Of a DNA stretch of 64,000 nt, positions 1-64,000 are shown piece by piece (position 1 is the first letter of the stretch; each line of letters begins with the position of its first letter). The translations under genes were made by a program, and so were the position numbers. The stretch comes from Octopus sinensis (Eukaryota). Below the pieces are notes generated by a model. The model did no database searches, had not been told where the DNA came from, and saw nothing but the letters and a program-made list of their open reading frames with translations. The DNA is taken from positions 28,768,001 to 28,832,000 of the forward strand of contig NC_043006.1 in assembly GCF_006345805.1 (NCBI RefSeq), written 5' to 3'.

Positions 1-256
1 TTGCTTCTCCCCCTTCTTCCCTCCCTCGTGAAGCTGTGGGGAAGGGAGTGTAAGGAAATCAACGTCGTAAAGCATTGTCAAGGAGACCAGCGTTCTTTTA
101 GAACAACGACTTCATGGCTTGAAGACACCAAAATTACCATCATTTTTTATTCCATTTTTAATGCATTTTTTTGCTATTTTTTTGTTATAACTCACTAAAA
201 ATGCTTATATAGTTATTTCCCTTACAAACCCGAGCAACGCCGGGCGATACTGCTAG
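1..256 (+). mobile_element. Non-autonomous Helitron, 3' part (5' end not identified)
   Basis: 3' hairpin CCCGAGCAACGCCGGG (229-244) followed 8 nt later by terminal CTAG (253-256); 3' region shared with the next copy. Confidence 0.8.
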
Positions 257-620
257 TCTTTATATATAAAAGTCAAGTTGTGTGTCTGTCTCCTACGATT
301 TAGATTCCTAACTACTCCCACATTTTGCGGTGCAGTTTAACCAAAACCGGGTATCTTATAGTCGTGATTCATATCGAGCCCTTCTGGGTATTAGCGCGCG
401 TCTACGATTTTAAAAAAATTACCATCATTTTTTTCCATTTTAATGCATTTTTTTCGCTATTATATAAGGGAAGTAACTCTCTAAAAATGTGTGCGATGAG
501 TCAACGATTTTTTAAAAAAATTACCATCATTTTTTTGCTATTTTTTGGCTATAACTCTCTAAAAATGCTTATATAGTTATTTCCCTTACAAACCCGAGCA
601 ACGCCGGGCGATACTGCTAG
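257..620 (+). mobile_element. Non-autonomous Helitron, complete (364 bp)
   Basis: Starts TC(TTTATATATAAAAG); hairpin at 593-608; ends CTAG followed by T; internal duplicated block (AAAAAAATTACCATCATTTTTT). Confidence 0.85.
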
Positions 621-1211
621 TAAAATATATATCGTTACATAAACACACTTGCAACTTAAAGTGAGATTTAATCGCGGATTCTAACAATATTAGGTTTTAA
701 CTCTCTCTCTCTCTTACTCTTTCTCAGACACGAACGCACGCACGCACTACATACACACACAGATGCACACACACAGATACACACGAACACAGACACACAT
801 TGTACTCTTTCTCAGATTGCTCACAAATGCCATTGACAACATATAGTCTTGTTGAACTGTCGAGTCACAGGCGACCAAACCTGAAATCAGCTCGCCCCGC
901 TATGCAGACTTGATAAAAGAGGTTACAAGAGACCCAGCAACAAAAGAAACGAAAAAAAAAAAAAAAATAAAATGCACATCAAAAGGATGGATAAACCTAA
1001 TGCAGGGTCAACGAATATCAAGCAGTCAAGCTTTGGAAGCATTATCATTCGAGATGGTAAATGAACATGCATCGAAAATGGACACATACAAGTTACGGGT
1101 TTGATTTCCGATATTTGGGCTTAATATGTCAGATGTGGCGTAGGAACTTACTGAAGAACTTGTCAGTCTTTTCGCTGCATTTCGTACATTGTATACACTA
1201 TTACATACATA

Positions 1212-1354
1212 GGATCTTACAAACTATAGAATTTTCTCAATAAAGCCAAGAGAAAATGATGTTTTATAAACACATTCTACCAGTATACGAAGTTTAAAAC
1301 TTTTTAGTTACCTAGAAATTATGTTGCAAAGTGCCGTTCAAAAGGAAAAGATCC
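1212..1354. mobile_element. Internally deleted Merlin-like MITE (family A)
   Basis: Ends GGATCTT...AAGATCC; perfect 8-bp TSD CATACATA (1204-1211, 1355-1362); body matches the right part of 60878-61289. Confidence 0.8.
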
Positions 1355-1883
1355 CATACATAGATTATTGAATCTATGTTGGCAAAGTAAAAAAAGAAGT
1401 GGACAACAGAATGGGATGAATGATGTACACATCCTGTCTCCACATGTGGAAAAATACGTTGAACAAATGAAAAATATAATTCTAGTGCAAATGTTCGCAT
1501 TTTTCATGTTAGAGAGAGGTAATAAATAAATTCTATTGTTCAGTAACTTCAATTTCTCACGCATTCTGCTGTCAACACTTCCCGTTTATCATTTTCATAT
1601 CTTTCTGGCTTTGCTGTCATCATTTCCGGTCTTTTTGCTTTCGTATCTTATATTTTAGTTGTCGGAGCACAGCCTTAAAGGGTCTAGTCGAATAAATCGA
1701 CCCCAGTATTTAGTTTTTAAATCTGACACTTACTCTTAGGCTCTTTTTTGTCATACCTCTAAGTTTTGGAGATGTAAGCAAACCAACACCGGTTGTCAAG
1801 CGGAGGGAGCAATCCCATCACTCACTCACACACACACACACACACACACACACAACACACACACACACACACACACATGTATA

Positions 1884-4142
1884 CAGAGCGTCCTCGGTTC
1901 TCGACCATAATTTGTTCTGAAAGTGTGTTCGAAAACGGAATTGTTCGAGAACCAAATCATTTTTCCCATTACAATTAATGTAAAAGGGATTAATTCGTTT
2001 CCAAGCACCGGATGGATGCTTATTTATATGCTTACACTATATATTTTAGTATAAAAACGTTTATTCAAACTGTAAATAACACACAAAAGTGTGTTATTTC
2101 TTAGAAGGTGAGTCCTCTTCCATAAAAACTTCCGGTAACTGTCTTCCGAAGGTTTCTTCCCTTCTCTGTCTCTTTGGTCCAGTAAATCTTTCTCTGTGTT
2201 TTTTCTTTTTTCTTTCAGTAAAAACCTGTCCAATGTTAGTTGTTTTTGCCTGCGTTGTAAAATGTTCCTAAAATGAAACTTGACATTATCATTGAAAAAG
2301 TTTACTGCTCTATTTACTACCACTGTAGCAGAGTGATATTTTCCCACAAAACTTTGCATATCACCCCGTTTAGCACAAATGTCTTTGATTAAAGAACTTG
2401 GGACACCCTCCCTTCCTTCTCCTCAGAAGTCATTTCCTCAGCCAGTCTTTTGCTGTTCATTTTGAAGGTGTACGAGCTCTTCGGTGGTAAGCTCAGTACG
2501 GTTGTCTTCCATCAGCTCTTCAGTATCTTCATTCTCAACATCCATGCCCATAGCTTTCCCCATAGAGACAATATCATCAACAATAGCAATTTCCTCGACA
2601 GCAGCAGTACTTGTAGCTGTCTCAAACCCCTCATAGTCTCGTTCTGGTAGACAGTCTGACCATGCTGAATTCATGGTTCTGAGACTCACTTGGTTCCATG
2701 CATTATCAATAAGATTAACACAATTCAGGATATTGAAATGATTTTTCCAAAATTTTCTGAGGATTAATTGGGTGTTATTAGCGACCTGAAAATACTTTCG
2801 AAGCAGGGCTTTTGTGTAAAGTTTCTTAAAATTTGCAATGACCTGTTGGTCTATTGGTTGTATTTTGAGGAGTTGTGTTAGGTGGCAGGTATTTGACCTG
2901 AGTAAAATCAAACTCTTCAACTAAGTCATCCTCCAAACCTGGAGGAGGAGCGGGAGCGCTGTCTAAGACGAGAATACATTTTAGTGGCAAGTTTTTTCTT
3001 ACAGATATTTTTTAACACTCGGGGCAAAAACTTCATGAATCCACTCAATAAAAAATTGTCTGGTTACCCAAGCTTTCGTATTAGCCCGCCACAAAACAGG
3101 CAATTTACACTTCATAACAGTCTTTCTTTTGAAAACTCTCGGATTATCGGAATGGTAAACAAGCAATGGCTTGACCTTGAAATCGCCACTTGCATTACCG
3201 CATAGCAAAAGAGTGAGTCTATCTTTCATTGACTTATGCCCTGGCAATGCTTCTTCCTCCTTAGTAATATAGGTCCTATTTGGCATACGTTTCCAAAATA
3301 ATCCTGTTTCACCCCCGTTAAACACTTGTTGGGGGAGATAACCTCCTTCCTTTCTCAAGTCACTAAACTCAATCAAATTTCTCAGCCGCTTCCTTGTTTG
3401 AACTCGCCGCCTCTTCATGCCTAATTACACTGTGTATTTGACCTGAGTAAACTCAAACTCTTCTTAAATTTCTCGAACTAGCCTCTGCAAGCTTTGAATT
3501 CAAAAGTGTCTCTTTCAGCATTTGTACCAGGGCAAGAGCATTATAAATTTCTAATGCTTTCTCACAAATAAATGCTTTACTGATACTGTCACCTGCTAAC
3601 TGTTTCTCATTTATAAAAATAAGCAATAACTTTTCCACTTCTTCGAGTACCTTTGGTCTTTGTTTATTAATAACAGTCACTCCTTTTGCAACATCAACTG
3701 CTGTTATCACTTCCCTATTTTTTTAGAATAGTAGATATTGTCGATTTAGGCAGGCCGTACTGCCCAGCGAGATCTAACACACGAACGCCATTTTTTGTGT
3801 TTTGCGATGATTTCTTTCTTCACCGCAATTGTTTTTCTCTCAACTTTTCTTTTTCCTTTACCGGTATCACTGCTAGCTTTCTTTGGAGCCATGACTAAGG
3901 GCTAATGAAAAGAAAAAAAAGGCTCAGTACGATAAAAGTGAAAAGAAAAGCATGGCACAACGCATGAATGTATACAACAGGGCGGTCGACTCAGAAATGA
4001 TACCATTCGGGTTAACTCGGTTCGACAACGTTGTTCGAGTACCGAAATTTCGTTCGATAACCGAGGCATTTTCATCTTGAATTTTCTGTTCAAAAGCCGG
4101 TTTGTTCGATATGTGAGACGTTCGAGAACCAAGGTTGCTCTG
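1884..4142 (-). mobile_element. Full-length decayed Tigger/pogo DNA transposon
   Basis: TIRs CAGAGCGTCCTCGGTTCTCGA / TCGAGAACCAAGGTTGCTCTG with TA TSD; encloses a frameshifted transposase. Confidence 0.92.
2120..3892 (-). pseudogene. Tigger-type (CENP-B HTH + DDE_1) transposase pseudogene
   Basis: Starts MAPKK; motifs EVEKLLLIFINEKQLAGDSIS, QQVFNGGETGLFWKRMPNRTYI, KDRLTLLLCGNASGD, IQPIDQQVIANFKKLY split over ORFs 3453-3710, 2999-3418, 2438-2920, 2024-2359. Confidence 0.92.
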
Positions 4143-4319
4143 TATATATATATATATATATGCAGGAAGTACTCGCGTGTCCGAATGCAGCAAGTTGTTA
4201 GAAAGTAGAAAAATTACTCGGATGTTACCAAAGCACCCTCCAAAAAGAGCAAAGGGAGACCAATCGTCAGAGTTGGAGTTACTGATCTGTTGTAGAAATA
4301 GGCAAGCAATGTACTAAAT

Positions 4320-4736
4320 CAGGGGTCGGCAAAGAGGTCAGTATTGATCCCTGGAAATCACTGGTTATCCGAGAGGTCGATAAACTCCGTTAAGCAATTT
4401 TGAGCTATATTATTGGCGGACTAAATCTGGAAAAGCCAAAACTCACTTATTTTCAGCCAAATATTGATGCAATAACTAATATTCAGCGAACACATATTTT
4501 ATATTAAATATTCTGAGTTTGTTCTTTATCAATTTCGATAAGTATTTTAATTAAATTTCTATAATATTTCTTCTTAGTAAGTAGTAATGACACAAAGAAC
4601 GAAGGAGTTGTTGTATTCAAAAAATCTTTTATTAATTATACTTTTTAATATTATGTTAAAATTTACATGATAGGGAGATACGTTTTCAACAATTCCATGG
4701 AGGGATTAATGATTATAAGACGTTTGCCGATCCCTA
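4320..4736. mobile_element. hAT-type MITE, old
   Basis: TIR pair CAGGGGTCGGCAAA / TTTGCCGATCCCTA; no clean TSD; an inverted fragment of its interior recurs at ~8130-8310. Confidence 0.55.
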
Positions 4737-5774
4737 ATTTAGGCTCTTTTCAATGTCCTTCCTGATCAACAGGTGGATAATGTTATCTGTGGAAGGGACT
4801 ACTAAGTGACTTGGAGAGCTGCCAAATCTCTCTGTTGCCATAGTTTGGAAACGAAGTGGCTAAAGTCCCAAGCTGTCGGTATGCAGGTTTGCAAATACAG
4901 GGTGTTCGAGCTAAATTTGACGAGTTTTTTTATGTCTCCATTTTTCAAAAACTGCTTGATGCATGGGTGAAAAGTCAACGGCGCCAGAGGGCACAAAACT
5001 TAAAGTTGTAGTTGAGAAAAAGTTAGCTGGCATGAAGGACTGAAAGTCATCAAAATATTGGAAAAGAGTTACCTGTATCATGATGATTCGCGCTGGGTAT
5101 CAAAATGCCAACCTCATGGTTGCTGCTCGAAGCTCTGTGAACACTATAAAGTAATAGTTCTTAACCTTGGGGGGAGGGACGTCGATAACTTCGGGGGGGG
5201 GGGGGCAAGCCGTTGAGGAAAAGCAGGAATTTATCTAATTATATTTGTTAATCTCTTAACGAGAGCATAGTCAAATAATGAGAAATTTATGAAAAAATGC
5301 AAAAATATCACCTTATACCTTCAGTTTTCTTATTCTACTATCTTATCATTCTACTAGCTTGCTTTTTCTCTGTTCTTATTGACCCCACTTCACATCCCTC
5401 AAAACCCTCACTAATTCTGAATTGTAACTTTAACATTTGCCTTTATTTTGTAATTTTTTTCGTTACAAGTCTCAGGTTGGTAGATTATAAACTAGTTTGA
5501 TCCACAGTTTTCACATATATGAAATAATGTGATTCTTAAAAATCAAGAGACATGCTGAAACATTATTAAATAATTATAGTAACATACTAAGAAATATTAA
5601 CTTAATTTTTAAAAATTGAAAACTATTTTAAAATTTTAGCAAGAAGGAAAATATGATAAATTTAAAAATAGGAAATAAAACAAAAAATATGTAATAGGTT
5701 CTACTATTGCTCAATTTAATAAAGTTTCAAAAGCAATAAAACCAAAATTTTTTATATTAAATGTTTGTTTAAAA

Positions 5775-7150
5775 CTTCAATGGTTGTTGAGGCTTCCTAT
5801 GAGATCGCCATGTTGATTGTAAAGAGCAAGAAGAGTCATAACATCGGAGATTCTCTCATAAAACCAAGTGTACTCCGTGCAGCAGAACTTGTTCTATAGA
5901 AAGATAGTGCAAACAAGCTTTCCCAGATTTCACTATCAAACGATACAGTCAATAGAAGGACCGACGACTTGTCTCAAGACATCAAAGATCAAATTCTCGA
6001 CCAGGTAAGATATTCTCCTGTTTTTGCCATCCAGTGTGACGAAACGACTGACATTGCTCAGTGTTCTCAACTACTGGTATATGCTCGTTTTGCGTCAGGC
6101 AAATATGTAAAAGAGGAGATGTTCTTTTACTCTATGGATAGTTATACAACAGCAGCAGCTATTTTTCGTGATGTATCAAACTCCTTTCCGGAAAAACTAA
6201 CTTTCGTAGCATTCGCTTAGAGGGGTGTGCATTGATGGGGCTCCAACCATGCTTGGTCTGCAGTCTGGATTCATTACTAGGGTGAAAGAAAAAATCCATC
6301 TGTTGTTTCATCGTGAAGCCTTAGCATCCAGAACCGTACCTACTGAAATGAGAAACGTCCTGAACGTGGCTATCAAGGTTGTCAACTTTGCTAAATGTGG
6401 AACCTTAAACATTCGTCTTTTCAAACTGTTGTTTGAATCTGAATACGAAGCATTGCTTTTTCACACGAACGTACAATGGCTATCAGAGGGGAACATGCTT
6501 GGACGGCTTTATGAACTACGAGATGTAACAATATTTCTTGATTTGCAGCAGAAAGCAGATCTCCATGACAAGTTCCAGTCTGAAGGCTTTCAGCTATTTC
6601 TAGCTTACCCGGTGGACATCTTCGAAGCGTTGAATGCTCTCAACCTTAAACTACAAGGGAAAAACATCAACATTCTCACGCACCACGACACCATTCGAAC
6701 CTTAAAGAAACAAATAATCACTCATCTAACTGACTTGAAAACAGAATTCATCAGATGCTTCCCAGATATAGAGGAAAAGCGTGAAGCTTGGAAATTCTTC
6801 AGGAACCCATTTCATTGTGAAGTGACTGATGTTTTGGATGAAGTGCAAGAGGAGTTTCTTGAGCTGAAGTTCAACTCCCCAGCTAAGGAAGACTTTAAAG
6901 AACTGGATCTTGAAATGTTCCGGATCAAGTACCTTCCTGTTTACCCTCTGATCTCACATCAGACTCTTTGGATTTTAGCTATGTTTGGACCCACGTATCT
7001 TTGTGAAGCTGCATCTTCCACACTCGTTACTGTAAATATCAAGTACAGAAACAGGCTGAACGTTGAAAGGGACTTACGTTGTGCACACTCTGGCATTCAA
7101 CCACGCAGTCAAGATCTTGTAGCTAAGAAGCAGTGTCAAGTTTCTCACTT
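5775..7150 (+). pseudogene. hAT Charlie/Buster-type (ZBED5/SCAND3-like) transposase pseudogene
   Basis: Motifs ISLSNDTVNRR, FAIQCDETTDIAQCSQLLVYARF, CIDGAPTMLG, HREALAS, LLFHTNVQWLS, FGPTYLCEAASS; stops, frameshifts and deletions; degenerate hAT end near 5150. Confidence 0.9.
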
Positions 7151-7289
7151 TGTGATTATATATAAAATTATACATATTTTGTATAATGTGACTAATTCGT
7201 ATTCAATAAAAAGTCTAAAAACATATTTTAGATTTTATTTAAAATCTGTGAGGGAATTTTATTCATAGATGCAAGGAAACATTCCCCCT

Positions 7290-7693
7290 CACTAGCACCA
7301 AAGAAGGCTGAGGTTGTTTCATCTGCGAGGAAAGTGACGGCCTCATTTTTGGGAGGATGCAAAATACATTGTGCTTATTGACTATCTTCAAAAGGGACAC
7401 AGCATCAATGGAGCGTACTATACCATCTTGCTGAGGCAGTTATGTGATATCTGATACTCTTTTATTTGTTTCAGTCACTTGACTGCAGCCATGCTGGAGC
7501 ACCACCTTTAGTCGAGCAAATCGACCCCAGGACTTATTCTTTGTAAGCCTAGTACATATTCTATCGGTCTCTTTTGCCGAACCGCTAAGTTACGGGGACG
7601 TAAACACACCAGCATCAGTTGTCAAGCGACGTTGGGGGACAAATACAGACACACAAACATACACACACATACATACATACATACATACATACA

Positions 7694-7729
<36 letters not shown>

Positions 7730-8075
7730 CATATATACGACGGGCTTCTTTCAATTTCCGTCTACTAAATCCTCTCACAAGGCTTTGGTCGGCCCGAGGC
7801 TATAGTAGAAGACATTTGCCCAAGGTGCCACGTAGTGGGACTGAACACGGAACCATGTGGTTCGTAAGCAAGCTACTTACTACACAGCCACTCCTAAGCT
7901 TATGTTGACTTTTTAAGCAACAGGATGAAAGCTTCACCAATGGGATCCAAGCACTGAGGCACTGATGGAAGAAGTGTGTGGACCGCTTGGGAGACTATGT
8001 TGAAAAATAAACCTCATTTGGTCGCATTCCGTGAGGGTATCTTGAGCAACCTGTGCACTTTTCAGCCGTCCCTCG
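7290..8075 (+). mobile_element. mariner 3' remnant interrupted by a SINE
   Basis: PKKAEVVSSARKV..IVLIDYLQKGHSING at ~7297-7440; C-terminus KKCVDRLGDYVEK* near 7970-8010; terminal ...CCTCG|TA. Confidence 0.75.
7455..7899 (-). mobile_element. tRNA-derived SINE, family S1 (head AGGAGTGGCTGTG..., internal (TATG)n)
   Basis: A/B-box head on the minus strand; near-identical copy at 58177-58556; fragments at ~1660-1805, 29100-29210, 32925-33115, 40300-40445, 50301-50450, 53440-53600. Confidence 0.85.
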
Positions 8076-8387
8076 TAACATATCAACCCACTTCAAGTAA
8101 TTTTCTGGAATAAGATGCTAAAGTGTGATTATCACTAAAAATTATTGATTTAAAAACAGTAATTCCTTCGTTCTTTTGTGCCGTTACTCTTTTTTTAGTA
8201 AGAAATGTCTAAATATTTAAAGAAATTTAATGAAAATACTAAACGAAATTAATAAAGAACAATTATATTAGTCATTGATATAGTTGGAATATTTAATGTG
8301 AAATATGTTTGGTGTTTACTAGTTATTATATCGATATTTGACTGGAAATTTGAGTTTTAGCCTTGAATTACGGCGCTGTTCCACATA

Positions 8388-8405
8388 AGATAGATAGCTA
8401 GCTAA

Positions 8406-8499
<94 letters not shown>

Positions 8500-8500
8500 T

Positions 8501-8581
<81 letters not shown>

Positions 8582-8596
8582 GTAGATAGATAGATA
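8388..8596. repeat. (GATA)n microsatellite
   Basis: Direct reading. Confidence 0.97.
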
Positions 8597-8961
8597 AAAA
8601 TATCAGAGAGCGACCTGGTGTAGTGCTGAATGAGTAGCAGGGTGAGTAGGACAAGGCTGTTAATCATATGGTGGTGGTTTTACTCAGAGGGATATACTGA
8701 AAGGTTCTGGTCATAGACTAAACTGAAGGAACAATGTTGCATTTGTTCTGTCTGATAGAGAATAAAGTAGCGATGGCAGGTACAGGCGACGTATTTGGGG
8801 TAGTGGTGGCAGGAAGTGCTGATGGTGAGGATGGTGTTGTTGTTGGTGGTGGTGTTCGCGATTTGCGGTGGTGGTGACTATAATGGTGATGATGGAGAAC
8901 GTATTCGTTGATGGTGGTGGTAGGAAATGTGTTGTTTCCAGTTGTAAGCGTGGGTGCAGCG

Positions 8962-8996
8962 ACGGCGGTGGTGGTGATGGTGTTGGTGGTGGTGGT

Positions 8997-9033
<37 letters not shown>

Positions 9034-9062
9034 GTGGTGGTGGTGGTGGTGGTGGTGGTGGG
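8962..9062. repeat. (GGT)n/(GGC)n trinucleotide repeat
   Basis: Direct reading; explains the poly-Gly/Val ORFs. Confidence 0.95.
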
Positions 9063-9430
9063 GAAGTTTATTTTGGGAGTGTTGGCAGTGTTAAAGGGAG
9101 TGGCGCGCTTAGTACTGGCGTTGACGTAGATTGGGGAAGTAGTAATGATGGTAATTATGAAGAGAATGTGGTAATAAAGTGAAAGTAAACTGTCCTAAAA
9201 ATGAAAGTAAACTGCGATAGTAACGGGAAATAACGACAGTCTTATCCACATATATACATTATTTGGATTATAAATGGTAAAGTCAAATGACTTTTCTCAA
9301 AAAAGAAATTGACTTGTATAGCCCGAGTGAATCCACGGGAACAACGCCACCTCTTCCCGCCGATTCTTTCTGCATAGCTCATGAATTGTGCATGTAACAG
9401 TGTTAGCTATCATGCGTCGACATACAAGCT

Positions 9431-9555
9431 TTCCCTAACCCTAAAACCCTAAAACCCAAGTCCTAAAACTCTAACCCTAACCCTAAAACCCTAACTCTAA
9501 CCCTAAAACCCTAACCCTAACACCCTAACCCTAGGGTTTTAGGGTTAGGGTTTTA
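9431..9555. repeat. Interstitial telomere-like array, (CCCTAA/CCCTAAAA)n then (TTTTAGGG/TTAGGG)n
   Basis: Direct reading; strand switch at CCCTAGGG (9529-9536). Confidence 0.92.
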
Positions 9556-10060
9556 ACTGAATTGCTTTCTCTGAAGTCTTCGTCGATGAGGATAGTACGT
9601 TCGAACGTACTCCAATTACTATTGGTGTTCTCCAATAACGACAATTGCATCAACAACAGCAGCAACAGTAGCCGTTCAAGAATTTGGACCTGGAGATCTC
9701 CATTTCCAGTGACTTCGAGGGCCACTTCCCAGTGGTGTTGGGCGTCAACGAAGAGCCCTCGACAACAACAAGACGACTAAAGTTTTTTTTTTTTTTTTTT
9801 TTTTTTTTCAAGGTTTGGGGTCTCCCGCCCCTAAGCCCTAGATCATCACCTAATCACCCTTACCCGCGACTGAAATAAATACTTAAACATCACTAGAAGA
9901 CATTGTACAATCAGGTGCCTGTGGATGTGGCGTAACGAGGGAGTTCGAAATACCTCCACATGCGTTACCCACCACCACCGACTTTGTTGCCTCATAACTT
10001 CCAGAAGAATGTATATGTTTAAATGACATTTTCTACAAATACGCTTCAGAGTGATGAGAT

Positions 10061-11111
10061 CAGAAGTTCTCAACAAATTTTGGTCGGTGGACCCTTTTCA
10101 TTACTATTTTATTCTTGTGGAGCCCGTAGCCATTCGATGTTTAAAAACTAGCTTCATAAATACTTCTTTCAAAATTCCTATTTTGTTTTTCACATTTGTG
10201 TAGATTGAACTATGTAAAACGTTCGAGAAAGGAACCTAGCTATTTCTTGCAATACATACCAATACAGACCATCTAAAGCAAAATTTTTTTACAGGGCCCT
10301 TAGAATACTATTGCGGATCCCCAACTTGCTATTTTATTGCATGGACCCACCAAAATTTAGATCTTTACCTTTTGACCTACAGATTTAAAAAATAATTTTT
10401 TGTGACTAAACACTTTGAAACTTCGGACACTGGTAGAATATGTCATATAAAACATATTTTACTCTTAGCATTTTTGAGAAAAACTTATATTTACGAAGTT
10501 ATTTCACGTTAAAGTTGTCGTATTTCAGTAATTTCAACCAATCAATGACGTGTATTCAGCTGAATAAAATGTCGGCCGTTGTTTGTCAACAACAACTATC
10601 GGCGGTGTATATTTCATTTGTCACTCTTATTTATGACATCGTTCGTGCGTTTGTACTGGTTTTAAGGTTTTAGGGTTAGGGTTGGGGTTTTAGGGTTAGG
10701 GTGTTAGGGTTAGGGTTTTAGGGTTTTAGGGCTAGGGTTAGGATTAAGGTTTTAGGGTTAGGGTTAGGATTAAGGTTTTAGGGTTAGGGTTAGTGTTGTC
10801 ATAAATAACAGTGACAAACGAAATATACACCGCCGATAGTTGTTGTTGACAAACAACAGCAGTAATTTTATTCAGCTGAATACACGTCATTGATTGGTTG
10901 AAATTACCGAAATACGAGAACTTTAACGTGAAATAACTTCGTAAATATAAGTTTTTCTCAAAAATGCTAAGAGTAAAATATGTTTTATATGACACATTCT
11001 ACCAGTGTCCGAAGTTTGAAAGTGTTTAATTACAAAAAATTATTTTTTAAATCTGTAGGTCAAAAGGTAAAGATCCCAAAATTTTATATGGACCCTGGTT
11101 GAGAACCACTC
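10061..11111. mobile_element. hAT (Charlie-like) MITE hosting a nested insertion
   Basis: Ends CAGAAGTTCTCAAC / GTTGAGAACCACTC; repeated GGACCC subterminal motifs. Confidence 0.65.
10359..11076. mobile_element. Merlin-like foldback MITE (family B): 280-bp TIRs, telomere-like spacer
   Basis: Arms 10359-10638 and 10797-11076; ends AGATCTTTACC / GGTAAAGATCC; perfect 8-bp TSD CAAAATTT; TTAGGG/TTTTAGGG at ~10660-10793. Confidence 0.9.
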
Positions 11112-11529
11112 GTATGGATTCTAATTGTATAAGAATTTATTGAGGAAAAGATTTTTCCGTGGGTTGGGTGAGAAGTTTCGGAAAATTCACACGAGTCAGC
11201 TTTCTTTACATATAAGTTTCAGAAAAATGGGTAATTCTTAATGAAATTTTTTTTATAAATACCTTTCAGAGTGTGTAGATTACGATTATATAATGTGAAA
11301 AAAATAAATTTGGTGGGTTCGTGCACATACATACTAACAACACACATTACATATATCTACAAAATGAAACTTAATCCGGTTTTTACATTCTGGCTCCACT
11401 CGTCTCATCACCGTGATGGTGTTGCTGAAACTGCAGAGGTTGTTGCTGCTGCTGCTGCTGTTGCAGTTGTTGTTTCTGTTGCTGCTACTGTTGTGTTATT
11501 ACTTCTATTGCTGTTGTCCTTTCTGTCTC

Positions 11530-11562
11530 TGTTGTTGTTGTTGTTGTTGTTGCTGTAGTTTA

Positions 11563-11598
<36 letters not shown>

Positions 11599-11601
11599 TT
11601 T

Positions 11602-11651
<50 letters not shown>

Positions 11652-11685
11652 GATGATGATGATGATGTTGTTGTTGTTGTTGTTA
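11530..11685. repeat. (TTG)n microsatellite
   Basis: Direct reading. Confidence 0.95.
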
Positions 11686-12496
11686 AGCAACAAGACGGGT
11701 AAGGGTGATTAGGTGATGGTCTAGGGCTTAGGGGCGGGAGACCCCCAGACTTTGATAAAAAACAAAAAAAACTTTAGTCGTCTTGTTGTAGTCGAGGGCT
11801 CTTCGTTGGACGCCCGACACCACTGGCCCTCGAAGTCGCTGGAAATGGAGATCTCCAGGACTAAATTCTTGAACGGTTACTGTTGTTGATGCAATTGTCG
11901 TTATTATTATTGTTGTTGTTATTGTTATTGCTTAGCTTCAGGTGTCAACCAGCCTTTTGCTTGAACATAGCTTCAATCAAAGGTGTTCCGTGCTTTGCTT
12001 CGTTCTTTTTTCCCCTTTCATTTTTCAATCATTCTATATTTTAGGACTATTCAAGTGTGATTTGAAGGTGATTTGATTGCTATTACTGGCCCGTCGTAGT
12101 GACGGCTCTGTTATTCGTTATTTGTAATTAAATCAATTAATAACAGCGTTTGGTTTCAAAATGCATTAAAAACATCTTAGATTTCACAAGTTAAGATGTT
12201 TGTTGTTATACAGCGACATCAGTTCCTGTGTTTTTGCTATAAAAGTAATAATATAACACCCACCCCCGTCGCCACTCTCCTTCGGTTTCGAAAGAAAGGG
12301 AGAGAGTAAGAGAAAAAGAGAGAGTGGGGGGGACACAACTTTTTAATCGTAAATTTTAATAAAGATTATGGTTTGATTCTGTTATTGTTTTATTTGTTCA
12401 GCATCAAGTTTACCCCGATCAAGCAAGCAGTTTTATGATCAAAGACACTCCAATAATGACCAAGACGTCTTATTCCTATGTGTAGGAGATTCATGA

Positions 12497-12695
12497 TTAA
12501 GCACGCCGGGCAAAATGCTTGGTGGCGCTTCGTCCGTCTTTACGCTCTGAGTTTAAATTCCGTCGAGATCGACTTTGCCTTTCATCCATCCCTTTGGGGT
12601 CGATAAAATAAGTTCCAGTTGAGCACTGGGGTCGATGTAATCGACTAAAACCCCTCCCCTAAAATTGCTGGCCTTGCGCCAGAATTAGAAACCTA
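12497..12695 (+). mobile_element. SINE family S3, 5'-truncated
   Basis: Matches S3 body GACTTTGCCTTTCATCC..GGGGTCGATAAAATAAG. Confidence 0.75.
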
Positions 12696-13049
12696 TAATT
12701 ATTATTCAACTTCTTGGATGTGAATAGCGTGTGTGATTTGGGGGACCTGACTTAATCACTCTTACCTCAGTCTAAATCTGTACACTTACGTTTAGTCCTA
12801 TTCCGCGCATGTACACAAGGCGTCACCTTACAGATCCTTCTTAAAAATTATACATGGCTGAGTACCACATAGTACACCCAGACGTACAGTGAGTCTGGAT
12901 ATATTGCTTTCTCTCCACTACCCCAGTCTATTTCCACACGACCGTAGGCTTTTGAGATCACAGCAGAGATGAGCAAAAGTGGACTCGGCCAGAGCACAAT
13001 AGATGTTGTTTCTTTGTTGGTACAAATATTATGATACAAAAGGTTGTTG

Positions 13050-13347
13050 TTTGTTCCTTCTCGAGCCACGCCTGATTCATAGGGCCGGTTTCCTGGTTTC
13101 CTTGGCGTATATGTTCCACACTTCGACGGGACGCCGGTCCGTCGCAGGTGAGCTGCAAGATGCAGGAGGAAAGAGTGAGAAAAAGTTGTGGCGAAAGAGT
13201 CAGCAGAAGTTCGCCATTACCTTTTGCCGGAGCCGCGTGGAACTTAGGTGCTTCGCTCATAAACACACATATCGCCCGGTCTGAGATTCGAACCCGCGAT
13301 CGCTTGACCGCGAGTCTGCTGCTCTAACCACTAGGCCATGTGCCTCC
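13050..13347 (-). mobile_element. tRNA-derived SINE, S2-related
   Basis: Minus strand GGAGGCACATGGCCTAGTGGTTAGAGCAGCAGACTCGCGG..GGTTCGAATCTC (A and B boxes). Confidence 0.8.
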
Positions 13348-14223
13348 ACATGATACTAGGGTACTACTATACATCTCGGCACAGATTTGGAGGCCAGACG
13401 TTGCAACAGTTTCTCTGAGTGTTTCTCTAATTAGAAAATGTGATGTTGTTCTCGATGCGTTATATGCATGTCCGGGTGTTTGAAGGTGGTCTTTCATTGT
13501 TGCATTTTTGTTGGTTTGTGTAGATAAAGAGTATTTTTGGAGGCCTTTTAGTTTATTATGGTTTGTTGTAGAGAAACTGAGAGTCCCAGGTAGAACTAGC
13601 TCACTCATGCTCAATATGTCTGCATGTGTGGTGTATGTGTGTGTGCGCCCGCGTGTGTATGTGTGCGCGTGCGTCGTGTGTGTGTGTGTGTGTGTGGTAT
13701 GTTCGTTGAGTGTGATGATGGTTAATTGTATTTGATGTTTGGTGTTATTGCTAAGAGATACAATGAATTTAGTTGGTACTGCTGTGTCTATTGTTTTGGA
13801 GCCAGGTTTCTGGGTCATTTATAGAGTTAGATTTGGCATGTAGCTGTATCTAGAGAATAGCAGGGGGGTGTATAATGTTTGTTATACGTATGTTGGCGGG
13901 TGTGGGAAGTTCGTGTATTTGGCTGTCTGGATGTTGGAGATAGTAGAGTATCGTATAAATACTAGTTCAAAAGAGTGGACGACAGGACGGAATTCTTCTG
14001 TTACTCCATTCTATAGACTGGAAGTTCTGTGGTTCTTCGCACCATAAATAAACTTATTCACCAGCGGTTTATTTGCTAAATAACGTTTTGTGTTATTTAT
14101 TAAAGTGTTGGGTATTTCTTGTATTAGTAGTTAGCGGGGTACAAAGTGGAAAGCTTCGCCAGTGTTACTTTAGCGTGCGGTCTATCGCAGTATCCGAAGT
14201 CTATGCTGTGAAATGACCGGATC

Positions 14224-14385
14224 TGGGTTATGATTAGGATTAGAGCTAGGGTTAAAGTTAAGTTTAGGATTTAGGGTTTAAAGTTAGGGCTAGGTTTGGG
14301 TTTAGGGTTCGGGTTGAGGTTAGGATTTAGGGTTAGGGTTAGGGTTTAGGATTAGAGGTTAGGCTTAAGAGTTAGAGTTAGGGTT
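14224..14385. repeat. Degenerate (TTAGGG)n-like tract
   Basis: Direct reading; many variant hexamers. Confidence 0.8.
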
Positions 14386-14488
14386 TTGTAGTTGAGATAA
14401 TCATGTATTTTCTGCGTTAGGTTTGTGAGTTCTATGGTGACTGAATGTAAAGATCTGATTCCGTGTTGTTATTTGGAGAGGGGGGAAG

Positions 14489-14718
14489 GGCGGCGATCCG
14501 GCAGAATCGTTAGCACGTCGGGCGAAATATTTAGCGATATTTCGTCTGCTCTTACGTTCTGAGTTCAAATTCAGCCGAGGTCGACTTTACCTTTCATCCT
14601 TTCGGGGTCGATTAAATAAGCACCCGTTACGCACTGGGCCGATGTAATCGACTTCATCCCTTTGTCTGCTCTTGTTTGTCCCCTTTATGTTTAGCCCTCT
14701 GTGGGCAATAAATAAATA
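14489..14718 (+). mobile_element. tRNA-derived SINE family S3 (central domain resembling the Meta/MESC domain)
   Basis: Head GGCGGCGATCCGGCAGAATCGTTAGCAC, B box GAGTTCAAATTC, A-rich tail; TSD ATTTGGAGAGG. Confidence 0.85.
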
Positions 14719-14742
14719 TATTTGGAGAGGAGGATCTACCGG

Positions 14743-15610
14743 CAAAGGTGGGCACCGTTAATCGAAAAGTTAACTTCGTTAACAGTTAATCCGTTAACCA
14801 AAAAGTTAAAACTTCGATAACCGTTAATCTGTTAATTCTTTTAAAAAATGTAACGGAAGTTATCGATAAACCGTTAACGTTAATTTTCATTAGAGAAAAA
14901 TACAAAAAAAAAATCAATTTTTGCACTAAAACCACCTAAAAACACCTTTAAAAAGTACCAAAACTATAGAATCAAGTACTTTTTGGGACTTTTTAAGAAT
15001 TTAGTACCCCAAAACTATAGTGATTTTTTTTTTTTTTTTTTTTTGCTTTGAAGTTTAAAAGTGCTGATTTTATAGTTTTGGCCCTTGTTTTAGGTTTTAA
15101 AGGCTTTTAGAGAGAGAAAAGGGTAAAAAAAAAAACTCAAGTGAAACACAATATTAGTATTAGACTAAAAAAGGTTATTGATAAAGTGGCCTTAAAAATA
15201 TAAAAATAAAAATGAAAAACACGATACATATATAATTTAATCTTTCCTCTTCTTCTCGTTCTCCATTTTGTTCATGAGATGCATGCTGCCCTTCACGGAA
15301 ATTAGCATGTCGAAGTTTTCATCAGACAGAAACGATCTCTTGGCTTTCAAGGTGTCCTTGCCCATAGAGAACAAACGCTTCACTGCAGCACTAGAGGGGA
15401 TGGCTATGTTGAACTTGATGAAACCAATCCACCAACATTTGCTCACCCAAGAAGGCAAGTCTCTAACCAGGTCTTGACCAAATTCTGAGCCATGTCATTG
15501 AGTGATCTGTGGCTCCCGTTGCTCTCTTTTGACTGGGTAACACCACTGAAGAAATCCTCCTCCTCCTCCTCCTCCTCATCCATAACTGCTTATTCATGGG
15601 TTAACGAAGT
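14743..15610 (-). mobile_element. hAT remnant with C-terminal dimerisation domain
   Basis: End CAAAGGTGGGCACCGTTAA with GTTAAC subterminal repeats; ORF 15237-15458 FIKFNIAIPSSAAVKRLFS..RSFLSDENFDML. Confidence 0.8.
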
Positions 15611-15638
15611 TGCTCCTGCCGCAGGTATACCTGGCCAA

Positions 15639-15871
15639 AGGCGACGAGCTGGCAGAAACGTTAGCACGTCGGGCGAAATGCTTAGCGGTATTTCGTCTGC
15701 CGTTACGTTGTGAGCTCAAATTCCGCCGAGGTCGACTTTACCTTTCATCCTTTCGGGGTCGATAAATTAAGTACCCGTTACGCACTGGGGGTCGATGTAA
15801 TCAACTTAATACCTATGTCTGTCCTTGTTTGTCCCCTCTATGTCTAGCCCCTTGTGGGTAATAAAGAAATA
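15639..15871 (+). mobile_element. SINE family S3
   Basis: Full head to AAAGAAATA tail; TSD-like AGGT(A/G)TACCTGG. Confidence 0.88.
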
Positions 15872-17591
15872 GGTGTACCTGGGCTAACGGAGCTGTTCAT
15901 ACTACAGTTAATCTTGGACTAATGCGGTTGTATATATTACAGCTATTCTTGTGTTAACGAAGCTGTCCTTGCTACAGCTATTCTTAGACAAAGCTGTTTA
16001 TGGTGCAGCCATGACCATTCCGTCTTTTTTGGGAGGGGGTGTATAGGTGGTCGTGGTGGCTGTAAGACTACATTAACAAATGAGTCCTGACTAAAATACA
16101 TCCAAGCCGTACAAAATGTTCAGTGCTACCTCTCAAGCCTTTGTTCGCTCCCACGCACTCTCATCGTCATGGCGAGAACCACAATAGTTTTTTAGCCATT
16201 TTTTTGTTTTCTTTTCTTTTTTCTCTCCATTCAACAACACAGACACTCCTTGTGTCTCTTTTAATATTACTCCCTATGAGGTACTCTGTTTATTAAACTC
16301 CTTTTTCATATATGAAAATATGCTGAGCTTCTGATCATGAACAAAGACTTGAAAGGTGATGCTGGAGATTCCATGCTGTCCAAAATATATACCTTAACTT
16401 GTACTCTGTACTCTCCTTGTTTGCTTCTTTCAAGACGGTAGTGTCAGATTTGAGGGCGATTTGGCTGTTATCTCTAGCACGTCGTGTGACCACATAGAGG
16501 TACCCTTGTTGGCTCATCATGTCAGTGTAGCTTTCTTGGGTGTCGGAGATAAGTTTCGATTGAATGGAGTTATTGTAATGGCTGGCCCGTGCGTAGAGAT
16601 GGGTTTTGTGGGGTTGAAAGTTCTTGTGATGGCTACACCGAAACGGGTAAGTGACGAATGTATGTATGTGAGTGTGTATGTGTGTATGTGTGTGTGTGTA
16701 TGTGTGTGTGTGCGCGCGCGTACATGTGTGAGTGTGATTTTGTGTGTAAATGCGTGTGTATGTGTGTGTGTGAGTGGTGTGTGTGAGCGCAATATACATG
16801 CGCTGTAGATGTGACAAGTTACTGGCAAACCATACGATTCCTATCTGAACCGTTCCAATTAATTCTTTCCTTGTAATTTGTCCCCCTCCCCCTTTTCTCT
16901 CTCCTCTCCTCTCTCTCTCCCTTTTTTCTCTCTCCTCTCCTCTCTCTCTCCTTCTCCCCTAATCTCTATCCTCTCCTCCTTTTTCGTCTTCTTAAGATTT
17001 CTTGGAATGTGGCACCAATGAAACCAAAGTCCTACCATTCGGTAATTCGACAATGCTTTACTGTTTTCAAAGCCGATGTACTTATTCCTCGATTCTGTCA
17101 ATGTAGCATTGCATTAATAACTTAAATTGATAGCTTCCGTTACAGCCTTCCATACAGAATAATATAGCGGGAAATTAGTCACTTAAATTTATATCTTCCC
17201 TTACTGCCTTCCATACAGAAATAATATAATGTGTTGAGCCAGAAAAGTTCAGTTAATCAAGTCCCTGGTCACATTGATGAAAGATTAACGTTAATTTAAT
17301 GTTTAAATCTTCTCAAAACATGCAGGGGCAGTAACTCTAAGTCTAAATAACCAAAACGACTATATTTTAAATAACTATCACTGATATGCCACTATAATAA
17401 TTAAAACTGGAGATAAGTATGTAATGAGAGATAAAAAAAAAAACCATTAGTATTATGGCAAATATCAAATAAATCTGGTCTTTGGTTTAAAGGGGAAGCA
17501 GAACTCTAGAAATGTTTCGGTTTTATTGGACCTCATCGGGGGAGCATAGTTTTTACCTTATTTGCCAGACCTGTAATAAGAGAATTGTGAG

Positions 17592-17850
17592 AAGACGCGT
17601 GGCTAAGTGGCCAGCGTATTTGATTCACAATCTTACGGCCGTGAGTTCGATTTCTGTCGGTGCGTTGTGTCCTTGAACAAGACGCTTTATTTCACATTGA
17701 TCTCGTCTACTCGGTTGGCATCAATGAGTAGTGCCTGTATTTCAAAGAGCCAGCCTTATCACATTCTGTCACGCTGAATCTCCTTGAGAACTATGTTAAG
17801 TGTATGCGTGTTAGTAGAGTGCTCAGCCACTTGCATAATCGAGATTGCCA
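17592..17850 (+). mobile_element. Old tRNA-derived SINE
   Basis: TGGCTAAGTGG (A box), GAGTTCGATTTC (B box), GTGTCCTTGAACAAGAC; related copy at 59663-59990. Confidence 0.65.
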
Positions 17851-17869
17851 GCCAAATAAGAGAATTATT

Positions 17870-18266
17870 GTTTTGTACTCTAGGCACAAGGCCCGAAATT
17901 TTTGGGGAGGTGGGCCAGTCGATTAGATCGACCCCAGTACACAACTGGCACTTTATTTATCGACCCCGAAAGGATGAAAGGCAAAGTCGACCTCGGCGGA
18001 ATTTGAACTCAGAACGTAAAGGCAGACGAAATACCTATTTTTTTACTACCCACAAGGGGCTAAACACAGAAAGGACAAACAAGGACAGGCAAACGGATTA
18101 AGTCGATTATATCGACGCCAGCGCGTAACTGGTACTTAATTTATCGACCCCGAAAGGATGAAAGGCGAAGTCGACCTCGGCGGAATTTGAACTCAGGACG
18201 TAGCGACAGACGAAATACTGTTAAGCATTTCGCCCGGCGTGCTAACGTTTCTGCCAGCTCGCCGCC
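17870..18266 (-). mobile_element. SINE family S3 dimer
   Basis: One head plus two bodies; TSD AATAA(G/A)AGAATTATT at 17855-17869 and 18269-18283. Confidence 0.88.
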
Positions 18267-19439
18267 TTAATAAAAGAATTATTATATATATATGTAATGG
18301 ATTTTAGTAGTAGATGTGACAGCAAAAAATAGTTAAGTAACACTGATCAATACTATTCTCCAGCAAGCTCTACCGTGCTCTATAGCAGCCACGGGTCAAT
18401 TGCGGCCTGCAGGACTTTGTGAATGGTAGGCCAAAATTTTTTTTTGTTAACGCGGTTCGTCTGATAATAAGTCATATCTTATGCGACCCGCTTCTCGGAA
18501 AATGTTACCTTTGTCTACTCTACAAAATAGAGGTTAGATAATATTCCATGCTAGAGGCGAACTCCAACAAAAAATCACGGGCATTGTACTTCTTTCGGCG
18601 ACATAATCGTGATTTTCCAACTCCAGTAGACTCAGCAGAGTTGACCACCAGACATAGTAAATTTATTCAGAGCAATACCCAGCTGCGTGAGATAAATAAA
18701 TATTTATCCTTCTTTTTCTCTTATTTTATTCGTACTATGATTGTTTTGTATGACGAATTATTATGAACAAACACTTGCTTTGTTCTCGGTTTGCAATAAT
18801 TTATCCATTTAGGATTTATTATAAACTCGCTGTCAACTATATCAGTAAGATGTTATCGAGATGATAATTTAATTTATATCATTATTTTTATTACTTTTTA
18901 AACAGCGTTAGTAATGTTTATCAATAAAATGGTTTGCCTCTATGTGATCGTGCAAACTGCTTGAAATAGCAGCTAAATCTCACAGCAATGAGATTTTCGC
19001 CTTTTAAAGAAAACATACATTCTGGTTTGAGACAGCATGAACCTAAGATACACTGTCAGAAACCCCACCACAACCACCGCAAAACATGGAGTGATCACGA
19101 TTGGAACGCCTTTAGTGTGCTCAAGCAGAGATAAATTGAGGTTAAACAATTACAAGAACCAGAGATTTTAGACAAAGAAAGGTTGTGTCGCGTTTCTCAT
19201 TTATCAAATGTAATAACTTGATAAACAGTAACTCATTGAGTAGCAGCAGTTCATCAAGTAGATTGATTCAGTTGTGGATGAAGCATAGACCTTCCACTGG
19301 ATACCCATCACGGATTCTATGCCTAGAAAAACCGGTGCCTATTTACAATGGCAGTGACATCCATCCATCCGTCCGTCCGTCCATGCATGCATACATACAT
19401 ACATGCATATATACATACATGTGTGTACATGTGTATATA

Positions 19440-19494
<55 letters not shown>

Positions 19495-19497
<3 letters not shown>

Positions 19498-20297
19498 CGC
19501 AATGGCCCAGTGGTTAGGGCAGCGGACTCGCGGTCGTAGGATCGCGGTTTCGATTCCCTGACCGAGCGTTGTGAGTGTTTATAGGGCGAAAACACCTAAA
19601 GCTCTACGAGGCTCCCACAGGGTGTAGTGGCGAACCCTGCTGTAATATTTCACCACAACTTTCTCTCACTCGCGGTCGTAGGATCGCGGTTTCGATTCTC
19701 TGACCAGGTGTTGTGAGTGTTTATTGAGCGAAAACACCTAAAGCTCTACGAGGCTCCCACAGGGTGTGGTGGCGAACCCTGCTGTAATATTTCACCACAA
19801 CTTTCTCTCACACGCGGTCGTAGGATAGCGGTTTCGATTCCCTGACCAGGTGTTGTGAGTGTTTATTGAGCGAAAACATTTAAAGCTCTGCGAGGCTCCC
19901 ACAGGGTGTGGTGGCGAACCCTGCTGTATTCTTTCACCACAACTTTCTCTCACTCGTGGTCGTAGGATCGCGGTTTCGATTCCCTGACCGGGTGTTGTGA
20001 GTATTTATTGAGCGAAAACATTTAAAGCTCTGCGAGGCTCCCACAGAGTGTGGTGGCGAACCCTGCTGTAATATTTCACCACAACTTTCTCTCACTCTTT
20101 CTTTCTATTTCTGTTGTACCTGTATTTCAAATGGCCAGCCTTGTCACACTCAGCGTCGCGCCGTATCTCCCGAGAACTACGTTAAGGATACACGTGTCTG
20201 TGGAGTGCTCAGCCACTTGCACGTTAATTTCACGAGCAGGCTGTTCCGTTCATTGGATCAACTGGAACCCTCAGCGTCGTAACCGACGGAGTGCCAC
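19495..20297 (+). mobile_element. SINE family S2 with four internal 142-bp tandem units
   Basis: Head GGCGCAATGGCCCAGTGGTTAGGGCAGCGG; units start at 19526, 19668, 19810, 19952. Confidence 0.9.
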
Positions 20298-20309
20298 GAT
20301 ATATATATA

Positions 20310-20340
<31 letters not shown>

Positions 20341-21089
20341 ACACGAATGAGTCAACAAACAAAAGAAATGAGCACTCAACACATTTATCAGGAGTTACAT
20401 GCATTATTTAAATCAGCTTGATTCGGTTACACGCAATTTAAAGTTCTACGGGCCTCTAACAGAAGCCTGTCGGGCTTTGGTTTCAGCAAGTCAAAGCCTG
20501 AAAGAGACGGGCTTCTGCAAGAGGCCGAATCAAACTGTTTTAAATGATGTGTGTGCACGCATGCGCTCGTACCCTTCCCTGAATCAGTGTTGACGAGTAC
20601 AGGTTAATAAATGATGTTTTGGCCGAGTCGGTTTCTTGCTACTTTGAATTTCAGCTGTGGGTACACAAGATCTTCAGGCAAGCTGACAGTCGTAATTTAC
20701 TTGGATAACGTTTAGCACTCATAGGTGAAACTCAGAGTTGTAAGAGGTTTACTCAACAAAAATAATGAGAGAGAGAGGGGGGAGGGAGAGAGAGGATGGG
20801 ACGTGGAAGAGGACAAGAATGAGAACGACGAGGACAAGAGCGAAGAAGATAACGATAAAGAGAGGAGGGTGAGTAGGAAGAGAGCTCCTGTCCTAGATTA
20901 GAGATCTTTACAGTCGTAGGAGGACTTTCTAAAATTTTTATTGGGAAAATCATGGGTAGGAAAGGAATTCTAGAGGAATGGTCTCTCGTTCAATTGCACA
21001 CACCCCCACACAATTATCAAGGGGGTTGCTCTCTGGGGAGTTAGGTGGCCAAATGTTAGGGGTAATGTGGTTGCAGAAATTGTCTGGTT

Positions 21090-21450
21090 GCGCCATGGCC
21101 CAGTGGTTAGGGCAGCGGACTCGCGATCGTAGGATCGCGGTTTCGATTCCTAGACTGGACGTTGTGGGTGTTTAATGAGAGAAACCACCTAAAGCTCTAC
21201 GAGGATCCCTCAGGGTATGGTGGCGAACCCTGCTGTATTCTTTCACCACAACTTTCTCTCACTCTTTCTTCCTATTTCTGTTGTACCTGTATTTCAAAGG
21301 ACCAGCCGTGTTGCTGAATCTCCCCGAGAACTGCGTTAAGAGTACACGTGTCTGTGGAGTGCTCAACCACTTGCACGTTAATTTCACGAGCAGGCAGCTC
21401 CGTTGATCGGATCAATTGGAATCCCCATTATCGTAACCGACAGAGTGTCA
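21090..21450 (+). mobile_element. SINE family S2 monomer, next to a short maT fragment at ~20970-21090
   Basis: Same head, body and tail as 19495-20297 without the amplification. Confidence 0.85.
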
Positions 21451-21453
21451 CAT

Positions 21454-21486
<33 letters not shown>

Positions 21487-21498
21487 GTGTGGTGTGTT

Positions 21499-21530
<32 letters not shown>

Positions 21531-21568
21531 CACACACACACACACAAACACACACATATATATATATA

Positions 21569-21653
<85 letters not shown>

Positions 21654-21803
21654 ATACGATATAGTGTATATTTTACACATAAGGAATCCACTTAACGTGA
21701 ATTCAACACATTAGAAAGAACAGCTAGGTTCTGTAAACCACAAAAATAATGGATAAAATTCGACAGGAATAAATTTGGAAATGAAAAACATTTACAATCT
21801 AGT

Positions 21804-21881
21804 ACCCTGGACCAATTGGTTTCTGATCATGATTTAGCGAGTCAGGGGGAACTCACAAGGTCTGATTTTCTTCAGCAAGGT
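21804..21881 (-). ncRNA. Type I hammerhead ribozyme motif, stem II closing pairs mutated
   Basis: Minus strand ACCUUG CUGAAGA ... GAAA CCAAUUG GUC CAGGGU; 6-bp stem I with one GU; palindromic stem III. Confidence 0.6.
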
Positions 21882-21991
21882 CCAACCTAGGGTTAAACAT
21901 ATTCAACAGGAGACAAACAAGGCTACTTGTCCCGTGTTCATACGAGCTAACTTTTCAAATTTATATATATATATATATTATATATATATCC

Positions 21992-22075
<84 letters not shown>

Positions 22076-22229
22076 AGGACATATAATATAGCATATATAC
22101 ATATATATACATATATATATACATATATGCATATATATATATATAATATATATATATATATATAATATATATATACATACATACATTACATACATACATA
22201 CATACATACATAATATATATGTATGTATG

Positions 22230-22266
<37 letters not shown>

Positions 22267-23472
22267 ATATGTGTGTGTATATATATGTATATATATATAT
22301 ATATATATATACTATATTATATATATGTGTGGTGTGGTGTGTGTGTGGTATGTATGTATACATTATATATAATAATGATGATAATAATAATATATAATAA
22401 TAATAATAATAATAATAATTATAATAGGTAGCTGACTGAAAAGAAAAAGAAGAGAAGAAAAGTCTTCGATTTGTTCGACTTAAACACTTCAAGGAGTCGC
22501 CCCAACATGTTTGCAGTTCAATGACTGAAACAATTAAAAGAAGATACTAGAACAGACTCTAAACATAATAGAACCTTATAAAAAACATTATGTAATATAT
22601 TTATGTGTCGTCGTATACATGGTGCACAACCTTCTCGTTTTACTTCGCTGGTTTCCAACAGTTTGTTCTTTCATTAGAAGAATGTTTGAAGTGAATTAAA
22701 AGTATTTTTAGGGCAATGTTTAAAGAAAACCGACGCAGACGACTGATTTCGCAGGATCTGTTTGGTTCTATTCATTCCCAACGGTGTCGCCAATATAATT
22801 CAGACTTTCGGTTTAATAAATGTTGCAAATAGGTTTCTTTGAAGTGTGACGTAATGTTAGCTGTATGGCTATTATTAACAATTAACTACGCTTTCCATGC
22901 CACATAATTTCAGTAAATTCGAAATGCTTTAGAATCTTTATCTTCTTACACAATATATTTTTTTCAGTTCACATCCCTTAGTAAAGATCCATCTGTCTAA
23001 TGTATATACATACATACATACATACATACATACATACATACATACATACATACATACATACATACATACGTACGTACGTACGTACGTGTGTGTGTGTGTG
23101 TGTGTGTGTGTGGTATTGGGGAAAAGCAAGAAGAAAATGGAGAAGAAATGGATGTATGAATAATTTATTTGTATGTTACAAAGAGATAAAAGATTCTTTT
23201 AAAAAACATAGCAGAAAAACTCAAAAAGTAAAATAGACCAAAGTAACCTACATATATGTTTCAAACCTATCACCTAGTTGATCAGAATTTCCAAGCATTT
23301 AAATAAATTATTCGTACATCCATTTCTTCTCCATTTTGTCCTTCTTGCTTTTCCCCCAATATAGATAATTTCAGTAATCTCTAACATATACCAATGACTT
23401 TGATAGGGGTTAAATCAGTGGAATATCTTGGATAATATAATCCCTAATGAGAATATAGCTTCTTCGAATTAA

Positions 23473-23517
<45 letters not shown>

Positions 23518-23518
23518 T

Positions 23519-23577
<59 letters not shown>

Positions 23578-23607
23578 ATTATGTATATATATATATATAT
23601 ATATATG

Positions 23608-23638
<31 letters not shown>

Positions 23639-24100
23639 GTATATATATATATGTATATATATATGAGTATATATATGTATATATATATATGTATATATAT
23701 ATATATTATATATATAATATATATATAGATATATAAGTAAAAAAATGGAACAAGAATGCAACAAACGACAAAACATGCGGATAGATAGACGATGCGACGA
23801 CGGACAGGAAAAAAAAGCAAGGACGGGTCATTCGCAAGTTCCTCTCACCAGTCAAGTTACCAAATTATCCTTACAGTTTCGGGCAGTTACATTTGAGACT
23901 GTTCAAATCTGGTTACCCCCAAAAATCTAAGCTAAGAGCATTAAATTTTGGGGGAGAAAGCAAGCGAATGTGTACAACAATGACAAAAAACGGTTACACA
24001 AAAAAACATGTTACACAATTACAAATACAAGCAACAAGAAAATAACAACAGATGTCTTTCGACTAATAAAGACGAATCAAGTTGAGCTGGCGTATAAATA

Positions 24101-24136
<36 letters not shown>

Positions 24137-24284
24137 TGTATGTATGTATGTATGTATGTATATATACATATATAATGTATGACGTATGATTTTTCGGCTT
24201 TAATAAAATGGCATATATTGATTATATATCCGAATATAAGTCCGTATTTTATATCAAGTATGAAGTATATATTATATATATATT

Positions 24285-24368
<84 letters not shown>

Positions 24369-24639
24369 TATTCCTACATACCACATGCCCACCACACATG
24401 CGTATATACGGGCATGCATATATACTTCTATGTTTTTGAGTTATGTATGTACCTATAAATTATGAAAGCAGTATTATCCACAAAGAAGCCAAAGAAACGA
24501 CGGAGATTCTACAGAAACAATATTGCTCTGTCTTCAGTGACCCCGCTCCACTAAAGTTTACTTAGTAGCAATAAAAAACAACCTCCAAATTATCTTTCCT
24601 CACACACAACTTTCGGCACATTGGACATCATAGTAGCAA

Positions 24640-25480
24640 TATATGAAATAAAACATTACTTAGCTGTTGACCCCAACAGAGTTCCTGCTAATGTTCTGAA
24701 GGAATGCCGGCACAAAATTGTATCTCCCGTAGTTAATCATAGGTGGAAATCACTAGATGCAGGCAATGTACTCTAATATTTTCTATCTCTTTCTGTGTTT
24801 ACAAATTTTCAAAAGAGAAGTAAATCACTTGCAGTAAGCTACCCTCAATTCCCATTTTTATCTCAAGTATTTGAGAAAATAGTGCGGCCATAACTCTCTG
24901 ACAACATTCTCCTTAATTCAGACTAACATGGTTTTCAGGGTGGCAGAGACTATTTGAAACCAACCCTTCCGAGATCGACATGATGCAAACTTCCTGTTGT
25001 AAATCGATCGAAACAAAAACTTTCAATCAAAATTTCATGCTTATTTATGTCTCAAACACTAGTTTAATTTCGATTAAGTTATTTTACTAAATTCTTCATT
25101 ATTTTCAAAATTATTTGAAACAGGGACTCTGTATTTCAACAGAAATATGAGAATGAAGTGTTAACACAGTTTTCTACGCCACTCTGATGATATTTTTTGG
25201 ATGATATATATTTTGGAAAAGGGGTCCTTCCTGCAAGGCCTTTGACAGGGTACCTCACCGCTATATTCTGTTGAAATAAATTTGCCCGACATTGCAGCTA
25301 TATAAACCTACTTCGCTGGATTAAGTAGTATTTTTTAGCAAGCAGAAACTCAACATGTTGTGATTGAGAGAATCCACTCAAAACCAACAAAAATAATTAG
25401 TGGGGTCCTCCAAGTACTAGACAGTTTACCAAAACAATGTTTTTAATATCATTCTAGCGGAGTTTAGAATTGCAAACGCG
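24640..25480 (+). pseudogene. Highly decayed CR1/Jockey-like LINE RT fragments
   Basis: Residual peptides P.RVPANVLKECRH (~24672), KRSKSLAVSY (~24812), CKAFDRVPHRYILLK (~25233). Confidence 0.55.
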
Positions 25481-25622
25481 TTAGTTTAGTAACGAGAAAT
25501 ATGGACACAGCATATCAGGTGATGCTGGCCTAATTGTCAACTAATGATACTACAGCTGCAACCGTACAATCAATGGAAAACTCCATGATTTCCAGCCAAA
25601 ACATGGCTATGAATATAGAACC

Positions 25623-26173
25623 GCGGGACGCAAATTTTTTTTTCCCACAGGAGTTCCGGACCCCCATTATGAAATTATTTGCATACAGCCTATCAGAGTT
25701 CAACTATCAAACTAATTTATGAGCACAAAGCAAATGATGGGCGATAAAAGGTCACTTGGGTAAGGAAAGACCATGCCTCTTTTCTCTTTTAAGAATGCCT
25801 GTTGTTCTTGTTTTAGCCATGGCTGCTTCTGCGTAGTTATTTGTTTTCTTTTACTTTGTAAAGCAGTAAGGAAAGAGGGTTGCTAGCATATCACCCTCTA
25901 CCCACATTTTTCCCATCCACATCTGTATGATATGGGGCTCTAACAAAATCCGTTAATAGGTATAGTTGCAAATCTGTCTAATTACTTGTCTCCTTCTATA
26001 ATCAGGCATAACTTGGCGATCGGACGACTTACAACACCATTCTTCGCCTTGAGTTTACTTGGCAGAGTGTGTTTGTTAAGGTGACAACAAGGTCAAGGTG
26101 AGCTCTGATTGGCTGTATGCAAATGAGTTCATTACTGGGGCCAGGAACTCTCGTGGGAAAAAAATGTTCCCGC
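25623..26173. mobile_element. Old MITE with ~80-bp TIRs
   Basis: Arms 25623-25704 and 26097-26173 are imperfect reverse complements; exact ends and TSD unresolved. Confidence 0.7.
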
Positions 26174-26854
26174 ACGGGACAATCAGCGCAGACGTTTTAG
26201 GGCAGGATTTTTTATCAATGCTCGACCTTAGGCTAAAAAAATTTTTTGTTTACGATGAACGCAGAATTAGATTTTTCCCATCTCTCGTCACACGAATATG
26301 CAGCTAGCCAATTCTTAACCAAACACAAGAAGCATACATGATTCCACAGGTAATTGGTGATATAGCTTCCAGCAAGTAACTTTTTGTATTCAATGTTATG
26401 TTTATGTACAAATAAATTGTTTCATCAAAACTAAAATGGATTCGGTTGTATACGAGAAAAACACGTCGGCTAATTCAGCCTAATCAAATAACCGAAATAC
26501 CACACACACGCACACCTCCAATTTGTACCATCAAACAGTAGAATGAAATTAACAGAGAAAATAACTGGATAAGCTCCAACCAAAACCATACAATGTAAGC
26601 AAGTGGAGAAAAATTAAAGAAAATAATAAACCCAACATGATGCTAAACAAGGAAAATTTTGAAGTCATTCGCTTGAGAAAGGAGGATGTTTTCAAACAGC
26701 CATGTCCTTTTCATGCATTTAATTATATTATATATTTCGGAGTTATTCCCTGCCAACATCATGCATATATATATATATATATCTTTACCGTTTTCTATCT
26801 GTCTCTCTCCTCCTCTTTCTCCTTTTCTCTCTCGCTCTCCTTCTCTTTCTCCTT

Positions 26855-26898
<44 letters not shown>

Positions 26899-27366
26899 GC
26901 TCACACGTGACCATCGTCCATATTTCTTTTCCTCATGTGATCATCTTTCTTTTCTTTCAGGGTTGTCCTAAAGACTGGACGTATCATATCTCTCTCTTCT
27001 ATCTTTTCTCTTGTCAAAGAAAATATTTCTCCAGCGTTCGCTATTTTACCCTCCATGTTTGTTTTCGTTTCCTTGTATGTCTCTACTATCCTGTTTTTGT
27101 TCCCAACTTTGACCCTCCATAAATCCAAAATTTTATTTTGGTACTTATGGGAGCAACTGTCTTCGCAGACTCATATTGTCGTTCAATGCTCGATATGAGG
27201 AGTAGATAGACAGCCGACAACTGATGAAATGTCTTTCTTTATGTTACTTGTCCTGTTTTCCATTTGTTTCTCTCATTGCGTATTAAACTCATTTGTTTTC
27301 GTACTTCATGTTGTTTACTGTTGGTAACGTCCTGTACCCATATATGCATATATGTGTATGTATGTG

Positions 27367-27441
<75 letters not shown>

Positions 27442-28589
27442 ATATATGTATGTATGTATGTATGCATGTATGTATGTATGCATATATATTATTTATATTA
27501 TTATTTGATTGAACGCCACGCATCCATTTCCAAGTATATATATATATATATATATATTAGATAGATAAATAGACAGATAGATAGATAAAGAGAGAGAGAG
27601 AGAACATATTTCGAAGCCTATACATAAAGCTATAAATGTAAATATTTGATAGAAAAATCGAAGACTCACATCTCCTGTAAACATGACAGGCATTCTTACA
27701 TTGGATTAAAGCAATCTTTCGAATTTTAGAAGCTTTATTCTTTACGGCGACAACTGTAGGTAGCTGACGTCATAAAAATGGATAGAGAAATAATTGTTTT
27801 AGTCCAATGGTAGAACGTTTGTCAATGTCTACAACTACATGTATTGAGTTTTACTCTTGTTCGTTTGTTTACTCGTAATTATACGAGACTTAAGCTTATA
27901 TAGAATTTACATAGCTCGTAGGAAGAAATTTTTGATCCTCAGAATTTTCTGTTAAGCTACCAAGAAATACCAGGCTTATTAGACCCCATACTTTAGCAGA
28001 AGTTCTCCTTTGTCATCTATGCAACCACCACACAAAGTTGAGTGCAAATATATTTAACACTGCAGCAACCATATTGTTTTACTACTCGACGATTACTTTA
28101 ATGGAGATATACCAATGAGCTTTTAAACTTAGAAACCTCTCTACGGAATCTAAACAATGTTTTATATTTCTTTGAAGGCAGTAAAATATTGCGGTGTTTT
28201 TTTTACTGAATAGTTTTATTTGTCATCTGACAGCAAATATCTTCATTTCCCTTCGAATTAGATATCAATAACCCGTTGATATTTATACCACACATCAGGG
28301 ATCGTTTGAAATAGTTGATAAACATTGTATTGCCGTCAGGAATTTTTCATAAACTTTCGAAAGAATTTGAAATAATTCTTTTTTGGAACGGCATATCTCG
28401 TAGCACGGACATAAAAAGCTATAAACACTAGCATGTAAATATTTGATAATAAAAAAAGTCAGTTGCTGCCCATGGAACTCGAACCTACATCTACAGACAT
28501 TACAAGCATTCTACCATGGTACTAAAGCAGTGGTTCTCAACAATTTCTTGCCTATAGAGCCCTTTGATTACTATTCAATTCTGGTACAC

Positions 28590-28821
28590 CGCAAATAATT
28601 GTTGTTGACAAAAGTCCGGAGAAATTGTATTCACCTCAATAGACGTCATTGGTTGGTTGAAATTGCCGAAATGCAAGAAATTAAACAACAAATAGCCAAC
28701 TAACTACAGAATGTTCTCAAGAAAGCCAAGAGAAAAAGATGTTTTATAAACACATTCTACCAGTATACGAAGTTACAAAGAAATTATTTTAAAAATCTGC
28801 CGGTCAAAGCGAAAAGATACC
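28590..28821. mobile_element. Fragment of Merlin-like family A/B
   Basis: Shares AAAGCCAAGAGAAAAAGATGTTTTATAAACACATTCTACCAGTATACGAAGTT and a degenerate end AAAAGATACC. Confidence 0.65.
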
Positions 28822-29212
28822 CATATTTTTTGAGAATTTGAAATGTATATAAAAATAAACATAACGTAGAAAACGAATATATTTATCTACTAAAATTGAT
28901 GACGTTATTAGATATCTAAAGAACAAAAACTACTGACAAAAATTCTACGTTATGCTTAAGAGATAACTGAAGGATAAAAACTACAGATAATATATCTACT
29001 CGTAAGTAATGTTTTATAGAAACTTAGATACTTTACGTTGCAATAATTAATTACCAATTTAATATAATATACCCTTCTATAGGAATTAACCTTAGAGCCC
29101 AGTAGAATAAGTACTAGGCTTACAAAGAGTAAGTCCTGGAGTCGATTTCTCCGACTAAAACCTTTAAAGGCATTGCTCCAGCATGGCCGCAGTCAAATGA
29201 TTTAAACAAGTA

Positions 29213-29710
29213 CCGTAAATCTTCGAGTATAATCCGCTTTTTTTCCCCAAAATTTAATGGTCAAAATCCCTAGTGCGTACTATATATGAGGTTAAAAGTG
29301 ATAATTATTTTCTAAGCAATGTCCGAGTCTCTATTTGCTGTCCGGCAATATTTATTCAAATGTATTTTGTGATGTCGGGCGCGAAAATACCTTAAGCTAA
29401 GCCTGAAAGCAATGAAGCCATAAAAGAATAATCCATAACTTGCAGTAAGCAACATTTCTTAAACGTTATTACTGTTATTTCTTTATTTTCTGCAAACAAA
29501 ATGCACAAAAAAGCTACTCGTTTGCATTATGTTATATGTACAATAATAATAAAGGACGTTACCGTATATATTTTAACAAACCAAGGACGTTATATAGACC
29601 TCCTTGACTCAAGTTAGAGAAGGGGTGTGTATAGGTTTTTCAGAGGTACATCCCCCTAAAAATCCCCTGCGTATTATACTCAAGGGTGGACTATACTCGA
29701 GGATTTACGG
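29213..29710. mobile_element. Tc2/pogo-type MITE
   Basis: TIRs CCGTAAATCTTCGAGTATAATCC / GGACTATACTCGAGGATTTACGG with TA TSD; inserted in the tail of an S1 SINE. Confidence 0.85.
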
Positions 29711-30607
29711 TAAAAAAAAAATAGTTAAATAAGATTTGGCTAAAAACCTTGTAATATATTATTCAAAACTTGTCCACAGTTATTGGTTATCTGATGGCAT
29801 CATACGGTGGAAATGCTTTTGCTACTGGATGTACTTCAGGAATTCTTTAGTATGCATAGATAAGTGCAGAAAATGGAGTAAGCGATATTCTTTACTTAAA
29901 ATCACTACAATTGTTTCACTGCATTTTTACACCCGTAGTACATTGATGAGATGTTATGTAATCATTGTCATCTATCCAAGGTGTAAAATGCGCCGCCTCA
30001 GATCATTGTTTAAACGAGTCTTTCGTAAGATCTTATAGTCATTTCACTGAGTGTGAGAATGCATACGCAAAGCAATGCGATATTTACAGTTTACAGACAG
30101 AACTAAACCTGTAGATATAATGACAGACAAAATACAATTTTAATCAAAATCAAAATACTGAAATAAAGAAATGGACAAAAAAAAAGGGGCCAACTTGACT
30201 ATAAATTACAATTCTATCTTTATGGTCTGGTTATAAGGAAGAAAGTGCAAAGCTGAAGGATAAAATTAAGCGTTCGGAGATAATAAAGTGATAAAGTGAT
30301 GAAGGCTGACTGTTTATGTGCTTATCAAATGTTTCTTTGTTTCTTTATAGGATCTAAATTACCTTCTGCCTTTCGCGACAAAACAACTGGCTCCATTCTT
30401 CACTTGAATCTGCTGCTATTTAAAGTTTACATGATTGCCCTCTAGCTTTTATCTCGTTTTTGAAACAATTAGAAAAATAAGTTGGTAGGTGTATTCACCC
30501 CACTCCCCATCCCACCCCACAGATATATATATTCTTTCAAATTCCCTTCCACAAGGTAGTGTATAGAGTTTTATATACACAAACAAACAAACATCTATTT
30601 ATATATA

Positions 30608-31869
30608 TTGGGTCGGCCAAAAAGTCCGTTCGTTTTTTTAGTATCAACTGTCCGGTCTTCTAATCACTGTTCCGATATTTCTTTTTCTTTAGAAACTGTA
30701 TTCGGTATAACGACCATGGTTACATATCAGTGTGTAACAAGCCTCAAAGGAGAGAGATTGCAGCTTGTTTGATTGCATTTGAGCCTAGACATGGAAGACC
30801 GGACGGAGCACTATTGGCATCTTATGCTTTTTTACTTCAGAAAAGGAAAGAAAGCAACAGAAACTTGCCGAAAGTTATACAATGTGTATGGAGAGATTGC
30901 TGTTTCAGAACGGGTGTGCCAGAAATGGTTTGTTTGATTTCGATCAGCGAATTTTTCAGTAAGAGATACACCTAGCTCTGGCCGGCGAAAAGAAATTGAT
31001 AATGACCAACTGAGAGCTGTAGTCAAACAAGACTGCAGTCTTACGACCAGACAAATATTCTTAACATATCCAAAACAAGTATGGAAAATGAATTGCATAA
31101 ACTTGGTTATGTTTCTAAACTTGATGTTTGGGTTCTCCATAAATTGAAAGAGGGTTTTCATTTGCGATTCCTTAATGAAAAGGGAAAACAACGAACCCTT
31201 TTTGAGAAGAATTGTTACTGGAGATGAAAATGGGTAGTTTACAATAATGTCAAACGAAGAAGATCATGGAAAAAAAGCAGGGGATTCTCCAAAACGAACA
31301 TCTAAAGCAGGTCTTCACCCAAAGAAAGTGCTGTTATCGATATGGTGAGATTGGAAGGGTGTTATCTTTTTTGAATTTCTTCCCTTGAATAAAACCATCA
31401 ATTCAGAGGTTTATTGTGAACAACTGGATAAATTAAACACGGCTCTTCATCAAAAACGACCAGAACTGGTGAATTGCAAAGGCGTTGTTTTCCACCATGA
31501 CAACACAAGGTCACACACTGCTTTGATTACTCGGCAGAAGTTGCTGCAGCTTGAGTGGGAAGTTTTGCCTCACCCTCCGTAATCTCCAGATCTGGTCCCA
31601 TCAGATTTCCATCTGTTTTGGTCACTGCAAAATTCATTGAATGAAAAAAAATAATTTAATTCGTATAAAGACGTGAAAATTTTCTTGGAAACATTTTTTG
31701 CTAAAGAACCTAAATTCTTCGAACAGGGGATTAAAGATCTACCCAACAGGTGGCGAAAGGTTATAGAAGCAAATGGCAACTATTGTATTGATTAAATACA
31801 TTTTTCACAATTGTTTACTTTGTTTTGATTTTCACCTAAAACAACCAACGGACTTTTTGGCCAACCCAA
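30608..31869 (+). mobile_element. Full-length decayed mariner (D,D34D type)
   Basis: TIRs TTGGGTCGGCCAAAAAGTCCGTT / AACGGACTTTTTGGCCAACCCAA with TA TSD; transposase ~30791-31795 with WVLHKL, RIVTGDE, FHHDNTRSH, HPP*SPDLVPSDFHLF; several stops and frameshifts. Confidence 0.93.
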
Positions 31870-32238
31870 TACATACATGTATGCTTCTTACATATATTCT
31901 TTCTATTTTTATTGTTTATAAAGGCATTAGCGTGGCGGTGTAATACGAAGTTTGCTTCCCAAACACAGCAAGGCCACAATCTAATTACTGAAACAGGTAA
32001 AAGATGATAAATTAAAAAAAAAAAGAAAGACATCAATATTAATTTCTGTAGGGTTAAAAATCTACCAACATACAAAGTAGTGCGTACATTTTTATATATA
32101 CACACGTATCGTTTTATATACGCATGTATATATATATGCATACATATATATATGTATGTATGTTTATATATATATATGTGTGTATGTATGTATGTATGTA
32201 TGTATGTATGTATGTATGTATGTATGTATGTATGTATG

Positions 32239-32287
<49 letters not shown>

Positions 32288-32289
<2 letters not shown>

Positions 32290-32910
32290 ATTCTATAATT
32301 ATGAGTAGAATTATAATTAGGGTTCAGCAAAATTTGCTTCCCCACACACCGAAATTTAGAAATAGCAGTTAAACTACTATTTTACTACCATAAGAAAATC
32401 TCCCAGACAGCAATACTCAACAACACACGCAGGTAAAGAGAAAAAATAGCGAATCCCCCCGGCTCTGATTAACTGTATACGCGTTTCGGAGTTAGAGAGA
32501 TGTGAAAAAAATGTAAAATCATATTTCTACTCTCTCATTCTCCTCTTCAGTACAGTAATTCAAGATTTTAAATTTGGGAGCACTGAAAATTAACATACTT
32601 ATCTGATCAAGCGACATCAGACAACGTATATCCAACGACCAGTACTTCCGAATTCAAACAGACAAATGAGATTACGTATTCCTCCCCACTCACCCATGTG
32701 TGCCAACAAGTAAAATTCTGCAGAAAACTGAAGTTTACTATCAGAGAGAGGATTATATTATCCATAATAATAAAGGGTAAAATTGATTAATCAATTAATA
32801 ATTAATAATTTTACCAAGTAGTTCGGTATGTTAAAAGAACCATTATCGGTAAACTTATACAAAAAAATTCTATAATTATGAATATAATTATAATTAGAGT
32901 TCAGCAAAAT
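32288..32910 (-). mobile_element. Non-coding Penelope-LTR/retrozyme-like unit (577 bp plus 46-bp terminal repeat)
   Basis: Direct repeat AAATTCTATAATTATGA..TTCAGCAAAAT at 32288-32333 and 32865-32910; contains a hammerhead. Confidence 0.6.
32472..32556 (-). ncRNA. Minimal type I hammerhead ribozyme, core apparently intact
   Basis: Minus strand ACUGUA CUGAAGA GGAG[..]CUCC GAAA CGCG UA^ UACAGU: perfect 6-bp stem I, G-C closed stem II, palindromic CGCG loop III, GUA site. Confidence 0.8.
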
Positions 32911-33462
32911 GTGGTGGGGTGCCTATATTTGTCCACCACCACCGTTTGACAACCGGTGTGGGTGTGTTTATGTCTCCATAACTTAGCGGTTCGGAGGAAA
33001 AGGCCGATAGAATAAGTACTAGGATAAAAGATAAGCCCTGTGGTCGATTTGTTCGACTAAAATCTTTGAAGGCGGTGCTCCAGCATGGCTGCAGTCAGAT
33101 GACTGAAACAAAAGAATACACGCGCGCGTGCGTAAGTATGTATGTATGTATGTATGTATGTATGTATGTATGTATGTATGTATGTATGTATGTATGTCTG
33201 TATGTATGTATCAGCAAAATGTTTAAAATATGTTTAAGTTTCAAGAAAACCCAGAGTTGGGCGTCTTCAAAGACGTGTCGTTTCTAATTTTATTTGAAGG
33301 AGCTATGATTGGGGAAGCAAGATTATAATAAGTTTCTATAATATTTTCCTAAATTTTTAATTCTAAAGCAGTTTTTCTTTTGTAAACATTCGTGCGATTT
33401 ACAGCAGTATCTTTTAAATCTATCTCCATTGCATCAAAAAGTTAACAAAACGGGAACCAGTG

Positions 33463-33500
<38 letters not shown>

Positions 33501-33532
33501 TATGTGTGAATGTCTATCTGTCTGTCTGTCTC

Positions 33533-33608
<76 letters not shown>

Positions 33609-33660
33609 ATATATATATATATATACTACAAAATTAGAAAATGGAGAAACATACTTAAAT

Positions 33661-33732
<72 letters not shown>

Positions 33733-33781
33733 TAAACAAATTCAAAATGCGATAAAATAAAATTAATTATTATCGCTGGTG

Positions 33782-33825
<44 letters not shown>

Positions 33826-33868
33826 CTGTATTTATCTATTCATCATTGTTACTTATGGATGAGTGAGC

Positions 33869-33953
<85 letters not shown>

Positions 33954-34200
33954 GTAGAGACTTTCTCTAGATATGCGAGTTCATATGTTTGAAGATATAG
34001 ATACAAAGAGGAAGACTGAAAAAGTCATACACATGTTTATACACATACACATGCACACATGTGCACAATAAAAATACAAAAATATACCATTAATTAAATT
34101 TGTAAAGTGTCAAATCAAGAGCTAGCAACTTCCTGTACAGTTGAAACGATTCTAATTACAACTTGTGTTTATTTTATTGTCGTACAATTGTTCATTTATG

Positions 34201-35070
34201 CGAGGGTTGTCCTGAAAATAATGCAAAAGTGGGCATAAAGTTTTTCATTAATTGACAAAGGTCACTAAAATTGCATATGTTAATAGAGTAACTCTTTGCT
34301 TTACTGTAGTTTTTCTTCCTGTTCTTCTTTGCAAGGAAATGATGGGTTCCAAGTGTAAGCAATATATCATTTAGATCTTGATGAAGGAGTGATGCAGGAT
34401 GTCCGACATTTACCAAAGACTACAGGTTGTCTACGGAGATGGCACCATCGATAAGAGTAATGTGCACAGATAGATGAAGAAGTGTAAAGAAATGTAAACC
34501 AGTATTGAGACCGTAAACTGTGATCACTGACACTAATCGCTAGCAAAGAAAGGAACTGATTCGCGCCGTCAGAGGAGTCACAATCCGTGAGCTTATTGCA
34601 CAACTGGATCGTTGTAGCAATGTATTACAGAAGATAGTAGAAGTCTTTGGGTATCGGAAAGTGTATGCGAAGTGGGTACATCGGAACTTGACACACGATT
34701 TGAAGGCGAGAAGAGTGGCAATCTGCTCTGATCTACTTGAAGCATTTGAAGACAATGAAAACACGTTTTTTTTTGGGGGGGGGGTTACGATCTGGTGACA
34801 AAGACTGAAAGGTGGGCGTAATTTTACGATTTAGAAGCGAAGACTCAGTCCATGCAACAGTGTCAAACATCTCAAAGGTCTGAGTTCAAGAGACAGTGAT
34901 CAGCACAGAAAGTTATAGTGAATGCTTTAGGGGATGACAAGGACATCATTTTCCTTGATTTTCTGGGACGTGGCTTTTCTTGAACTGCAAGCGATATACT
35001 GAAACACTCAACAAGCTTAGAGAAGCCCATTAGGAAAGAGAAATCGAATAAGAATCTGGAGGTGATCCCC
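34201..35070 (+). mobile_element. Decayed mariner, 5' two-thirds
   Basis: End CGAGGGTTGTCCTGAAAATAATG; peptides GYRKVYAKWVHRNLTHD and SAQKVIVNALGDDKDIIFLDFL. Confidence 0.7.
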
Positions 35071-35339
35071 AATAAATTTGGTTTCACTTGGTTTGATTAC
35101 AATGCATTTCGTTATTTGCCTGTAGCTTGTTGCCTGCGGGGTTTCGTAGTTTGAAATGACATGGAATGGATGGATACAGTTCGTTTTTTATATAGGTAAT
35201 TGATCTACGCATAGTTAATGATATATAAAACACGTTTTTAAGAATAAAAAAATAAGAAAAACATTATTTTGATAAGTTTACAATGAGCTGATACTATTCT
35301 TGCTTTCATAAAGATATTTCATTAAATAAATTCATAAAA

Positions 35340-36110
35340 AGATAAGACAATCTCGTTGGGGAATGCTGCCATAATCCTTGCCTTCAATTCATCTTTGATG
35401 TTACAAGGAGTTTTGTTGGTCTCTCGCTCAACAGCACCCCAAAAGGTGGTTGCAATATGGGGAGTTAGGTGGCCAGATGTTAGGGGGATGTTATGTTCAC
35501 AGAAATTGTCTGACAGCCATTACGGGGTTCTTCTTGTGTGGCAAGGTGCAGAGTCCTATTGCTAGACATAGGGTCTTCCACTTTCCTGACCCAGAGCAGC
35601 CACCCTCTTGGTGCAGGGCAGTACTACCAGGCACTTGATGTAGGCCTCTGTGTTGAGTCTGAGGCCGTGTGGGAAAATTAATGCCGGCATAACGTTGCCA
35701 TCACTAGTGATCACTCCAAACACCATGATGTTGACTGGATGTTTGGTTTTTATCACTCTCGGTACATGTTTTGGGGACACGGCAAGCCAACGGTTGCTCT
35801 GTGCGTTCACCATCTGATCCTGGCAGAAATTTTTCTCATATCAGAAAAACCAAAGCATGTTCTGTTGGAGGGGATGCTTGAGTTTGTTCAAAAGCTTCGT
35901 AGTGCGGTCTTTCCTCTTGTCCTTGATGGCTTGGGATAAAAATTGGCCCTTTCTCATCTTGTATGAGGAATACCGAATGTCTTCATGCACTACCTGCCTG
36001 ATAAGAAACTCAGACGCCCCCACGTCCTTGGTGATGGACCTGATTGACTTGGAGGGATTGTTGTCAATCATGGCCTGGATCTCACCAACAAATTCAGGAG
36101 TTCTTTTCTT
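35340..36110 (-). pseudogene. maT/DD37D-like Tc1-mariner transposase fragment
   Basis: KRTPEFVGEIQAMID..SIRSITKD, KTKHPVNIMVFGVITSDG, DSAPCH, WPPNSP motifs. Confidence 0.8.
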
Positions 36111-36598
36111 ACATACATACATATATACATACATATGTACATGCATACATACATACATACATACATACATACATACATACATACATACATACGTACATAC
36201 ATACATACATACATACATACATACATAAAACTGAATACATGCATACATATGTATGTGTGTGTTTATGCATGTTTATGTGTGTGGTGTGTGCGGTGTGTGT
36301 GTGAGTGTGTGTATGTGTGTATTTGGTGAAGTAAGGACCAGATTGTGTGCAATTAGACAAACCAAATTCTCCAGTTAGTTGTTAAGCTAAACCGTTTTAC
36401 ATTCACTTGAGAATTTCTCATCGTTGTTGACTAATTTCAGGATGAGTTACTACTACTACTACCACTACTACTACTACTATCTGTGAATACCCTAATCACA
36501 GCTGCTGATTTGCGGGAGAGAAACGAGAACCTCTTAACATATGTCACAGATCTTGAGCCCGGGTCAAAAAGAAGTAATGATTAAGTGGAAGTGTCTAT

Positions 36599-36656
<58 letters not shown>

Positions 36657-36930
36657 GTGGTGGTGGTGGAAGGAGGTTGTGGGTGGTGGGGCAGTCTTAG
36701 ATGGTGGTGATGAAGATGGTGGCGGCGGTGTTTCCGGTTGGGTGATGTGTCAGTGTTTTGAACTCAGTCTAATCTGACCCTCCCCCTCACGCCTGGGGAT
36801 TCATCATCCCAAGTGATTCCGATATTATATCTTTCTATATTTAAAGCTGCAGAGTGTCTTTCGAAGAAGAATTGCTTCTATTTCTTACGGGTCGAGTAAC
36901 CAACCGTGCAGAAAACTCCCTCTGTTCCTA

Positions 36931-36998
36931 CACACATACATACATACATACATACATACATACATACATACATACATACATACATACATACATACATG

Positions 36999-37038
<40 letters not shown>

Positions 37039-37837
37039 ACACACACACACACACACACACACGCATGCACCCGCGTGCGAACACACACACACACATATTC
37101 TTATATGAATACACACACATTCATTATGCATGTATGTATGTATGTATGTATGTATGTATGTATGTATGTATGTATGTATGCATGTATGTATATATTTATG
37201 TATGTATGTACGTATGTATGTTCGTACGTACGTATGTATGTATGTATGTATGTATGTATGTATGTATGTATGTATGTATGTATGTATGTATGTATGTATG
37301 TATTTATGTATGTACGTATGTATGTATGTTCGTACGTACGTATGTATGTATGTATGTATGTATGTATGTATGTATCTATGTATGTTTGTATGTATGTATG
37401 TATGTACGTAGGTATGTATGTATGTACGTACGTACGTGTGTATGTATGTATGTATGTATCTATGTATGTATGTATATGTATGTATGTATGTATGATGTAT
37501 GTATGTATGTATGTATGTATGTATGTATGTGTATGTACGTATGTATGTATGTTCGTACGTACGTATGTATGTATGTATGTATGTATGTATGTATGTATGT
37601 ATCTATGTATGTTTGTATGTATGTATGTATGTACGTAGGTATGTATGTATGTACGTACGTACGTGTGTATGTATGTATGTATGTATCTATGTATGTATGT
37701 ATGTATGTATGTACGTATGTATGTACGTATGTATGTATGTACGTACGTACGTACGTACGTATGTATGTATGTATGTATGTATGTATGTATGTATGTATGT
37801 ATGTATGTATGTATGTATGTATGTATGTATGTATGTA
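36931..37837. repeat. (TACA)n/(CA)n followed by a ~710-bp (TATG)n array
   Basis: Direct reading; source of the YVCM/HTYI ORFs. Confidence 0.97.
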
Positions 37838-37937
37838 TTTGGATTGTCAAGCAGTTTAAGAGTTTAAAATGTGGAAGTATATTGACCGGAAGTGACGACA
37901 GTGAAAACTGATAATTTCGTGTAAACTATCTAAGTAA

Positions 37938-38140
37938 CTACGGAGATGTACTTGCATAGCGAGTGACTTGATCTGAGATCGTGTGCTGGAACGAAAACAA
38001 TTGCAGCGTGGAAGGTGTTTATAAGCCATTCAAGAAACACACAAAACCGTTAGATTCACTTCAACATTTAGATTTAATTTAATCTAGCGGTTTTGTGTGT
38101 TTCTTAAATGGCTTATAAACACCTTCCACGCTGCAATTGT
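37938..38140. mobile_element. Small insert with 61-bp inverted arms and 11-bp TSD
   Basis: TSD TATCTAAGTAA (37927-37937, 38141-38151); arms 37996-38056 and 38081-38141. Confidence 0.8.
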
Positions 38141-38265
38141 TATCTAAGTAATGTAACTAATGTATAGGTCAATCGATTCGGACAACGCCACTACTTTCCG
38201 TTTGTTGATGCTGGTACAGTTCAGTAGTCAAGCAGGATTATTGCATTGCTTACATGTAACTGTGT

Positions 38266-38576
38266 GGAGGCGCAATGGCCCATGGTTAGGACTCGCGGTC
38301 GGAGGATCGCGGTTTCGATTCCCAAACCGGGCGTTGTGTGTGTATATGAGCGAAAACACCTAAAAGCTCCATGAAGTTCCGGCAGGGGTGGTGGCGATCC
38401 CTGTTGTACTCTTTCGCCACAACTTTCTCTCACTTTCTCTCTTCCTGTTTCTTGAGTAACGCTGCGATGGACTGGCATCCCGTTCAGCTGGGTGGTGGGG
38501 GGACATGCGCCACAGAAACCGGGAAACCGGGCCCATGAGCTTGGCTAAGCTTGAAAAGGGCGACGTTTTACGTTAA
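38266..38576 (+). mobile_element. SINE family S2
   Basis: Head GGAGGCGCAATGGCCC; TSD ATGTAACTGT. Confidence 0.85.
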
Positions 38577-38905
38577 ATGTAACTGTATTAGCTATCATGC
38601 ATCGACATGCAAACTACTGAATTGCCTTTTCAGCGGTGTTGTTCGTTACCGTGAGTAGTATATTGGAGCGGTGTGTCTCTGCTGCTATTTCTGGACTACT
38701 TAAGAAATCACTAGAAGGTATAATGAGGGATTTCGCTTAATAAAATTGAGGGATTTCATTATGTTCTCTTTATGAAACAATGGGATTTCACTAACGTCAC
38801 TGCTGGTCAATTTACTTTCACTTTTTAAAAATGTTCTGAACTGCCTGTTAACCTGTATCTGTATATAAGTCTGTTTGTGCGTGCGTCTGTGTGTGTGTGT
38901 GTGTG

Positions 38906-38979
<74 letters not shown>

Positions 38980-39890
38980 CCAAGTAGAACGCTGTTTGGT
39001 GTGGAAGCAAGCTCAAAAAGGTTGTAAAAGACATTCTTATGGGTGCAGCAAAGATCAATTACTTATAAATAAAATGATTGTAGAGAATTGCCGGAGCAAA
39101 AAGAAGAACCTGAGTATCGCATGGATAGACTACAAGAAAGCGTTTGATAGTGTCCCACATAACTGGCTACTCAAGGCCCTTGAGATATATAAGCTATCTC
39201 CTGTTAGCTCCAAATTCTTACAAGGTAGCATGGCCAAGTGTAACACACGTCTCCTAAATCATTGTTATTGGATGAGCCAATCCAACAACATCAACATCAA
39301 ACGAGGCCTCTTTCAAGGTAACTCCCTCATCCCATTACTCTTACATGGCACTGATCCCACTCTCAAACGAAGTTAATAACATCAGGTATTGACACAAAAT
39401 TTATAACACTATAATAAACCTTCTCTTTTATATGGACGATCTGAAGCTGTTCGCTAGAAATGACCAAGAGCTAGTTGGACTGCTAACAACTGTTAAAGAG
39501 TTTAGCAGTGACATCAGAATGGATGAGTGGACTAAAGCAGCTTCTGTAAGAGGCAAGCTCAGACAAACAGCTTCCGTTAAATTAAATAGCGATGCTATCA
39601 TCAAGGAATTTGAACCACAAGAAAGTTATGAATACTTGGGGATAAACGAAGGAGATAGAATACAACATGCTACTGTGGAGGAAAAAATAAGAAAAGAGTA
39701 TTATAGGAGAATAAGACTCATACTGAAAACTGAACTCAACTCGAAAAATCGCATCGACGCCATTAATACCCTGGCACTTCCAGTTGTCCAATACAGTTTT
39801 TAACATTGTTAACTGGAATCCTACGAAGCTCCAACGCCTGGACAGGAAGGCAAGAAAACTACTAACAACTAAGAACGTGCATCACCCATT
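38980..39890 (+). pseudogene. R4/Dong-like non-LTR reverse transcriptase fragment
   Basis: QKGCKRHSYG, KDQLLINK, AWIDYKKAFDSVPHNWL, IKRGLFQGNSL, YMDDLKLF, YEYLGI; frameshifted. Confidence 0.85.
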
Positions 39891-40728
39891 ATTATTATTT
39901 CTTTAAGATCTCTTAGTGTGATTTTAGAGAAATAACTGCTATGTCTAGCAGGTCGGGTGATCACGTATTGGTTCTCATGTAGCCTGTAACACTATAACAC
40001 TATAAGGTAAGGTGTCAAGTGCTGCGAAGCAAGAGAGGGTTCTAGGTCAGCCGAGACGACAATTAGATTCCATTGCCGATTAAAACCTGTTTGCTATGAT
40101 ATACTTTGATGTTCGCTGCTAATGACTGACCTATATTAGTCATAGAAGTCGACAGAAACAACGCTGTCTCCGGCTAAAATATTTATAACATACTATCATA
40201 ATGACGAGTAACAAACTTTTATATATAAGAATACTTTTACCACCATAGGTAAATATCCGGAAATATTTAACTTGCATCATATTTCTCAGTGTGTTTACGT
40301 CAGCGGTTCAGCAAAAATGATCGATAGAATATTGCTGGGCTTTAAAAAAACGTTCCAGAGTCGATTTGTTCGACTAAAACACTTCAAGGTGGTGTTCCGG
40401 CATGGCTTCAGTCAAATGACTGAAACAAGTAAAAGAGATAAAAGAGACTTGTACAAAATGATGAAATGAGTACAAATTTTTTTAACTTAAAATAAAATTA
40501 AATAAAACAAATTTTTCATATATTTGCATTGGGGTCAATATAAATCCCCCTCCCCCGAAGTTGCTGGCCTTGTGCCAAAATTCGAAGCCATTATTTAGAG
40601 ATGCTGCTTAACTCAGTGAATTTGCTTGATCAAAGGAGATAGATTTTGTCGTTTTTTGGATAATTGTATTTAGATAATTGTTTTGTATTTAGATGCAAAT
40701 TAAGTTTACGTACAAATAAGAAAAGTAA

Positions 40729-42700
40729 CACAGGCCAACAAAAAACTTTTTCTTAATTGTGAAAAAGTTTGAACTAAGGGTTTTTTGATATTCAGAATCC
40801 GAAAATAAACATCCATTTATTACCATCACGTTAATATTTTAAGACACTGGATCCAGAGAATTTCATTGTTTTTCAATAAAACAGCTTATGAGGAACAAAG
40901 CATAACACACAAATATATACATAGAAATTGGTTTTTCTTCAAAACCAAAATATATTCTTAAAATTTTACTGAAAAACTAGTAAAAATTTTAACATTTCTA
41001 CGGACAAGTTACTTCATTTATGCCTACTTTCCCATAAATTTGCGTTTGGCTTATTTTCTTAAGTGCTGAACCTCAGGAAGATTACGAGCAAGTTCTAGCA
41101 ATAGTCCGCCATCATACGCAAGTCCTATCTGCCTTGATACCTTTGTTCCATTGATTTTATGTCCTGGTGGAAACGTTCTCCCGGCTTGTCACCTGTGTCT
41201 CCAAGATTTTCAGGGAATTTATCAAGCTGACTGTGCACCTTTATGCTCATATTTACTTCTGGCTTTTGAAAGTTCTCGACCGTATTGTCAACTATTTCAG
41301 CATTTCTTGTTGCCCAGAATGCTATTCACAACTATTAGAAATAAATTCCATGCTGCTGCTTCAATGCAGTTTATTGAATTTACAAAATTCCCAACTTTCA
41401 TGAATTTTCTGCTCTGAGGCTCATCAAATACTCCAGTTTTTATCTTTTCACTAATCAGACCGGGAAATGTGCAGCAGAAAAGTAAAAGCATGGTTCATCT
41501 TTAACCAGAGCTTTAACAAACTGTTTCATAATGCCAAGTTTAATATGAAGCGGGAGTAAAATGATTTTTCCTAGTTGAACTAAATGTTCTTCAACCACAT
41601 TAAAAGACCTTGGAACTAATGCTCGCTGCGGCCATTCTTTGATCACCCATTGTTTTCCCCTTGCCATGTTGTCCCACATACATAAATAGTATGGATATTT
41701 GGTGCATCCAGTCTGTTGCACCAGGTGAAAACTGACCATCTTAAAGTCTACGCATATCATTCACTGATGATTTTGGTATTTAATTTTCTCTAGCACGGCT
41801 TTCACAACTTGATATTTCTCTGCTGGTTTTCTAGAGTGAGTAATTGGAAAAGAAGCCAATGTATTTTCATTATAAAACAGAAAACATTTCAAATTTCCTT
41901 TCGAGCAATCAATAAAGCAATGTCAATCACATGCATAATACTCTGCTAATTCCATCTTCCGAAGCAGTCCCTCTTAATGTTGGTGCAATACACTAACTCA
42001 TCGTTTTCTGTGAAGAAGAGAACAAATTCAGCATCCCTATTGACTGGTACCTTCTTTAAGGTTTTTTTTTTGTTTGATCGAGGCGTTAGAACTTCTGCAG
42101 ATATTTTGGATAAGTTACAAAGTCATTAAGTACATTTTTATCAAAAAGCTGTCGATCTAATGAGGTAGTGCCAAAGTAACCCGGATCATATGTGGCTTCC
42201 TCTGGATCGATTAATACTTATTGTTCATCAGGCTCGCGAAGTTTTGTAAATATTGGCACAAGAAGTTCTTCATTATGTGGAATTGGCCGTCGTGCTGAGT
42301 GGAAATGAGGTTACTCTATTGACTTTCTAGATTTCTTGGTAAAACCAAAGACACACACTGCAGAAGTAACAGGCACTGGTTCCATCCAAACGCTCGGTAC
42401 AGCAAGTAACTATCGCTTTTTTCTATTAGTCCAAGAACGAAATGTTTCAAGATAACTTTTACATACAATATGTGCTTCCCATGGTTTATCCTGGTCTTCC
42501 AATTTCATATTTAAGTAGGCGTTATAAGCTTGCTTCACAAAATGAGCGATCAGTTTTCGATTTTCTGAACGAGTGTATTCACTACAAATGTAGCAAAATA
42601 TATCTGGATCATTTTTACAACTTCTTCTTGAAGTCATAAGCTCCAATTTTTAACTAAAAGAAGAAAGTCAACTTAAGTTTTCATAACTTAAGTTCAAAAA
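40729..42700 (-). mobile_element. Decayed Chapaev3-like (CMC) DNA transposon
   Basis: N-terminus SCKNDPDIFCYICSEY..DQDKPWEAHIVC; ICVDFKMV..TKYPYYLCMWD, LPLHIKLGIMKQFVKAL, EKIKTGVFDEPQ; end TAA|CACAGGCCAACAAAAA. Family assigned from recalled motifs; other end not found. Confidence 0.7.
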
Positions 42701-43781
42701 ATCAAATCAGCATCATCATCACAATAATCCAGGACTCAAAATCACAATTCAATAACATCAACTGCACCATAACACAACTTGAAGAAATTGAAATTTTTTT
42801 AGTTTGTCGCAGATCACCAAACATTCTCCTGCACAAGTACCTTTTTTCAAAAGAGAGAAATTATACAAGAAGTGCAATACCACAAAGGAAAGTACAAATT
42901 TCGGAATGACAACTGACTGTTGACTAGTCAGCTTTCACAAAGGGGAATAGTTTACAATCGATGGTTTGTACAGGAATCCACTGGTGAATATCTTAATGGG
43001 CACAAGACGAGGTTTGAAGGAATCCTGAATTTCAAACAAGCACACGAAATGGAGCAATAATTTATAAACTGTAAGAAACACTCATATTTAATTTCACAGG
43101 TAAACAATGCATTTTTTCTGAAAAATGAGGAAAATTGGTGGGGTCTCTCGTGTTTACGTATTTTTCACTCGTTGGTGATGTCCTGTACTTGATGTATTTT
43201 ATATTCATTTATAATCGAACGCCACGCAGCCTTGTCCACAGTAAGTTTTTACTTATATATATATATATATATATGCCAACATGATATGTGGGAGCGTGTG
43301 TATCTGTTTATATGTGTCAGTGCATGTATCTACTTCCGCAGTAGATGGTCAGTATTCACTGTTAATTAGTCAAGTGGTCACCTGAGTAGGTTATCATATA
43401 GAAATGCTGTCTAAACCACATCCTATGACCATTTCGTTTATTTTTCTGAGAATAATACATACATACGCGCACGCACACACACACACACACATGCACGCAC
43501 ATACACAAGACACACACACATACATACATACATGCATACATACATACATACATACATACATACATACATACATACATGCATACATACATACATACATATA
43601 TACATACATGTATATATATATATAATATATATATATATACATACATATATACATACATGTATATATATATATATACATACATATATATACACACACACAC
43701 ACACACACAAATACTAAATGGGATAAGAACGCAGAACATCCGGATTTATTGGCTAAACTGGCAAAATGACCATTCCTAAAT

Positions 43782-43852
<71 letters not shown>

Positions 43853-44021
43853 CAAGTATAATCAGCCGAAATTGCGAAGATAATCTGGTACTCGACTGAG
43901 GAAAGAAAACTTCGAATGACCCGTTCTTGATTTCTTTGTATCGTCTATCTGGATGTTTTGTTGTCATATTTTTGTATCACCTAACTATCCTGATGTTTTG
44001 CGTTCTTGTCCCATTTTGTAT

Positions 44022-44053
<32 letters not shown>

Positions 44054-44390
44054 GTCATTTGCAACATACACATCCACAAACATGCAGCATTAACTCACTC
44101 CCGTGTTCACGAAAATCTAAATTACTTTTAATCAGAACAAATTTTGTTACTTTGCGATTAGGTTGAATGCTTTGAAGAACTTAAATATGTAGTTCCGGAG
44201 GAAATCATCCATACACACGTGCATACATGCATGAATACTTACTTGCATGCGTACATACATGCAGTCATGCATAAATACATGCGTTCCAATATGCATGTAT
44301 GCATACATGCATACATGCATGCACACACACGTACACAGATGCCTACATACATATATCATAACTTATAACTCCATACATATGATAATACAT

Positions 44391-44580
44391 GCATACATAC
44401 ATACATACATACATACATACATACATACATACATACATACATACATACATACATACATACATACATACATACATACGTACATACATACGTACATACATAC
44501 ATACATACATACATACATACATACATACATACATACATACATACATACATACATACATACATACATACATGCATACATGC
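44391..44580. repeat. (TACA)n microsatellite
   Basis: Direct reading. Confidence 0.96.
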
Positions 44581-44782
44581 TTACGTTCCCTCTCTGTTAA
44601 CTGGATTTCACAGCACATAAAAAGTTATAAATCATAACATGTAAAATACACACAAACATTGCCCCATGGGCAGCCTTCAACTTTTTCTATTGAAAAGGGT
44701 TTTTCAATCCATTATTTTACATATATATATATATACACGCACACGCACACACACGCACGTACACACACACATACACACACAC

Positions 44783-44829
<47 letters not shown>

Positions 44830-44916
44830 GAGAAGATAAATTAATCTCTTAATGGGATGATTACATCCAAGAAGACATTGGTTCTATACTATAGATATAT
44901 ATTAAGAATACTATCC

Positions 44917-45387
44917 GTATTAAATTAAGAGAAGAAAATGGAGAGTTAGTGGTTAATAATTATTTATTAATATATTGATAATCATTTCTTCCTATAGCTA
45001 TTTCAATTTATACTTATTGGATAAATTACACATGTATGCATTAAACTTGCATTTATAAGTTATGAGCAAAATATCATCAGGGAAAAGTTAGGCATTAAAA
45101 AATTACAAGTTTACCTATCTCTTCATTCTGGAACGATTAATACATTCCGTATGTATGCATGTATTATTCTGCCAGAATGAACAGAGAGGTCAACATGTAA
45201 TGTTTTAATGTGTAACTTTTCCCTGATAATATTTTACTCATAACTTATAAATGCAAATTCAATGCATCAATTTGTAAATTTATCCAATGAGCGTAAATGG
45301 AAACAGCTGTAAGAAGAAATGATTATCAATTTATTAATAAATAAATATTAACCACTAACTCTCCATTTTCTTCTCTTCATTCAATAC
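44917..45387. repeat. ~470-bp imperfect palindrome with a hammerhead motif in each arm
   Basis: AGAGAAGAAAATGGAGAGTTAGTGGTTAATA / TATTAACCACTAACTCTCCATTTTCTTCTCT, with complementarity continuing to the centre near 45150. Confidence 0.85.
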
Positions 45388-45406
45388 ATATTATATTATA
45401 TATATA

Positions 45407-46006
45407 CTAGCGTTGCCGGGTCATAGTGCTAGTGCATGCATATACAGCTGCGTACGTGCGCATATACACGCGAGAACTGTTCAAATCTCCGATCAATCAC
45501 ATACAGTTAGCTGGCATTCAATTGGCGTATCAAGTTTCGGGCATTTTGATTGGGTTTTGGATAGAAAATTCACCAAAAATCACTTCTATTGATTTTTTAA
45601 TGGCTTTGCGGGGTGACCGGGGAAATATAAAGATGTTAAAAACTGCCGTTCAAACCGAAAAGATCCAATGTAGGAAATACTTAAGAAGAGTGGTCCCGGT
45701 GCGCGCATTCGCGTACTCGCGCATCCGCGCTAGCTAGTCGTGACTAGTCGATCCTACAACTACCTAGCAAAGTAAATAAAACACAAAATGAATAATTTTT
45801 TTACACAAAGTAAATAATTTTTTTAAACAAAATAAATAAAACAAAAACACAAAGTGAGGATCGACTAGTCACGACTAGCTAGCGCGGATGCGCGAGTACG
45901 CGAGTGCGCGCACCGGGACCACTCTTCTTAAGTAGTACCGTAAATGTATAGGGGGGGAGGGGTAAATTTACAATGAGAAAAGCGTGAGCGAAAGAGATAG
46001 ACAGAC
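45407..46006 (-). mobile_element. Probable Helitron remnant hosting nested MITEs
   Basis: A|CTAG at 45407-45410 next to a partial hairpin CGTTGCCGGG; 5' end not found. Confidence 0.4.
45673..45939. mobile_element. GC-rich MITE (family D), 78-bp near-perfect arms, GG...CC ends
   Basis: 45678-45755 vs 45857-45934 differ at one position; A-rich spacer; flanks share AATGTA. Confidence 0.85.
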
Positions 46007-46660
46007 CAGTATTTCCAAGGTAACTGAGCTGAATAGAGGAGCCAGTACTACGGAATTAAAAAAAAAAAGACACAACAAAAATTCAGAAGAATAAAAGGTT
46101 ATGAAGTATGTAAATGGAATAGAGAGAAAAAAAGATAGATAAATAAAGGTAGATATAAATATCTACATATGTATACACATGCATACATATCCAAGCACAC
46201 GCATACACACGCATACACACGCATACACCAGCGCGTGTGCAAATTCCTAGGATGGGTTTACAAACTCAAGTGTTGCATTTCTGTTGATTACGATCCTCTG
46301 CTTCGTTTGCCCATCCACAAAAGACAAATAAAATAGCTATGTATTTATCTATACTACAATGAAATTATAATAATAGAAACCTAGTTAGCCATTGTGGGCG
46401 GTGATAATTCAGTGTCTGTCTGCAGTAATAAATGTATCCCACTGTTTCACAATTTAAACGCGCGCGTGTGTGTGTGTGTGTGTGTGGTGTGTGTGTGTGT
46501 AGTATGTATGTGTATCAGTATATAAAGTATGTGTATGCGTACCAGTTGGATTTCATTAAACAAGTAATACAACATTGCTGAGTCACACAGTATCTACTTA
46601 AAGATGTTAAACAACACCAGTAACCTATATACATTTATGCAAACATATAAAGGTGTATGT

Positions 46661-46707
<47 letters not shown>

Positions 46708-47066
46708 TGCGTGTGTGTTTGTGGCGGTAGGGAACGTACGTGTGTGTGTGTGTATGTGTGTGTGTGTTACAGAAATTGTAAAAGGAAATGAGTTCATTAT
46801 ATCTGTCTATAATTGTGTGTACGTGTGTATGTTTGTGTGCGAGTGTGCATGTATGTGTGTATATGCATGAGTGACTGTGTGTCTGTAACAACGCTTGTGC
46901 ATGTGTATGCGTACATTTGTGTGTATACATGTGTATATATATACATGAGAAAATATTGCTGTTTGTATGTGAATATGTGCGTTCGTGTGTACGCGAGGAT
47001 ATATACGCATGTGTTGGCGTATATGGATGAGTTTATATGCGTGCGTGTGAATGTGTATACGTGTAT

Positions 47067-47298
47067 ATATTTCTTTACTGCCCACAAGGGGTAAACATAG
47101 AGGGGACAAACAAGGACAGACAAACGGATGAAGTCGATTACATCGACCCCAGTGCGTAACTGGTACTTAATTTATCGACCCCGGAAGGATGAAAGGCAAA
47201 GTGGAATTCGGCGGAATTTGAACTCAGAACGTAACGGCAGACGAAATACGGCTACGCATTTCGCCCGGCCTGCTAACGTTTCTGCCAGCTCGCCGCCT
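47067..47298 (-). mobile_element. SINE family S3
   Basis: Complete head to tail on the minus strand. Confidence 0.9.
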
Positions 47299-47453
47299 TA
47301 TGTGTGTGTACGTGTATATGTGAGCGCGTGTGTGTCTGCGTGAGTGCATATGCAAGAATGTATATATACATGTGTGTGTGTGTGTGGATTGAGAGAGACT
47401 GTTTTTTTATTTTACATATATTCTCTATGCGCAGGCGTTGCTGTGTGGTAAGA

Positions 47454-47870
47454 AGGCGGCGAGCTGGCAGAAACGTTAGCACGCCGGGCGAAATGCGTAG
47501 CCGTATTTCGTCTGCCGTTACGTTCTGAGTTCAAATTCCGCCGAGGTCCACTTTGCCTTTCATCTTTTCGGGGTCAATAAATTAAGTACCAGTTACGCAC
47601 TGGGGTCGATATAATCGACTTCATCCGTTTGTCTGTCCTTGTTTGTCCCCTCTGTGTTTAGCCCCTTACGGGTAATAAAGAAATAGGTATTTCGTCTGTC
47701 GTTACGTTCTGAGTTCGAATTCCGCCGAGGTCGACTTTGCCTTTCATCCTTTCAGGGTTGATAAATTAAGTACCAGTTACACACTGGGGTCATCTAATCG
47801 ACTTAATCCTTTTGTCTGTCCTTGTTTGTCCCCTCTGTGTTTAGCCCCTAGTGGGCAATAAAGAAATAAG
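47454..47870 (+). mobile_element. SINE family S3 dimer
   Basis: Head plus two bodies; junction AAAGAAATA-GGTATTTCG near 47685. Confidence 0.9.
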
Positions 47871-48355
47871 AAAGCAAGCTCTCCAACCACAAGTAACTTT
47901 TTTCCAATATTCAAATGGCTTCCAGTCCTCTATGTCAACCGACTTTTTCTCATCTCAACTTTAATCTTTATGTTCTCCAATGCCATTGACATGAAGCTGT
48001 TCCTGAAAAAAGGAGACATAAAAATTTAACCGAACACCCTGTGTGTGTGTATGTATGAACGTATTTTTTTATGTATGCATGCATACGTACATACATTCAT
48101 ACATACATACATGGTGGCTGCCCCCTCGTTATCGAGTATGGCCATTGCACGAAGCTTAATCAATGTTGTTATCGTGCAATGCCTGTGCAAGAAGATTTTT
48201 TTTAAAGTGAGGAAAGGCTGAGCACTGAGTCAATCCCACTCACTAAGCAACATCAGCCATAATCCGAAAAGAAGAACAAGTCAACATCATCGGTAACCAC
48301 TGAGCCGTACATACATACATACATACATACATACATACATACATACATACATACA

Positions 48356-48386
<31 letters not shown>

Positions 48387-48509
48387 GCACACACACACAC
48401 ACACACACGCACACACTTATATACGTATAAGTACATACATAGTGATTACTCCATCTTCACAGATGATTGCCGTCACTTGTGTTTCCTCATTGTCAATGAG
48501 ATTTCCGAC

Positions 48510-48960
48510 TTCTGATCCAGGAACTCTGAGATGACTATTGACTCCCGCTCCCGGTCTACATGGTTTGAAGCATAGACGACAGACAAAAGCTTTGACTTCC
48601 AATGGATCAATGTAACAGGCAATGCTTAGAGCATCTTTTCTAACACCTGCTCAGGAATTTGGATGAGAAACGGTCTCCCTAAAATAAGCTGTTCAGTCAC
48701 AAGAGTCTCCACCGGAGCTGGTTCCTGTCATGGGAAGACTCAACAGCGATGTTAGGATAAGAGTCCTTGTTGCCTATGCGCTTCCAACTAGTTTGGTCAG
48801 CACAGATCGCCATTCTCCCATCGCCATATGACTTTCAGTAGATGGAGTGATAAACAACAACCGTCTATGACTTTACTGTATACAACGGAAGGTCTGGGAT
48901 TCGGGAGTTCCCGGATTTTGAGGAGTGTGGAACCAATTCTTAGCCGCAATTGTTCCCAGG
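48510..48960 (-). pseudogene. RTE-like LINE 3' remnant
   Basis: FVCRLCFKPCRPGAGVNSHLR resembles the C-terminal Cys/His motif of RTE ORF2. Confidence 0.5.
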
Positions 48961-49191
48961 TCTACTCTGACTAGAGTAGTAGTTTTAAAAAAATTGATTT
49001 AAAAATCTGTGAACCAAACTGAACAGATCCAGAAAGAATCAAAAAGTACTCAATACATTCTATGAAATATTATAATAGTAATTCGGTTGTTGCCTTCTGA
49101 GACTACTCAGTGTTTCTCCAATTCTCAAACAATGAGGTACCTGATAGACTCAGCATAAGGGATCAACCAAATGTGTGTGTGTGTGTGTGTG

Positions 49192-49228
<37 letters not shown>

Positions 49229-49278
49229 CTAATCAGCAGTAAATAACAGCCAAATCTGCCACAAATTATGCCCTACCA

Positions 49279-49568
49279 TAGTGTTTCCCAAAGCGGGCGG
49301 TATTGCCCCACTGGGGGCGCTGGAAAGTTCCAAGGGGCCATTCAAGAAAAGTGGGGAGATAATGAGGCAGTGATTCATGTAAAAAGTGAAGCAATAAAAG
49401 TGTAGCGATTTATATAAAACACAACAAAATAATGGATTAAGTTTCATTTGTTAAATGCAGTTGCTTTGAATTTGCTTCAGAAAAAGGCTTGGTTAGTTGG
49501 GGTGGGGTACTAGAAATGTGATTTGGGTGTCAAGAGGGCGGCAGCCCAAGGATGTTTGAGAACCACTG
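49279..49568. mobile_element. hAT-Charlie MITE
   Basis: Ends TAGTGTTTCCCAAA / TTTGAGAACCACTG; 8-bp TSD CCCTACCA/CTCTACCA; related left end at 57921. Confidence 0.8.
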
Positions 49569-50491
49569 CTCTACCATCATAAGTATTGAAAACTTTGGGT
49601 GGAGTACTCTCGGCTGGAACATCTTTTATCGTCGGACAGCACAGTCACAGCTGACATGACACAGAATAATATCAACAACAATAACAACGAAGAAAGTAAC
49701 GAGGGAGCCTCTACAATGTATGGTCATGAGCAAAATGCGGCTCGCGGGATAATTAAACTGGCACGCTTGCAGATATTTTTTAGAGAGTCTGATGATGAGC
49801 CACGTCCCATGCAGCCCGTTTCTCGAAAAAGGCCGCTCATTCCTGCTCTACATGGTTGCTCGAACTGCAAGTAATAGCAGCCAAATCTCAATCAGGATGC
49901 ATTTTGCTATCATGAAAAATGAAGGACACATAAGATAATGTCCTTGTTTGTCCGCTCTGTGTGTAGTCCCTTGTGGGTAGTAAAGAAATAGATATTTTGT
50001 CTGCCGCTATGTTCTGAGTTCAAATTCCGCCGAGGTCGACTTTGCCTTTCATCCTTTCGGGGTCGAAAAAAAGGTGGGCTAATCATGACTAAATCGACAA
50101 AAACTCACTGCAATGTTTACATGTTCTCATAACAGGAGTTCATCAGATGCAGTTCACATGCACAAAAATAGGTCGTTTATTAGAAATAGTTTGTTTTTTT
50201 TCTCAGAATTTTCGTACTTCCTATCAGGATGGCAGTTGGAATTTCTATGGTGTTGGTTTGTGGGAAAAAATCATTATGTTCTTGCTTTAATTTATTTCAT
50301 AGGCGAAAGCATGACTCAATGGTAAGAAGTTTGCTTCCCAACCACTCACTGTGTAATATCTTGGATAAGAGTCTTCTTCTTTATAGACTGGGGCCAACCA
50401 AAGCCTTGTAAGTGGATTTAGTAACCGGAAGCCGAAAGAAGCTTGTTGTGTATACACACACACACACAACACACATATATATATACATACG

Positions 50492-50800
50492 TGGAGGCGC
50501 AATGGCTCAGTGGTTAGGGCAGCGGACTCGCGGTTGTAGGATCGCAGTTTCGATTCCCAGACCGGGCGTTGTGAGTGTTTATTGAGCGAAAACACCTAAA
50601 GCTTCACGAGGCTCCGGCAGGGGTTGGTGGCGATCCCTGCTGTACTCTTTCACCACAACTTTCTCTTACTCTTTCTTCTGTTGGCCTGCTCGCTTAGCCA
50701 GCGGGGTGGCGTCACTTGGAGGCTAAAACAATGCAAAGCGCATTGTGACCAGCGATGTGTAGCAACATCTGATAGCCTGGTCGGTCACGGTGATCACGGT
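50492..50800 (+). mobile_element. SINE family S2
   Basis: Head GGAGGCGCAATGGCTCAGTGG, B box AGTTTCGATTCC; 3' tail differs from other S2 copies. Confidence 0.85.
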
Positions 50801-50967
50801 GATATATATATATACATACACACACATACACATACATATACTTACAGACATACATGAATATATATATAGCAATAAGAAAATGGAGGGGATTAATAGGTGG
50901 TTCATCAACTTTTAGACATTATATTATGTTAACTTATTTATTTACTAAACTGACAATTACAATAATA

Positions 50968-52895
50968 GGTTAATATAGGGCGTAACAAATATCAGAAAAT
51001 CAAAAAAAAAATGTGTGTAATAGGTGTAAAACAACTTCCTATGAACGAATATGAAAAAAAACATTCGCGCACGCGAAAGGGGGGTGGGGGAGAGGCCTCG
51101 GAAAATTCACATCGGGAAGTTCCGAAAGCGTCTGAGGGGCTGACCCGGGCACCAAAACAAAAAAAAAAATAGTGTAATATGTGTAAAACAACTTGCTCTA
51201 AACGAATATAAAAAAAAAATGCGCTCTCGCGAAAGAGGGGTGGGGGAGAGGCCTCGGAATATTTATATCGGGAATTTCCGAAAGCGTCTGAACCGGGCAC
51301 AAAAACAAAAACAAAAACAGCGTAATAGGTGTAAAACAACTTGCTCTAAACGACTATCATGAAAAAAATGCGCGCTCGCGAAGGGGGGTGGGGGAGAGGC
51401 TTCGGAAATTTCACATCTTCAGTCCACGGCCTTTAAACTAAGAAAAAATAGTGTAATTGGTATAAAACTACTTGTTCTAAACGAGTATCAAGAACACACA
51501 CTCACACATGAATCATAACTCCGTATTTCGCAAAAAAAAATAATAAAGAGAAGAAATTCTGGAAAAAGTGAAGAAATGTTGGATCTCCGCCATGTGAATC
51601 AAAATACGTGTCAGAAACATCTTGAAATACTACAGAAATTATGTTACGAAAATGATAATGTATACATACCTCTTTGAGTGGTCCATCGATAATGATGATA
51701 AAGAAATGAGTTGGATTTGAACTCAGAATATTGACTAACACAACAACTACATACTACAAGACTCAAAATATTCAGCCAAGTCACCACCCTTTAACTAGCA
51801 ATAATAATAACATCAATAACATAACAGCCAAAAGATTTATTTGTTCTGAAAATAACAATCATAGTAAATAAATATGTTCTTTAATATTCACATTCATGTG
51901 CACAGTTAAACACACTTACATACAAACAGTCACGCATGCATAATACAGAACGGAACACATAAATGAAGGATGCATTACTTAGTATATATTACATCTAGAG
52001 AATTTTGATTAATAAGTCAAATATGCAAATTATAAAGATAATTAATTGCTTTACTAAACTGTGTTGTAAAGGTGAAAAAATAAATTTGGGAAAAAAATAC
52101 ACGCCAAAACTAATTAATAAAGGATAATTAGGGAAGGATTGACACAAAATAATAATTTTTTCTGTCTCTTTTTTTCTGATAAATGCATCTTAATAAGTGA
52201 GAAGAATTGCATATATCTGAACTATTTCAAAGAAAAGCATAAATTTAATGTTTAAAATAGCTTTAACCAAGGAATGAGATCCAACATTTCTTCACTTTTT
52301 TCCAGAATTTCTTCTCTTTATTTTTTTTTTTGCGAAATACGGAGTTTATGATTCATGTGTGAGTGTGTGTTCTTGATACTCGTTTAGAACAAGTAGTTTT
52401 ACACCAATTACACTATTTTTTCTTAGTTTAAAGGCCGTGGACTGAAGATGTGAAATTTCCGAAGCCTCTCCCCCACCCCCCTTTCGCGAGCGCGCATTTT
52501 TTTCATGATAGTCGTTTAGAGCAAGTTGTTTTACACCTATTACGCTGTTTTTGTTTTTGTTTTTGTGCCCGGTTCAGACGCTTTCGGAAATTCCCGATAT
52601 AAATATTCCGAGGCCTCTCCCCCACCCCTCTTTCTCGAGAGCGCATTTTTTTTTTCATATTCGTTAGAGCAAGTTGTTTTACACATATTACACTATTTTT
52701 TTTTTGTTTTGGTGCCCGGGTCAGCCCCTCAGACGCTTTCGGAACTTCCGATGTGAATTTTCCGAGGCCTCTCCCCCACCCCCCTTTCGCGTGCGCGAAT
52801 GTTTTTTTTCATATTCGTTCATAGGAAGTTGTTTTACACCTATTACACACATTTTTTTTTTGATTTTCTGATATTTGTTACGCCCTATATTAACC
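50968..52895. mobile_element. 1.93-kb Merlin-like foldback element (family C) with 620-bp TIRs
   Basis: Arms 50968-51587 and 52276-52895; ends GGTTAATATAGGGCG / CGCCCTATATTAACC; perfect 8-bp TSD CAATAATA; ~130-160-bp subrepeats in each arm. Confidence 0.93.
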
Positions 52896-53349
52896 CAATA
52901 ATATACATACATGTATAACATATTATGCTTTACATATAAGATATTAAATATATTAATATATAAGGATACCAGTAATTATTACAAAATAACATACATGAAT
53001 ATATATATGCACACGGAAAATATAGGGTAGCGAGTTTTTTTTTAGAAATTTCACTACCAGTGGCCTAGCATGTATATAAAGTCAATAGACAATATATTCT
53101 CATTGTGTACATTTAAACACAAGAGAAACAGCCTTCAACAGGCAGTTTTACCAGCTAGAAAAAGTAGTTAAAATGACCAAAACCACATTTAAGAGCAATT
53201 TTTAAAAGGAATGAAAAATAAAAACTTTTACCTTATTTTATTCCGGTCAAACCTAGGTTTCAAATTTTTTTTACCAAGTAAAATAATTTGCTAGGCGAAA
53301 TTCTCATCAGTGACTTCACCATAACTAACATATATGTGTGTATGTGTGT

Positions 53350-53395
<46 letters not shown>

Positions 53396-53819
53396 ATGTA
53401 TGTATGTTAGGCATGTATTTGTCTTATGTTTGTCCCTTACCCCTGACAGACAGCTGGTGCTGGTTTCTTTACGAAGCCGTAACCTAGCGGTTCGGCAAAA
53501 AACTTTGAAAAGAGTACTTTGGTCGATTTTTTCGACTAAACACTTCACAGTGGTGCCCCAGCATGGCCGCTGTGCAGTGATTAAAACAAGTAAAAGATAA
53601 CATATTACATCCATATGACGCAGGTATAGTCAAGTGTTTAAGAAGTTTGTTTTACAATCACTTGAGTTTTAAGTTCGATATCATGGGACGGCACTTTGAA
53701 AAACAAATGTTTTCTGCTGTAGCCTCTGGCTAATCGATGCCGTGCAACAGAAATTCGCGGAACCCTATTGTGAATATAAATACATGCACATGCACGCACG
53801 CGCACACACACACATGCAC

Positions 53820-53873
<54 letters not shown>

Positions 53874-54200
53874 GAGAAAGGCCAGCAAGTCTATGATTAG
53901 CATGGCCCGTAATAATTCTGATGATTTCGGATAAACATTGCTTTAAATTGATTTAATATAAATTAATTTATATTGATTAATTCTGGAATTAATAACATTT
54001 ATTCCTAATGAAACAGCTGTTAAAAGTAAATATGATATATTATCTGTGAAATTTATGTTTTTCTGGCTCTTTTATTCAATTATACGTTGCTCTTCAGCAT
54101 TGTTTTTTAGCAAGCTTTTCTTTCGTCTGAATTTACTGTGATGTCGTAACATGTTCGAGTTTAACGACTTATTATTAATTGAGCTCTTAATCACTGTAGA

Positions 54201-55666
54201 TCTATAATATAAATCTCGTTCTGTCTGTGCGTGTGTATGTAAAAGATTATAACGGTCGTATTTTTCAACTGATTTTCTCCAAACTGGGAACATACATTAC
54301 TTATGTTCCAGGGATGGTGTTACACTCTTAAAGCTTTTCACATAATGAGTAACGGGGCCCCTGGGGGCAAAAAACTTCCGTTCCTGGGTTACGTGGAGAA
54401 GGGATGTAACTCTTTGCGAAGTAACTTCCAGAAATTGATTGTCTCCCTTACATCCATTGGTCATAAAAAAATATTGCTTTTTATATTAGATTCACATCTT
54501 TGAAAGTTTTTTAAAATATTTACTTCCGGTTTTCTAGCGTCAATGACATCCATATCTATCTATATCTCTCTATCCATCTCTCTCTCTATATATATCTATC
54601 TATCTCTTTGTATCTATCTGTATCTCTCCTGTCTATGTATGTCTATCTTATTTTTCTAACTAGCTACCTCTCTCTCTCCCCCCTCTCTCTATAACTCAAT
54701 CACTCTCTGTTGTTTTCACTTTCCATTTTCAGACGCTATTGCTTTCACTTGAAGTTCAATCGCTATTGTTTCCACTGTAAGTTTTCAATCACTATTTACA
54801 AATAACAGCGACAAATTACTGACAGAAAGAAGTTCACAATTACTGATGAAAGTAATTTCATACATAATTTACTGACAGAAGTAACTTCAAAAATTTCACT
54901 TAAATTCGTACGCTTATTTAATTTCCCTAAAAATTCCTTATTTACTTTTGCAACGGTTTTGTGTTTTTCTGTTGTTAACGGCTTTCTTCTGGCCCCTTCG
55001 ATACTGGCTCTTTGGTTCACTAACAAATTTCGCTTCAACCCGTACAATTTATATTTTCCGTAAAAATTTCTTATTTACTTTCTGTCTGTCATATTAAGAA
55101 ATATAATTTCCGTTACCCAGTTATTTTCATTGTTTACTATATTCTGCACCCATGTATTTCTGTACACGTATATAAACATGCCTAGACGGAAAGTGCCAAC
55201 ATTGTCTATAATGCTAAGGTCAGCCAAAAGAATGTCTCTGTTCAGGGAAGAAGAGACAGCTGCAGAAAGGGTAGCATACCAAGAAATGAACAGACTGTGC
55301 ACTACAAAATCCAGAGCATTTCAAAATCATCGAATTGGCTCTCTACTACCTTTTTTGAATCACTACCTTAGTTTGAATCATCAAACTCGGCTTTCATGTT
55401 TATAATCTGCTCTTGTTTTTTGGTTACGAAATAAGCTACACAAAACGTGTTTTTGAATTACATGAATTTACTTTATATACATATGAGTTGAAAGCTTTCT
55501 TTTAATATTTCAGTTAACGTCTATGTTCCATGCTGGCATGGGTTGGAGAGTTATTAATGCAGAAGGCTGGTATCCCAGCTACTAGCAGTTCAGACCTGCG
55601 TAATCTAGACAGCGTTTTTAAATTTTATTATTTTTTAACCCGGGCAACGCCGGGTATTTCTGCTAA
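54201..55666 (+). mobile_element. Non-autonomous Helitron (~1.47 kb)
   Basis: A|TCTATAATATAAA 5' end; hairpin CCCGGGCAACGCCGGG (55639-55654), then CTAA|T (CTRR). Confidence 0.72.
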
Positions 55667-56367
55667 TGTATTATATGATGTTTTATACATAATTTCTTTT
55701 TAAATGGGCCAAGAATATGGTTGTTTCTTTTTCTGTAGCAATGACAAGGAGATGAGGTGTTTTGGAAATGTACCGGAGACTCTTTGAGAAATGGAAAAGA
55801 AGGCTCGACTGTTATTTGGACTGGGAAATAACTTCCAGGGTGTGCGATAACCGAATGCAATTTTTACTCTCTTGATTACCTTGTAGACGTTGTGGAGGTG
55901 TTAAATGCATCAAGTTACTGCTGTCGTATTCGTTCGTAATCTTCGTAGTCGTCATTGCCATCATCATTATCATCATCATCGCCTTGAATCCCCGCAAATT
56001 GAGCAAGCACCCAGCATTGTAGTTGTCTATTTGGTAAGAGTTTTACGCAATGTCTTTGCGTAAGGAAGGCATTATTCTGAATTTTCTGAAATTTTTCTGA
56101 GTACTTAGGATATGTGCATCATACATTTGAGTTATATGGAGGTGTTGTTTAGCCCCGAAGTCAGCCCTGATCTTGTTAGATCTTTGAACAAAAAACATTC
56201 CGGCCATGACCAACCCGTGTTTTTGTATGTGCAAGGAACCCGGGACTATACTATCCAATGACATCTTGAGATGTAATTTGAGAGAGTTTTGGATACTATA
56301 TCTAGCAGATAGAAGGACCACATAGAGGCTCTCTCGTTGGTTCCCATCTCTAGGTATATATATAATC

Positions 56368-56988
56368 TTTTCTACTATAGGCACAAGGCCTGAAATTTTT
56401 TCGGGGAGAGAATAGTCTATTACATCGACCCTAGTGCTTGACTGATACTCTTTTCATCGACATCGAAAGGATGAAAGGCAAAGATGACCTCGGCAGAATT
56501 TGAACTCAGAACGTAAAGACGGACGAAATACCACCAAGCATTTCGACCATTGTGCTAACGATTCTGCCAACTCGCCGCCTTTAAGTTCATATATAATCCT
56601 TTCTACTATAGGCACAAGGCCTGAAATTTCGGGAAGAGGGATAGTTGATTACATCGACCCCAATACACAACTGGTATTTATCGACCCCAAAAGGATGAAA
56701 AATAAAGTCAACTTCGGCAGAATTTGAACTCAGAATGTACCGGCAAACAAAATACCTATTTCTTTACTACTCACAAGGGGCTAACCACAGAGAGAACAAA
56801 CACGGACAGACAAACGGATTAAGTCGATTATATCGACCCCAGTGCGTAACTGGTACTTATTTAATCGACCCCGAAAGGATGAAAGGCAAAGTCGACCTCG
56901 GCGGAATTTGAACTCAGAACGTAACGGCAGACGAAATACGGCTACGCATTTCGCCCAGTGTGCTAACGATTCTGCCAGCTCACCAGCT
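56368..56988 (-). mobile_element. Cluster of S3 SINEs (dimer plus monomer)
   Basis: Three S3 bodies, two heads (ending ~56579 and ~56985). Confidence 0.85.
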
Positions 56989-57301
56989 AGTATATATGAA
57001 CCTATTAGGTTTAAATATAATAGTAAATATTCGCGTGAGTGGGGGTGAGTACATGTGTGTGTGTTATTTATCGACTTAAATATATTTAGCAGAGCAACAG
57101 CTCCTAGTAAAGTAGGTGACAAGCTTATTTTTTAGCAATAGTATTGAAATAATTGCTTTAGTCAAACACTGAACAATTACAACAGTTTACATATTTTTAC
57201 GGTATCATTAATTTGCTTAAATTGAAGGAATGCAGACGACCCAAATTTGAGTTTTACTTTAGATTAAATAGTTTTGTGACATAATCTAGTAATAATGGTT
57301 T

Positions 57302-57484
57302 CAAATTTTGGCACAATGCCAGCAATTTTAAAGGAGTGGCAAGTCGATTACATCGATCCCAGTGCTCAATAGTTACTTATTCTATTAACTTCGAAAGGAT
57401 GAAGGACAAAGTTGACCACGGTAGAATTCGAACTCAGAACGTAGAGTTGGAAGAAATGCCACCAAGCATATTGTCCGCTGCCTT
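57302..57484 (-). mobile_element. Old S3 SINE with 21-bp TSD
   Basis: ATAATCTAGTAATAATGGTTT at 57281-57301 and 57485-57505. Confidence 0.75.
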
Positions 57485-57589
57485 ATAATCTAGTAATAAT
57501 GGTTTGTAACTCAGTGACCACTGCTTATAACCAATACAGTGCTGCTTGTTTGTTTGTTGAGCGAAGCGGTCTTCTTCCCATGTCTGTTG

Positions 57590-57916
57590 TGGGAGAAGTC
57601 CGAAGCGTGGTCCTTTGCTATTCGTGAGACCCGCAGAAGAGAAAGCAGGTCAACCCCCGACACCGAGAGCATCGACAGATGATTGAATGCACATCCAGGC
57701 TCAACGGTTGCGTAGGAAGTCGGGGACAAGAAACAGGGAGAGAGAGTGAGAGAAGGTTGGGGCGAAAGAATACAACAGGGGTCTCCACCACGCCCAGCCG
57801 GAGCCTCGTGGAGCTTTAGATGTTTTCGCTCAGTAAACACACACAACACCCGGTCTGGGAAACGAAACCGCGATCCTCCGACCCCGAGTCCTAACCACTG
57901 GGCCATTGCGCCTCCA
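57590..57916 (-). mobile_element. SINE family S2
   Basis: Head CCACTGGGCCATTGCGCCTCC as read on the plus strand. Confidence 0.82.
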
Positions 57917-58176
57917 TCATCAGTGCTGCTCAAAGCGGGCGGTACTGCTCCGTGAAGGCGATGGAAAATTTTTTATGGGTGCTGAGAACATAGAAGGCAG
58001 TAGTGGGAGATAAATGTATCTGTTGTTTTTCTTTAGTTTTTGCTTCCAATTTAAATATCAACTTTAAAATTGTTGTGCTATGATAAACTGCTAGACAGTA
58101 ACATCTTCAGTGATAATAATTATCGTTGAAATGTGAATAAGTAAATAAGCATAACTGAATATATTCCACTTTTGCA

Positions 58177-58556
58177 TACACTTTTACTTGTTTCAGTAAT
58201 TTGACTGCGGCCATGCTGGAGCACCGCCTTTTAGTCGAGCAAATCGACCCCGGGACTTATTCTTTGTAAGCCTAGTACTTATTCTATCGGTCTCTTTTGC
58301 CGAACCGCTAGATGACGGGGACGTAAACACAACAGCATCGGTTGTTAAGCGATGTTTGGGGGACAAACACAGACACACACACATATATATATATACATAT
58401 ATACGACGGGTTTCCTTCTCACCAAATCCTCTCACAAGGCTTTGGTCGGCCCGAGGCTGTAGTAGAAGACACTTGCCCAAGGTGCCACGCAGTGGGACTG
58501 AACTGGAATGATGTGGTTGATAAGCAAGCTACTTACCACACAGCCACTCCTGCGCC
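58177..58556 (-). mobile_element. SINE family S1
   Basis: Near-identical to 7455-7899. Confidence 0.88.
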
Positions 58557-58849
58557 TAAATACTAAACAATAAACTAATATATAATTCGTTTTGGGAGCG
58601 ATGAAACTCGAAGGAGATAAAGCTATAAATAATAAGATTGGATTAAAAACCGTTCGGATAGAAAATGTTGAAGACTTTTTTAAACGAAGTTTTATCTACT
58701 TCGAATTTCATTGTTCCAAAAAGAATTATTCCATGTCACGAGAAGTTTCAAAATTCTTATGACTCGAACAAAAATATAAATGTAATAACAAAGACGGCCA
58801 TTGCACTTGTAGCATTTGGTAAAGTCCTGATTTATGCATACACATATAT

Positions 58850-59627
58850 ATTTCTTTATTACCCACGAGGGGCTAAACATAGAGGGGACAATCAAGGACA
58901 GACAAAGGGATTAAGTCGATTACATCGACCCCAGTGCGAAACTAGTACTTTATTTATCGAACCCGAAAAGCTGAAAGGCAAAGTTGACCTCGGCGGAATT
59001 TGAACTCGGAACGTAACGACAGACGAAATACCTATTCCTTTATAACCCACAAGGAGCTAAACATAGAAGGGACAAACAGGAACAGAAAAACGGATTAAGT
59101 CGATTACATCGATCCCAGTGTGTAACTGGTACTTAATTTATCGACCCCGAAAAGAGGAAAGGCAAAGTCGACCTCGGCGGAATTCGAACTCAGAACGTAA
59201 CGGCAGACGAAATACCTATTTCTTTATTACCCGTAAGGGGCTAAACACAGAGAGGACAACAAAGGACAGACAAAGGGATTAAGTCGATTATATCGACCCC
59301 AGTGCGTAACTGATACTTAATTTATCGACCCCGAAAGGATGAAAGGCAAAGTCGACCTAGGCGGAATTTGAAATCAGAACGTAACGACAGACTAAATACC
59401 TATTTCTTTATAACCCACAATGGGCTAAACACAGAGGGGACAAACAAGGGCAGACATAAGTATTAAGTCGATTACATCGATCCCAGAGCGTAACTGGTAC
59501 TTAATTTATCGACCCCGAAAGGATGAAAGGCAAAGTCGACCTCGGCGGAATTCGAACTCAGAACGTAACGACAGACGAAATACCGCTAAGCATTTCGCCC
59601 GGCGTGCTAACGTTTCTGCCAGCTCGC
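58850..59627 (-). mobile_element. S3 SINE tetramer (~184-bp units)
   Basis: Units start at ~58851, 59035, 59218, 59402; one head at the right end. Confidence 0.9.
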
Positions 59628-60877
59628 ATACGCATATATGCATACGTATATATGGTGTATGAGAAAGCGCATGATTCAGTGGCTAGAACGTCAGGCTTAC
59701 AATCGTGAAGTTGTGAGTTCGATTCGGGACTGTGTTGTGGGTTCTTGAGCAAGACGCTTTATCTTACTTGCTCCAGTTCACTCAGCTGTAGAAATGAGTT
59801 GTGACGTCACTGGTGCTAAGCCGTATTGGCTTTTGCCTTTCTTTTGGTCAACATCAGTGGTGTGAAGAGGGGAGACTGGTATGCATGGACGACAGCTGGT
59901 CTTCCACAAACAACCTTGCCTGGACTTGTTCCTCGGAAGGGATGCAATCATGTGGTCATTTGTGATCGAAGTGGGGTTTAACCCTATATGTGGTATGCTT
60001 GAAAAGTATTTGAATACACCAGCAACTATAACTATAAAGAGCGTAAAAGTGAAATAATTGGTTTTCGGTGAAATTATAAAATTTCCGTTTTGTTGAGCGA
60101 AGTACACCCAAAGAGGCGGTCGTGTTTGCCAAAGATCAGATAAAAATGATTAAGTTTAATTCAAATTTAACTAAAATTTCCAGTTATCGCCCCTTTCCTT
60201 TTACCCGATTTAATTACCATTTATCAGTGAGGTTACGTTTCCTTCTCCTCTTCTAACTTTCATTCATTGACTTACATTGAATATATTAGTACTCAACAAC
60301 TGAGTTTCTTGCAGATTATGTCCATAATTATTTCAGTTTTTCTCAATCATTATCTATAAGATTATCCTATTCCCTTCATCTGATCACCCTCTCTCTTTCT
60401 TTCTTTCTTTCATTCATTCATTTTTCTTTTCTTTCTTTCTCACTACGACTTCTCTCTCGTATCGTAGTTGATGACAATATTTACTTAGTGAAAATTGTGA
60501 ATGCTTACGATCCCAGTCTGACATCATACATATTTGTTTTGATAAGCAAGGCCTCATCGGAAGACAAATATCCAATGCTGTTATGAAATAATTGATGCTA
60601 AATTCGCGGGTCAAAGGTGTTCAAGCTGTTATCGTACCCTCTTTGTTTAAGAAATTCTATATTTGGGTGTACGTTTTCCTATGTGTACGTGTCACGTTCT
60701 CTATTTAAGGTGATACGGCGTGGTTCCAGAAATAGACTACCATTTCTATCAGGTAGAGCAACTATACAGCGGCTCTTTATTACATGGTAAAGTAGTCGTT
60801 CCTTACCCTGACAAAAACTAAAAAAAATATTAAACAAACATTTAGATCTGTTCAAATATGTTCGAAAAACATATCTG

Positions 60878-61289
60878 GGATCTTTTCGGTTTGAACGGCA
60901 GTTTTTTCTAGCGGTGTCATATGAAATTGTCACCCATAATTATGACCTTAGTATCGATCTATTGTATTTCAATCTATTTTAGGGTTAGGGTTAGTTAGGG
61001 GTAGGGTATCTTTTTTTCTTCACAAATGTAAATGAACCCAATCTGTTTCTTAAACGAGGGACATATTCATACGGCACAGAATGTTGTTTATCTCAATGGA
61101 CGCCAGTGATTGGTTGAAATTGCAGAAATTGAAGAAAAAAAAACAAATATCTTACAAACTATAGAATTTTCTCAATAAATCCAAGAGAAAAAGATGTTTT
61201 ATAAACACATTCTACCAGTATACGAAGTTTAAAATTCTTTGGTTACCAAGAAATGATGTTAAAAACTGCCGTTCAAACCGAAAAGATCC
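60878..61289 (+). mobile_element. Merlin-like MITE family A (412 bp)
   Basis: TIR GGATCTTTTCGGTTTGAACGGCAGTTTTT; TSD CATATCTG/CATATTTG; internal TTTTAGGGTTAGGGTTAG. Confidence 0.9.
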
Positions 61290-61910
61290 CATATTTGAAC
61301 TGATCTAAATGTTTGTCTAATTCACAACGTGCTTTCACGTGCCTACTACATATTTTGTTCTATCCTATAAGTAATCAGTTCGTAATTGTACTGGTTTTCT
61401 ATAAGGAAACCATGATTTTCAGAGTCATTTCAGGGTTATTTCTTTTGTGATGCACAATGTTGATGATAGTCAAACAGCTTGAAATGCATTCATCATTCCA
61501 GCAGAAGGCGCTGTAAGAATTAGCACTTCCTTCTCTAAGCCTAGATTCGAAATCGAATCCAAGAATCATCGGTCGTCCAAACCAATGCAATTAAAGGCGC
61601 GGAAGTAAGAATCCCTTTGTTCTGTCAAAAAGTGATTGATCATCTCCCTTTGACCTGCGACCTAAGCCATGTCAGGCTAAGTTCAAATGGACAAGTGCTG
61701 ACCTAAATAAGCACTGTCTCTATTGCGATATGTCTGTTTTTCTAGCTGTCACAAATATTATAAATACAACGGGGAAAACAGAGAAGGGACAATCGCAGCG
61801 GAGACGACAGAGTATCTATCGACTACTGTTTCGAATGAAACACGCACAAACATATTCATTTTTAATATGTATTCTATACAAGCAATTCGTAGCATTTGGT
61901 TACATTTGTA

Positions 61911-62079
61911 TGTAGTGTACCTATAACCCTGTAAATAAATCCCTTTTTAATCATGAAACAGTTTATGTATTTGTTTACATACACACACATCCACTACATT
62001 TGGTGACCCCGACGTAATGATTCTTGGATTCGATTTCGAATCTAGGCTTAGAGAAGGAAGTGCTAATTCTTACAGCGCC
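61911..62079 (+). mobile_element. Short LTR, tRNA-Trp-type primer binding site and leader (Gypsy-like remnant)
   Basis: TGTAGTG...CACTACA (61911-61998) containing AATAAA; PBS TGGTGACCCCGACGT at 62001-62015. Confidence 0.72.
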
Positions 62080-63140
62080 ATGAAATGATTGTTACTGTTT
62101 TGATACCTATTGCTTAAAGCGAAAATTTTCTCTTTGGCAAACTGCAGAGAAAAGGGCACTTTTTACAGGTCATATATATATCCATGAACTAATCTAAATG
62201 TTTGTTTAATTCACAACACTACATTCACAAGCTACTACATAAAAGATATTAATTATCAATTATAAGCTGTTAAATGATTTCCAATCATTATAAAAAACAC
62301 TATTTTAATTCGGTGCTTAATTTAGTGAATAGTTAATATACTGATGATAGACAGTGTATGTGTGATATGCCGTGCTGACTGCGTGAATAATAATTCTTCT
62401 TCTTCTTCTTCTTATTATTATTATTATATATATATATCAGAAAATTAAGAAAACCAGGAGGATGACAGTTCATAGTGATTTGGCACAGACGTATAATTCA
62501 TACAGTAATGTTGATGAAGCAGGGGAATTTGAATGGCCTTTCATGTTGTTTCAATCCAGATATGTATGTGAAATACATGGGATCACTAGTGATACTCACG
62601 TAAGTAATAGATAAGAAAATGTGATTTCCTAGCCATTGCTAACTAAAAAACAACAACAACAACAACAACAAATTATGCTGTTCAGCAGTTAAAAAGAAAA
62701 GATCTGTAATAAATTTAATACATTTAAATATCCGTTTCGCTTATTCGGAATACCTAAATCCATTTTTGTATTTTCCCCGCATTGTTCTCAAATCGTCAGT
62801 GGATGTCATTTTATATCTATTAAGTTTGTGCGTTTGAAAGTAAAAATATTTATTAATTACTGTAATTAAGCTGGTTTTATTTGGGCCAGTGTTTATAGAG
62901 AAAATATGCTTAAAGAGATGTCATATGGAGAGATAACTACTGAATATAATAATTGACCACTTAAAACTTTATATTTTTGTTCTGCTCTGATTACATTATA
63001 CAAATACCCTAAATTTCACATGCCAGCGCTTCGTTCGTTTGATGAGAGATAACCTAATTCCCTTTAACTTACAGGGAGTGTCTTTTGTATATTATTTTCT
63101 CAATTCTTTTAGGACTTTTTAAAATATTTTTTGTAATATT

Positions 63141-63562
63141 GGATCTTTTCGGTTTGAACAGCAGTTTTTAACATAATTTCTAGGTAACTAAAAAATTTTT
63201 AACTTCGTATACTGGTAGAATGTGTCTATAAAACATCTTTTTCTCTTGGCTTTATTAAGAAAATTCTATAGTTTTTAAGATATTTGTTGGTTTTTTTCTT
63301 CAATTTCTGTAATTTCAACCAATCACTGACGTCTATTAAGGTAAAAAAAAACATTCTGTGCCGTGTGAATATGTCCCTCGTTTAAGAAACAGATTGGGTT
63401 TCTTTACATTTATGAAGAAAAAAGATACCCTTCCCCCACCCCTAACTAACCCTAACCCTAAAACAGATTGAAATGCAATAGATCGATACTAGGGTCATAA
63501 TTATGGGCGACAATTTCATATGACACCGCTAGAAAAAACTGCCGTTCAAACCGAAAAGATCC
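63141..63562 (-). mobile_element. Merlin-like MITE family A, opposite orientation to 60878-61289
   Basis: Same TIRs and body; flanks GTAATATT / CAGCAACT do not form a TSD. Confidence 0.88.
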
Positions 63563-64000
63563 CAGCAACTTCTGTTGTGCTTACATAATTTTTGCAGACA
63601 GATAACATTGATACATTGATGTTCTCCTTGATGAAACCAAATGAAAACTCTTAAGATAAATGGGAAGAATTAAATTTATTGACTTATACACGGCAAGTTT
63701 CCGCAGTCTTCTGCTACATGGAAAAATTTAGTTGAAGTTTAGTGCCAGATTGGTTCTGATAAAGTGTTTCAATAATCAAAGATGTTCTAGCTGTGACGAT
63801 CCCATCTTCTATTCAGACCTAATATGTTTAAAACTCATTATTCACAGTGTTCTTGCTTTTTATTTTGGTTTTCAAAGGGCAGGGTTACTTTGAGAGAAAT
63901 TTTGCTACTATTTCCACCTGGTCGAGTGACAACGTAGATCACTCATTGACTCATGGAGGTTTCTAGCGACTCGGAAGGCAAAAAAAAAATAACAATAATC

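What the first reader, a model, noticed from the sequence alone, without database searches (positions are those of the whole stretch)
32288..32910. Apparently intact hammerhead in a 577-bp terminally redundant unit (retrozyme-like)
Seen: all core nucleotides on the minus strand (CUGAAGA, GAAA, GUA), a perfect 6-bp stem I, an extended stem II and a palindromic CGCG loop III; predicted cut between 32478 and 32477. The unit has no recognisable ORF and ends by repeating its first 46 bp. Known: minimal type I hammerheads with palindromic loop III occur in Penelope-like LTRs and are proposed to cleave as dimers; tandem hammerhead repeats (non-LTR retrozymes) yield circular RNAs. Inference: slightly more than one unit is what reverse transcription of a circular or multimeric RNA would leave. 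This is the best candidate here for an undescribed cephalopod ribozyme/circRNA element family, though it may be an ordinary PLE LTR.
Basis: partly seen in the sequence, partly recalled or inferred. Interest (0 to 1): 0.75.

Follow-up and report, generated by a model that had tools for sequence, protein, structure and literature searches.

The report
Hammerhead-bearing passenger of Penelope retrotransposons
This is one old copy of a protein-free, 577-base jumping repeat that carries a predicted self-cutting RNA motif and is likely pasted into TA-rich DNA by enzymes borrowed from Penelope retrotransposons; the kind is already known, but its copies show that the two ends of one insertion nearly always stop at two different fixed points.

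Summary
A type I hammerhead lies on the minus strand (32556-32472) and the ends repeat with period 577 (43 of 46 identical). The unit is one copy of a dispersed, ORF-less family (596 exact hits of one 25-mer). The 46-bp overlap is incidental: overlaps run 9-252 bp. Ends are not freely permuted. 3' ends cluster at two sites about 100-110 nt apart (231 of 296 arms), 5' ends are truncated, and 86 of 210 insertions are head-to-head. In 43 of 49 classifiable head-to-head insertions the two arms end at different sites. These are Penelope (PLE) footprints; coding PLEs in this genome show them too, with a 40-bp tail. The RNA folds into a branched rod (z -7.3) that joins the cut ends. No tandem arrays, no autonomous partner and no usable RNA evidence were found. 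Verdict: new member of a known kind (non-autonomous PLE / non-LTR retrozyme); a circular template is about an even bet. The scan reported similar families before on other DNA.

The parts
32288..32864 (-). One full 577-bp unit of the ORF-less element (unit positions u47 to u46, where u = 32911 minus window position); its 3' end at 32288 is the short fixed end
32865..32910 (-). 5'-truncated second copy in partial tandem (minimal pseudo-LTR), 43 of 46 identical to 32288-32333
32472..32556 (-). Type I hammerhead: 6-bp stem I, CUGAAGA, 56-nt stem II, GAAA, self-complementary ACGCGU (1-bp stem III as a monomer), predicted cut 32478|32477
32399..32468 (-). Arm of the predicted long RNA rod just 3' of the cut site (u443-512)
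32663..32749 (-). Partner arm of the predicted rod (u162-248)
32567..32658 (-). Predicted long side hairpin (u253-344); one pair is U-A in 20 and C-G in 17 of 40 copies
32754..32864 (-). Tail segment (u47-157): the stretch between the short and the long fixed 3' ends; other copies carry it as an optional 3' extension
32127..32287 (.). (TA)n/(TATG)n microsatellite at the 3' junction (target site, host DNA)

Best explanation
The unit is a copy of a non-coding, hammerhead-bearing repeat family that is likely a non-autonomous passenger of endonuclease-bearing Penelope-like elements (a non-LTR retrozyme in the published sense), likely copied from a more-than-unit, probably circular RNA. Shown from sequence: an ORF-less 577-bp unit, two fixed 3' ends about 100-110 nt apart, variable 5' truncation, partial tandems and head-to-head arms, microsatellite targets. 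Predicted: the minus-strand RNA folds into a branched rod with the hammerhead at one end, and the hammerhead would cut efficiently only as a dimer through ACGCGU. Inferred from published PLE biochemistry (PMC11167929): a PLE RT/GIY-YIG protein supplied in trans cuts both strands of AT-rich DNA and starts reverse transcription inside the RNA at either site. Each DNA end likely primes its own cDNA, usually one from each site, which gives two arms of unequal 3' end; copying that runs past one unit gives the terminal overlap, here 46 bp. I put membership of the non-autonomous PLE kind at about 0.85 and the circular template at about an even bet or slightly better.
For: Family and ends: 89 matches from 40 scored of 2774 candidates; 52, 145 and 596 exact pattern hits with 0 in reversed controls. 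Of 296 arms in 210 distinct insertions, 118 end at u37-61, 113 at u138-163 and 65 elsewhere; 86 insertions are head-to-head. 43 of 49 with both ends classifiable pair one short with one long end (p 3e-8 against 0.5; 37 of 86 set aside); in the set not chosen for length 20 of 21 (19 of 40 set aside). 194 of 231 fixed ends have a microsatellite within 40 nt against 19% background. Helper: GIY-YIG gave 5029 candidates, 150 scored; 775-781-aa frames match RVT_1 (just under the cut-off) and GIY-YIG; that coding family ends at two points 40 nt apart, next to (TA)n. 10 of 189 element loci hold a PLE ORF fragment; in 4 (L020, L039, L059, L276) PLE sequence abuts the element. RNA structure: -173.2 kcal/mol, z -7.31, against z -3.46 for the other strand and z +0.4 to -3.2 for four PLE or transposon control stretches on both strands. 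On 40 copies 90.9% of cells pair and 60 cells change on both sides against 27.7 in shuffles. The hammerhead core is intact in 60 of 99 arms; the stem II pair is A-U in 69 and G-C in 18 with 4 mismatched; core position 7 varies freely. Template: 30 arms exceed one unit and 2 (L017, L020) cross the cut site twice. Rare variants are shared between the two laps of one copy in 14 of 111 cases and between inverted arms in 63 of 329, against 3% for random pairs. The fold closes stem I between the two cut ends of a monomer.
Against: A circle made by two cuts needs two hammerheads in tandem, yet only 2 of 296 arms cross the cut site twice, and the upstream motif is truncated in L017 and deleted in stem II in L020. 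No ends collect at the cut: 2 of 296 3' ends and 4 of 296 5' ends lie near it, and the 5' truncation rate shows no step there (0.20 just before, 0.30 just after). The predicted fold is equally possible in a linear RNA (-167.7 to -174.4 for 25 permutations). RNAalifold did not recover the rod (-12.8 kcal/mol, other pairings), and the number of pairs with two-sided change was not above shuffles (21 against 17.0, 53 of 500). Within-copy identity (91.0%) is only slightly above between-copy identity (89.4%). No coding PLE with a homologous pLTR was found among the GIY-YIG loci examined. The tail is about three times the 30-40 bp described for PLEs. PLE neighbours may partly reflect a shared taste for (TA)n. 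For the anole PLE, hammerhead cleavage was dispensable in vitro (PMC11167929), and 8 of 9 Xenopus retrozyme dimers did not cleave (bioRxiv 2026.07.22.740005). Copies are old (nearest-neighbour identity median 90.7%).
Confidence: 0.55

Rival explanations
1. The same non-autonomous PLE passenger, but copied only from linear, terminally redundant read-through transcripts of partial-tandem masters. The hammerhead stays uncut or is dispensable, and the overlap is regenerated by re-priming on the RNA; no circle exists.
For: No ends at the cut site and no truncation step there. No full dimers among 210 insertions. 17 of 27 arms longer than one unit start at u455-576, downstream of the upstream cut site, and only 2 start beyond it. 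Unprocessed RNA was the dominant template for the anole PLE (PMC11167929).
Against: Two arms cross the cut site twice, and both laps share variants. By analogy with the anole PLE, the protein would need element sequence 3' of the long start site, which single genomic copies ending at that site lack (inference). The fold and core appear maintained between subfamilies.
Confidence: 0.3
2. The copies are truncated 3' ends (solo pLTRs) of an autonomous PLE that I did not find.
For: The footprints are identical to those of coding PLEs. Only a small part of 5029 GIY-YIG candidates was inspected.
Against: Copies read backwards return to their own end after 577 bp (30 arms) instead of entering an ORF. 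Flanks beyond the unit are not shared among the first 30 loci. No PLE protein match lies inside the unit (best tblastn E 0.087). PLE fragments next to copies differ in family and orientation.
Confidence: 0.1
3. The 46-bp repeat is a long target-site duplication of host DNA and the hammerhead is a chance match.
For: The repeat is AT-rich and Rfam does not call a hammerhead.
Against: The same 46 bp ends or lies inside copies at unrelated sites. The motif is absent from 30 shuffles, is kept in 60 of 99 arms and shows a compensatory pair.
Confidence: 0.01

Closest known systems
Metazoan non-LTR retrozymes (PMC7229834, passages read; bioRxiv 10.64898/2026.07.22.740005, parts 1-3 of 5 read)
   Same: ORF-less, low GC (33%), one type I hammerhead per unit, unit length inside the reported 51-972 bp range, co-occurs with PLEs, many monomer copies.
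   Different: No tandem arrays found here (longest 829 bp); head-to-head arms and two fixed 3' ends dominate; no circRNA or cleavage shown; longer than the 220-390-nt coral, mussel and axolotl units.
Insertions of endonuclease-bearing Penelope-like elements: pLTR, inverted 5' copy, tail (PMC8557442 and PMC8969392, passages read)
   Same: 5' truncation, partial tandem, inverted 5'-truncated copy, optional 3' extension usually at one end only, microsatellite targeting, no TSD seen.
   Different: No ORF; the tail is about 100-110 bp instead of 30-40 bp; no homologous autonomous element found.
Minimal and dimer-type hammerheads in PLE pLTRs (PMC4209133, parts 1-2 of 4 read)
   Same: Type I topology, tiny palindromic stem/loop III, enlarged stem II, G10.1-C11.1 pair in this copy.
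   Different: Stem II is much longer (56 nt against 7-8 bp), and the motif is embedded in a predicted unit-length rod.
Anolis Poseidon (PAc) in vitro mechanism (PMC11167929, parts 1-2 of 4 read)
   Same: Two internal start sites that define the tail, AT-rich targets, both strands cut and extended, no ends at the hammerhead cut.
   Different: PAc showed no difference in start site between strands in vitro; here the two arms of one insertion use different sites in 43 of 49 cases.

Membership tests
Type I hammerhead ribozyme | Conserved core CUGANGA, GAAA, UH with stems I and II | tested here: met
   intact in 60 of 99 arms and a compensatory stem II pair
Type I hammerhead ribozyme | Self-cleavage at the predicted site | not testable with these tools
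   needs in vitro assay; ACGCGU duplex predicted at -7.5 kcal/mol
Type I hammerhead ribozyme | Match to an Rfam hammerhead model | tested here: not met
   no hammerhead family among 8 matches at E<=10; the long stem II may be the cause (inference)
Non-LTR retrozyme | Non-coding unit with one type I hammerhead, low GC | tested here: met
Non-LTR retrozyme | Tandem dimers or multimers with complete hammerheads (the 'active' definition of the 2026 preprint) | tested here: inconclusive
   0 full dimers among 210 insertions; 2 arms cross the cut twice; L020 has two cores, one with a shortened stem II; only a fraction of the copies was sampled
Non-LTR retrozyme | Expressed linear and circular monomer RNA | not testable with these tools
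   only contigs of runs guessed to be RNA were available
PLE-type insertion | 5' truncation with partial tandem (pLTR) | tested here: met
   30 of 296 arms exceed one unit by 9-252 bp
PLE-type insertion | Inverted 5'-truncated copy adjacent to the 5' end | tested here: met
   86 of 210 insertions
PLE-type insertion | Optional 3' tail from two start sites, usually at one end | tested here: met
   118 short and 113 long ends; 43 of 49 mixed pairs; length about 100-110 bp, not the 30-40 bp published
PLE-type insertion | AT-rich or microsatellite target | tested here: met
   194 of 231 against 19% background
Autonomous PLE | RT plus GIY-YIG ORF within the element | tested here: not met
   longest frames 59 and 67 aa; no protein match
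Non-autonomous derivative of a named PLE | Sequence homology to the pLTR of an autonomous partner | tested here: inconclusive
   none among loci L061-L130, a small sample of 5029 candidates

The most novel reading that the evidence does not exclude
A viroid-like, rod-shaped 577-nt circular RNA that parasitises Penelope enzymes, in which a dimeric enzyme copies the RNA from two structurally fixed start sites, one for each broken DNA end. This would explain the one-sided PLE tail as an obligatory division of labour between two subunits and give a small non-coding substrate for testing it.
Probability: 0.3. Interest if true: 0.6.

Novelty: new member of a known kind. Interest (0 to 1): 0.36.

Why it matters
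Non-autonomous hammerhead elements tied to PLEs are known, so the family itself mainly adds a host lineage and a repeat annotation. What it adds is a count. With hundreds of short copies, the rule that the two arms of one insertion end at different fixed sites (43 of 49) can be measured, whereas the literature I read says only that the tail is often at one end. It constrains the open question of how PLEs build tandem and inverted ends, and whether the hammerhead and a circle take part. The strongly folded unit is a compact candidate substrate for the existing in vitro PLE assay.

Tried and rejected
Rfam: no hammerhead call; whole-window hits were microsatellite matches to miRNA families below their gathering scores. 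Autonomous partner: unit against 50 stretches L061-L110 gave only inserted copies; no unit match was listed for 20 more GIY-YIG stretches L111-L130; sensitive alignment to 7 other PLE or hammerhead stretches gave one weak score (L098 family, 124 against 90.6 +/- 9.3). A Pfam accession recalled from memory for the PLE RT tail was not in the library. Wall of 5' ends at the cut site: suggested by the length-selected set, not seen in the 85 arms of the unselected set; the highest early truncation rate (0.46) is at u489-544, at the entry to the predicted rod. RNAalifold did not give the rod. Expression: no RNA holder listed; contigs of 4 runs guessed to be RNA cover parts of the unit but mix many copies and cannot show ends, strand or circles, so they count neither way. 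Long TSD: rejected. ORF on the circle: none over 67 aa. Sequence look-up of earlier scan notes: nothing.

Full report
Observation. On the minus strand the motif reads ACUGUA CUGAAGA [56-nt stem II] GAAA CGCG U A UACAGU, from 32556 to 32472, with the predicted cut at 32478|32477. The first and last 46 bp match at 43 positions at offset 577. My descriptor found two motifs in the window and none in 30 shuffles. Rfam does not call it. No frame exceeds 67 aa, even across the junction. I number the unit u = 32911 minus window position, so the cut follows u433.

Family. The own genome holds many copies: 89 matches from 40 scored of 2774 candidates, and 52, 145 and 596 exact hits for three motifs with 0 in reversed controls. 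Several thousand fragments are likely, as these counts are lower bounds. I mapped all fetched loci on the unit and kept 210 distinct insertions with 296 arms, after removing duplicates and arms near locus edges. The sample mixes searches: the first favours long copies, the motif searches do not. Copies are old, with a median nearest-neighbour identity of 90.7% among 82 long arms.

Ends. 118 arms end at u37-61 and 113 at u138-163; 65 end elsewhere. 194 of the 231 fixed ends have a microsatellite within 40 nt (background 19%). 5' ends are scattered, with a truncation rate of about 0.15-0.45 per 55 nt and no step at the cut site. Thirty arms exceed one unit, by 9-252 bp, and the longest is 829 bp. 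The window copy is therefore one unit (32864-32288) preceded by a 46-bp truncated second copy. The overlap is neither a TSD nor a fixed feature, and the ends are not freely permuted. 86 insertions are head-to-head. Where both 3' ends could be classed, 43 of 49 pair a short with a long end (5 short-short, 1 long-long; 37 set aside). In the set not chosen for length the figure is 20 of 21 (19 of 40 set aside).

Link to Penelope-like elements. These are the footprints described for endonuclease-bearing PLEs: partial tandems, an inverted 5'-truncated copy, a tail often at one end only, and microsatellite bias (PMC8557442, passages; PMC8969392, passages). The genome has many PLEs, with 775-781-aa RT plus GIY-YIG frames. 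One coding family ends at two points 40 nt apart beside (TA)n. Ten of 189 element loci contain a PLE ORF fragment. In four, PLE sequence abuts the element: same strand in L020 and L276, head-to-head in L039 and L059. This suggests shared machinery, though shared targets could explain some. I found no coding PLE whose pLTR is homologous to the unit, in a small sample.

RNA structure. The minus-strand unit folds at -173.2 kcal/mol, z -7.31, and the other strand at z -3.46. Four control stretches gave +0.4 to -3.2; a sister hammerhead family gave -6.6 and -6.5 on the two strands. The predicted circle is a branched rod in which u443-512 pairs with u162-248 and stem I joins the two cut ends. On 40 copies 90.9% of cells pair and 60 cells change on both sides (shuffles 27.7); examples are U-A 20 / C-G 17 in the side hairpin and A-U 26 / G-C 9 in stem II. 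Against this, the number of such pairs is not above shuffles (21 against 17.0), the structure came from one of the rows, related copies inflate cell counts, and RNAalifold did not recover the rod. The core is intact in 60 of 99 arms, and 47 also keep ACGCGU and at least 5 pairs of stem I.

Mechanism. For the anole PLE, the purified protein cuts both strands of AT-rich DNA, is predicted to be a dimer, starts reverse transcription at two internal RNA sites that define the tail, and does not need hammerhead cleavage (PMC11167929, parts 1-2 of 4). Applied here by inference: a borrowed PLE protein opens a TA-rich site, each DNA end primes a cDNA on the folded RNA, usually one from each start site, and copying stops early or, rarely, runs past one unit. 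Rare variants shared between laps (14 of 111) and between arms (63 of 329; random 3%) fit copying of both from the same or a closely related template. Whether the template is a circle is open. For: two arms cross the cut site twice, the fold joins the cut ends, and single copies lack element sequence 3' of the long start site. Against: full dimers are absent from the sample, ends ignore the cut site, and the fold is equally stable in linear permutations. A circular template for more-than-unit copying was proposed in PMC4209133 (parts 1-2 of 4).

Comparison and novelty. It works like a metazoan non-LTR retrozyme (PMC7229834, passages), which a 2026 preprint derives from PLE pLTRs (10.64898/2026.07.22.740005, parts 1-3 of 5; its supplements are closed). 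It meets the sequence features, but the tandem-array and circRNA features are unshown. Literature searches listed no description of such a family in cephalopods. A recent octopus repeat annotation has no occurrence of 'ribozyme' or 'retrozyme' in its main text (PMC13282606, passages), but I did not see its repeat library, which may hold the family unlabelled. Earlier scan notes describe similar families on other DNA; I read them after forming my reading and do not count them as support.

Verdict. A real feature and a new member of a known kind. Its two modest additions are a tail of about 100-110 bp and a measured short-long pairing of insertion ends. Interest 0.36.

Noticed in passing
window 53246-53314, minus strand: A second type I hammerhead-like motif (4-bp stem I, CUGAUGA, GAAA, palindromic CCUAGG loop region, UU at the cut) from an unrelated family.
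   Followed up: partly
L068:2362, L092:5663 (+): Coding PLE family with a U3-A8 hammerhead core variant (UUGAUAA ... GAAA CAUG UA) about 570 nt after the ORF.
   Followed up: no
L179 about 5240-5290 and L079 (+): PLE 3' end with an apparent A3-U8 core variant (AUGAAUA ... GAAA CCGG UC).
   Followed up: no
L095:1174-2613 and 2532-4877 (+); also L099, L107: A young PLE family has a 479-aa frame upstream of and overlapping the 781-aa RT/GIY-YIG frame; it has no convincing Pfam match.
   Followed up: partly
L098:6397-7513: Sister ORF-less hammerhead family, period about 535 bp, head-to-head arms whose 3' ends differ by about 111 nt, fold z about -6.6; weak similarity to this unit.
   Followed up: partly
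L098:851 and L110:7620 (+): Two more hammerhead motifs with long stem II and palindromic loop III, from other families.
   Followed up: no
window 9433-9533, 10658-10797, 14225-14386; inverted arms 10360-10638 and 10797-11075: Degenerate TTAGGG-like arrays, one between 279-bp inverted arms.
   Followed up: no
window 30664-31795 (+): Broken transposase frames directly beside the 3' microsatellite; they look mariner-like by recall, not searched.
   Followed up: no
window 32911-33110: The 5' flank is a very abundant interspersed repeat: laid depth at 32956-32982 is ten or more times the element's highest bin; SINE-like by inference.
   Followed up: no
window 58849-59584 and 19526-20097: Tandem arrays of 184-bp (4.0 copies) and 142-bp (4.0 copies) units; the 184-bp family recurs elsewhere in the window.
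   Followed up: no
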